Part shown: in pieces, positions 1 to 26,719 of the stretch | Numbering within the stretch: the first letter of the stretch is position 1 | How the letters are laid out: every line of letters begins with the position of its first letter | Origin: an uncultured virus (IMG/VR IMGVR_UViG_3300031963_000055) | Taxonomy: Duplodnaviria; Heunggongvirae; Uroviricota; Caudoviricetes | DNA length: 26,719 bases | Strand: one strand, 5' to 3' | Virus record (IMG/VR): IMGVR_UViG_3300031963_000055 | Notes under the pieces: model-generated | Seen by the model: the letters and a program-made list of their open reading frames with translations, nothing else | Databases searched by the model: none | What the model was told of the DNA's origin: nothing | Translations under genes and position numbers: made by a program

Positions 1-10
1 TATAATCTAA

Positions 11-409
11 TTATAAAATTATTTTTTCTCTAGTATCTCTTCTTAAAGGATAATTATTTGCTGCATTTAAAGAAAGTATTAATATATTTTCTAAAGTTTC
101 TCTAGCTGGATTAATAATACCTGTGTAACCTAATGAATTAATAAATCCTGTTAATACAGCAAGTGGCTCTTGTTTCCATCCTTCAACATCATTAATAGTT
201 TCAGGTAAATCTTGTAAAGTGTACCATTTTAATTCACTTTTAATTACATTACCGTTTGGATATAATTCACGCTCATGATATTTTACTTTACAAAATAAAA
301 CTTCATCAGTTTCTGAAATTTCAGTATCTAAACCTGCAAATTTTCTTTGAACTGTCACACCATTTCTCAATTCAGTAAGTGTTATCCATTCATTATTTAT
401 TGTTGTCAT
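11..409 (-). CDS. hypothetical protein in tail/fibre module
   Basis: 132-aa ORF co-oriented and closely spaced with the fibre-like genes; no recognisable motif. Confidence 0.6.
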   Translation of the reverse strand: MTTINNEWITLTELRNGVTVQRKFAGLDTEISETDEVLFCKVKYHERELYPNGNVIKSELKWYTLQDLPETINDVEGWKQEPLAVLTGFINSLGYTGIINPARETLENILILSLNAANNYPLRRDTREKIIL

Positions 410-422
410 TTTATATATATAT

Positions 423-1514
423 TTATTGTATTAACCACCAAGAACCTTGACCTATTTCCCAATTAATTGTATTATTTAAAACACCAAATGAAGACTTAAT
501 TGTTTGACCGCCACTACTATCAATCCAAGTCCCATTTGTATTTTGTACGTTTTGAGTTGCCGCAGGGTTTAAATTAAAATAAGCGTGTGCAGTTGTTGAA
601 CTTACTACTGTAATTAAACTTCCAGATGCTCCTGTTAACGTTAATGAATTATTAATAGTATATGTTATTCCGTTCTTTAAAGTAATAGTTCTTCCTGCCG
701 TTACACTTGATAAATTTGAAGTAGTAAATCCTGCTGTTCCTGAAAAAATAACATTTCCCACACTCGCTAAATTTAATGTGGTACAAGTCAATAAACTATT
801 AACTATAACTGTACCTGTTGTAATTGTTACTATATTCCAATTAATACCATTTGTATCGAGAGTAGTTGATGCCCCGATTGAAAGTGTAGAGCTAGTTGTT
901 ATAACGGTACCAGCTATATATGTTAATGTTCCTGTGTTAAATTGTAAAGTACCACTTATTGTTATTGTACCAACTGTGTTAATAGTTAATGAATTTTTAA
1001 ACCCACTTGAAGTCCAAGTGCCAGTTCCAATAAGTTCAAAAACAGTAGTCCCTCCATTTGTGTTATTCGCTAAAGAACCCCCGATTAACATTTTATTTCC
1101 GTTAAAAGTTGCAATGTTTGTAAGAAAAGAAACAGATCCTGATATAGTTAAATTATCAGCAAGTGTTACAATTTGACTACCTGCTGTCATATTAAAATCT
1201 ACAGAATTAGGAAATGTTTTACCATTTGATGTTATTGTAGAGGTTGCTCCTATTGTTAATTTACTAGTTCCTGAAATAGTCATAGCTGCAACAAATGTTA
1301 TACTACCATTTACAACAAGAACACCATTCATAGTCAATGTGTTTACGTAATTTGTAAAATCAATACCTGCAATTGTAAACGTTGTATTAACTGTTAATTG
1401 GCCACTTGTTGCAGTAAATGCAATAGTATCCGTAGACAAAGGGACTATTCCCCCTACATACGTTGCGCCTGCATTTATATTACCTCCTCCATTAGCTACT
1501 GTAAAAACTGCCAT
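423..1514 (-). CDS. tail fibre/spike-like beta-solenoid protein
   Basis: 363 aa, very T/G/S/N/I-rich beta-strand pattern, internal repeat (TIGATSTITSNGKTF / SIGASTTLDTNGINW); located in the virion module. Confidence 0.6.
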   Translation of the reverse strand: MAVFTVANGGGNINAGATYVGGIVPLSTDTIAFTATSGQLTVNTTFTIAGIDFTNYVNTLTMNGVLVVNGSITFVAAMTISGTSKLTIGATSTITSNGKTFPNSVDFNMTAGSQIVTLADNLTISGSVSFLTNIATFNGNKMLIGGSLANNTNGGTTVFELIGTGTWTSSGFKNSLTINTVGTITISGTLQFNTGTLTYIAGTVITTSSTLSIGASTTLDTNGINWNIVTITTGTVIVNSLLTCTTLNLASVGNVIFSGTAGFTTSNLSSVTAGRTITLKNGITYTINNSLTLTGASGSLITVVSSTTAHAYFNLNPAATQNVQNTNGTWIDSSGGQTIKSSFGVLNNTINWEIGQGSWWLIQ

Positions 1515-1520
1515 AACTTA

Positions 1521-2708
1521 CTATATTGAATATGAATAAACCCAACAATTATAAATTCCTGTAGAAGCATTGTATCTAAAACCTACTGCTAAATTTTTAC
1601 CTATAATTGTAGTAGTCGGTAACGATGCAAAAAAACTTGAAAATTTTGAACCCCATGTTATTGTTCGTGCCACACCATTATCTTTAATGTTTATAATTAA
1701 AGATTTAAAGTTTCCGTTAACTCCACTTAATCCAGAAGTCATTGAAGTTATATTAGTAGCTAATGCCGTAATATTTACAATATCATAAAGACTTACATCT
1801 ATTGTTGGGGTTGCAGAAGAAGTAATTGTTAAAACTCTTGGGTCTATTTTAGCATAAGTAGATAAATCAGGAGCTACTCCTGCTGCTGAATCTGTTACTA
1901 AGATATAACCAATTAACGCTGTATTAGCAGGTTGTGTTGGTAATGCAGCATATTCACTCTCAGTACCTTCTACTTTTACAATAGTATTTGAAGTATTACC
2001 ATAAAATCCAACATATCTTTGTAATCCTGCTGAACTTAATGCAACTGAAAAATCAGTATCTATTGCTGTTGTGTAATTACTTGGAGATATAAACCATACA
2101 GCAGCAGCTACTCTTACGTTATTTGCACCAAATGTACCAATAGTAATAACCCCGCCACTTGTTAATCCATTTACTTTATCTTGCTTACCTAATAAAGCAT
2201 CAATAACAGTGTCCTCACTAGGTGCTTTGTCCGTAACGCCATTAGTGAGTGTTTGAGATATAGGAAAGTCAGATAGTTCTACAGTTTCAATAATATTAGT
2301 ATATGTTAAATTACTATAATTAATAGCTTTTATCTTAATAGAATATATTAATGCTACATCAGTATCTGTATAAGTTCCTGATGCTACCCAAGCTCCTGTT
2401 GTTTCATTTAAACTAGCAGTTACTACCGTACCACCAACTGTTTTAGGACTTTCAAAAGTTGGTTTATTCGAGCCATCAATCTTTGAAAGAATGCAGTTAC
2501 CCGATAACCCAAATTCCCCTGCGTTGATAATTGCTCCTGTAGGAATTGTGAGGCTTCCGCTTGCTCCTGACACAATCTCATAATATGTAATTTTGTATTC
2601 ATTGTTTTCTAAATTTGTTACACGACCATTTAAGGTAGGATCAGAACCGCCGCTTCCACTTGAAGGTGTTGTAAATATTCTAACTTTACTAAATAAGGAG
2701 TTAGCCAT
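1521..2708 (-). CDS. putative tail fibre / virion structural protein
   Basis: 395 aa with short coiled-coil linkers (LNGRVTNLE; KAPSEDTVIDALLGKQD) between beta-rich domains; C-terminal IKDNGVARTITWG...LPTTT domain typical of phage fibre proteins. Confidence 0.6.
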   Translation of the reverse strand: MANSLFSKVRIFTTPSSGSGGSDPTLNGRVTNLENNEYKITYYEIVSGASGSLTIPTGAIINAGEFGLSGNCILSKIDGSNKPTFESPKTVGGTVVTASLNETTGAWVASGTYTDTDVALIYSIKIKAINYSNLTYTNIIETVELSDFPISQTLTNGVTDKAPSEDTVIDALLGKQDKVNGLTSGGVITIGTFGANNVRVAAAVWFISPSNYTTAIDTDFSVALSSAGLQRYVGFYGNTSNTIVKVEGTESEYAALPTQPANTALIGYILVTDSAAGVAPDLSTYAKIDPRVLTITSSATPTIDVSLYDIVNITALATNITSMTSGLSGVNGNFKSLIINIKDNGVARTITWGSKFSSFFASLPTTTIIGKNLAVGFRYNASTGIYNCWVYSYSI

Positions 2709-2713
2709 TATAA

Positions 2714-3064
2714 TTATTTATAATATTGTATATTTAATTTATGTGTTCCTGCACCTACTTGAATAGCTCTAAAGTTTTCTAAATTAGGTCTACCTTCAAT
2801 ATCTACACCGTCTAAATTACTTCTTCTAATACCTGTAGAAGCAGTGGGTAATGTTGTATTACCTAATTCTAAATAACGGATAGCAGGAGTAGTTAAATCT
2901 GATTCTACTTCTATTAAAGCATAAGTAGCATCAGCTGGTACAGTTAATGCTACAGCAGTCCCTCCAACAACTAATTGTTGGTATCCTATTGCTGTTAAAT
3001 TATATCTTTGTTGTCTAAGTAATTGATCTAAATAACTCTTTGACTGATTTCCAAATTGTGACAT
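2714..3064 (-). CDS. putative virion protein (small beta-sandwich)
   Basis: 116-aa ORF in the structural operon with an A-rich leader. Confidence 0.5.
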   Translation of the reverse strand: MSQFGNQSKSYLDQLLRQQRYNLTAIGYQQLVVGGTAVALTVPADATYALIEVESDLTTPAIRYLELGNTTLPTASTGIRRSNLDGVDIEGRPNLENFRAIQVGAGTHKLNIQYYK

Positions 3065-3074
3065 TGTATTTATT

Positions 3075-3380
3075 TTATTGAGTTAATTGGCAATCACATA
3101 TATCACATGTTGCCATTATTTGATGAGCCATTAAATCTTGTTGTTCTTCTGTTAAACAGTTAATTGAATCATTAGTAACATTAATATCTGTACTAAAGTT
3201 ATAACATCTTAATACTTCTATTTTATCATTAAGTAATTTAAGTTTAATTAATTCTTTATCTGCACAACTATTACCTATGGAGTATAGTTTAGATACTTCT
3301 TTAGCCTTAGTTGCAGAACAACATAAGGCATTAGTTAATATTAAATTTAAATTAGACTCTGTCATAAGATTATCCAGCAA
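3075..3380 (-). CDS. Cys-rich virion protein, possibly crAss tail-hub B-like
   Basis: 101 aa, helical, CC...C...C...CDICDC; assignment from gene order relative to crAss-like virion modules only. Confidence 0.4.
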   Translation of the reverse strand: MLDNLMTESNLNLILTNALCCSATKAKEVSKLYSIGNSCADKELIKLKLLNDKIEVLRCYNFSTDINVTNDSINCLTEEQQDLMAHQIMATCDICDCQLTQ

Positions 3381-3810
3381 TCATACTTATATACAAGTAA
3401 GTATCGGAAGCAGAATCACCGTTACTATCTGTTACAGTACATTTCAGTAAACCAAAAATACCAGCATTACTAGTAGCTATAGCATCAAATGCTTGTGTAT
3501 ATATCCCTATATTAAATAATACATTATTTGCTGTAATAGGACTATCAAAAATAAACCATGGAGTTGCACCATCAAATCCCGAGTTTATATTGTCTGCCCA
3601 TTCCCATAAATAAGTATAAGGAGCTGTACCACCTGTAGTAGTAGTAAAGGCTCTAGGACCTCCTTCAGTTATTTCTATTGAAGAGATTTTTAAAGTTACA
3701 CATGAACATGTCCCAGTAGGGCCTTGAGGACCAGTAGCTCCAGTAGCTCCAGCTGGTCCTGTTGCACCAGGTGCTCCAATAGGTATTGTTAATTCTTTGC
3801 AGTTACACAT
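3370..3810 (-). CDS. collagen-repeat protein with Ig/PKD-like C-terminal domain
   Basis: Seven Gly-X-Y triplets (GAPGATGPAGATGATGPQGPT), then GGTAPYTYLW...CTVTDSNG. Start revised to ATG at 3810 (MCNCKEL) because the 3870 start overlaps the upstream gene and adds an AT-rich extension. Confidence 0.7.
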   Translation of the reverse strand: MCNCKELTIPIGAPGATGPAGATGATGPQGPTGTCSCVTLKISSIEITEGGPRAFTTTTGGTAPYTYLWEWADNINSGFDGATPWFIFDSPITANNVLFNIGIYTQAFDAIATSNAGIFGLLKCTVTDSNGDSASDTYLYISMIAG

Positions 3811-3860
3811 ACAAAATTTATTTAAAAGTTTACATATTAATAATATAAGGTTTTTTTTCA

Positions 3861-4433
3861 TCATTTGCAAGTTTTACATCCACTATTTAAGCATAATTTA
3901 TCAATTATCTTTTTAATGCTTGTAAATGTTGCATTATCCCCACATTCTGCGGCATTCTCTAGTGAATCAAACATAGTTTTAGCTTTTAGATATTCTTTTT
4001 CAGAATCATCTTGAGGACAACTATCACAAGTATTTACATTAGCTAACATATTACTTATACAACATCTCGTATTACAAGTAAAATATTTATAGATTCCTGT
4101 AGAATATACTTCATCGTTATCATCTACTACAGTATATACAAAGTACCATTGACCATCAGTTATGGTTGTAGGGTTGCCCATATCAGATAATGGAATATTA
4201 TAAGAAGTTCCTTTTACAATAGAAGGAAATCCTTCAGCTTTTAAGTCTATAGTATATTCTATATTATCTGGTCCTTTAATTAGTAATGTTGCGGATACTA
4301 TATTACTTGTAGGTATATTAGGATCATCCCAACCACCAAGATTAGCTAGACTATATATTCCAGTATTTTCAGAAAATTGCAATTGTGTACAACCATTGAT
4401 TACACATATATCAAATTGTAAGTTAAGTGCCAT
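3861..4433 (-). CDS. Cys-rich virion protein, possibly crAss tail-hub A-like
   Basis: 190 aa with a beta-rich N-domain and a Cys-rich helical C-domain; follows the putative auxiliary capsid gene. Confidence 0.45.
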   Translation of the reverse strand: MALNLQFDICVINGCTQLQFSENTGIYSLANLGGWDDPNIPTSNIVSATLLIKGPDNIEYTIDLKAEGFPSIVKGTSYNIPLSDMGNPTTITDGQWYFVYTVVDDNDEVYSTGIYKYFTCNTRCCISNMLANVNTCDSCPQDDSEKEYLKAKTMFDSLENAAECGDNATFTSIKKIIDKLCLNSGCKTCK

Positions 4434-4454
4434 TGATTTTGTTTAATTTGCTTT

Positions 4455-4500
4455 ATAAATAAAGCCCCTGGAAAACTTTAAGGAAGAGAAACCAGGGGCT
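4455..4500 (-). terminator. intrinsic terminator
   Basis: 9-bp GC-rich stem agcccctgg (4463-4471) / ccaggggct (4492-4500), followed on the minus strand by TTATTTAT. Confidence 0.65.
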
Positions 4501-4568
4501 AATTATACTAATTAAGGCTTTAAAGATTGACACATCAGAATGATGTGGATTGTAGTCTAAGGACTAGA

Positions 4569-5891
4569 CTATGCGATTAATACTGCAGTACTAATTTTAG
4601 TTGGAGTTCCAGCTAACCAAGCACCTATATTAGTAAGTAATTCAACACCTTCTGTTGAGTAACTTCCTGTGTCTAATGTTCTATCAAATGGATCAGCAGA
4701 ACTAACATTAATAGATGGAGTAGCTATAATGATTGCTTTTTGAGCTAATGCTTGAATATCTGCCCCTGAAGTGAAAGTGTTGTCTGCAAAAGTTATAGTT
4801 AAAGTATCATAGAAATATTTTACTAAGAATGCTGTACCTGCTACAACTGCTGTTAAAGGAGATGTGATCACAAATTTAGTAGAACTGATTATGTATTTAA
4901 TCTCATAAGCAACACTATTTAAAGTAATTAATTCACCTGCTCTTAAACCTGCTGTAGAAGTAGCAACTTCAACTACATCATATCCTACTGTATTAGCTCC
5001 TAATACACCAGTTGATGCTGCAGATAAAGCTCCTGTTGGAGTAGTTGCTGCTGCAACAACACTTCCAGATAAATAACCTGTATTAACTACATTAAATTTA
5101 ACTGCTTGTGCTGGCCATAATCTACGGTTAGATAAACCTTCGTATTGGTATTCAAAGTTCTCTTTGTTATAGATTTGATTATAAGTACCTTCTCCATAAG
5201 AGTTAGCAGAAATTTGAGTACAAGAAGTAGATCCAAATCCTGTAGAATCATCTATATGACAAGAGAAATATACACGGTTTTCTTTAAAAGTACTAGATTG
5301 AAATTGTTCAATATCTTTAGCTGTAATTTCTACACCATAAGCAGTTGCACCAGTTAATCCCATTGCTCCTGAACCATTACCTACTAATAATGCTACAATT
5401 AATGATTTAAAACCACTATTATTAATATTATCTCTTAATTGAGTTGCAACACTTAATTGTGATGCCGAAACACTAGAAGTAAAGTTAATTCTTAATACTT
5501 CTGGACGTTCAGAATATAAAGATTTATCATTTTTAAAACGAATACTAGCTGTATAATCAGAAGAAGCATTTACTTCAATTGAACCTGTAGCTAATTTACG
5601 ATCATATCCAATAGCCCATACTTCACGAGATGCTGGAGCATATTTTTCAAAACGTGCAGATTTTACTGCAATACCATTAATTCTCATTGATTTTTTAAAT
5701 GAACCATCTGAATACGTTTCAGAAAACTGAATATCATTTGTTGCTGTTCCTGCTATATAAGGTTCTGCTGCACCTAAAGCTGTTTGATTAGCTTTAAACA
5801 TACCTAATTTACCTGGAGTTAATGTGTTTACATCTGTTTGAAATGCACCACCTGTCCCTACGAAAATGTTTGTTACTTTATGAATTGACAT
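4569..5891 (-). CDS. abundant virion protein, probable auxiliary capsid protein
   Basis: 440 aa, A/G/T/S-rich, strong A-rich leader, followed by a terminator; position downstream of MCP and the ring-like gene fits the crAss auxiliary capsid gene. Confidence 0.5.
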   Translation of the reverse strand: MSIHKVTNIFVGTGGAFQTDVNTLTPGKLGMFKANQTALGAAEPYIAGTATNDIQFSETYSDGSFKKSMRINGIAVKSARFEKYAPASREVWAIGYDRKLATGSIEVNASSDYTASIRFKNDKSLYSERPEVLRINFTSSVSASQLSVATQLRDNINNSGFKSLIVALLVGNGSGAMGLTGATAYGVEITAKDIEQFQSSTFKENRVYFSCHIDDSTGFGSTSCTQISANSYGEGTYNQIYNKENFEYQYEGLSNRRLWPAQAVKFNVVNTGYLSGSVVAAATTPTGALSAASTGVLGANTVGYDVVEVATSTAGLRAGELITLNSVAYEIKYIISSTKFVITSPLTAVVAGTAFLVKYFYDTLTITFADNTFTSGADIQALAQKAIIIATPSINVSSADPFDRTLDTGSYSTEGVELLTNIGAWLAGTPTKISTAVLIA

Positions 5892-5937
5892 TGTTTTTAA
5901 TTTTTAAAATTTATTTATTATTTAAGATATTTATTAA

Positions 5938-6348
5938 TTAGTTTACTACAAAATTAAAAATTAATGCTGTAGTAATATTCCCACCTGTAGCATTAAGATA
6001 GCGTATTTTAAAAGACCCTGCTGTAATACTTTCAATACTAAAATGTACACCATAAGCGGTTAAGTTTGTTGTATCCATATTTGCAATAACAACGGAATCC
6101 GCTTTTACAGCCGAGTTATTTACTGTAAATACAACATTAGTTGCTGTAGATAAAGACGTTGTATTTGTAGTAATTACACCTTTTGTAGCATTTAATGTTA
6201 CTTCATTAGTGCGATTAGTTGTTTGAGTTACTGTACCAGATGTACCATTTACTTCATCAATGATTTCATCAATCTTTGAAGACAGTACTTTGACATTTGG
6301 AATTTGTGCTCCTAAGAATTGCTTAGGGGATGTTTTTGATATTGCCAT
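5938..6348 (-). CDS. putative head fibre / decoration protein
   Basis: Short N-terminal coiled segment (KIDEIIDEVN) then a T-rich beta domain (GTVTQTTNRTNEVTLNATKGVIT). Confidence 0.45.
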   Translation of the reverse strand: MAISKTSPKQFLGAQIPNVKVLSSKIDEIIDEVNGTSGTVTQTTNRTNEVTLNATKGVITTNTTSLSTATNVVFTVNNSAVKADSVVIANMDTTNLTAYGVHFSIESITAGSFKIRYLNATGGNITTALIFNFVVN

Positions 6349-6363
6349 TTTAAATTAAATTTA

Positions 6364-7041
6364 TTATTCGTTAGTGTTATTAATCAAAGGATTAAATGAT
6401 TGTGTTCTTTTACCCTCTATTCCTTCTAATGCAATGCTTACTGCGGTGTCTACTAATTCATTATGAATATGTTCTGATAATTCACAAGTAATATTTCCAG
6501 ATAAACTCATTTTAACAGGTTGTCTTAAATATCGTAATTGATAATCTACAATTGTACAATTTGATATTAATTCAACTTTTCCTGCTATCATAAGTCTAAG
6601 AACTTTTTCATTATTAGGTTTAGCAAAAGGATCTTTTAAAGATTTAGATGCTTCTAAATGAGTAATTGGTATTACTTCAACTCTTTGTGTTATTGGAGTA
6701 CCACAATTAGTACAAGTTATTCCAGCTCTCTCCTGTATAGTAAACCAATGGTTAGTTGGTAAATTTACAAATCTAGCATTAGCATCTATATTGTTTACTG
6801 AGTAAGCTAAAGGAGTTAGTATTGTATTTTCTGTAATATTCTTTAAATCCTCTGTACGCTTCTGAGTTTCTTCAAAAGATTGTCTTTTAGCATTATTAAA
6901 ACCATACCTTTGTTTAATTAACCTATCCTGAGCATTATTCAATATCAAATCAATCTCTTCAGGTAAGAAGTTAGGATAGTTTAAGGCATCCATTTTATCT
7001 AACCTAAATTTAAATTCAATATGAAATTGAGATATTGTCAT
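6364..7041 (-). CDS. crAss-like tail ring / head-tail connector protein
   Basis: Motifs EEIDLILNNAQ, SFEETQKRTEDL, YLRQP, CELSEHIHNELVDTAV typical of crAss ring proteins; two genes downstream of MCP. Confidence 0.7.
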   Translation of the reverse strand: MTISQFHIEFKFRLDKMDALNYPNFLPEEIDLILNNAQDRLIKQRYGFNNAKRQSFEETQKRTEDLKNITENTILTPLAYSVNNIDANARFVNLPTNHWFTIQERAGITCTNCGTPITQRVEVIPITHLEASKSLKDPFAKPNNEKVLRLMIAGKVELISNCTIVDYQLRYLRQPVKMSLSGNITCELSEHIHNELVDTAVSIALEGIEGKRTQSFNPLINNTNE

Positions 7042-7838
7042 TATTCAGCTTTAACTTTCTTTGGTTTTAATTTACTTTCTAAAGCTAATTTAACAGCTTG
7101 GTTTTTTAAGTCTGATAAGTAACTTACTACTTCATCAGTTGAACTACCTAATAAGTCTTCACCATTATAAAAATAAGTTCCTTTCTTTTTAAGAATACCT
7201 TTCTCAATTAAGGCTTCAATTAAACCTCTTACTGGAGTATCTTTAGCTGTAGCTAAACGAATAAACTCTTTAGGATCAGATTTAACTTGTTTATACAATT
7301 CAGTCTTAACCATAGTTTCAGACATTGTATCTACACCTTTCTTACCATAGATTCTCAATAGACCTTTTCTTTCTTCGATAGTTGCATTACTGAAAGCCTC
7401 AATAGCTGCAAACTCGAATTCCATTTTAGCATCTTCAATCTTAGAAGCAGCTTCTGGATCATATATGTAGAATCTAGCTGTAGAGTTTCCAACAACGTCA
7501 TGCTCTGTATTAGCAATCCAATCATGTTGTTGTAACATTCTAAACTTTAATTCATCATAATCATTTACTATATTAAATATAGTCAATTTATCATTTCTTA
7601 ATCGTACTTCCATATCACCCCAGAACTCACCATTTCTAGCACTTAAAGTTCCTTTAGGTAAGTTTAACTTTTCTTCATAATGTTTTTGATCTTCTAAAGA
7701 CAATCCAGTTTTATACAAACCATTTTGACTTAGTTGAGCACCTTGAATTACAGTTAAAGTCTTGTTGTAATAAGATTGACCTGAAAATTTGTTTCGTATG
7801 ATAGGTCTAATAACATACTGTTTTAATTGTTCTTCCAT
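7041..7838 (-). CDS. conserved crAss-like protein following MCP
   Basis: 265 aa, helical, immediately downstream of MCP; stop/start overlap with the next gene. Confidence 0.6.
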   Translation of the reverse strand: MEEQLKQYVIRPIIRNKFSGQSYYNKTLTVIQGAQLSQNGLYKTGLSLEDQKHYEEKLNLPKGTLSARNGEFWGDMEVRLRNDKLTIFNIVNDYDELKFRMLQQHDWIANTEHDVVGNSTARFYIYDPEAASKIEDAKMEFEFAAIEAFSNATIEERKGLLRIYGKKGVDTMSETMVKTELYKQVKSDPKEFIRLATAKDTPVRGLIEALIEKGILKKKGTYFYNGEDLLGSSTDEVVSYLSDLKNQAVKLALESKLKPKKVKAE

Positions 7839-7864
7839 TGTTTTAATAATTTGCCTTTATTAGT

Positions 7865-7900
7865 TTAAAAATAAAGAGTGTTTGGGTAAGGTACACTCTT
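7865..7900 (-). terminator. intrinsic terminator after MCP
   Basis: Stem aagagtgt (7874-7881) / acactctt (7893-7900), followed on the minus strand by TATTTTT. Confidence 0.6.
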
Positions 7901-7918
7901 CAAAACCTTTTATTTTTA

Positions 7919-9370
7919 CTAGCTAATGCTAGAAGCATCTAAAATTAATTGAGCCGCATCTGAAGGATCTCTTAACATGATACCACATTCAGTCATTGCT
8001 TCAAATGTGTAACCATCTACTGAACTTGCAGATGAACCATTCTTCTTAGGTCCATAAGGTCCATACATACCTTCGATGTAAGTTGTTACCATCTCACGAT
8101 CTTTAGAGTATACTTTTTGAATATTTGGTTCTCCTTTGTTATAAGACTTAAAGTTTAAGAAAGTTGCTTTGTAAGACTCAGCTGGTTTACCAGTTTGAGG
8201 GTGTAACAAACGATTTCTTACAACATCATTATAAGGCTTGTATTCTTTTAAAGTAATCTTATCACCATTTAAACCTGTGTAAGTCATGAACTGGCCATGT
8301 AACTCTAAGTTTTGTCCTTCACCTGCAATGAATTTACTATCAACTAAGTTGAAAGCAGATGCACTACGTTTCATAGCTTGATCAAATAAGTTCATGAACT
8401 CACGACCACATAATGCTACATACTCACGAGGACCATCTTCAGTACCATTGTATGCTAAATCTCCCATGAAATCACGGATAGTTTTCTCATTCAAAGTAGT
8501 GTATAAACGTTTGTTACCTGGAGCAATTTGAGATTCTAATCCAGCACCAGAATAAATAGTATTTCCTGAAGCACCTTTTAAATCTGTAGTACCGTTAGAT
8601 TTAACGTTAGATTCACCAAACATTAAACTAATTTCAATCTCATCCATGAACTGTTTCCAGAATTCCCACTCAGCATATTTTACCCAAGTGTTAGTTTTTT
8701 CATTAGTTTCAGGATTTAACATTGAGATAACCATAACACGGCTGTGAGCAGCACCAGTTACAGAATATTTTTTACGCAATGTAGACATAAAGTTTTCTAA
8801 CATCATTGGTGTAGCATAGTGAGTTTCACCAGATGTACGAGAATGATCATGCTCTACTAAGTTGTATTCTTTAGATACCTCTTTACCAACTACTAATAAC
8901 GCTCCTGGGATTGCTTTAGTAATATCAGCAGTAACTAATTGACACACTAAGATGTAATCAGCTCCGTCATAAATTGGTTCAGAAATTACACGAGCTTTAT
9001 AATCTGGACTGTCAAATAATAAAACGTCACCTTCTGAGAACCATTTTTCACCTACACCAATTTTAAAAGTTGTAGCATTGATACCTACTGAAGCAGCAGC
9101 ATCAAATACTGAACGTGTAATTGAAATAGCTTTACGAGAATCTCCAATGATATTCCAACGATATTGGATACCATCAATCTCTTTAGATTTACCCATACCA
9201 CCTGTTAAGAATGATAGAGCATTTTTATAACCGTTTTGTTTGTTATAAATACGAGTGATAACTTGACTAGCAATAGCTGGCTCAGTTAAAAAGAAACTAG
9301 ACAAATGTGAATCTTGAGTAAGACCCGCATGCCAGTTCATGTTTGTTATTTGTAATGGACTAATTTGCAT
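7919..9370 (-). CDS. major capsid protein (crAss-like, HK97 fold)
   Basis: 483 aa; motifs STLRKKYSVTG, GAGLESQI, HPQTGKPAESY, VDGY, GIMLRDP; order portal-scaffold-MCP. Confidence 0.9.
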   Translation of the reverse strand: MQISPLQITNMNWHAGLTQDSHLSSFFLTEPAIASQVITRIYNKQNGYKNALSFLTGGMGKSKEIDGIQYRWNIIGDSRKAISITRSVFDAAASVGINATTFKIGVGEKWFSEGDVLLFDSPDYKARVISEPIYDGADYILVCQLVTADITKAIPGALLVVGKEVSKEYNLVEHDHSRTSGETHYATPMMLENFMSTLRKKYSVTGAAHSRVMVISMLNPETNEKTNTWVKYAEWEFWKQFMDEIEISLMFGESNVKSNGTTDLKGASGNTIYSGAGLESQIAPGNKRLYTTLNEKTIRDFMGDLAYNGTEDGPREYVALCGREFMNLFDQAMKRSASAFNLVDSKFIAGEGQNLELHGQFMTYTGLNGDKITLKEYKPYNDVVRNRLLHPQTGKPAESYKATFLNFKSYNKGEPNIQKVYSKDREMVTTYIEGMYGPYGPKKNGSSASSVDGYTFEAMTECGIMLRDPSDAAQLILDASSIS

Positions 9371-9402
9371 TTTTATTGTTTATATTAAATTAATAATTGT
9401 TC

Positions 9403-10533
9403 TTAAATTAAGCCATTATTTAATGCTTGGCGGAAAGCACTGAAGTTACTTGAAGATTTTTCTTGACTAAAACTATCTGATTGACCAGTTTTTAATTTAG
9501 ATCTACTATCTCCTTTAAAGTTAGATAACTTACTAGCTAACTCTGAACTTACTTTATTCTTTACTTGTTTTTCTAACTTACTCATATCCCAATCATTCAT
9601 TGCTAAATAAGCATACATAAATTGAGCATTTTCGTTAGTTTCATTATGCTTCTGTAAACCAGTCTTACCTGATTTATCGGGTTTCATAATGAAGTCCCAA
9701 AGATTATCTTTTAATTTGGGAGTTAACTTAAACCCTTGAATTTCATCTTTAGAATATAATTTGTCTTTAAACTCCTCATATTGTTTTTTAGCTAAAGCCT
9801 TTTGTTCAGCATCATATTTCTTTTGAACTTCAACTAACTGTTCTTGATAAGACTTTTCAGCATTTTGTAATTTAGTTAAAGCTGTTTTAGCTTTCTTTTC
9901 CAATATACCAGAAACTTCATATGTATCAAGAGTTTCATTAATTTCTTCTTCATCTTCACCTTGAGCTTTTAAATACTCTTTTAAAACAACTTTTGAATCA
10001 GATTCATCTTCTAATTTAAAGTCTGCCCAAGAACTTTGGTTGTAATAAAGATCCATAAATTGTTTAGGATCTCCACCTGCTTCAACAAATTCTACAAGTT
10101 TGTGTACATCTTCAGGTAAACTTTGTTTATACCTTTCAACTTCTTTCTCAACTGTAGTACTCATTAGTTTTTTTAAACCATCTTCAGAATCTTCAAAAGT
10201 TTCTTCATCATAGTCTACTAAACCTTTATCTCCTAACCAACTTGCAAATACTTTGAGAGAAGAACTCTCTTCAGTAGTTTCTTGTTTAGTCTCAACTTCA
10301 GCAACTTCTTCAGGTGCTTTAGTTTCTTCTTTGGGGATGTCTTTAACAACCTCTTTTGTAACTTCCTTAGTTTCATCAACTGGTGTCACGTCTTCTAGAT
10401 TTTCAAGTAATGGTTGAGCTACTGAATTATTCTCTTTAAAATCTGAAGAATATTCATCATTAAACTGCATTTCCATACCTTCACCAAATGGTGTATCTAG
10501 GATATTAAATTCCTTTTGTTTTTCCTTACTCAT
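9403..10533 (-). CDS. putative capsid scaffolding protein
   Basis: 376 aa, highly acidic and helical, directly upstream of MCP. Confidence 0.6.
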   Translation of the reverse strand: MSKEKQKEFNILDTPFGEGMEMQFNDEYSSDFKENNSVAQPLLENLEDVTPVDETKEVTKEVVKDIPKEETKAPEEVAEVETKQETTEESSSLKVFASWLGDKGLVDYDEETFEDSEDGLKKLMSTTVEKEVERYKQSLPEDVHKLVEFVEAGGDPKQFMDLYYNQSSWADFKLEDESDSKVVLKEYLKAQGEDEEEINETLDTYEVSGILEKKAKTALTKLQNAEKSYQEQLVEVQKKYDAEQKALAKKQYEEFKDKLYSKDEIQGFKLTPKLKDNLWDFIMKPDKSGKTGLQKHNETNENAQFMYAYLAMNDWDMSKLEKQVKNKVSSELASKLSNFKGDSRSKLKTGQSDSFSQEKSSSNFSAFRQALNNGLI

Positions 10534-10557
10534 GCTTGCCTTATTAGTAATATACTA

Positions 10558-10589
10558 TAAATATAACTGTTTTGGTTATTGTCTCCTAA
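10558..10589 (-). promoter_or_regulatory. Bacteroidota-type promoter for scaffold-MCP
   Basis: TTAG(10589-10586)-N20-TATATTTA(10565-10558); CAGTTATATTT core identical to the promoter at 18816. Confidence 0.5.
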
Positions 10590-10593
10590 TTTT

Positions 10594-10619
10594 AAAAGTT
10601 AGACAGTTAACTAACTTTT
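10594..10619 (-). terminator. hairpin / probable terminator after ferritin
   Basis: aaaagttag / ctaactttt inverted repeat, AT-rich. Confidence 0.4.
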
Positions 10620-10629
10620 TATAGCTTTA

Positions 10630-11154
10630 TTATCCTTTTAATTCTGTATCAAATAATCTCATTGCTATCTTATCTTCACCAAAAGCTTCTAATTTATCTA
10701 TATAAGTTTGAACTTTTCCTAGTTCTTCTTGTTGTTCAGTTAAGAATTTCATAGCTAATTGATATAATAAATGATTACCATATTTCATAGCATGTGAAGC
10801 TAATTCATTACATTGTTGAGTAACCATTATTTCATGAGCAAATGATTGTCTAATAATATCAGGTAATCCAGCAAATACTTGAGGAGGTTCTTTTAAAGCC
10901 GGTAACTTTGGAGTTACTCCCATATCTAAAAGAAAATCTTTAGCCCATTGAGCATGTTTCATCTCATCTTCAGAATCCTTTAACCAGGCTGAAGCTGCTC
11001 CAGTATATCCATGATCATTTAACCATAAAGACATTATTTGATATAGCCGACTAGAATATTCTTCTTGCTCAATTCTATAATTTAATATATCAATGCATTC
11101 TTTAGATGCAAAAGGGTTTTTAACCCCACCAAGTTTTACTTTAGGTACTTCCAT
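10630..11154 (-). CDS. ftnA: ferritin (FtnA-like)
   Basis: EEYSSRLYQIMSLW...GAA...EDEMKH...HEIMVT...EQQEE matches the bacterial non-haem ferritin pattern (ELYSS.LY..MS.W, EEM.H, HE..IT, EQ.EE). Confidence 0.85.
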   Translation of the reverse strand: MEVPKVKLGGVKNPFASKECIDILNYRIEQEEYSSRLYQIMSLWLNDHGYTGAASAWLKDSEDEMKHAQWAKDFLLDMGVTPKLPALKEPPQVFAGLPDIIRQSFAHEIMVTQQCNELASHAMKYGNHLLYQLAMKFLTEQQEELGKVQTYIDKLEAFGEDKIAMRLFDTELKG

Positions 11155-13733
11155 TATTTTTTAGGTTTATTAGATTTAGCTTTAGCTGCGGCCAACTTCA
11201 TACGTTCTATCTCCATCTTTTTATTCATCATATCTTTATCTAAAGCAGCTTTCTTATTAGCTAATTCAATTTGATTCTTATTTTGAATTTTAATTTGTTC
11301 AAGTTTCTTATTTTCTAGATCTTGTTTCATTCTAATCTCTTTATCTTTTTGAGCTAACTGAGCATCATGTTTAGATTTATCATGTCCAATCTTAGATTGT
11401 TCTAAGAATGCTTTAGATGATAATTCTTGTTGTTTTAATGCATTAGCCGCAATCTCTGAAGGATCAGGGATACCATTATCATTTTGATCTAAATCTTGTT
11501 GTCTAGCAAATACACCAATCTCAGCAATTTGAATTTTTGTAGAATTATTAGCTTCAGCAATATATCTTTCTTGATCAAGTTTTAAATGATCTAATTCAAC
11601 TTGTTCAGCATGCATTTGTTGTTGAATAGCTTCAACTTTCATTTCATGCTCTTGTTGAGCTTTAGAACTATCAGCTTGACGTTTATAGAACTCCTCTTCT
11701 TTACGTTGTAACAATCTTACAATATCTCTAGGAGAATCATTCATTAATGTTTCAACTATTGAAGATAAATCTATTTTTTCAGACTGTAATGCTACTTGAA
11801 CTAATTGGTCTAACTTAGCTTTTAATTCAAGATCTTTAGTATTGTTAGTTACAAATACATTAAACTCTGAATTCTCAAATTCATTCTCTTCTAGGTTAAG
11901 CATCTCAATACCCATATCATCTAAGACATACTGAGCAACTAATCCTTTCTTATAACATATCTTAGCAACTTCAATCATTGCTGTATAGGCTCTACGTTTA
12001 ACTTCAGCATGAGCTTCGTACAAATATTCAGTAATTAATGATGATTGATTAACAGATCTTTCTACATTACCAACTAGTTCAGAGTTATTAATAGCACCTA
12101 AACGTTGAGGTGTAACACCAGATACAAAGGCTACTTGTTGTTTAATGTAATCCAACATATTGATATATTGTTGAATAGATTGACTAAGACTTAAATCAAT
12201 TGCTTGAAACTGATTAAACTTGTTGGCCAATTGTCCTGTAGCAGCACCTTTCTTACCTTCCTCAAATGAGTTAATGAATGCAATATTCATCTCTTTAAGA
12301 TAGTACATCCACTTATCAATATCGATACCTTGACTTTGAGGTATCTGAGCTAAGTCCATGATGAACTTCTTACCTTGATCTGAAGCAAATGCTATCTCTA
12401 ATCTATAAGATATAATATCATATAAATATTGATAAGGTTTTAATCTGTCAATTAAACTAACTGATTGAGAGTTAGTAGCTTCATATATAAATCCTGTATA
12501 ACCTAATCTGCAGTAGTATGGATTATCCAATCTACGTCTTTGGTTAGGTTTAGGTTTAATGTCTGTAAATATATCTAATCCAATTTTAACACCTTCCCAA
12601 GCTTCATTGATCCAATACCATTCTACTTTAGCATCAGGGAAAGCTTCTTTAAATATTCTAGTATTAAAGAATTCATCTACAATCTCTGTATTAACAGTTC
12701 CTTCTTCATCAGTCCAAGTTAACTCACCAATCTTCTTCATTGATTTCCATTCAACTCTAGTAACTCTAATAGAATAGTTATTACTATTATTTCCATTATA
12801 AGCATTAGTTGGAGTAACTCCTGCAAAAGCATTTTGTCCATTAACTACATCAAACTGAGGTTCAAATCCACCTGCTGTATTAAAAGAACCAAAGGTCCCT
12901 CTAGTATAATTTTCTAATTTCTCTATATCTGCTTTAGATAGAATATCACCATATTCATCTAAAATAGTATTGATGGCCAACATACGTTCTTCAACTACTG
13001 CTATAGCATCATCAATAAAAGTAGTATCTCCATCTAGTATCACAGTTAAGTTAACTGGATTAACTCTACGCATAGCTACTTCATCATTCTCAATACCTAC
13101 CCAATAAATCTCTTCTCCAGCAATTAAAGCATCTTTCCATCCTTGAGAAAATAATAATCTAGTATTACATTTCTTCTTTAAAGACTTAAGAATCTTGTTA
13201 GCTTTAGATTCAATTATATCCGACGGTGTATATTTTTCATGCTTGATAATTTCTTCCGGTGGAGGTGGTGGATTATTAGGATCTGCATTAGGATCAATTT
13301 GATAAGCCAAACCTTGTTGTAAAGCCTGGAAAATCTTTTCCTTAATTGCTGAAGTCTTTCTGTTAATATCATCTGGAGATTCAGATACCACAATATGATT
13401 ATCTGGACGTTTAGTTTCCTCACCAATAAGTAACTTAATTGGTTCAGAGATGATGTCATAATGTTGAAATCTAGCGGGAAATGTATTTGAAGTATTGATA
13501 CCCAATGGATCACATATAGTTTCAATATCCTTATGGTTGACTTTACCATTATATAAATCGTAGTTAATTAACTTTCTAAGTCTATCAGAACGCAGATTAC
13601 TACCATTAGTATATCTGTAATTTGAATAATAATTAATGCAAGACTTACCCCACTCTTTGTCTTTGCTAGACATAGGTAACTTTTGTTGTGGTAAATTCTG
13701 ACCACCTAAATTGGCGTATATATCTTGACTCAT
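11154..13733 (-). CDS. portal protein
   Basis: 859 aa directly after the terminase; crAss-type motifs NYDLYNG, LLIGEE, WINEAWEG, LKPYQYLY, SGVTPQRLG; long C-terminal coiled coil with DQNDNGIPD. Confidence 0.9.
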   Translation of the reverse strand: MSQDIYANLGGQNLPQQKLPMSSKDKEWGKSCINYYSNYRYTNGSNLRSDRLRKLINYDLYNGKVNHKDIETICDPLGINTSNTFPARFQHYDIISEPIKLLIGEETKRPDNHIVVSESPDDINRKTSAIKEKIFQALQQGLAYQIDPNADPNNPPPPPEEIIKHEKYTPSDIIESKANKILKSLKKKCNTRLLFSQGWKDALIAGEEIYWVGIENDEVAMRRVNPVNLTVILDGDTTFIDDAIAVVEERMLAINTILDEYGDILSKADIEKLENYTRGTFGSFNTAGGFEPQFDVVNGQNAFAGVTPTNAYNGNNSNNYSIRVTRVEWKSMKKIGELTWTDEEGTVNTEIVDEFFNTRIFKEAFPDAKVEWYWINEAWEGVKIGLDIFTDIKPKPNQRRRLDNPYYCRLGYTGFIYEATNSQSVSLIDRLKPYQYLYDIISYRLEIAFASDQGKKFIMDLAQIPQSQGIDIDKWMYYLKEMNIAFINSFEEGKKGAATGQLANKFNQFQAIDLSLSQSIQQYINMLDYIKQQVAFVSGVTPQRLGAINNSELVGNVERSVNQSSLITEYLYEAHAEVKRRAYTAMIEVAKICYKKGLVAQYVLDDMGIEMLNLEENEFENSEFNVFVTNNTKDLELKAKLDQLVQVALQSEKIDLSSIVETLMNDSPRDIVRLLQRKEEEFYKRQADSSKAQQEHEMKVEAIQQQMHAEQVELDHLKLDQERYIAEANNSTKIQIAEIGVFARQQDLDQNDNGIPDPSEIAANALKQQELSSKAFLEQSKIGHDKSKHDAQLAQKDKEIRMKQDLENKKLEQIKIQNKNQIELANKKAALDKDMMNKKMEIERMKLAAAKAKSNKPKK

Positions 13734-15823
13734 TGGTTTGTACTTGTGTTAAATTGGGAATTCTTCCTATTAAATATAAGGCCTTTTTTATAAATTCTTT
13801 CTAAGTAATTACTAATAGGGTTAGCATCATTTGATAGCTCTTCTACATGTATTCTATGTAATTCATAGGTTTGTAAAATACATAGCATTAACGCAATAAC
13901 TCTATCTGTATTTATTTCTCTATCATAAGCTATTAACTCTTTTAGCAATGGTATAGATTTAATAGTCTGAAATCTAAGTTGTTTAGTTCCTTCTACCTCA
14001 CCATTAATTTCCTCATATAACCATTTCTTAAGATATAACTCACACTGATCTTTAATACCCGCCGCACCTCCAGATCCTCTATTCATATGGATACCATATC
14101 CACGTTGAACTCTAGAATCCTTAATCATATCCTTAATAATACCAGGTTGTTCACACATATATTGTAGAGAGTTCTTTTGTTCAAAGTATACCTTTAAACC
14201 TTTTAACTGGTTCTCATACAATACTTTAGAGTTATAATACATACATAGTTTTCTACATACTTCATAAAACTCTTCTGCAGTATCTGGTCTAGATGTGTAT
14301 TCAGCAACTATAATATCATGAGTTCTATCCGCTCTATAAAATCTCTTATAGACAAAGAATGAGCCTAGAGATCCAGATTCTGATTTATCTTGATCATAAG
14401 GGTCACATCCTGCAATATATAAGTAATTAGGTATCTCACCATTCTCATGTTTCTCAGGGTGTTCCCAAATCACTGCACAGCCATTTGTAGAGAATGATTC
14501 TCCTGACTTAGGATCTTTTCTTAAAGGGAAGTCTGTAATATGAACTAAGTCATCATTAGGTCTCCATTTAACATATCCATCATCAAAGAATAGTTCACCT
14601 TTCTGAGCTTGACCTCTAAGACTAGGAGTATTCTCTAAATGACCTAACCATTCTAACATCTCTGGAGAACCAAAGACATTACCTTTATTTCTTAAAAAAG
14701 CTTCTTTCCAAGTACAAGGGAATTGAGTAGTAATATTATGAATTGCTTTAGGATCTAAACCATGTTTAGCCTTAGCTCTTAAAAAGTCAATATCATCTTG
14801 AGCTGCTTCATAGTTAGAGTTACCATCTTCATCAACCATAGGTTTTTTATACCATTTAGATTCTGGATTAAGACATAAGCCTAATCTGCCTTTTGTAGCT
14901 GAACTAAAGAACCCTATCCTGCCATTAGGATTAAATGGATCCTCAAAATCTAACATGTTGTATTTTTCAGGATTAGTAAACATCTCATAGAAATACTTAC
15001 TCCCTGAATCCATGTCTCCAGAAGATCCAAATAACAGAGCTACACCTGTGTATGTACTACCGTCTTTTATAAGGGGTTCAGAGTAACCATATGCATCTAC
15101 AATGTTTCCAAAAACACCGCATTCGTCGAGGATTAACCAGTTAGCACTAAGCCCAACACCACTAGTAGGATTATCTTTGTAGCTAATGGCACGCACTTCG
15201 GAATTAAACCCCTTCCACACCTTAACCCCGCTAACAGTTGCCTGATACCTTGCCTTAATAAAGTCTTTAAGGTCAGGATTTCTTTGCTTTCTGAATTCAG
15301 TATTCATATTGATAAAATTTGAATTATCAATAACCATATTCATAGTGTTTTGACTAAAGGTGCTGTAAAAAGCACCTATAATTGCTTTACTATCTGGATA
15401 GAAATAGAATTCATGTGTACATATTGCTGCAGCTTTGTAAGACCAACCTTGACGACGACCTTTTACAGCAACTAGTGATTTTTGATTTAGTCTACAATAT
15501 TCTACCATGTGGAAGAATTCATAATCTAAATCTATAAATCTAGGAAAGATTTTAGATTTCTTTCCAGTCTTTTCATTAAGACCTAATATTGGACAGAAGT
15601 TTAAATAGAAAAAATGTTGACCAGTAATATGTTGCCCACAAGAGTTAGTAAATCCATTTAAACATTTATCTCTAACATCTTGCCAGAACTCTACATATTC
15701 TATAGTTCCTGGAATAGAGTTAGTATATAATCCTGTTCTATTATATTGTTCAGCAAGATATGAAAACTCTTTAGTATTCTTAAAGTAGTCTACACATATT
15801 ACGTATTTATTGTCATTCAGCAT
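13730..15823 (-). CDS. terL: terminase large subunit
   Basis: Walker A-like KGRRQGWS, Walker B LILDE, nuclease motifs IAGCDPY, LYEN, TDRV; ATGA overlap with the portal gene. Confidence 0.93.
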   Translation of the reverse strand: MLNDNKYVICVDYFKNTKEFSYLAEQYNRTGLYTNSIPGTIEYVEFWQDVRDKCLNGFTNSCGQHITGQHFFYLNFCPILGLNEKTGKKSKIFPRFIDLDYEFFHMVEYCRLNQKSLVAVKGRRQGWSYKAAAICTHEFYFYPDSKAIIGAFYSTFSQNTMNMVIDNSNFINMNTEFRKQRNPDLKDFIKARYQATVSGVKVWKGFNSEVRAISYKDNPTSGVGLSANWLILDECGVFGNIVDAYGYSEPLIKDGSTYTGVALLFGSSGDMDSGSKYFYEMFTNPEKYNMLDFEDPFNPNGRIGFFSSATKGRLGLCLNPESKWYKKPMVDEDGNSNYEAAQDDIDFLRAKAKHGLDPKAIHNITTQFPCTWKEAFLRNKGNVFGSPEMLEWLGHLENTPSLRGQAQKGELFFDDGYVKWRPNDDLVHITDFPLRKDPKSGESFSTNGCAVIWEHPEKHENGEIPNYLYIAGCDPYDQDKSESGSLGSFFVYKRFYRADRTHDIIVAEYTSRPDTAEEFYEVCRKLCMYYNSKVLYENQLKGLKVYFEQKNSLQYMCEQPGIIKDMIKDSRVQRGYGIHMNRGSGGAAGIKDQCELYLKKWLYEEINGEVEGTKQLRFQTIKSIPLLKELIAYDREINTDRVIALMLCILQTYELHRIHVEELSNDANPISNYLERIYKKGLIFNRKNSQFNTSTNQ

Positions 15824-15824
15824 A

Positions 15825-16133
15825 TTAAAACATTATATGTAATTCATAACCATCTACAGCAGATGCTGAACATCCATTTTTATTTTTAAAAGGACTACAT
15901 ACACCTTCAAGATATGATAATACTTTTATGTCTTCAGGTTTTAAGTTATATTGTTCTAATGTTTTTAATTCATTATCTAATATCCAACTTTGATTTCCTT
16001 TAAAATTAATTTCTATTGGTGTATTATTACAACCAATAACTAACATGTATCTTTTTATATTTTTTAAATCTAATCCTTTTTTAGATTCATTTAATAAAAA
16101 AGTTGAATAATGATTTTCTTTTGTAAATTCCAT
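15825..16133 (-). CDS. small protein with MCP-like N- and C-terminal segments
   Basis: FTKENHYSTFLLNE resembles MCP 17-30; YLEGVCSPFKNKNGCSASAVDGY resembles MCP 431-454. Confidence 0.75.
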   Translation of the reverse strand: MEFTKENHYSTFLLNESKKGLDLKNIKRYMLVIGCNNTPIEINFKGNQSWILDNELKTLEQYNLKPEDIKVLSYLEGVCSPFKNKNGCSASAVDGYELHIMF

Positions 16134-16135
16134 AA

Positions 16136-16657
16136 TTATTTATCTTCAAACATTCCAAGCTGAGCATCTCCTCTAACTTTATTACCAGATGATTGTTCTT
16201 TATTACAATTATCTAAAGCTGATTGAACAGCTTCTTGCATCTTAGGCATATCTATAATTGCCTTTTGAATTTTAGTAATACTATCCTCATTGTATTCTGC
16301 AGTCTTAAAGAACTCCTCCATTTTACCAATAGATTCTTGAACAGCTTTAAACAATCTCATTGCAGGAGTAGTATGTATTTTATCGTACATATTAATACAA
16401 GCTAAAAGTTCTTCCGTCATTTTAAACTTAGGTTCTTTTAAAATATGATCTACAATTAATTTATGCTTATCTACATTACTATGTTGGAAGAATGGTGATT
16501 TAAATGAAGCATAATACCAAGTGTATTTAATTATGTTAAATGCATGAGTTTTATCTTTAGATTTATCTTTCTCCCACACAGATTTGAATGGTTCTATAAC
16601 CAAACATTCTGGAGCTACAATAATCTTACTATCTTTTAAATCTATTATTTTAATCAT
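16136..16657 (-). CDS. helical protein upstream of terL; candidate small terminase subunit
   Basis: 173 aa, helical, near terL; function inferred from position only. Confidence 0.45.
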   Translation of the reverse strand: MIKIIDLKDSKIIVAPECLVIEPFKSVWEKDKSKDKTHAFNIIKYTWYYASFKSPFFQHSNVDKHKLIVDHILKEPKFKMTEELLACINMYDKIHTTPAMRLFKAVQESIGKMEEFFKTAEYNEDSITKIQKAIIDMPKMQEAVQSALDNCNKEQSSGNKVRGDAQLGMFEDK

Positions 16658-17061
16658 TAATTTTTTAATCTTTTAAATTTAGTATAAGCTTTTTCAAAAA
16701 ATTCAATTGTTTCACTTAATAAATACCCTTGTAGATAAGCATAAGTTTCATTGGCATCTTTTTTCTTAAATATTATATTTTTATGTTCTAAAATATCTTG
16801 AGTTAAATGTAATAATTCATGACCTATTGTATCAAAGTAATATTTTTTATTTACATCATATTTAACAATTAATACATGTAATCTAGTCTCATATTTAGAA
16901 GTAAATTTATTAAAAACACACCCTCTACATTCAATAAATTCTTCATCAATGTCATATTGTGTTTTTAAATCTTTTTTAACATTGTTAAAATTATCTATGA
17001 CATAGACACTAACAAGACAACCATATATAGGTATTATTAATTCTTTATGCATATGTATCAA
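16657..17061 (-). CDS. zincin-like metallopeptidase
   Basis: HEXXH motif (GHELLH) and downstream NETYAY third-ligand motif. Confidence 0.7.
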   Translation of the reverse strand: MIHMHKELIIPIYGCLVSVYVIDNFNNVKKDLKTQYDIDEEFIECRGCVFNKFTSKYETRLHVLIVKYDVNKKYYFDTIGHELLHLTQDILEHKNIIFKKKDANETYAYLQGYLLSETIEFFEKAYTKFKRLKN

Positions 17062-17335
17062 ACTCTACAATAATAGGATTATTTGTTTTTATAGGACATC
17101 CATCAATACATGTTGTCTCATCTTTAAGATTTAAAGATTCTAATAATACTTTTATATCACGATATTTAAAATAGATATTTCTTATCATATTTTCTCTAAA
17201 ATTAAATTTTGCAGATTCCATTGAATAATGCCCCCAATAAAAGCTTAATGTGTTTGTTTTACGATCAACATAACCTGTTAAAAAGGTTTTATCTTTATAT
17301 ATTGCATAATATATTACTAATATCCAGTATCTCAT
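17045..17335 (-). CDS. hypothetical protein, weak similarity to MCP N-terminal region
   Basis: 96 aa, overlaps its neighbours; YKDKTFLTG vs MCP YKNALSFLTG. Confidence 0.5.
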   Translation of the reverse strand: MRYWILVIYYAIYKDKTFLTGYVDRKTNTLSFYWGHYSMESAKFNFRENMIRNIYFKYRDIKVLLESLNLKDETTCIDGCPIKTNNPIIVEFDTYA

Positions 17336-17601
17336 TGTCCTAATCCTTTAATAGTAATTGGTGTAAAGTAATTATCTCTTAACTTCTTATAAGGCATATT
17401 AATCTTATAGTATTCAGTATCATATTTACAAGTAGTAAACTTAGGTACAACCTTACCAGAAGGATTCATATGTTCTTCTATCTGCATACCCTCAGTAATG
17501 AATAGCTTCTTTTGAAATATTCTTTCTGGGACATATCTTGCAATAGATCTACCTCTTTCCTTTATAGGTAATTGAGATATGACTTCTAGTTCTATTATCA
17601 T
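17332..17601 (-). CDS. hypothetical protein
   Basis: 89 aa, ATGA overlap with the downstream gene. Confidence 0.6.
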   Translation of the reverse strand: MIIELEVISQLPIKERGRSIARYVPERIFQKKLFITEGMQIEEHMNPSGKVVPKFTTCKYDTEYYKINMPYKKLRDNYFTPITIKGLGQ

Positions 17602-17602
17602 A

Positions 17603-17830
17603 TTATTTTAAGTCTTTACTGAATAACCATGTTGAATAAGAATAAAATGAATCATTATCTTTTAATTTGATTATAATAAACATTTTAAGTTTCATTTTAC
17701 GTAATTTGGGTTTAACTAAAGATATTACTTTATTTGCTAATTCTGTATCTATTTCTTTAAATAATTTAAAAGAATGGTTTTGAGGTACATTTAAAGTATC
17801 TGTAGTATAAACTTTTAATTTATTTACCAT
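17603..17830 (-). CDS. hypothetical protein, weak similarity to portal 170-200
   Basis: Start probably ATG at 17830 (short overlap with the upstream stop); 17845 is also possible. Confidence 0.5.
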   Translation of the reverse strand: MVNKLKVYTTDTLNVPQNHSFKLFKEIDTELANKVISLVKPKLRKMKLKMFIIIKLKDNDSFYSYSTWLFSKDLK

Positions 17831-18024
17831 TTGTTCATTGGACATTTAGAATATTCTGACCTTGTTTTAGCAATTAAAGGACACCCACATTGTGAGCAAG
17901 TATTGTTAATATTGTAAAAACAATTTGAACAAACTACTGCTCTGTCCATAGCTATCTTTTCTACTTTAGGATTTTCCCAAATTACATTGGACCATCCTGA
18001 AATAATTTCCATTAATTTACTCAT
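17824..18024 (-). CDS. small Cys-rich (zinc-binding) protein
   Basis: R..C..C.......C..CGC....K......CP..KW pattern. Confidence 0.7.
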   Translation of the reverse strand: MSKLMEIISGWSNVIWENPKVEKIAMDRAVVCSNCFYNINNTCSQCGCPLIAKTRSEYSKCPMNKW

Positions 18025-18250
18025 CTGTCTTAAGTTTTAATCGTTTAATATAATCTTGATTGTAAGCAGTAGGTCTAAACTTACCTAAGTAAATTAACTG
18101 AACTACTTTACCCTCTCTATTACTCATAGTATTTCTAATTACTCTGAACTGTGAGTCACATATTCTTTCAAGTTCCATTTTAGATAATGTAAAGTCACCC
18201 TTAATTTCATCCAATATTTCTTCATAGATATTACTTTTTGTTGAGTTCAT
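18017..18250 (-). CDS. HU/IHF-like DNA-binding protein
   Basis: Two helices then KVVQLIYLGKF, resembling the HU/IHF V.L.GFG.F strand; such genes are typical of crAss-like phages. Confidence 0.6.
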   Translation of the reverse strand: MNSTKSNIYEEILDEIKGDFTLSKMELERICDSQFRVIRNTMSNREGKVVQLIYLGKFRPTAYNQDYIKRLKLKTDE

Positions 18251-18408
18251 ATTTTACCTTCTCTATCACTAGTTATATTAAAATGTTTGTCAAATTCTTC
18301 AATTTTCATATCCATAATAATACCATTTAAACCCATATTTATAAGTTTATTTCTATATGAAAATACTTGAGATTGTAATAATAAATAATCTTTTAATAAC
18401 TCTTCCAT
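18247..18408 (-). CDS. 53-aa ORF not in the supplied track
   Basis: MEELLKDYLLLQSQVFSYRNKLINMGLNGIIMDMKIEEFDKHFNITSDREGKI; TAATG overlap upstream and ATGA overlap downstream fill the gap exactly. Confidence 0.7.
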   Translation of the reverse strand: MEELLKDYLLLQSQVFSYRNKLINMGLNGIIMDMKIEEFDKHFNITSDREGKI

Positions 18409-18728
18409 TATACAAAACTTAAATTAACTGAATCATGTTTTAAAATATGTAGAATATTAGGATTAACTTTAAGGGTTAGTCTATCTACTTGTTGTAATAC
18501 TTTCTTAGTAACTAGTTTTTTAATATAGTTATTAAAATTAAACTTATCCATATCTAAGAACATACGAACATCTGTTCTAGTATTCTTATCAATAATAGTT
18601 ATCTGCTTATCAGCAATAACAACTAAGATCTCAATCTCTTTATCTGTTAAGTTACCCATAATAGGATTCAACATCTGAATAAGATATTTAGTTTTTTGAG
18701 CTATGGGAAGTTTAAGTTTGAATTCCAT
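18408..18728 (-). CDS. winged-helix DNA-binding protein
   Basis: LTDKEIEIL...DVRMFLDMDKFNFNNYIKKLVTKKVL, MarR-like HTH pattern. Confidence 0.6.
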   Translation of the reverse strand: MEFKLKLPIAQKTKYLIQMLNPIMGNLTDKEIEILVVIADKQITIIDKNTRTDVRMFLDMDKFNFNNYIKKLVTKKVLQQVDRLTLKVNPNILHILKHDSVNLSFV

Positions 18729-18811
18729 TATTTATCATCTTCAAAATAAGCAGAAATTAATACACTTAATCCTATTACTATAAGTACTAAATTTAAATCG
18801 TTTAATTCCAT
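18728..18811 (-). CDS. 27-aa single-TM peptide not in the supplied track
   Basis: MELNDLNLVLIVIGLSVLISAYFEDDK; TAATG coupling to the next gene; ATG at the predicted transcription start. Confidence 0.6.
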   Translation of the reverse strand: MELNDLNLVLIVIGLSVLISAYFEDDK

Positions 18812-18815
18812 ACAT

Positions 18816-18847
18816 CAAATATAACTGATTTAATTATAATAACCAAA
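18816..18847 (-). promoter_or_regulatory. Bacteroidota primary-sigma promoter (-33/-7)
   Basis: TTTG(18847-18844)-N20-TATATTTG(18823-18816), an exact match to TTTG-N19-21-TAnnTTTG. Confidence 0.75.
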
Positions 18848-18868
18848 TAAATTATATAACTAAGTTAA

Positions 18869-19192
18869 TTATCTAGTTATTCCATATTGTATCAATTTAT
18901 GGGAATCTGGATGCATTGTTAAATATCTAACTACTTCCTCATAAAATACAGATTGAAATACTTCTAAATGGTCTACTGTTAGATCATAATTCTTTCTTAA
19001 AACAACTTTATTAAATCCTATATCAATTTTAGTTGGTTTATACCATAAAGTAAAACATACCCCTTTACCTTCATTTGTTGTCCATTCATCTATTTCAAAT
19101 CTACCATATCCAGGTTTAGATCTTACTTTGCTATCAGCATCTTTGTTTACTATATCTAATAGTTGTTGTATAAACTCTTTACTTATTTCCAT
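18869..19192 (-). CDS. small protein resembling part of the terminase nuclease domain
   Basis: Start revised to ATG at 19192 (leader AAAATAAAAATT); aligns by eye to TerL about 465-532. Confidence 0.6.
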   Translation of the reverse strand: MEISKEFIQQLLDIVNKDADSKVRSKPGYGRFEIDEWTTNEGKGVCFTLWYKPTKIDIGFNKVVLRKNYDLTVDHLEVFQSVFYEEVVRYLTMHPDSHKLIQYGITR

Positions 19193-19516
19193 AATTTTTA
19201 TTTTGAATTGAACACAATATTCCCCTTCCAGTTTGTACACCAGATGTTAGGATTAATTATAAACTTATATCTATCTGTCTTTAACCGTTCCAGTTACCTG
19301 GCCACTGCTTACTTTAACCCTGTTAATTCAGGAGGATACTTCATACCTCTTGTAGCAGTTATAGAATTTCATTTATAACCTTTTTTTGTACCTATCGGAG
19401 AAACCTCAACCCTTATGTTTAGATGTTATTTCAATCTCAGAGTTTACTATCCAACTTCTAAGCAAGTGTTAACTTTTTGGGTATTCCTTGCTGAATTACT
19501 TCTTCAGTAATAGTAC
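19193..19516 (-). ncRNA. candidate structured ncRNA or long structured 5' leader
   Basis: About 320 nt with no convincing ORF, starting at a predicted promoter; several stems and a GTAA-tetraloop hairpin; family not recognised. Confidence 0.5.
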
Positions 19517-19520
19517 AGTA

Positions 19521-19552
19521 TAAATATAAGCTTTTTCTAGGACACTATCAAA
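19521..19552 (-). promoter_or_regulatory. Bacteroidota-type promoter
   Basis: TTTG(19552-19549)-N20-TATATTTA(19528-19521). Confidence 0.65.
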
Positions 19553-19733
19553 TTTCAGGTGTTAAATCTTTAGAAATATCTTTAATTTCTAAATCGGATT
19601 CTGGAGTAATTATGGGTGCTTGCCCTTCTAATGAAGAATCCCACCAAACTATCCCTTTTTCTTTTACCCAATATAGAAATTCTGTAATTTCCATTTGATT
19701 AGGTTTTGATTTTAAATCATATACTAGTTTCAT
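19548..19733 (-). CDS. small protein resembling portal 456-493
   Basis: KLVYDLKSKP...EITEFLYWVKEKGIVWWDSSLEG vs portal KFIMDLAQIP...DIDKWMYYLKEMNIAFINSFEEG. Confidence 0.7.
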   Translation of the reverse strand: MKLVYDLKSKPNQMEITEFLYWVKEKGIVWWDSSLEGQAPIITPESDLEIKDISKDLTPEI

Positions 19734-19734
19734 A

Positions 19735-19947
19735 TTATTCTTCAGTTATAGGACTAGTCCCAGTTAATAAATAAAACTTATTGATTTTCTCAGCCATGAT
19801 TAACTTCTCATTGATATGATCCATATCCTCATAATCTAGTTTATCGTTATAGTGTTTCTTAGTTACACCCATTTTAAGGTAAATTGATCCATCAGGTAAT
19901 ATACCTATGATTTGATGATCGTTGAAATTTTTAGATTTTGTTCTCAT
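19735..19947 (-). CDS. small protein with a segment resembling portal 61-77
   Basis: YNDKLDYEDMDHINEKL vs portal YNGKVNHKDIETICDPL. Confidence 0.55.
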   Translation of the reverse strand: MRTKSKNFNDHQIIGILPDGSIYLKMGVTKKHYNDKLDYEDMDHINEKLIMAEKINKFYLLTGTSPITEE

Positions 19948-20417
19948 TATTTAATATTTAATTGTTGCATTAGTTTAATTAATTCTGATTTGTTTTTAAT
20001 TTTAAATCTCATAACCCATTCTCCAGGTACATAAGATGAATATGCTTGTATTTTAATAACCCAATTATCATCTTGTTGAATTAACCAATAATGAATACCA
20101 TTGTTAAATCCAAACTCTTCTGTTTTTTGAAAAGTCATTAATTGTCTTCCTGTAAATGGTGATTTTTTAGAATCTCTTAATTCCCAACCTAAACTTTCTA
20201 TATCAGATTGGTCTAGGTATTTAACTCTAACTGTTCTAATTCCTCCTAATAATTCTTCTTCAAACCAACTATCTGATCTTTCATAATCTGGTCCATCAGA
20301 TTTATAATCTTGTATTCTCATTTTAGATTCTTCCCACCTATCTCCATTCATATATTCATATCCAAATCCTACATGAAACTCTTCTATTGTAGGTGTATAG
20401 TATAAGTTATTTTCCAT
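19947..20417 (-). CDS. hypothetical phage protein
   Basis: 156 aa; YYTPTIEEFHVGF.YE and RVKYLD..DIESLG motifs; function unknown. Confidence 0.65.
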   Translation of the reverse strand: MENNLYYTPTIEEFHVGFGYEYMNGDRWEESKMRIQDYKSDGPDYERSDSWFEEELLGGIRTVRVKYLDQSDIESLGWELRDSKKSPFTGRQLMTFQKTEEFGFNNGIHYWLIQQDDNWVIKIQAYSSYVPGEWVMRFKIKNKSELIKLMQQLNIK

Positions 20418-20586
20418 TTGTATAATCTTTAGGTAATGTTGATTTATTAGATTGTTTAATTATTGTTTGGTGTAAAGCTTCTTCTAGTCTATAGGTTATA
20501 ATATCATACAGATGTTTATGTTTAATCCTAATATCTACAGGTTCATCTACCCAAAACTGTTGTTGTTTATATTCATTGTTACTCAT
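20407..20586 (-). CDS. 59-aa ORF not in the supplied track, containing a portal-like peptide
   Basis: MSNNEYKQQQFWVDEPVDIRIKHKHLYDIITYRLEEALHQTIIKQSNKSTLPKDYTNGK; ATGA overlap with the upstream ORF. Confidence 0.75.
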   Translation of the reverse strand: MSNNEYKQQQFWVDEPVDIRIKHKHLYDIITYRLEEALHQTIIKQSNKSTLPKDYTNGK

Positions 20587-20765
20587 TGTTGCTCATTGTT
20601 AAATAATTGTTCTACTTTAATTCTTATTTCTACTTTACCACTAGCACCATTCTTAAATTCTTTCCACTCTTCAATAGGTAAAAATTTAGATTTACTTCCT
20701 AAGTAAATAGTTACATTTCCTAATGGGTGATTATATACAAACATTATTGGGTCTTGTTCTACCAT
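20583..20765 (-). CDS. small protein, weak similarity to portal 214-240
   Basis: 60 aa, overlapping both neighbours. Confidence 0.55.
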   Translation of the reverse strand: MVEQDPIMFVYNHPLGNVTIYLGSKSKFLPIEEWKEFKNGASGKVEIRIKVEQLFNNEQQ

Positions 20766-20974
20766 GAGAATTGTTCTTTAGGTCCATTAATAAAGTATTC
20801 TTCTAATATCTTGTTTCTAGCTATAATGTAATCAGCACCAGTTCCTTCTACTCTAGTAGCAGGTTTAATAATATTAGTATATTCTACAGTAGTAACTGTA
20901 TGTCTTATGACTTCTCCTAACATAATAGTAGTATGTTCTAAGTCTGGAGTACGGTGTAATATCTTAATTTCCAT
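20759..20974 (-). CDS. small protein with segments resembling portal 324-380
   Basis: 71 aa, ATG 4 nt after a promoter -7 element; VTTVEY, EGT and EEYFIN match the portal in order. Confidence 0.6.
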   Translation of the reverse strand: MEIKILHRTPDLEHTTIMLGEVIRHTVTTVEYTNIIKPATRVEGTGADYIIARNKILEEYFINGPKEQFSW

Positions 20975-20978
20975 GATC

Positions 20979-21010
20979 TAAAGGTAACTAATAATTAACT
21001 AATTACCAAA
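20979..21010 (-). promoter_or_regulatory. Bacteroidota-type promoter
   Basis: TTTG(21010-21007)-N20-TACCTTTA(20986-20979)-N4-ATG. Confidence 0.65.
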
Positions 21011-21159
21011 TACTCGTCCCAATTATCTTATATTTTGGGGACATAGAATATAGCTTTAATAGGTTTCATTTTATGAAAAATTCATGCAAAGTTGTAACAA
21101 AAGTAGTAAGTATTTGTTACACGGGAATGTGTATTATAGTGCATAAATGGGTATGAGAT

Positions 21160-21714
21160 TTAAGATTTATCAGTGTTAGATAGTTTAAGGTATTCTACGG
21201 CTTTTAATAATAAAATTGAATTATCCTTAAACATACCCAATCCTGAATTACAATTAGAGCATAATAAACCCCTTACTAATCCTGTATCATGACAGTGATC
21301 TATTGATAATTTTCTATGGTAAGTATTACAAATCAAGCAGTTACCTTGTTGAGTACTATACAATTTATCATAATCTTCTATCGTCATATCATAGTTAGAT
21401 TTTAATTTTTGTTTTCTCTTTCTTAGAGACTCTTTAATAGGGTTAGCTTTTCTTTTTATTGCTTTGTATTTATTTCTGCATACTTTACAACTAGATTGAG
21501 TACTTCCTGTATTTTTATTGATAATTGAAAAACAAGATATATCTTTAGATTCTGTACATGTGGTGCATATTTTTAAACCCTCTACAATAGGTTTATGTGG
21601 TTTATGACCATATCTACATTCTTTACAAAACCCTAAATACCCGTCTTTGTTTACTGAACACTGATTAAAATCAGTAAGTTCTTTTTCTACTTTACATTTT
21701 TTACATATTTTCAT
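21160..21714 (-). CDS. endonuclease VII-family (His-Me finger) endonuclease, probably a free-standing homing endonuclease
   Basis: CLIC...IDHCHDTGLVRGLLCSNCNSGLGMFKD, preceded by two CxxC...CxxC repeats. Confidence 0.85.
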   Translation of the reverse strand: MKICKKCKVEKELTDFNQCSVNKDGYLGFCKECRYGHKPHKPIVEGLKICTTCTESKDISCFSIINKNTGSTQSSCKVCRNKYKAIKRKANPIKESLRKRKQKLKSNYDMTIEDYDKLYSTQQGNCLICNTYHRKLSIDHCHDTGLVRGLLCSNCNSGLGMFKDNSILLLKAVEYLKLSNTDKS

Positions 21715-21718
21715 AATA

Positions 21719-21751
21719 TAAAGATAAGCATTATTTAGTTATTTTTACAAA
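21719..21751 (-). promoter_or_regulatory. Bacteroidota-type promoter
   Basis: TTTG(21751-21748)-N21-TATCTTTA(21726-21719)-N4-ATG. Confidence 0.6.
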
Positions 21752-21884
21752 TATTAATCACCAAAAATTTTATTTTTTTTCAAAATTTTCAATGTATATA
21801 AGGATTTCCAGCACCCCCAATTTCCATCCCCCACTAAACTTTGAGAGAAAATCATTTCCTTTATAACTTTAAAACTATCACATT

Positions 21885-22121
21885 ATGAAAACTTTATTAG
21901 AGTATTTAAAAGAATTAGGTGCAGTTAAAGCATCTATTATTGCTGGTCCAAATGGTAAATTTATTAGCTATGAATTAGCTAGTGGTGCTAAAGCTACATT
22001 ACCAGTTGGTAAAAGGTCTTATGATGGTACATTATCAACATTTAATGTATTGATTACTGAAGAGGGACAAGCTATTGCTACTGTCAACTCTTATGTAGAA
22101 GAGGAGACTATGTCATTATAG
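21885..22121 (+). CDS. hypothetical protein, first plus-strand gene
   Basis: 78 aa, TAAAACTA leader. Confidence 0.7.
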   Translation: MKTLLEYLKELGAVKASIIAGPNGKFISYELASGAKATLPVGKRSYDGTLSTFNVLITEEGQAIATVNSYVEEETMSL

Positions 22122-22125
22122 TATT

Positions 22126-22157
22126 GAGTGAGAGCCTAGTGCTCTCCTCTTTATTTA
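22126..22157 (+). terminator. hairpin / possible terminator
   Basis: gagagc-ctagt-gctctc stem, extendable, followed by TTTATTT. Confidence 0.45.
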
Positions 22158-22198
22158 ATTCTAATTCAAATCCAATTAACCAATTAACCTTATATATT

Positions 22199-22321
22199 AT
22201 GTTAACTCTAACAATAATTCCAAACTTATCTAACAAATTATCTGATAATCAGTTAGTTAAATCAATATTCATTTGCTTAGCAATGGATTTTGTTATACTA
22301 TTAGCTTGTATTAATCTTTAA
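22199..22321 (+). CDS. small membrane peptide
   Basis: 40 aa from ATG at 22199, hydrophobic C-terminus; the longer TTG start runs through a hairpin. Confidence 0.4.
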   Translation: MLTLTIIPNLSNKLSDNQLVKSIFICLAMDFVILLACINL

Positions 22322-22632
22322 CAACACTTAAATATATAACTCTCTCCAACTGCTTTGGAGTTAATTGAGATGTTTACATCTTAGTTAAGCTTGTGGAATA
22401 GACCACTGAGGAGAGTTTATATTTAATTTAGAGTAATCTACTAGTTTAGTAGGAATTAATGCTCTGAAAGGCTTGAAAACATTGGGAATTATGGAATAGT
22501 AGATGGAGTACACTCCTCTCCCTCACCTTTTAACCCTAATCCTAACTTATCCTATAATTATATCCTCTTATATACACATAGCTTAATTAACAACTTATAA
22601 ACCAATTATTAACCTCTAAAAACTATCCAACT

Positions 22633-22824
22633 ATGAACACTTTACAACGTACTACTAAAAATGGTAGACCAATTATCAACAGACAAACTAAATTACCTGA
22701 ATATGCATTCAGTGTACATAACAGATTAAATACTGTTAAACGTGAATTAGGTTATGTAAACAACAAACCTAGTCATGACCAAATTTGGGCATCAATATGT
22801 GTTGGTGTCTCACTATTAACCTAA
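22633..22824 (+). CDS. hypothetical protein
   Basis: 63 aa, AAAAACTA leader. Confidence 0.6.
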   Translation: MNTLQRTTKNGRPIINRQTKLPEYAFSVHNRLNTVKRELGYVNNKPSHDQIWASICVGVSLLT

Positions 22825-23037
22825 CTAAATATCTATTACATATTCCACTGTAAACCATTATATAACAAGGACTTGTGCAAGTATCAAGTATTATATTAAT
22901 GTTTGTGGGTATGTAATAGATTATCAATATTAAACAGTTAAAGAGTGGCAGATGTAGAAATACATGCAGATTTAGTTTATACTATATGTTTCCGCCTAAC
23001 TGTTTATACCAAATTAATCATTTAAAACTAAATAATT

Positions 23038-23142
23038 ATGAAAACATTTCTATTATTCTGTAAAATGTTACATGTTAAAGAAAATACACATGAATATAAT
23101 TACAGAAAAATTTACCCTAAATTAAATGCTTTAACAAATTAA
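23038..23142 (+). CDS. 34-aa ORF not in the supplied track
   Basis: MKTFLLFCKMLHVKENTHEYNYRKIYPKLNALTN; TAAAACTAAATAATT leader like its neighbours. Confidence 0.45.
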   Translation: MKTFLLFCKMLHVKENTHEYNYRKIYPKLNALTN

Positions 23143-23173
23143 ATAAATTATTAACTAATTAAAAACTATTACA

Positions 23174-23419
23174 ATGGAATCAAACTTATTACACATCATT
23201 GGATTCATATCCATATTATTCTATTTAGGTAATATGATAGCAGACTTTTGTATTGAAAGACCATTATCTGCACACATTGGATATGGATTAATATGTATTG
23301 TTACGTCATATTATATTAATCAAATATTAGGACTTACAATATCATTTGTATTTGTAGTCTATTCATTACTAATTCTAACTATTTATGTTGAATCAATTAA
23401 ATCTAAACGTCATGCCTAA
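23174..23419 (+). CDS. small membrane protein (about 3 TM segments)
   Basis: 81 aa, hydrophobic; AAAAACTA leader. Confidence 0.6.
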   Translation: MESNLLHIIGFISILFYLGNMIADFCIERPLSAHIGYGLICIVTSYYINQILGLTISFVFVVYSLLILTIYVESIKSKRHA

Positions 23420-23510
23420 ACTAACTAAAGAAGAAATACATTATTACAGATTTCATCAAATATGTTTATCTGAATACACATACCTATATGCTTCAGTATT
23501 ATACTCTTAA
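23412..23510 (+). CDS. 32-aa ORF not in the supplied track
   Basis: MPKLTKEEIHYYRFHQICLSEYTYLYASVLYS; overlaps the upstream stop by 8 nt. Confidence 0.35.
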   Translation: MPKLTKEEIHYYRFHQICLSEYTYLYASVLYS

Positions 23511-23689
23511 ACAACATTAAACAATCAACAAGCTCTCATATAATCTAATTAGCTATTTATAGCATTCAGACTTGGTCTATACATTAGTTATATCATCTTG
23601 TTAATTGTTGGATAGTCTTGACATAGACTTAAACTTTGTCAAACAATTAATAAATCAATAAATCAATTAACAATTAAAAACAAGAAATC

Positions 23690-24118
23690 ATGTCAAAATT
23701 AATCGTAAAATCAAACCCAAACACAGGCTTAGTAATCAATGTATCTGAAAAAACTCCTAACTGGGGTTCAGTAATGGTAGCAGAAGACAGTTTTGTAATT
23801 AATGGTGGAATCATTAATAAACAAACTCGTACAGCTTTCTTTAGAGCTGAATTAGCAACTTTAAATGCTATGAACTTGGCAGCAGGTTCAGAATTTCCTA
23901 TTGAAGGAAAATTAATCCATCGTGAAGCTACTGCTCCTTTCTATAAAGGACAAAAGCCTAAAACTCAAGGTAAGGATGGTGGTGTATTATTATACAATGG
24001 TATGCCTATTTATCGTGAAACAGTATTTACTTCAGAAATAGCTGAAGTAGATTTGTTAATCAAACATACTTCTGTAGCTCCAGTTGCAGTAAGTTCTCAA
24101 CAACCACTTAACTCTTAG
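23690..24118 (+). CDS. beta-rich hypothetical protein, crAss early-region type
   Basis: 142 aa, strong A-rich leader, G.PIYR motif; function unknown. Confidence 0.65.
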   Translation: MSKLIVKSNPNTGLVINVSEKTPNWGSVMVAEDSFVINGGIINKQTRTAFFRAELATLNAMNLAAGSEFPIEGKLIHREATAPFYKGQKPKTQGKDGGVLLYNGMPIYRETVFTSEIAEVDLLIKHTSVAPVAVSSQQPLNS

Positions 24119-24128
24119 TAGTTAGTGT

Positions 24129-24174
24129 GAACTAGTTTTGGAATAAAGGAGGGTTCGATTCCCTCCACTAGTTC
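24129..24174 (+). other. tRNA-like minihelix (closing stem plus T-arm)
   Basis: gaactagt-N11-ggaggg-TTCGATT-ccctcc-actagttc; no D or anticodon arm, no CCA. Confidence 0.55.
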
Positions 24175-24473
24175 TTATATTGAGTTTATGTGATAGTTTC
24201 CTCAATACAGTTTAAGTATTCTGTAAAAATACTCCTTGTAGGTTAGTTGGTCAAACCTTACTTTAAAATATTGTAACATTAGTTACTAAAGATGATAGTT
24301 AGGTGGTGTATTTGGTAGTTCTTATACAACATACTATACGTGAGGTGGTTTAATATCTTTCCACCAGTTAGTCCAAAACTAAAAGATAATATTATATAAC
24401 TTGTTGAAACAAAGTCTTACTAACTTTAAAGTAAATAAGTTATATTTTATTTAAAACATTAAAACAATAAATT

Positions 24474-24650
24474 ATGAAAAATATAATAAAGCTTAAAGAA
24501 GTAATGTCATTTAATGAATGTCAATATTTACTTAAAATGAATCCTTGGCAATATGATAATAAAATACTTTACAAAAGAAGAAAGAGACTTAAAAATAAGT
24601 ATTTTTATTTAATAATTGAAAGAGGTCATAATCATTGTACAAAAAATTAA
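24474..24650 (+). CDS. 58-aa basic ORF not in the supplied track
   Basis: MKNIIKLKEVMSFNECQYLLKMNPWQY...; TAAAACAATAAATT leader. Confidence 0.5.
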   Translation: MKNIIKLKEVMSFNECQYLLKMNPWQYDNKILYKRRKRLKNKYFYLIIERGHNHCTKN

Positions 24651-24976
24651 TCAGAGTAACTTTTGTGATACTGATTAATAATAAACTCTTATCCAATTGT
24701 AGAATAAATAGTTCAACTGAATTTAGAACACCTATCTTAAGTAGGAGGTATAGCCAAGGTACAACCTTGTAAGAGTTTATTTAAAACAAATTAAAATATA
24801 ATATCCCTAATAAATATTCTAACAAAACTTAGTGGTTGTCCATTAACTTGGTAGTTGTATATAATTATTAGTCGTTTTCTCATTATATACACAAATATGA
24901 AACCACCAAACAAGTGAGAGGCTTGTTCTTTTTAAATAATTCAATCAAAATATAAATCAACTAAAACCTAGAAATC

Positions 24977-25453
24977 ATGAAAGAATCAGTGAAAATCAAA
25001 TTGCTATTTATAAGCTTAATGCTTATTGTAATGTCTGCATGTGCATTTGCACAACAATCAGGTTTTGATACTAACATATCTAAAACTAGATCTCAATTAA
25101 AACAATTAGAAAAAACTAAAATCAAATTAGATTTATCTGTATTTGTAGATGATCAATCAATTGATGATACATCATATGTATTAAATATTGTAAACTACAA
25201 CAATGGTGTATTAACATCAATGCATGTATCTAACAAATTTGTATTATTTTTAGATTACTCTACTGAATATGAAATATCAATAAATTATAAAAATACTAAC
25301 ACTAAAGTAATAATTGTTAATACTGAAGCTACCTACAATAATTGGTATATTGTAACATCTGTTGCATTAACTTCAGGTGTAAATGATAGGATTTTAGCAG
25401 GTGGAATTAAATTTGATTATGAATTAAACACATTTAAAAAATATAAAAACTAA
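24977..25453 (+). CDS. exported protein with signal peptide
   Basis: N-terminal K..KIKLL, hydrophobic core, AFA-QQ cleavage site. Confidence 0.65.
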   Translation: MKESVKIKLLFISLMLIVMSACAFAQQSGFDTNISKTRSQLKQLEKTKIKLDLSVFVDDQSIDDTSYVLNIVNYNNGVLTSMHVSNKFVLFLDYSTEYEISINYKNTNTKVIIVNTEATYNNWYIVTSVALTSGVNDRILAGGIKFDYELNTFKKYKN

Positions 25454-25458
25454 TTAAC

Positions 25459-25480
25459 GAGTCAGATTAATTTCTGACTC
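25459..25480 (+). terminator. intergenic hairpin
   Basis: gagtcaga / tctgactc 8-bp perfect stem; weak T-tract. Confidence 0.35.
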
Positions 25481-25498
25481 ACTTTAAAATAAAATACT

Positions 25499-25912
25499 AT
25501 GAATAAAATATTTAAAATTAAATTATTGACAATATTATTCTCAATAATTTTAACCAACACATTTAGTCAATCAATAACAACTGAAATAGCACAATATTGT
25601 GATTATGATACAACATTAGATTTATGGAAAGATTGTACAATGGATTATAATCATACTTCATTATTTGTAATCAATGAACAAGAAACAATGATTACACATA
25701 TAACAATAGATAATAAATCAACATATTATATTACTGATAAAACAGTAGAGTTTAATGAAAAAAAAGAGAAAGTATGGATGTATACAGTAAATAGTGATTT
25801 AGGTAAACAATATATTGTTAAAATAAACCCTATTGCTAGAACTATATTATGTGTATATTCTGTAGATAATGAAATTAAAGGAACTACTTTTACAATTAAA
25901 TCAATATTTTAA
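25499..25912 (+). CDS. exported protein with signal peptide
   Basis: N-terminal KIFKIKLL, hydrophobic core, TFS-QS cleavage site. Confidence 0.65.
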   Translation: MNKIFKIKLLTILFSIILTNTFSQSITTEIAQYCDYDTTLDLWKDCTMDYNHTSLFVINEQETMITHITIDNKSTYYITDKTVEFNEKKEKVWMYTVNSDLGKQYIVKINPIARTILCVYSVDNEIKGTTFTIKSIF

Positions 25913-25955
25913 TATTGGTAATTTTGAGATTGGAGTTAAATGAGCAATTAATTAC

Positions 25956-26089
25956 TTATAACGATTGAGTATAAATGAAGTAAACGTGAACAAAGAAGCC
26001 TATAGAAGTTGAGCCATTAATCAACCATGTGGAGGTGTAATAAACCACAGAAAAAACACCACGTTTATTTCTTTTATACTTTGTTATAA
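25956..26089. repeat. imperfect inverted repeat with TAAC...GTTA ends
   Basis: ttataacgattgagtataaatgaagtaaacgtg (25956-25988) pairs with cacgtttatttcttttatactttgttataa (26060-26089). Confidence 0.7.
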
Positions 26090-26105
26090 AATTGTTTTAA
26101 TGTTT

Positions 26106-26329
26106 TAACGTTCTCCAGCTTGTTGCAGTTGCAGATAATTAATTACTTAATAAAACAAAAATTATGGATATTACAGAAAGAATACATAACGCAATAGAGT
26201 GGGCAAATAAACGCCTAACATTACAAGGTCAAGAACTTTCACAAGAACAAAAAAACTATTTAACTTTTGCCTTATCACAGAATTTTACTAACAATTACCA
26301 AGCCTTGCAATTGCAACAAACCGATGTTA
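26106..26329. repeat. second imperfect inverted repeat with TAAC...GTTA ends
   Basis: taacgttctccagcttgttgcagttgca (26106-26133) pairs with tgcaattgcaacaaaccgatgtta (26306-26329). Confidence 0.65.
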
Positions 26330-26424
26330 TAAAATCGGAGTGTGAACACGATTGGAAATGTATATCATATATTTCACCATCAGGTGTTTGGACTTGCACT
26401 AAATGTAAGAAAACGGTAGGGTGA
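26164..26424 (+). CDS. hypothetical protein with C-terminal zinc ribbon
   Basis: CEHDW...CTKC motif. Confidence 0.6.
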   Translation: MDITERIHNAIEWANKRLTLQGQELSQEQKNYLTFALSQNFTNNYQALQLQQTDVIKSECEHDWKCISYISPSGVWTCTKCKKTVG

Positions 26425-26442
26425 CTGTAAAAACATAAAATT

Positions 26443-26709
26443 ATGATAACATTAACTTATAAAAAAGAAGTGACAAAAAAGAAAACTATAAAACGAATTG
26501 TAGTTGATTTTATTAATAACTATAAATACAAATGGATTCACCAAAATTTTACTGCCAATTGGAGCAACTTAAAATTATATCCGAGGTTTTGGTTAAACAA
26601 AAGTATCGACACTCCAAACTTTAATCATTGGAGTTTTACAATTCGTTTTTTATGGTGGTATTTTGGAATACAAAAGAAATTTATTAATGAGCAGAATTTA
26701 GACGATTAA
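26443..26709 (+). CDS. hypothetical protein
   Basis: 88 aa, aromatic and basic; A-rich leader. Confidence 0.5.
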   Translation: MITLTYKKEVTKKKTIKRIVVDFINNYKYKWIHQNFTANWSNLKLYPRFWLNKSIDTPNFNHWSFTIRFLWWYFGIQKKFINEQNLDD

Positions 26710-26719
26710 CTAGTGCGGT

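Follow-up and report, generated by a model that had tools for sequence, protein, structure and literature searches.

Positions 15825-20974 of the window, the 26,719-nucleotide stretch of DNA analysed here, are best interpreted (probability roughly 0.6) as an ordinary strain-variable accessory-gene operon upstream of terL in a freshwater crAss-like phage group. In this interpretation, 16 of the 17 genes cannot be shown to be related to the large terminase (TerL), the portal or the major capsid protein (MCP), and the last gene (15825-16133) encodes a compact alpha/beta protein of a conserved family whose C-terminal hairpin derives from the MCP. An initial annotation had proposed that up to ten of the small ORFs resemble different segments of the portal, TerL and MCP and that together they form a decoy system. 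Such an array would have added a new type of counter-defence, but the proposal is not upheld, given that robust likeness is confined to one of the 17 ORFs. The remaining find is an uncharacterised conserved family of small proteins, apparently built in part from the phage's own capsid protein, in abundant uncultured freshwater phages.

The window is a fragment of a freshwater crAss-like phage in which the minus strand carries every gene from 1 to 21714. The features relevant to this analysis are as follows.

7919-9370, minus strand: MCP, 483 aa, HK97 fold, a relative of crAss001 gp32 (phrog_11589, E = 1e-105; PDB 7qof_A, E = 3.8e-39)
7994-8089, minus strand: MCP residues 428-459, the segment matched by the 102-aa protein
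11154-13733, minus strand: portal protein, 859 aa (phrog_6547, E = 1e-147; PDB 7qog_A, E = 6e-122)
13730-15823, minus strand: TerL, 697 aa (phrog_6681, E = 9e-116)
15825-20974, minus strand: small-gene block of 17 intact ORFs (53-173 aa), followed by TerL, portal and MCP
15825-16133, minus strand: 102-aa protein, the sole small ORF with robust likeness to a structural protein (BLASTP against MCP, E = 1e-7)
15831-15923, minus strand: MCP-like hairpin, residues 71-101 of the 102-aa protein, 16/32 identical to MCP 428-459
16136-16657, minus strand: 173-aa gene, kept in all relatives (43 loci by tblastn)
16657-20974, minus strand: the remaining 13, ordinary accessory genes that show no detectable connection with TerL, portal or MCP and are mostly kept in synteny in relatives
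16657-17061, minus strand: phrog_1365 ORF with an HELLH motif
17824-18024, minus strand: phrog_13558/DUF6171 ORF
18017-18250, minus strand: weakly HU-like ORF
19548-19733, minus strand: 61-aa ORF with marginal likeness to portal 456-493 (BLASTP, E = 0.001)
20407-20586, minus strand: 59-aa ORF, identical to portal 434-449 at 10 of 16 positions (BLASTP, E = 1e-4)

As had been described, the small ORFs are intact and mostly coupled: at 15 of 17 junctions the neighbouring frames overlap or are separated by no more than 2 nt, the two remaining spacers measure 307 and 140 nt, and the terL ATG lies 1 nt past the stop codon of the 102-aa gene. The host-type promoters attributed to the block were not borne out, as sigma-70-like sites are no commoner than chance (49 found versus 51.2 expected) and the Bacteroidota-type motif is likewise at chance level (2 versus 1.62 expected; one of the sites is 18816-18847).

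We compared the 17 ORFs with 10 proteins (TerL, portal, MCP and seven controls) by Smith-Waterman alignment with 200 shuffles. Three of the 170 comparisons reached z >= 4, namely, 15825-16133 against MCP (z = 8.6), 19548-19733 against portal (z = 4.8) and 20407-20586 against portal (z = 4.1); the top value among the 119 control comparisons was 3.6. Profile HMMs of TerL, portal and MCP, run on each ORF and on 200 shuffles of that ORF, as the initial annotation had recommended, set the 102-aa ORF clearly apart (25.3 bits against MCP, shuffle maximum 1.8). The portal scores of the 59-aa ORF (7.1 bits, shuffle maximum 5.7) and the 61-aa ORF (3.4 bits, shuffle maximum 3.2) lay close to those of their shuffles, and for the other 14 ORFs no TerL, portal or MCP score rose above the ORF's own shuffles. 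The proposed likeness to TerL 465-532 is no better than chance: across the 17 ORFs, the highest Smith-Waterman z against TerL is 1.3, between 8 and 29 of 200 shuffles exceed the top HMM score of 0.1 bits, and none of 605 small ORFs of relatives resembles TerL at E <= 0.1. That segment, together with portal 61-77, 214-240, 324-380 and 604-626 and MCP 38-72, does correspond to top local alignments, yet the scores are at chance level. As for the other MCP segments, the match to residues 17-30 is weak (BLAST, E = 0.057; profile, E = 0.033) and the one in the C-terminal part is robust.

For neither of the two portal-like ORFs does the similarity survive family profiles and controls; it weakens as the profiles deepen and falls inside reversed-sequence noise. 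The hhalign E-value of the 61-aa family against the portal changed from 2.9e-4 with 4 sequences to 2.2e-3 with 20 (best control, 5.9e-3). With cognate pairs, BLASTP gave E = 0.004 for the 61-aa ORF and 3.6e-4 for the 59-aa ORF, compared to a best E of 2.4e-4 against reversed targets. The 61-aa ORF is replaced in a close strain, and its portal likeness, being marginal, is treated here as unproven. The 59-aa family combines a conserved N-terminus of ~28 aa with a hypervariable tail, its profile matches the portal at E = 0.11, and 17 members lack the portal-like motif; this likeness is best read as chance.

By contrast with these ORFs, the hairpin encoded by the gene adjoining terL is, judging from profile comparison, a genuine MCP-derived element. 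The profile of the 102-aa ORF aligns with the MCP profile at 97% probability (hhalign, E = 1.8e-11), and the result is stable when 28 family members are included (96.7%, E = 3.4e-10). The homology is local: the alignment is limited to residues 71-101 rather than extending to the full-length MCP family, the N-terminal part scores a non-significant 4.5 bits against MCP (approximately the top 1% of 1,410 proteins), the 102-aa ORF matches no Pfam or PHROG family, and none of the 28 family members matches a Pfam or PHROG model of MCP. Within the matched segment, two strands are predicted (71-76 and 95-101) with a loop between them. Five of the eight most conserved positions of the family fall inside it (Y74, G77, P81, D94 and Y96), and Y74, E76, G77, P81, D94, G95 and Y96 pair with the invariant MCP residues Y431, E433, G434, P438, D452, G453 and Y454. 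Going by HK97 topology, MCP 428-459 is presumably the C-terminal hairpin of the P-domain.

The family comprises proteins of ~100 aa, with 27 cluster representatives at E <= 1e-3 among 1.84 billion, mostly 100-119 aa long; one homologue is 61% identical to the 102-aa protein. A search of 1,410 proteins, drawn from the window and from related loci, with the family profile gave 95 matches at E <= 10, 89 with proteins of MCP size and six with small proteins, five of the latter being copies of the 102-aa protein itself. An AlphaFold2 model of this protein built from 28 sequences (pLDDT 86, pTM 0.74) has no matching structure in PDB or BFVD, so that the predicted fold offers no functional lead. Compared with capsid structures, the model matches none above Z 3.2; the top HK97-fold protein is an encapsulin (Z 2.9), level with unrelated folds. 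A PD-(D/E)XK nuclease of the EcoRV type was also considered, given a weak match of the family profile to EcoRV 64-118 at E = 0.053, and was rejected, because the catalytic residues of EcoRV, PD and DIK, are not kept in the aligned family columns.

The 102-aa gene is accessory in character and patchily distributed. It is present in 4 of 42 TerL-anchored loci with a visible slot, all four belonging to the window's own strain; in the other loci, the slot either contains nothing or is occupied by HNH endonucleases or other small ORFs. Two loci with TerL 64-65% identical to that of the window (L068 and L069) carry a family member in the identical slot, after the 173-aa homologue and upstream of terL. 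In L073, the most distant relative (TerL 36% identical), the member occupies the same neighbourhood but on the upstream side of the 173-aa homologue. It matches the hairpin of its own MCP (17/36 identical, score 82), compared to at most 14 identities and a score of 49 with other MCPs, and its extra N-terminal piece matches its own portal 442-473 (15/32, E = 1e-7; by profile, 83%, E = 8.7e-6, a level reached by none of 500 shuffles). The gene with the MCP hairpin is thus, as far as these alignments indicate, a stronger find than the initial annotation could know, comprising a conserved family and one distant member that combines a piece of its own portal with one of its own MCP. In the window clade, the hairpin of the small protein is nearer to the MCPs of L046 and L060 than to its own, so that tracking of the cognate MCP is visible only at the level of deep lineages and rests on L073 as the one distant genome. 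At the nucleotide level, the L073 patches are only 56-58% identical, which excludes their repeated recent copying. In L046, a 58-aa ORF was matched to MCP 270-313.

For the 102-aa protein, the most likely mechanism, which we put forward tentatively, is that of an accessory in head assembly or packaging. Because only 1 nt separates the gene from the start of terL, the protein would be made together with the terminase-portal-capsid module. Its capsid-like hairpin might then engage a partner that normally contacts the corresponding MCP element during head assembly or packaging, and in one distant relative the portal clip-like segment might serve the same purpose; the protein would be a dispensable modulator rather than a core part. 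A broader proposal, which we regard as unlikely, is that this small terL-adjacent family displays cognate-matched copies of the phage's own capsid hairpin and, in some members, of its own portal clip segment as molecular mimics, either restraining terminase or capsid subunits in head assembly or blunting capsid or portal sensors, with further independent captures of capsid pieces in relatives, such as the 58-aa ORF of L046. If the pieces are functional mimics, they would give a phage a new means of regulating its own assembly or of disturbing the sensing of its core proteins. A possible though somewhat doubtful alternative is that the protein and the MCP share the hairpin only as an evolutionary relic, from common ancestry or as an old recombination patch, and that the function of the protein is unconnected with capsids. 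The lack of significant MCP likeness in the rest of the protein, the failure of the whole model to align to any capsid structure beyond the level of unrelated folds and the low nucleotide identity of the patches are all consistent with a relic. A single old duplication, however, predicts neither an L073 member far nearer to its own MCP than to others nor a second patch, from the cognate portal, in the same protein. That the hairpin is the best-conserved part of the family also argues against a relic, although its strands belong to the protein's own predicted sheet, so that this conservation may reflect folding constraints instead of mimicry. If the pieces are evolutionary relics only, they would still be a record of structural-gene fragments recruited into new small genes.

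The accessory distribution of a capsid-derived element also fits a protein that blocks, in dominant-negative fashion, the capsid assembly of related co-infecting phages, as does the greater likeness of the window-clade hairpin to the MCPs of other clades. However, the L073 hairpin matches its own MCP best, so that such a protein would poison its own assembly, and we consider this role highly improbable. Less improbable, but still distinctly unlikely, is an anti-defence function of the family, including the L073 form, whereby short epitope copies would occupy or blunt a host capsid or portal sensor. Patchy occurrence in a strain-variable region, the combination in one protein of pieces from two sensed protein classes that match the cognate phage's versions and the concentration of conservation in the MCP-like residues are in line with this possibility. 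Against it, a short capsid peptide activates the Lit system rather than blocking it, and a 32-residue hairpin inside another fold would be a poor mimic of the core folds read by Avs proteins. According to a recent preprint, Avs7 buries ~3,700 square angstroms of MCP and Avs families recognise conserved core folds (bioRxiv 10.64898/2026.01.04.697583); reading of whole folds over such large interfaces counts against a 32-residue decoy for that class of sensors. The same source reports that bacterial Avs families sense MCP, portal and TerL, which, along with the tight coupling of intact ORFs and the fact that the segments originally assigned are the best local alignments, would favour the array of diverged fragments acting jointly as decoys for host sensors. 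That proposal is nevertheless hardly credible now, after shuffle and profile controls that largely refute it: 14 of the 17 ORFs do not exceed shuffles, likeness to TerL stays at chance level, the portal matches fade into reversed-target noise, and for most of the ORFs syntenic homologues exist whose own conserved motifs are unrelated to structural proteins.

In crAss001 gp32 (PDB 7qof) and phrog_11589, the C-terminal hairpin of the MCP is homologous to the final ~32 residues of the small protein, with the same positions invariant in both; in contrast to these ~480-residue proteins, the 102-aa protein has no E-loop, I-domain, spine helix or A-domain. Full-length MCP paralogues are known as accessory capsid proteins, namely, the T4 vertex protein gp24 and the capsid-size redirector Ccm of the satellite SaPIbov5. 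The resemblance to the family described here is that an extra capsid-derived gene is kept beside the main MCP; the difference is that gp24 and Ccm are complete HK97-fold shell proteins, whereas here only a hairpin-sized piece is found in a different small fold. The Gol peptide of T4 gp23 is sensed by the Lit protease. Like Avs recognition, this makes capsid and portal proteins that host immunity reads, which was the motive for the decoy idea; the Avs sensors differ in reading whole folds over large interfaces (bioRxiv 10.64898/2026.01.04.697583). A non-exhaustive literature search found no phage-encoded decoy derived from a fragment of the phage's own capsid. With respect to the portal of crAss001, gp20 (PDB 7qog), the L073 N-terminal extension corresponds to its own portal 442-473, and window portal 455-493 aligns to gp20 ~458-494, located between the outer stem region and the inner stem helix 519-541 (both named in PMC10172136). 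By canonical portal topology, this region is probably the clip. In the window itself, by contrast, the likeness of the corresponding 61-aa ORF is not statistically secure.

The 173-aa gene directly adjoins terL in most loci (gap 6-15 nt) and gives a weak AcrIIC4-like profile match (E = 0.003). Among the 40 of 90 strain variants listed for the small genes, 25 are synonymous and 15 non-synonymous, and by this measure the small genes appear to be maintained.

The window is a piece of a crAss-like phage genome, with the following structural and packaging genes.

13730–15823, minus strand: large terminase, TerL (PHROGs)
11154–13733, minus strand: portal protein (PHROGs and the crAss001 gp20 structure)
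7919–9370, minus strand: major capsid protein, MCP (PHROGs and the crAss001 gp32 structure)

The region upstream of terL carries 17 intact ORFs of 53–173 aa, all of them on the minus strand, and 15 of their 17 junctions overlap or leave a gap of at most 2 nt, in agreement with the initial annotation, which had described these genes as intact and mostly overlap-coupled. The host-type promoters placed over them there were not recovered, promoter-like motifs being found at chance level, and the array contains no notable direct repeats. Searches of positions 13500–21000 against GenBank phages at the DNA level gave matches confined to short stretches of terL; near-identical sequence is present in many freshwater metagenomes (at least 10 studies, none of which is a possible source of the window). 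The region is an ordinary, variable one: across 62 related loci with TerL identities of 58–100%, homologues of most small ORFs are found in synteny upstream of terL. In a close strain (three runs) that is ~98–99% identical elsewhere, 15700–17605 is retained with 25 differences, and 17606–18016, 18867–19520, 19554–19727 (a 61-aa ORF) and 20001–20183 are replaced or missing, a pattern of cassette-like mosaicism among co-occurring freshwater strains. The 40 strain variants listed of 90 comprise 25 synonymous and 15 non-synonymous changes, so the small genes are maintained. Within the array, 16657–17061 encodes a 134-aa product (phrog_1365) with a HELLH (HExxH-type) motif and a weak match to Peptidase_M76, which may be a small metallopeptidase-like protein. 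Directly upstream of the array, 21160–21714 encodes a 184-aa endonuclease VII (Pfam E 3e-23), the cysteine-rich N-terminal region of which matches a Lar-like restriction-alleviation PHROG.

Up to ten of the small ORFs had been proposed to be diverged fragments of the portal, TerL and MCP, forming a decoy array. All 17 were compared with these three and seven other window proteins by Smith–Waterman alignment, with 200 shuffles each. Scores of z ≥ 4 were obtained in 3 of 170 comparisons, namely, for 15825–16133 (102 aa) against MCP (z 8.6) and for 19548–19733 (61 aa) and 20407–20586 (59 aa) against the portal (z 4.8 and 4.1, respectively), with control comparisons peaking at z 3.6. The claimed likeness to TerL was not borne out, with scores against TerL not exceeding z 1.3 for any of the 17. 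Profile HMMs were built from relatives (46 TerL, 33 portal and 24 MCP sequences), and each ORF was scored along with 200 of its own shuffles; this check, suggested together with the proposal, upheld the MCP likeness of the 102-aa ORF, but none of the remaining 14 ORFs scored above its own shuffles against the TerL, portal or MCP profiles.

Scores of three small ORFs against profile HMMs of relatives
102-aa ORF against MCP: 25.3 bits, shuffle maximum 1.8
59-aa ORF against portal: 7.1 bits, shuffle maximum 5.7
61-aa ORF against portal: 3.4 bits, shuffle maximum 3.2

By BLASTP, the 59-aa ORF matches portal residues 434–449 (10/16 identities, E 1e-4) and the 61-aa ORF matches residues 456–501 (13/46 identities, E 0.001). 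The former match collapses to E 0.11 once a family profile is used, because the LYDIITYRLE motif is missing from 17 other family members. The latter weakens from 2.9e-4 with a profile of 4 sequences to 2.2e-3 with 20, close to the best control of the family profile, an unrelated protein at 5.9e-3. As a clade-wide control, 911 small ORFs from 63 loci were searched by BLASTP against proteins of at least 300 aa from their own locus, yielding 17 matches at E ≤ 0.01 versus 11 for reversed targets (best E 2.4e-4). Both portal-like ORFs of the window fall within the reversed-target noise, above which stand the 102-aa ORF against MCP, P0031, a member of the 102-aa family from a distant phage, against both portal and MCP, and a 58-aa ORF of the related locus L046. 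The same noise floor, ~E 0.01, emerged when reversed sequences and five control profiles were used in HMM scans. In Pfam and PHROGs, none of the small ORFs matches a family of portals, terminases or capsid proteins. The segments originally singled out are genuine best local alignments, but apart from that between the 102-aa ORF and MCP and the two marginal portal ones, their scores are at chance level; with 14 of the 17 ORFs no better than shuffles and both portal likenesses in the noise, a decoy array is not supported.

The 20407–20586 family itself has a conserved N-terminus of ~28 aa (MSNNEYEQQQFW...) followed by a hypervariable tail (homologues include L057:5963–6175, L012:2176–2421 and L006:4788–5015), which in four relatives reads YYKSALSMLT...Y.W, like MCP 47–75 (profile E 2e-4). 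The identification of these MSNNEY-family tails as MCP pieces was set aside as insecure after multiple testing, partly post hoc and at the level of control noise, as was a match of 43-aa ORFs of relatives to MCP 17–41 (E 0.002), also partly post hoc and inside the control noise.

Residues 71–101 of the 102-aa protein match MCP 428–459 with 16/32 identities (BLASTP E 1e-7), and residues 3–16 weakly match MCP 17–30 (E 0.057). The C-terminus of the protein has a match in MCP in every relative, and the strongest of these matches are to distant clades (60% over 30 aa, E 8e-8). Full-length copies occur in only four TerL-anchored loci, all of the window's own strain, and a 103-aa homologue is 61% identical. 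When 1.84 billion representatives were searched with a profile, 27 clusters were retrieved at E ≤ 1e-3, mostly of 100–119 aa. In the family alignment A2 (28 sequences; the 98%-identical P0001 omitted), H8 and G77 are invariant and W50, E55, Y74, P81, D94 and Y96 nearly so, and the residues in the hairpin align with invariant positions of MCP. Profile–profile comparison aligned 71–101 with MCP 428–459 (96.7%, E 3.4e-10), with the N-terminus reaching only E 0.033 against MCP 18–31. A scan of the 1,410 proteins from the window and all loci with the family HMM gave 95 rows at E ≤ 10; of these, 89 fell on proteins the size of MCP and six on small ones, five of the latter being the protein itself and the sixth probably a fragment of the L023 MCP. 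No Pfam or PHROG family applies, tblastn found no match in GenBank phages, members P0025, P0021 and P0014 have no relatives among viral contigs, and a metagenome scan for further loci gave no contigs beyond those already found. An EcoRV-like match of the family and three archaeal matches of P0025 in genome contigs were rejected, the latter as spurious. In P0014, P0015 and P0008, the N- or C-terminal extensions do not resemble any structural protein. The C-terminal fusion of P0008 (182 aa) resembles an 82-aa ORF from the pre-terL slot of another relative (L057:9759–10007), so that some phages have the two small genes side by side or as a fusion.

The 102-aa gene occupies a slot (15824–16135) between terL and a 173-aa gene (16136–16657) that adjoins terL in most relatives. 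Of the 42 loci in which the slot is visible, most have nothing in it, and the others have HNH endonucleases or other small ORFs there. It is an insertion hot spot, with HNH-type endonuclease-like ORFs of 182–204 aa in four relatives (L012, L024, L028 and L068) and unrelated small ORFs in others. L068 and L069 (TerL 64–65% identical) have a family member in this slot, following the 173-aa homologue and preceding terL. The 173-aa product is helical and kept in all relatives, for which reason it may, speculatively, be a packaging partner such as the small terminase; its profile also weakly matches anti-CRISPR AcrIIC4 chains (E 0.003, residues 89–153).

With three sequences, AF2 modelling of the 102-aa protein was unusable (pLDDT 50), whereas alignment A2 gave pLDDT 86 and pTM 0.74, with a helix (9–15), three strands (28–34, 39–44 and 47–52), a helix (53–61) and two strands (71–76 and 95–101). 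This model had no clear match in the PDB by Foldseek (best E 0.56), in VIA-align wide (best Z 3.2) or its second look (best Z 3.0), or in BFVD (best E 0.098). The Atlas gave low-score matches or none. Judging from HK97 topology, we take the hairpin to be probably the C-terminal P-domain hairpin of MCP. A reading of the entire protein as a stand-alone P-domain (MCP 182–240 plus 427–459) is suggestive only, because the first 68 residues of the family reach 4.5 bits against MCP 182–239 and unrelated small proteins up to 6.9 bits. A predicted complex of MCP (alignment A6) with the 102-aa protein (A2) scored 0.00 ('no answer'), which bears neither way on binding.

P0031 (187 aa) is encoded by L073, a crAss-like phage at much greater distance (TerL 36%, portal 37% and MCP 38% identical), directly upstream of the 173-aa homologue and then terL. 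Its hairpin matches its own MCP 428–463 (17/36 identities, E 9e-8), sharing the variant W-x-I-x-G-S-C-S-P, and the N-terminal extension aligns with residues 442–473 of the phage's own portal (15/32 identities, E 1e-7) and with the portal profile of the window's clade (83%, E 8.7e-6; 0 of 500 shuffles as high). Located between the stem helices, for which residue ranges are given in PMC10172136, this portal piece probably lies in the clip. At 56–61% nucleotide identity, the matching patches are not recent copies. In the L073 terL (3840–5897), there is a single in-frame TAG, at codon 600, beyond which homology resumes; TAA closes the other large genes that were checked, and the TAG could reflect stop-codon reassignment, read-through or error.

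What survives is a small accessory protein in which a capsid hairpin has been exapted. Given that the gene is packed against terL, we tentatively favour (probability roughly 0.3) a dispensable product that acts, by mimicry of contact elements, in the assembly of heads or in packaging. Nearly as likely, the hairpin is a relic in a protein of unrelated function. By an identity matrix, the L073 member is much nearer to its own MCP than to other MCPs, and the members from the window, L068 and L069 are nearest to L046/L060-type MCPs; for those of L068 and L069, the MCP of L073 is the most distant. Such tracking is not what a single old duplication, left unconstrained afterwards, would predict, although the pattern comes from one distant genome, L073. 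That the protein is an anti-defence decoy is possible but rather unlikely, given that Avs sensors are reported to recognise entire folds across very extensive interfaces (bioRxiv 10.64898/2026.01.04.697583). A non-exhaustive literature search found no description of such a family.

The L046 58-aa ORF (5961–6137) matches MCP 270–313, a 44-aa stretch, with E 2.7e-6. It is the third of four mini-ORFs in a tandem array (L046:5598–6276), three of which are spaced by exactly 160 nt, with starts reading MNIKNKRK or a near variant.

Follow-up and report, generated by a model that had tools for sequence, protein, structure and literature searches.

A small protein of a crAss-like phage related to the major capsid protein and a candidate stand-in for its peripheral face

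An open reading frame for a protein of 102 amino acids, lying between a conserved gene and the large terminase gene (terL) of an uncultured crAss-like phage, encodes a small protein (hereafter the mini protein) that, judged by sequence comparison, shares common descent with the major capsid protein (MCP) of the same phage. The core idea of the preliminary description of this DNA, a small protein derived from the MCP, was borne out, and the homology proved to be conserved across a family of relatives. The mini protein is very probably a functional protein of MCP derivation. The findings as a whole are best explained if it is an MCP-derived stand-in for the peripheral face of the capsid protein, with a partner that most probably belongs to the phage's own head-assembly pathway, a reading to which we assign a probability of about 0.45.

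The window, meaning the whole stretch of 26,719 nucleotides that was analysed (IMG/VR record IMGVR_UViG_3300031963_000055), carries on its minus strand the head and packaging module of a crAss-like phage, as recognized from PHROG, Pfam and PDB matches. Its genes include the following.

6364-7041, minus strand, tail ring protein
7919-9370, minus strand, MCP gene of the crAss type, 483 amino acids (P0001; Pfam PF23898 Crass_capsid, 8.2e-123; PHROG 11589)
9403-10533, minus strand, gene for 376 amino acids, scaffold candidate
10630-11154, minus strand, ferritin-like gene
11154-13733, minus strand, portal gene (PHROG 6547)
13730-15823, minus strand, large terminase gene terL (PHROG 6681, 9.3e-116), the downstream border of the slot that holds the mini gene
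15825-16133, minus strand, mini-MCP gene, an open reading frame for 102 amino acids (P0002)
16136-16657, minus strand, conserved gene for 173 amino acids (PHROG 16390, a weak match), the upstream border of the cassette slot

The window MCP matches crAss001 gp32 (PDB 7qof) at 3.8e-39, and the MCPs of the nearest GenBank phages are less than 40% identical to it. Positions 15300-16700 of the window recur in near-identical form in 14 DNA runs from 13 studies, whose labels are freshwater or fungus metagenome. The host is presumably a member of the Bacteroidota, going by the crAss-like phages in culture, and to our knowledge neither the scaffold nor the assembly pathway of crAss-like phages has been worked out. 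The coordinates, length and residue counts first given for the mini gene were reproduced. On the sequence, a single nucleotide separates the end of the gene from the terL ATG (15823), as had been described, and the gene starts 2 nt past the stop codon of the upstream 173-amino-acid gene.

Direct comparison of the mini protein with the MCP points to homology at the C-terminal end. Over the span considered originally, 14 of 24 positions are identical with one gap, and BLASTP aligned mini protein residues 70-101 with MCP residues 427-459 at 16 identities in 32 positions, also with one gap (E 1e-7 in a single comparison). The Smith-Waterman score of the C-terminal match was 76, compared with a mean of 31.7 (standard deviation 4.9, maximum 56) for shuffled mini proteins, none of 2000 of which reached 76. 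The two genes also have in common the 11-mer GTAGATGGTTA on the coding strand, as had been reported; a local DNA alignment over the hairpin that includes this string scored 23, and none of 300 codon shuffles (mean 14.5, maximum 20) reached that value. For the N-terminal match, the 6 identities in 14 positions (mini protein 3-16, MCP 17-30) stood, but pairwise significance did not: BLASTP gave an E value of 0.057, and the score was equalled by 74 of 2000 shuffles for mini protein residues 1-40 and by 215 of 2000 for residues 1-69 against MCP 1-426.

A word-index homologue search returned two relatives, 98% and 61% identical. A profile made from these three sequences was used for an exhaustive search of 1.84 billion representatives, which yielded a family of 27 proteins at E <= 0.001, including 14 with E <= 1e-10. 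The members are 100-187 amino acids long, and none is of MCP length. In the family alignment (A2; 28 sequences including the window protein), identity to the window mini protein ranges from 25 to 61%. Two positions, H8 and G77, are invariant; W50, E55, Y74, P81, D94 and Y96 are at least 90% conserved; and the loop tip of the C-terminal hairpin varies across the family. No member (0 of 28) matched any Pfam model at E <= 0.01, and comparison of the family with PHROGs gave two single-member matches only, at 0.002 and 0.009. NCBIfam and PADLOC returned nothing for the three family members tried, tblastn with P0002, P0005 and P0023 found no match in 50,697 GenBank phage records, and no locus emerged when IMG/VR was scanned with P0005, P0009 and P0012. 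The best score in the ESM Atlas was 0.86, under the level of 0.9 taken as a lead, with unrelated names, and a cluster look-up for the mini protein gave no informative names. Three weak N-terminal matches in metagenomes (L007-L009) were discarded as bacterial intergenic DNA.

The family was compared with the MCP at the level of profiles, using an alignment of 30 MCPs from the window's clade (A5) and a diverse MCP profile of 24 sequences from two environmental clades together with FpV4 and cr56_1. The segments that align are listed here with their counterparts.

16074-16130, minus strand, mini protein residues 2-20 (EFTKENHYSTFLLNESKKG), an N-arm-like segment with the invariant H8; aligns with MCP 16-34
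9269-9325, minus strand, MCP residues 16-34, N-arm motif GLTQDSHLSSFFLTE; counterpart of mini protein 2-20
15945-16058, minus strand, mini protein residues 26-63, three strands and a helix; aligns with MCP 197-242
8645-8782, minus strand, MCP residues 197-242, the strands preceding the spine helix and the start of that helix; counterpart of mini protein 26-63
15828-15926, minus strand, mini protein residues 70-102, a long-looped beta-hairpin (VLSYLEGVCSPF...SASAVDGYELHIMF); homologue of the P-loop hairpin at MCP 427-460
7991-8131, minus strand, MCP residues 414-460, with the hairpin YIEGMYGPYGPKKNGSSASSVDGYTFEAM; counterpart of mini protein 61-102

For the hairpin (mini protein 70-102, MCP 427-460), hhalign of A2 against A5 gave a probability of 96.3% and an E value of 1.5e-9, and the C-terminal match to the diverse MCP profile had a probability of 97.2% and an E value of 3.8e-11. 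A family HMM from which the window protein and its 61% relative had been left out still matched residues 430-460 of the window MCP (6.8e-6 among 525 ORFs). Without the window protein, the same HMM matched the equivalent place in the MCP of Flavobacterium phage FpV4 at 0.011, and in cr56_1 the MCP was the best match of the locus, at a non-significant level. Among the ORFs of 92 sources, the family HMM matched 79 of at least 250 amino acids at E <= 1e-3, and each of the matches inspected was an MCP ORF matched in its C-terminal hairpin.

The remainder of the mini protein also finds its place in the MCP when profiles are compared. Residues 2-20 aligned with MCP 16-34 at an hhalign score of 18.6 (E 0.0029), which none of 150 column shuffles reached (maximum 17.1), so that the N-terminal placement first proposed is backed at the level of the family. 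Residues 26-63 aligned with MCP 197-242 at a score of 20.9 (E 0.0034; none of 150 column shuffles, maximum 18.0), with G34, W50 and E55 of the mini protein on G206, W229 and E234 of the MCP; this is a third collinear piece, absent from the preliminary description. Against the diverse MCP profile, residues 3-63 aligned with MCP 179-242 at E 1.3e-4. When residues 2-63 were treated as one block, they aligned with MCP 178-242 at 28.1 (none of 200 shuffles), and the N-arm placement appeared as the second-best alignment at 20.0, a score reached by 2 of 200 shuffles. The N-terminus may alternatively be placed on MCP 178-197 (ETHYATP...), but this placement scores below that on the N-arm when the first 22 columns are taken alone. 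In the part-wise test, these 22 columns aligned best with MCP 16-34 and columns 26-63 aligned best with MCP 197-242. On the part-wise and block tests, therefore, the best composite consists of three collinear pieces that cover nearly the whole mini protein. The original statement that the protein joins the N- and C-terminal ends of the MCP thus holds as to descent and is incomplete as to extent, with MCP pieces 16-34, 197-242 and 414-460, the last of which stops 23 residues short of the MCP C-terminus.

All eight key positions of the family (H8, W50, E55, Y74, G77, P81, D94 and Y96) are matched by identical MCP residues, each of them invariant in A5, namely H22, W229, E234, Y431, G434, P438, D452 and Y454. 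With a second MCP clade added to the alignment (A6), six of the key MCP residues were still invariant or at least 90% conserved. W229, G434, P438, D452 and Y454 are invariant there, as is the neighbouring G453; H22 (at least 90% conserved) and E234 are nearly invariant, and Y431 is replaced by H in the second clade. Homologues devoid of the MCP-like residues had been named at the outset as evidence that would count against the relationship; the opposite was found, the MCP-like residues being the most conserved of the family.

AlphaFold2 run on A2 confidently predicted a single domain (mean pLDDT 86.1, pTM 0.74) with five strands and two helices (H9-15, E28-34, E39-44, E47-52, H53-61, E71-76, E95-101) and a poorly defined loop at residues 77-94. 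The AlphaFold model of the MCP, made from a shallow alignment, has a mean pLDDT of 55.4 and falls below 50 exactly in the regions of interest; the elements in this low-confidence model are E214-218, E225-229, H230-251, E428-431 and E456-459. As far as the poor MCP model allows comparison, the order of elements is alike in the mini protein and the MCP segments: helix, three strands, helix, strand, long loop, strand. Foldseek found nothing in the PDB for the mini protein model at E <= 0.001. A wide structure search with VIA gave a best Z of 3.2, for a common small alpha/beta arrangement, and an encapsulin shell at Z 2.9 amid many unrelated matches; no HK97-fold match stood out in these structure searches.

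The A-domain of the HK97 fold is the part that forms hexamers and pentamers. According to the available part of PMC5644958, the E-loop of a neighbouring subunit in HK97-fold capsids wraps the P-domain and pairs with the P-loop, the P-loops form a trefoil at three-fold positions, and the N-arm helix is bound by the C-terminal helix of the scaffold. The available part of PMC10172136 places the insertion domain of crAss001 within the E-loop (gp32 residues 79-180). By analogy, the mini protein may be described as an "N-arm plus P-domain" that lacks the E-loop with its insertion domain and also the A-domain. The mini protein cannot be a shell-forming subunit.

The mini gene is an accessory cassette, precisely placed between the 173-amino-acid gene and terL. 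In close relatives, with MCPs about 96% identical and terL 85-89% identical, the 173-amino-acid gene abuts terL directly, and DNA alignment with these relatives reveals a clean indel of about 311 nt. The junction is stop-A/T-ATG in the relatives and stop-TT-(mini gene)-T-ATG in the window. A census of the slot took in contigs of the window's MCP clade that have both the 173-amino-acid gene and the start of terL, and 26 were left after eight window-identical ones had been set aside. Counted as contigs, some of them near-duplicates, and not as lineages, 19 of the 26 have direct abutment, six have other inserts and one (L063) has a mini gene, which occupies the same slot and encodes a protein 39% identical (P0011). 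Several small ORFs and an ORF resembling an HNH-type endonuclease make up the other inserts. No mini gene occurs in any of five relatives of 96-100% completeness, in which the family profile finds the MCP hairpin only. In FpV4, too, the MCP hairpin is the sole match of the profile, and the genomes of crAss001 (at E <= 0.1) and cr56_1 give none. Since relatives with a 96% identical MCP lack the mini gene, assembly can proceed without it. In a second, distant clade, whose MCPs are 37% identical, 7 of 15 contigs reach at least 9 kb upstream of the MCP gene, and 1 of the 15 has a family member (P0029 in contig L092); there the mini gene lies just upstream of the 173-amino-acid homologue, away from terL.

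The position of the gene in the operon, with spacers of 1-2 nt and 0 terminator-like sites, suggests that the mini protein is probably co-produced with the head and packaging proteins. A scan for sigma-70-type promoters was uninformative, with 17 sites compared to 16.5 expected. Two RNA-library runs contained flanking pieces only, at depth 2, none of which crossed the mini gene. One RNA-library contig joins the end of the 173-amino-acid gene to a terL-like start without the mini gene. The phage was absent from two raw-read DNA runs.

Sequence variation in the hairpin runs in parallel with that of the resident MCP. Of the 28 family members, 7 have the form W-[YC]-x-[PS]-G-[SAM] around the invariant glycine, 18 have Y-x-E-G and three are intermediate. 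The MCPs of the second clade read W-H-I-[AP]-G-S in 13 of 13 cases, and those of the window's clade read Y-[IV]-E-G. The only W-type member with a known context (L092) sits in the W-type MCP clade, and both Y-x-E-G members with a known context sit in the Y-[IV]-E-G clade, so that the co-variation is based on three gene pairs of known context, which amount to a single contrast between clades. Compared with its own MCP, the L092 mini protein reaches a score of 82, as opposed to 40 and 32 with the other two MCPs; the corresponding values are 62 as opposed to 59 and 38 for the L063 protein, and 76 as opposed to 77 and 71 for the window protein. At identical hairpin residues, the three pairs share 10 of 16, 5 of 13 and 6 of 17 codons. 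Recent gene conversion is unlikely as the source of the common motif, because codon identity is not raised. Tracking of the resident MCP is incomplete, since in the second hairpin strand the window mini protein keeps the family form DGYE-x-HI, in contrast to DGY[TV]FEA in its own MCP subclade. Between the two clades, the mini proteins share 37% identity over 94 amino acids, far above their likeness to the MCP outside the hairpin, which favours a single origin of the family. A tree of residues 1-69, from a short alignment and with no usable support, did not group the W-type members.

We propose that the mini protein descends from a crAss-type HK97-fold MCP that would have lost residues ~35-196 (E-loop and insertion domain), residues ~243-413 (A-domain) and the 23 C-terminal residues. 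The mini protein would have kept, and refolded as a compact alpha/beta domain, the helix motif of the N-arm, the strands that run into the spine helix together with its first turns, and the P-loop hairpin. These kept parts, which carry the residues most conserved in the family, would correspond to those that, in other HK97-fold capsids, contact the scaffold, the E-loop of the neighbour and the three-fold junctions. With the contact parts kept and the capsomer-building part lost, the most economical reading casts the mini protein as a non-polymerising stand-in for the peripheral face of the MCP, which would occupy a partner normally bound by that face. Action by mimicry of this face is somewhat better than an even bet. 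The partner would most probably lie in the phage's own head-assembly pathway, as the E-loop or P-loop of free MCP or as the MCP-binding end of the scaffold, and its occupation would cap or delay lattice growth. Within mimicry, own assembly partners are narrowly our first choice over an antagonist; taken as a separate claim, the identification of the partner with the phage's own assembly machinery stands below even odds. The timing of expression, the binding and the effect on assembly are predictions for the mini protein. Operon position and the precedent of the satellite proteins Ccm and CpmB, discussed below, favour the assembly reading. Patchy distribution and the variable slot favour an antagonist. 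The variable loop tip argues against a conserved P-loop trefoil contact.

The same mimicry could be directed at an antagonist that recognizes the MCP. As a decoy or sponge, the mini protein would sequester a host capsid sensor or a capsid-redirecting protein of a satellite. It would display conserved, hard-to-change peripheral parts of the MCP without building capsids, and would blunt abortive infection or piracy when MCP is made. We consider this rather unlikely. In its favour, the gene is accessory with a patchy occurrence (in 1 of 26 related contigs and in none of the five near-complete relatives), its slot in relatives holds other variable small genes and the HNH-type endonuclease, the conserved positions of the mini protein are exactly the MCP-conserved ones, and the hairpin type follows the resident MCP. 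Dispensability for assembly fits an antagonist-directed role at least equally well. The available part of a recent preprint (bioRxiv 10.64898/2026.01.04.697583) reports several bacterial sensors that bind MCPs, with Avs7/8/10 wrapping the HK97 fold and Lit and CapRel reading short motifs. However, according to the same part of that source, Avs7/8/10 mainly engage the A-domain, which is missing from the mini protein, and a mimic might trigger rather than block a motif-reading sensor; a full-text literature search found no capsid-mimic decoy, and there was no PADLOC or other family match. A more specific form, in which the mini protein is a capsid "microprotein", a stand-alone N-arm-plus-P-domain remnant that passes as a cassette from one crAss-like phage to another, is kept matched to the resident MCP and serves as a decoy that titrates a sensor or satellite factor, is unlikely. 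It is quite improbable that the target is a co-infecting relative, with the truncated subunit poisoning the head assembly of related crAss-like phages in a dominant-negative manner and the own MCP being tolerant. The window hairpin is indeed nearer to MCPs of sister subclades (62.5% over 32 amino acids for L080, 59% for L070) than to its own (50%), its second strand DGYELHIM has the form of those subclades (DGYEFHIM) and not that of its own MCP (DGYTFEAM), and assembly-diverting MCP homologues are described for satellites (Ccm; available part of PMC8569155). But DGY[TV]FEA is common to the whole subclade, which mostly lacks the mini gene, and is therefore not a resistance change tied to that gene, and the L092 mini protein matches its own MCP best.

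Structural and packaging roles fare less well. At the portal vertex a pentamer is missing, and for this reason the surrounding hexamers are short of partner P-domains; a minor virion protein could fill this vacancy. The mini gene lies near terL and portal, and a homotypic contact would explain a hairpin that follows the resident MCP. In crAss001, a small vertex-specific protein, whose modelled residues reach at least 88, replaces the normal auxiliary protein at the portal vertex (available part of PMC10172136). Against this stand the lack of the gene in most relatives whose head genes are near-identical, the failure of the family profile to match anything in the crAss001 genome or any crAss001 chain among PDB sequences, and a loop tip that is not conserved. 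We rate such a role as slightly less probable than an attack on relatives. A small terminase subunit or packaging-specificity factor is suggested by a gene that ends 1 nt before the start of terL. This reading is very improbable: the gene is missing from 25 of 26 related contigs, in which the conserved 173-amino-acid gene adjoins terL instead, the L092 mini gene lies upstream of the 173-amino-acid gene and not beside terL, the homology is to the capsid protein, and the fold prediction gives a small alpha/beta sheet domain. A chance resemblance, or a functionless, decaying leftover of a partial MCP duplication, would agree with an N-terminal pairwise match that is non-significant by itself, yet is equally remote. 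Full length and the eight key residues are preserved in the 27 representatives, whose identities are 25-61%, the fold prediction is confident, the gene is near-identical in the 14 DNA runs of 13 studies, and the homology statistics (0 of 2000 shuffles, BLASTP 1e-7, hhalign 1.5e-9 and 3.8e-11, 0 of 150 column shuffles) are those given above; family conservation, fold confidence and these statistics disfavour it.

Among known systems, the Crassvirales MCP (PF23898; crAss001 gp32, 7QOF) is the parent family, with which the three collinear segments and the eight key residues coincide. The mini protein has 102 amino acids, as opposed to about 483 for the MCP, and lacks the E-loop with the insertion domain, the A-domain and the C-terminal strands, whereas the MCP has the complete HK97 fold with E-loop and A-domain. 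A full-length match to PF23898 is found for the window MCP (8.2e-123) and for none of the mini family (0 of 28, E <= 0.01). Separate genes derived from capsid proteins are known as full-length shell subunits or as tools of satellites. The vertex protein gp24 of T4, a paralogue of the MCP gp23, is an essential, full-length shell subunit. It resembles the mini protein as a second gene of capsid-protein derivation in one phage genome, but the mini protein amounts to a third of the fold and is dispensable.

Closer parallels in mode of action come from satellites. Ccm of SaPIbov5 is a capsid-protein homologue that redirects the capsid assembly of the helper phage (available part of PMC8569155) and so resembles the mini protein as a separately encoded capsid-protein homologue that acts on head assembly, an action predicted for the mini protein. 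As far as that source goes, Ccm is a full HK97-fold protein that forms pentamers and is encoded by a satellite, whereas the mini protein is a phage-encoded fragment without the capsomer-forming domain; its gene sits inside the head and packaging operon of a crAss-like phage, not in a satellite. CpmB of SaPI1 and the 80alpha scaffolding protein are competitors for one site on the capsid protein (available part of PMC5644958). CpmB is likewise small, shares its binding element with a head-assembly protein and acts through competition for a partner, as is proposed for the mini protein. The difference, on the same part of that source, is that CpmB resembles the scaffold, is satellite-encoded and has its competition shown by structure, whereas the mini protein resembles the capsid protein and would compete by our reading of its sequence. 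The auxiliary protein gp57 at the portal vertex of crAss001 is also small and head-associated in a crAss-like phage, and the available part of PMC10172136 reports no MCP origin for it. A sequence relation to gp57 was not found, with no crAss001 chain among PDB sequences at E <= 10 and none in the crAss001 genome at E <= 0.1. No crAss001 entry appears among the Foldseek and VIA matches listed, where a weak or missing match is compatible with a common fold.

A full-text literature search for truncated or mimicking phage capsid proteins found nothing of this kind, and we could not find an earlier description of a conserved family of about 100 residues in which only the contact-making periphery of the HK97 fold remains. 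If the mini protein binds the partners of the MCP face, it would be a natural minimal probe for the contacts of head assembly in crAss-like phages. If it is instead a decoy, it would represent a new class of counter-defence, the first based on mimicry of a phage's own structural protein, and would point to capsid sensing in the hosts of crAss-like phages. The mini gene would also be a clear example of the birth of a gene by internal deletion of a structural gene, which was then kept matched to its parent.

A possible function for the 173-aa gene, whose end lies beside the mini gene encoding the MCP-derived protein, is suggested by its conservation with the large terminase gene. It is kept adjoining or near terL in distant crAss-like phages, namely Flavobacterium phage FpV4, cr56_1 and both environmental clades, and it could be assigned to no known family. 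For these reasons we regard it as a candidate small terminase subunit. The gene and its counterparts in related phages are:

Window 16136-16657, minus strand: 173-aa gene, upstream of terL
Locus L011, 3575-4144: counterpart
Locus L010, 1342-1875: counterpart

The junction between this gene and terL, where the mini gene is located, is a hot spot for further small cassettes among relatives. Among the inserts are several ORFs of 84-122 aa and one of 206 aa whose C-terminus is HNH-like and rich in cysteine and histidine; they were located as follows:

Locus L058, 2536-3153: insert
Locus L055, 3408-4045: insert
Locus L046, 2951-3560: insert
Locus L024, 1767-2018: insert
Locus L062, 3800-4051: insert, an 84-aa gene

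In a wastewater RNA library (run X16), the end of the 173-aa gene is joined directly to a terL-like start on a 151-nt contig (depth 2) that matches window 16131-16245; this contig is a relative without the mini gene.

The head module of the window carries a ferritin-like gene, flanked by the portal gene on one side and a scaffold-candidate gene on the other; cr56_1 has different genes at this position.

Window 10630-11154, minus strand: ferritin-like protein gene, 174 aa (Pfam PF00210, 4.6e-22; PHROG 16594)

In the relative L067, the MCP reading frame (8888-10343) is broken, and a separate 101-aa ORF (10041-10343) bears the MCP C-terminal hairpin and matches the mini-family HMM (3.8e-6). This ORF is not a mini gene; either the contig is misassembled here or the MCP is frameshifted. 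The MCP match in cr118_1 (GenBank MT774379 / NC_055872; 81653-83458) is made up of two pieces joined together, and two features named "major capsid protein" are annotated over it, indicating that the gene is split or interrupted in this phage.

One mini-family protein, P0006 (182 aa), carries a C-terminal extension whose motif, ..L..LNL.EK.DLVERA..L.., is found again in the separate 84-aa gene of L062. These data indicate that the two small genes are fused or adjacent in some phages.

Follow-up and report, generated by a model that had tools for sequence, protein, structure and literature searches.

Portals are among the most conserved proteins of phages, and several bacterial immune systems are described as sensing them, some via the clip (PMC12847820). 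The canonical portal fold outlined in the same source has a clip of three strands and one helix which connects the two stem helices, and it is the clip on which the terminase docks, followed by the tail (PMC12847820, PMC10172136). Two of the sensing systems presented there bind this part of the portal, namely SpbK, the N-terminal domain of which binds the clip of the SPbeta portal YonE, and EcAvs4, the TPR domain of which binds the clip and stem together with part of the wing of PhiV-1 gp8 (PMC12847820). As regards the crAss-like phages, the account of the crAss001 portal gp20 places the inner stem helix at residues 519-541 and the tunnel loops at residues 550-563, with the clip touching the tail barrel (PMC10172136). 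No description of a phage-encoded stand-alone clip or clip decoy was found in literature searches aimed at it.

The gene considered here, hereafter ORF61, comes from an uncultured crAss-like phage. Its product is probably a stand-alone and strongly diverged counterpart of the clip, the exposed tip of the portal of that phage.

The portal gene and the small-gene cluster

The window, i.e. the whole stretch of 26,719 nt that was analysed, is part of an uncultured crAss-like phage represented in IMG/VR by a 30-kb fragment with an estimated completeness of 34% (IMGVR_UViG_3300031963_000055). The features needed to place ORF61 are as follows:

11154-13733, minus strand: portal gene of the crAss type, 859 aa (phrog_6547, E = 1.1e-147; gp20 in PDB 7QOG, E = 6.2e-122)
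12252-12368, minus strand: segment resembled by ORF61, portal residues 456-494; these make up the first strand-helix-strand in the clip domain
13730-15823, minus strand: TerL gene (phrog_6681, E = 9e-116), directly upstream of the portal gene
19548-19733, minus strand: ORF61, 61 aa with an ATG start, the last of six packed small genes (20974 to 19548)
21160-21714, minus strand: endonuclease VII gene (PF02945, E = 3e-23), heading the small-gene cluster

The portal was aligned to crAss001 gp20 (PDB 7QOG) over residues 13-809, and its nearest relatives among the GenBank phage portals are less than 35% identical to it. Portal residue 456 is aligned with gp20 residue 459, and the segment resembled by ORF61 corresponds approximately to gp20 residues 459-516, which directly precede the inner stem helix. 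The sequence-only reading had assigned this segment to the clip by inference, and since it lies ahead of gp20 helix 519-541, the assignment is supported both by the mapping onto gp20 and by the positions of stem and clip given in the published accounts (PMC10172136, PMC12847820). The clip segment is almost invariant among the related portals. Elsewhere in the same protein, residues 676-855, which belong to the K/E/Q-rich C-terminal barrel, gave the top tblastn match in the window, to positions 9445-9963 (minus strand) in the neighbouring gene 9403-10533 (E = 0.005); this likeness is probably compositional or due to coiled coils.

ORF61 was found in the ORF list at the claimed position, strand and length. 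Its ATG lies 1 nt past the stop codon of the upstream gene 19735-19947, and the run of six small genes that it ends is located downstream of the endonuclease VII gene. The latter has a cysteine-rich N-terminal part resembling Lar-type restriction-alleviation proteins (phrog_5558, E = 2e-11) and contains an 80-nt stretch 79% identical to the endonuclease VII genes of Pseudomonas phages.

The region directly downstream of ORF61 contains a further feature:

19241-19547, minus strand: candidate structured RNA of 307 nt, showing covariation

The element is a conserved structured RNA candidate with covarying pairs. In its consensus, derived from alignment A5 (15 sequences), there are 46 pairs in 8 helices; 97% of the cells are paired, as against 32-42% with the partners slid, and compensatory changes were seen in 27 pairs, as against 3-17 when slid, with 0 of 500 shuffles reaching any of the measures. 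The single-sequence fold was uninformative (z = 0.92), the structure being shown by the alignment-based analysis, and no match was found in Rfam at E ≤ 1. At least part of the element was matched by blastn in 26 of 83 loci, including phages with portals 55-69% identical; it is more conserved than the surrounding proteins and is present with or without ORF61. An insertion of about 45 nt is found in one of its hairpins in three loci (L009, L013 and L021). There is also a promoter-like site at 19551-19523 (minus strand; TTGATA, 17 nt, TATATT; 10 of 12 positions), which overlaps the stop codon of ORF61 at the 5′ edge of the RNA element. The spacing TTTG ... TATATTTG is conserved in the relatives and resembles the Bacteroidota promoter consensus.

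The ORF61 family

A search of 5.8 billion proteins returned four homologues of ORF61 with 83-100% identity, and an exhaustive search of 1.84 billion representatives returned 11 proteins at E ≤ 0.001, seven of which are small (60-83 aa) and 36-67% identical to ORF61. The matches P0007-P0010 are long LRR, Cna_B and other repeat proteins retrieved through many summed stretches; they were judged spurious and left out of the family alignment A1, which consists of 10 sequences. According to A1, the family comprises proteins of 59-83 aa which start with M-K-L-x-Y-D-[LIV], possess the invariant residues D6, D32, S33 and P40 and share a conserved C-terminal motif D-[IV]-S-K-D-L, and ORF61 has the size, the start motif, the invariant residues and the tail motif of its family. 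Two parts of the protein can be distinguished:

19620-19730, minus strand: clip-like segment, ORF61 residues 2-38, with a predicted strand, a loop, helix 16-26 and strand 28-31 (BLASTP, hhalign, AF2, Foldseek)
19548-19619, minus strand: C-terminal part, ORF61 residues 39-61, with the invariant P40, a predicted beta-hairpin (41-42/49-52) and D-[IV]-S-K-D-L

No family match to ORF61 was found in Pfam (E ≤ 1) or PHROGs (E ≤ 0.01), no usable match in the ESM Atlas, and nothing at E ≤ 1 when the GenBank phages were searched with tblastn. Further relatives were sought with members of the family as queries: P0005 and P0011 retrieved none in viral contigs and P0004 none in metagenome contigs, while the matches of P0003 were a GC-rich contig (L091), dropped as spurious, and two loci of the same type as the window.

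The family HMM matched loci L001, L002, L004 and L028. Presence was counted in the 25 related loci that cover 8.5 kb or more upstream of the portal; ORF61 is present in four of them, three of which are essentially identical to the window. In L028, a homologue with 59% identity occupies the same slot, right after a homologue of gene 19735-19947. The comparison of the two coding sequences (dN 0.33, dS 0.52, dN/dS about 0.6), noisy as it is with 59 codons, indicates that ORF61 is fast-evolving. ORF61 is thus a genuine gene of a crAss-like phage, and it is an accessory one, sporadically kept.

Resemblance to the portal clip

The sequence-only reading had described ORF61 as a stand-alone copy of the clip segment on the basis of an alignment with portal residues 456-493. 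This alignment was reproduced with BLASTP, which pairs ORF61 residues 2-45 with portal residues 456-501 (13 of 46 identities, 25 of 46 positives, 2 gap positions, 23.1 bits, E = 0.001 as a single comparison), and the Smith-Waterman alignment likewise agrees, pairing residues 2-38 with 456-494 (12 identities in 39 columns, one 2-residue gap), with a score reached by 8 of 2000 shuffles of ORF61. At the scale of the window, a tblastn search with the portal, the portal gene itself being masked, placed ORF61 at rank 3 with E = 0.50, tied with another match of E = 0.50, and an HMM built from 117 portals placed it at rank 2 among about 272 six-frame ORFs (E = 0.31, 2.7-2.9 bits). At the nucleotide level there is no similarity between ORF61 and the portal gene (56 of 132 positions identical), and identical codons are used at 5 of the 13 identical residues; a recent copy of the portal gene was rejected as the origin of ORF61.

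The profile comparisons point to the same place. With hhalign, A1 gave one match to an alignment of 24 portals (probability 6.9%, E = 0.0052), and against a more diverse alignment of loci-derived portals the score was 27.2 (probability 9.8%, P = 0.0033), a value reached by 0 of 300 column-shuffled versions of A1 (mean 14.4, standard deviation 2.6, maximum 25.2). The top and sole match among the portals is residues 456-496 (P = 0.003-0.005), and the probability is 35% when the stem-plus-clip segment is used alone; a low-confidence extension carries the C-terminal part of ORF61 onto portal residues of about 505-520. Conserved positions of the family are paired with those of the portal, namely D6 with D460, P11 with P465, D32 with N488 and S33 with S489. 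Five of the ten family members are aligned in register to the portal HMM and the distant P0011-P0015 are not, so the signal to the portal fades with distance within the family. The A1 profile found no portal at E ≤ 10 in a six-frame search of five whole phage records and had 0 matches at E ≤ 10 among the PDB sequences. A profile match to the portal had been proposed as a check of the reading, and its outcome is mixed: the top hhalign match is indeed the clip (P = 0.003), but at a probability of 7-10% and with nothing in Pfam, PHROGs or PDB. The description as a stand-alone clip copy is supported in part, with respect to the in-register likeness and the identity of the segment as clip, while the family profile alone retrieves no portals.

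In the reverse direction, an HMM of portal residues 425-545 built from 43 distinct sequences (the clip HMM) was run against 8242 non-portal six-frame ORFs from 82 loci. Its best eight matches are P0136, an ORF of a related phage considered below (E = 0.0018), three copies of the sister ORF of ORF61 (E = 0.13), three of ORF61 itself (E = 0.7) and its homologue from L028 (E = 0.81).

ORF61 has no significant match to the portal family models (PHROG 6547, PF16510), and its AF2 model shows no full portal architecture: in its 61 aa there are a single helix and about four short strands, but the stem helices are missing. ORF61 is therefore not a portal protein, and the question is its relation to one portal domain.

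The AF2 prediction was made from A1 without templates. The best model (pLDDT 84, the other four models being at 53-68) has strands at residues 3-4, 28-31, 41-42 and 49-52 and a helix at residues 16-26, a secondary structure of the clip-domain kind. When it was compared by Foldseek with 350,542 PDB chains, 10 matches were obtained at E ≤ 10, seven of which are chains of the portal in the crAss001 vertex structure, with the top match being one of the seven (E = 2.8, 34 columns, rmsd 2.0, 26% identity). The superposed region is gp20 459-516, with low scores. Thus the Foldseek comparison, also suggested by the earlier reading, returned residues of the crAss001 portal clip as its top match, though at low scores (E = 2.8); both the protein and the residues are the ones that a clip relationship would lead one to expect. 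As gp20 had been missed by the sequence HMMs in the PDB, the structural match does not simply restate a likeness in sequence. A structure search of BFVD gave 16 matches, none of them significant; an unnamed protein of 808 aa came first, and a 'portal protein' of 106 aa was in third place.

The first match of the clip HMM is an ORF from a related uncultured crAss-like phage (locus L053):

L053 538-726, minus strand: P0136, 62 aa, among packed small genes in a divergent block

P0136 ranks first of the 8242 ORFs and its likeness to the clip is stronger than that of ORF61. With hhalign, it matches the portals (probability 57%, E = 1e-4, residues 9-46 with 450-489) and the ORF61 family (probability 80%, E = 1.4e-5, residues 17-42 with ORF61 4-29), and the two registers agree exactly. 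It is also the best non-family match of the ORF61 HMM among the same 8242 ORFs (E = 0.074) and shares with the family a similar C-terminal stretch, I-T-x-E-x-x-L-x-I-[KR]-[DE]. According to the MAFFT alignment, P0136 differs from ORF61 in having a basic N-terminal leader and in missing the W-D-S-S-L-G-G stretch; unlike ORF61, it is located on the opposite strand, in a divergent gene block. In the 5.8-billion-protein search it is a singleton.

When P0136 was added to the family alignment (A3), the hhalign probability against the portals rose up to 44%, and a six-frame search of five whole phage records matched the portal frame in two of the five (E = 1e-4 and 9e-4), and one of these two, a complete genome of 94 kb, had no match other than the portal. 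Against the PDB sequences, A3 gave three unrelated chains at E = 0.23-0.24, with gp20 not among them. Since P0136 had itself been picked out by the clip HMM, what it adds here is in part circular. A single-sequence model of P0136 (pLDDT 70, weak) had crAss001 portal chains as its top nine Foldseek matches (E = 2.3-5.4, 27 columns, rmsd 1.1), and a purely structural search with the same model returned seven unrelated chains and no portal. To judge from the alignments, P0136 forms a link, albeit a weak one, between the ORF61 family and the clip.

Within L053, P0136 and two more ORFs on the minus strand (967-1113 and 1097-1252), all between positions 538 and 1252, share the basic leader M-[NT]-I-[SK]-N-K-R-K, and their sequences suggest that the three neighbouring small ORFs may be paralogues. 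The 51-aa ORF among the three also gives a match to the family profile of ORF61, in its second half (E = 0.028 in the set of 8242 ORFs).

There is one more portal-like ORF in the small-gene cluster of the window:

20407-20586, minus strand: sister ORF, 59 aa, with residues 23-38 resembling portal residues 434-449, where the outer stem helix ends ahead of the clip

It had been claimed that this ORF matches the portal just ahead of the segment matched by ORF61, and this holds: residues 23-38 pair with portal residues 434-449, just before the clip segment, with 10 of 16 identities and E = 1e-4, and the score is reached by 1 of 2000 shuffles. At the scale of the window, the sister ORF takes rank 2 in the tblastn search (E = 0.22) and rank 1 with the portal HMM (E = 0.014, about 272 ORFs); neither its match nor that of ORF61 is significant by itself at this scale. 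Its relatives (L009, L011, L013, L019, L021, L034, L035) have in common with it only the N-terminal stretch of about 28 residues (M-S-x-x-E-Y-x-Q-Q-Q-F-W) and do not contain the portal-like helix or motif, which makes the portal-like piece a peculiarity of the present lineage. ORF61 and the sister ORF do not co-occur outside near-identical genomes, L028 having the former and L034 the latter. Because its relatives have no portal-like helix and because it does not co-occur with ORF61, the sister ORF gives weaker support than it appears to.

Possible roles and comparison with known systems

A true relationship of the ORF61 family to the portal clip, whether by descent or as a structural mimic, seems to us fairly likely. 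The alternative is a chance resemblance, in which ORF61 would be an unrelated small alpha/beta phage protein that has in common with the clip a frequent arrangement of strand, helix and strand along with a few residues in turns. The tests of ORF61 are individually weak and below conventional significance, with window- and database-scale E-values of 0.3-0.8, and the pair was chosen after the fact from many possible ORF-protein pairs, but the tests agree in register, and we regard chance as rather unlikely. Another origin would be a partial duplication of the portal gene, of which ORF61 and the 20407 ORF would be functionless debris. The two ORFs do match adjacent portal segments, are collinear, lie on the same strand and are about 750 bp apart; against this, ORF61 is intact and belongs to a small-protein family kept down to 36-37% identity with invariant residues, the conserved C-terminal motif of that family would be absent from a simple copy, 56 of 132 identical positions amount to no nucleotide similarity with the portal gene, the two ORFs part company outside near-identical genomes (L028 and L034), and the portal-like motif is missing from the relatives of the 20407 ORF. 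A dead remnant is thus largely refuted and most improbable.

As a product, ORF61 is predicted to be a small alpha/beta protein with a strand, a helix and a strand followed by a beta-hairpin and a conserved acidic tail. Its first 40 or so residues would most likely be related, at great evolutionary distance and in free-standing form, to the first strand-helix-strand of the clip; the two may well share common descent. Such a protein could act as a soluble clip mimic occupying a clip-binding partner. As its target we favour a host factor that senses portals, for which ORF61 would be a decoy, rather than the terminase or the tail ring of the phage itself, because ORF61 is dispensable, patchy and fast-diverging while the clip and TerL are nearly invariant. 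A difficulty for the mimic is its identity to the near-invariant clip, only about 28% of the aligned residues, which argues against a conserved specific binding surface. Taken as a whole, with an accessory clip relative acting as a soluble mimic and probably directed at a host sensor, this reading is put forward tentatively, its joint probability being somewhat short of even. A clip-related ORF61 could instead act on phage assembly, with TerL, portal subunits not yet assembled or the first tail-ring protein as its binding partner; in that case it would influence when or how packaging or head-tail joining takes place, or else block a competing phage. Lin, Rao and Black reportedly observed in 1999 that a clip peptide of T4 gp20 interferes with packaging, which would speak for such a role, as would the position of ORF61 on the same strand 3.7 kb upstream of the TerL and portal genes. 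The clip being the docking station of the terminase and the tail, as described in PMC12847820 and PMC10172136, is a further point in its favour. On the other side, ORF61 is missing from 21 of the 25 related loci, which keep nearly identical clips and TerL, and its surface residues differ from those of the invariant clip, with dN/dS at about 0.6. An assembly role together with its effects is, in our judgement, improbable.

To return to the decoy of a host sensor, it can be extended to ORF61 and P0136 as members of a widespread undescribed class of free-standing clips serving as monomeric decoys of sensors of the SpbK/Avs4 kind. Such decoys would occupy the clip-reading sensors without providing the ring or the full portal surface needed for activation, and the conserved portal would thereby be shielded. 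The existence of this class is doubtful on present evidence, to which the instance described here adds a small family with its linking member P0136.

Since the clip has to accept both the packaging motor and the tail, a phage has little freedom to mutate it. If the proposed reading is true, a separately evolving soluble look-alike would be a new and cheap escape from this constraint, and ORF61 would represent a new class of small proteins that counter host defence or control packaging; a chance resemblance would leave ORF61 as a further orphan among the small genes of phages.

Compared with the clip of the crAss portal (PhiCrAss001 gp20, 7QOG/7QOI, PHROG 6547), ORF61 residues 2-38 are in register with gp20 459-497, and the conserved D, P and [DN]-S positions of the two coincide. 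Unlike gp20, ORF61 is a stand-alone protein of 61 aa with no stem helices, wing or crown, and unlike the clip, it has a C-terminal hairpin and a D-[IV]-S-K-D-L tail of its own. SpbK with YonE and EcAvs4 with gp8 are clip-sensing systems, and by analogy with them a free clip look-alike such as ORF61 could compete for sensors of this kind.

Follow-up and report, generated by a model that had tools for sequence, protein, structure and literature searches.

The stretch of DNA analysed here (the window) comprises 26,719 nucleotides from an uncultured virus. One of its small genes, ORF59, encodes a protein of 59 aa, part of which nearly repeats a peptide of the portal protein encoded in the same window. 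The locus raises the question of whether this likeness is accidental and, if it is not, what a piece of portal does in a small accessory protein.

The window belongs to the genome of a crAss-like phage. The same DNA was contained in freshwater metagenomes of many studies, and the phage that carries ORF59 is a freshwater crAss-like phage. The window proteome consists of 44 ORFs with 7,834 aa. Its accessory region runs from 21714 down to 15825 on the minus strand and contains approximately 18 small genes, nearly all without a family. An endonuclease VII gene is located close to the slot occupied by ORF59. The features discussed are listed in Table 1, in which the MCP gene is the source family of the capsid pieces described below.

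Table 1. Positions of ORF59, its parts, its neighbours and the virion-protein genes in the window
Feature	Position	Strand	Remarks
Major capsid protein (MCP) gene, 483 aa	7919-9370	minus	phrog_11589 E 1e-105; crAss001 gp32 (7qof) E 4e-39
Portal gene, 859 aa	11154-13733	minus	phrog_6547 E 1e-147; crAss001 gp20 (7qog) E 6e-122
Portal segment aa 427-452 (LIDRLKPYQYLYDIISYRLEIAFASD)	12378..12455	minus	source-like helix before the clip
Large terminase (TerL)	13730-15823		
102-aa ORF	15825..16133	minus	just upstream of TerL; tail aa 71-101 (15831-15923) is an MCP piece, MCP 428-461
61-aa ORF	19548..19733	minus	aa 2-38 (19620-19730) resemble portal 456-494, clip
Downstream gene, 156 aa, MENNLYYTPTIEEF...	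19947..20417	minus	start overlaps the last 11 bases of ORF59
ORF59, 59-aa accessory mini-protein	20407..20586	minus	N-terminal tag, one long helix, variable tail
Portal-like helix, ORF59 aa 16-41	20464..20541	minus	hhalign against portal 427-452, score 39.2
Core of the portal-like helix, ORF59 aa 26-37 (LYDIITYRLEEA)	20476-20511	minus	
N-terminal tag, codons 1-12 (MSNNEYKQQQFW)	20551..20586	minus	common to all slot alleles
10-base tandem repeat, 2.9 copies	20573..20601	.	covers the start codon of ORF59 and the last bases of the gene upstream, 20583-20765

The ORF59 family and its slot

The translation of ORF59 is MSNNEYKQQQFWVDEPVDIRIKHKHLYDIITYRLEEALHQTIIKQSNKSTLPKDYTNGK. The protein is not itself a portal protein, as it has only 59 aa, no Pfam or PHROG match and a portal likeness confined to 16–26 residues. 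Public pipelines annotate ORF59 of the relatives as "hypothetical protein". The tblastn search of ORF59 against 50,697 phage records gave a sole match, to Microviridae, at E 7. The best score in the ESM Atlas was 0.88, under the lead level of 0.9. The tag showed no similarity to known sequences in PHROGs, Pfam and the ESM Atlas.

Close homologues of ORF59 formed 7 clusters with 74–98% identity. The profile search with the ORF59 family in 1.84 billion representatives returned 15 proteins at E ≤ 1e-3, of which a 704-aa repeat protein was set aside as unrelated. The other 14 were small proteins of 49–64 aa, and each had the same tag at the start and the motif K-[YH]-[KQ]-x-[LI]-Y-[DEK]-I-[IVL]. 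These clusters and small representatives agree with the original prediction, which had implied that the ORF is real. In the alignment of 20 family sequences, which reached down to 31% identity to ORF59, Y27 and I29 were the only invariant columns. The tag residues S2, E5, Y6 and W12 followed, at least 90% conserved. ORF59 very probably represents a genuine gene family, conserved in two places: the N-terminal tag (MSNNEYEQQQFW) and a portal-like core.

The AF2 model of ORF59 (pLDDT 75.9) contained helices at residues 4–14 and 17–46, with pLDDT 90–94 for the helix predicted over residues 21–40. ORF59 was nearly unchanged in contigs of several freshwater studies, whereas its neighbours varied. 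In a natural variant contig of 25.9 kb, ORF59 differed at one base (20568 T>C, K7E), and in the variants the neighbours were replaced or skipped. The search for longer, fused forms of ORF59 came back empty, a result of little weight. In the one RNA run, which was marine (X20), 4% of the words were present, only as short pieces and mostly less than 95% alike, and this gave no evidence of transcription. The sigma-70 promoter scan gave 20 sites against 17.9 expected and was uninformative; this promoter type is probably wrong for the likely host.

The surroundings of the gene were compared in 62 related viral loci, found through TerL, and 12 metagenome loci, found through the ORF59 family. Most of the relatives are represented by TerL ± 10 kb. 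One ORF starting with M[SA]..EY[EQ]QQQFW was present at the syntenic place in 27 of the 62 viral loci and in all 12 metagenome loci; the remaining viral loci were mostly without upstream DNA. The sequences behind the tag were unrelated and 39–88 aa long, and the 30 distinct payloads fell into 10 families. The 24 bases of tag DNA are conserved amid variable DNA on either side, and they occur as a single copy in the window.

The stop codon of the slot ORF overlapped the start of the next gene in 24 of the 26 alleles that have a downstream gene. The common ...TNGK end of the slot products arises because the next gene (MENNLYY...) begins inside the slot ORF, and another next gene gives another end. 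The tandem repeat at the 5′ edge of the slot is the mark left by slippage or recombination, and another 10-base repeat, of different sequence, was present at this junction in three further loci (L030, L032 and L038). Compared across these loci, the slot upstream of the terminase is recombination-prone and hypervariable, with a constant tag and a swapped payload.

Similarity of ORF59 to the portal protein

The original prediction started from a peptide shared by ORF59 and the portal. Residues 26–37 of ORF59 (LYDIITYRLEEA) and residues 437–448 of the portal (LYDIISYRLEIA, 12390-12425) agree at 10 of 12 positions, as it had claimed. At the DNA level, this 12-residue match has 27 of 36 identical bases (20476-20511 against 12390-12425). 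The longer comparison of 20477-20520 with 12391-12434 gave 33 of 44 bases, exactly the number first counted. None of 199,354 random pairs of 44-mer windows reached 33 matching bases, and the maximum was 27. The flanks of the match showed no similarity at the DNA level.

It had also been argued that many of the differences are synonymous and that this suggests selection on the peptide. This does not follow. Six of the 10 codons were identical, compared with 5.6 ± 1.5 expected. Across the 10 shared residues 25 of 30 bases were identical, and independent draws from the codon usage of the window predicted 24.8. The DNA identity thus equals the prediction from codon bias, and the codon argument for selection is invalid. 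There is no DNA copy signal beyond the peptide, so these data fit common descent and convergence alike.

A common origin is not the only way to such a match. Two amphipathic helices of an AT-rich proteome may come to share a motif by chance or convergence, and the dissimilar flanks and the codon bias that accounts for the DNA identity agree with this. So does the blastn result (E 0.41). When the 44 ORFs were compared all-against-all by ungapped BLOSUM62 score, the match reached 53; the top shuffle score averaged 52.5, and 73 of 100 shuffles reached at least 50. With its score inside the shuffle range, the match would have been missed by a generic local-alignment statistic.

The controls on short matches stand against chance, and those on profiles were far exceeded. 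Only 2 inter-protein 12-mer matches at 10 of 12 residues existed in the window proteome, and none appeared in 60 residue shuffles. The hhalign score between the ORF59 family and the portal family was 38.2. None of 150 column shuffles reached this score (maximum 20.3), and the reversed portal scored 12.5. Among 645 real pairs (15 small proteins × 43 other ORFs), ORF59 and portal ranked second with 32.3, where noise went up to 22.5. The pair was also second among 234 family-profile pairs (18 accessory × 13 structural families), with 34.4 and noise of at most 21.6. The tblastn search of 16 structural proteins against the six frames of 15824-21800 gave the ORF59–portal match as second best, at E 0.026. 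In each of five near-complete relatives (86–91 kb), the six-frame search with ORF59 found two places and no others, namely the slot ORF and, at E approximately 0.012, the portal.

The likeness also extends beyond ORF59 itself. The full ORF59 family scored 39.2 against the portal, 12 other structural families gave a best score of 19.5, and 100 shuffles gave 13.0 ± 2.1 (maximum 20.8). After ORF59 and six close relatives had been left out, the 13 distant members (at most 71% identical) still scored 37.1 against portal 428–452, which argues against chance. Y27 and I29 of the ORF59 family align with Y438 and I440 of the portal, both invariant in the portal family. In several of the distant members LYDII is preceded by KYQ, which corresponds to Y434 and Q435 of the portal and has been lost in ORF59 itself; such additional portal residues would be unexpected from chance. 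A likeness of the segment that exceeds the controls and is found family-wide is what characterizes a portal-derived fragment. Judged by these comparisons, the likeness of ORF59 to the portal is very probably not due to chance. Since the likeness is a property of the whole family, we give pure chance less than one chance in ten, and a convergence of two helices without common origin is improbable.

Within the portal family, conservation is highest at residues 427–452, with L437, Y438, I440, I441 and L445 invariant. Portal 437–448 aligned without gaps with crAss001 gp20 440–451. The part of PMC10172136 used here places the inner stem helix of crAss001 at gp20 519–541 and the tunnel loops at 550–563, and describes the clip as touching the tail barrel. 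The gp20 equivalent of the ORF59-like segment lies upstream of this inner stem helix. The AF2 model of the window portal was poor (pLDDT 43.9), too poor for a fold search, and contained helices at 432–450, 514–537 and 553–595.

The placement of the segment in the stem helix before the clip, as first predicted, is plausible in view of the gp20 alignment, the inner helix downstream and the helix 432–450 in the poor model. In the canonical portal fold, the outer stem helix is the helix preceding the clip. The ORF59-like segment of the portal is very probably the helix leading into the clip; the name "outer stem helix" comes from the canonical fold. ORF59 resembles the crassvirus portal (PhicrAss001 gp20, PDB 7QOG; phrog_6547) in that its residues 16–41 align with the helix before the clip. 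Unlike that portal, it is a one-helix protein without wing, clip and crown, and it carries an unrelated N-terminal tag.

Other virion-protein pieces and selection on the slot

ORF59 is not the only small ORF in this phage group that resembles a virion protein. The 102-aa ORF was found through the other 10-of-12 match of the window, and its last 31 residues are MCP-like. This tail was 60% identical over 30 aa to the MCP of another locus (L060; pairwise E 8e-11) and 50% identical to the MCP type of its own phage. With a 275-protein database, the MCP match of the 102-aa ORF had E 2.4e-8, and its profile score was 64.0. A 58-aa ORF of locus L046 carries MCP 270–315 (E 4e-8), and the slot allele of L006 carries MCP 88–120 (E 3e-6). 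The slot alleles named "DPW" (L012, L057, L068 and L070) resemble MCP 41–78, with a score of 28.1 against a maximum of 17.7 in 60 shuffles. MCP pieces were present in two of the 10 payload families of the slot. When slot alleles without the tag were compared with all large proteins, the best scores were 28.1 for L006 and MCP, 25.0 for ORF59 and portal and 23–24 for DPW and MCP, while reversed decoys scored at most 21.6 bits. At least four independent MCP pieces in sister ORFs, with E from 1e-6 to 1e-11, speak against chance as the source of the portal piece.

The detection of source proteins is biased toward conserved ones such as portal and MCP. The slot allele of L013, with "IERLKP", scored 17.9 against portal 428–433, which is within noise. 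In four complete genomes, the comparison of small ORFs with large proteins (E ≤ 1e-2, SEG on) returned only domain-sized paralogies and no short pieces.

The second portal-like ORF of the window is the 61-aa ORF. The hhalign score of its family against the portal was 31.2, and 100 shuffles gave 14.1 ± 2.8 with a maximum of 20.9. It ranked third of the 234 profile pairs with 28.9, and its tblastn match had E 0.18. This ORF was skipped in a variant contig. Its clip-like stretch starts three residues past the end of the ORF59-like stretch on the portal, and such an adjoining pair is not expected if the portal likeness of ORF59 is accidental. The adjoining stretches hint at one ancestral fragment of stem helix and clip that was split later by inserted genes; this is suggestive only.

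The accessory region was also considered as a decayed collinear duplicate of the block from portal to MCP. Three solid pieces lie in the right order; their spacings disagree (offsets 8086, 7362 and 7834), and extending the pattern required noise-level matches. The idea was left as unsupported.

Selection was examined on the same ORFs. Between the window and L065, codons 8–41 of ORF59 had 2 synonymous and 0 non-synonymous differences, whereas codons 42–58 had 0 synonymous and 8 non-synonymous differences. For the DNA of three ORF59-family members, dN/dS was 0.65 overall, 0.29 in the tag, 0.70 in the tail and 0.84 in the portal-like helix, the last value coming from three sequences of which the distant pair is near saturation. 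The original prediction had expected a bias to synonymous sites in the portal-like stretch across relatives, and the value of 0.84 from three sequences does not agree with this. In the DPW alleles, dN/dS was 0.26 in the tag and 0.22 in the following 17 codons, which together make up the N-terminal 31 codons, and 0.92 in the MCP-like part, so that at least some payloads look unconstrained. The 61-aa family had 0.53 in the clip-like part and 1.46 in the rest.

The dN/dS values, which are small, pooled pairwise samples, show a constrained tag (0.26–0.29) and fast-evolving payloads. Selection on the core of ORF59 is nevertheless supported at the level of sequence, since no column other than Y27 and I29 stays invariant down to 31% identity. 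Only this deep conservation of the YDII core argues that the portal-like part of ORF59 matters.

Proposed function and alternative explanations

Portal and capsid proteins are detected by many bacterial immune sensors and are not free to change. We propose that ORF59 is an accessory mini-protein that holds a copy of a portal helix in a slot with swapped payloads and may act as a soluble mimic of the virion surface. We put the probability of this at approximately 50%. The helix core K-Y/H-K/Q-x-L-Y-D-I-I-x-Y-R-L/I-E would be a copy, by descent, of portal helix 432–450. The tag, of approximately 12–20 aa, would do the same job in every allele, for example in expression, in targeting or in the binding of a partner. 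The payload would be the soluble mimic of a virion-protein surface and would compete with whatever reads or binds that portal helix. Candidate targets are a host sensor of short motifs or an assembly partner, for example the neighbouring portal subunits. The presence of virion pieces in a fast-changing slot suggests deliberate mimicry of virion parts.

Two known systems bear on this proposal. The internal proteins IPI-III of phage T4 have, in the cited part of PMC3012670, a constant capsid targeting sequence and unrelated, rapidly exchanged remainders at the polymorphic IP locus. The slot likewise has a short constant N-terminus followed by unrelated remainders (one tag and 10 payload families). 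As an analogy, the T4 internal-protein locus as described there is the closest architectural counterpart of the slot. Unlike the T4 proteins, the slot payloads are fragments of virion proteins from the phage itself, something that the same part of the source does not report for internal proteins. The second system is DSAD1, which, in the words cited from PMC10973363, "mimics TTP to trap DSR2". It mimics a structural trigger, so such mimicry can inhibit a sensor. ORF59 would be comparable to DSAD1 as a small phage protein proposed to occupy the site of a structural protein. According to the cited text, the target and structure of DSAD1 have been solved, whereas ORF59 is distinguished by sharing actual sequence with the structural protein.

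The proposal may be extended to the whole slot, although we hold the extension only tentatively and would not bet on it. The slot would be a "display" locus, in which one tag precedes short copies of the most conserved portal and capsid surfaces as swappable mimics of virion epitopes. Such mimics would blunt host sensors of short portal or capsid motifs, or would poison the assembly of competing related phages. The capsid pieces are closer to the MCPs of other lineages than to that of the phage itself, which supports the version with assembly poisoning.

Another explanation is that the portal fragment is a neutral relic. Illegitimate recombination would have put it into a tolerant slot, the peptide would be inert, and the ORF would stay open solely to bring ribosomes to the next gene, whose start it overlaps. 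In an AT-rich genome in which only the original frame is free of stops, relics would appear in frame. The stop/start overlap in nearly all alleles, the repeat scar at the junction and the many unrelated payload families are consistent with such an origin, and the same is true of the endonuclease VII gene nearby. Nuclease genes reportedly mark exchange boundaries in phages (PMC10448857). The dN/dS values of the MCP-like part in the DPW alleles (0.92) and of the helix and tail of ORF59 (0.70–0.84) also fit an inert peptide. However, the LYDII core is the best conserved part besides the tag in a family that has diverged to 31–48% identity, unlike neutral filler. The confidently predicted helix over residues 21–40 of the model and the nearly unchanged ORF59 among varying neighbours in the freshwater contigs likewise argue against a relic. 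A neutral relic accounts for the architecture and the fast evolution and leaves the conserved core unexplained, and we consider it unlikely.

ORF59 was also imagined to act as a decoy, in competition with the portal for a sensor resembling Avs4. According to the cited part of bioRxiv 10.64898/2026.01.04.697583, the portal is a trigger of Avs (Avs4 and Avs11), other structural proteins are triggers as well, and recognition by Avs sensors takes in the whole fold over an extended interface. A known trigger, the precedent of DSAD1 as a phage inhibitor that mimics one, and a hypervariable locus of the kind that an arms race predicts would agree with a decoy. With interfaces as extended as the cited part describes, approximately 16–26 residues of one helix would be a poor stand-in. 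ORF59 is modelled as two helices and does not present the portal fold over an extended interface. Once the portal is assembled, the helix would lie buried in its stem, and sensors of short motifs such as Lit or CapRel would fit better. A decoy for Avs4 is, in our view, very unlikely.

It is equally unlikely that the tag serves, as the CTS does in the T4 internal proteins, to target proteins to the capsid or as cargo and that the slot products are diverse small proteins which are packaged and injected: crassviruses package cargo proteins, as the cited part of PMC10172136 describes, and the tag is under purifying selection, but no protease site or protease gene was identified, the tag resembles nothing known, and the origin of the payloads from portal and MCP would be unexplained.

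More broadly, the analysis revealed a hypervariable slot led by a constant tag, together with neighbouring ORFs that carry pieces of portal and capsid proteins. The known themes of this finding are hyperplastic accessory loci and the mimicry of triggers. In the literature search, supplements aside, no description of virion-protein fragments in small phage ORFs was found. If phages routinely make soluble copies of conserved virion surfaces, this would be a general counter-strategy or a weapon between phages, undescribed in the literature searched. The payloads would then be natural peptides that mark the parts of portal and capsid that are "read" in the cell. Even if the payloads are neutral, the locus documents the assembly of new phage genes, in which remnants of essential genes are joined to a start module that can be used again.

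Capsid pieces and a portal-like stretch in small ORFs

Pieces of the major capsid protein (MCP) were found in small ORFs of related phages. The ORFs of L006, L012, L057, L068 and L070 (loci of related phages that were compared with the window) are all alleles of the tag-led hypervariable slot occupied by ORF59, the 59-aa ORF with a portal-like helix, and the sole exception is the ORF of L046. In the window, the C-terminal 31 residues of a 102-aa ORF correspond to a piece of MCP 428–461. This tail showed 60% likeness to the MCPs of other lineages versus 50% to the phage's own MCP, and the loci in which the ORF was seen were all identical to the window. The start of a 61-aa ORF resembles the portal clip, which on the portal comes immediately after the part similar to ORF59. 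A variant contig in run X16 skips the gene of this ORF (join 19553->19728).

Features near ORF59 and in related loci
Feature	Position	Strand	Remarks
102-aa ORF with MCP-like tail	window 15825-16133; tail 15831-15923	(-)	directly upstream of the large terminase gene (TerL)
61-aa ORF, portal-clip-like	window 19548-19733	(-)	first 38 residues resemble portal aa 456-494
KSKNFND...GILPDGSIYLKMGV family member	window 19735-19947		
Gene downstream of ORF59	window 19947-20417	(-)	conserved start MENNLYYTPTIEEFHVGFEYE
60-aa ORF upstream of ORF59	window 20583-20765	(-)	
Endonuclease VII family gene	window 21160-21714	(-)	PF02945, E 3e-23
Small ORF with MCP aa 88-120	L006:4788-5015		slot allele
Small ORFs with MCP aa 41-78	L012:2182, L057:5963, L068:92, L070:1301		slot alleles
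Small ORF with MCP aa 270-315	L046:5961-6137		not a slot allele

Tag mobility and the neighbours of ORF59

The slot tag is portable between genes, because it is fused directly to KSKNFND...GILPDGSIYLKMGV family proteins in three loci (L035:944, L036:3061 and L037:3581). The gene downstream of ORF59 and its homologues share a conserved start, followed by remainders of widely differing length (59–167 aa), and it may be a second gene with a constant head and a variable body. In a 25.9-kb variant contig (run X16), 141 other bases replace 183 bases at window 20000-20184 inside this gene, and the adjoining ORF59 differs by one base.

The 60-aa ORF begins like an extended tag lacking the first 12 tag residues (EQDPIMFVY versus EDKPIEVIL) and contains VEIRIK, comparable to VDIRIK in ORF59. 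The hhalign score of this likeness was only 17.4. One possibility is that the ORF arose as a tandem copy of a slot allele and has since decayed.

Plus-strand repeats and nuclease genes

A 28-base motif (TTTAAAACTATCACATTATGAAAAC...) occurs three times on the plus strand (21868-21895, 22616-22643 and 23021-23048), where it spans plus-strand gene starts. All copies lie beyond the divergent junction at ~21.8 kb, and the motif is probably a promoter or start signal common to the opposite transcription unit.

The endonuclease VII family gene heads the small-gene block and adjoins the hypervariable region. In L053, an HNH-like 221-aa ORF lies immediately upstream of TerL.
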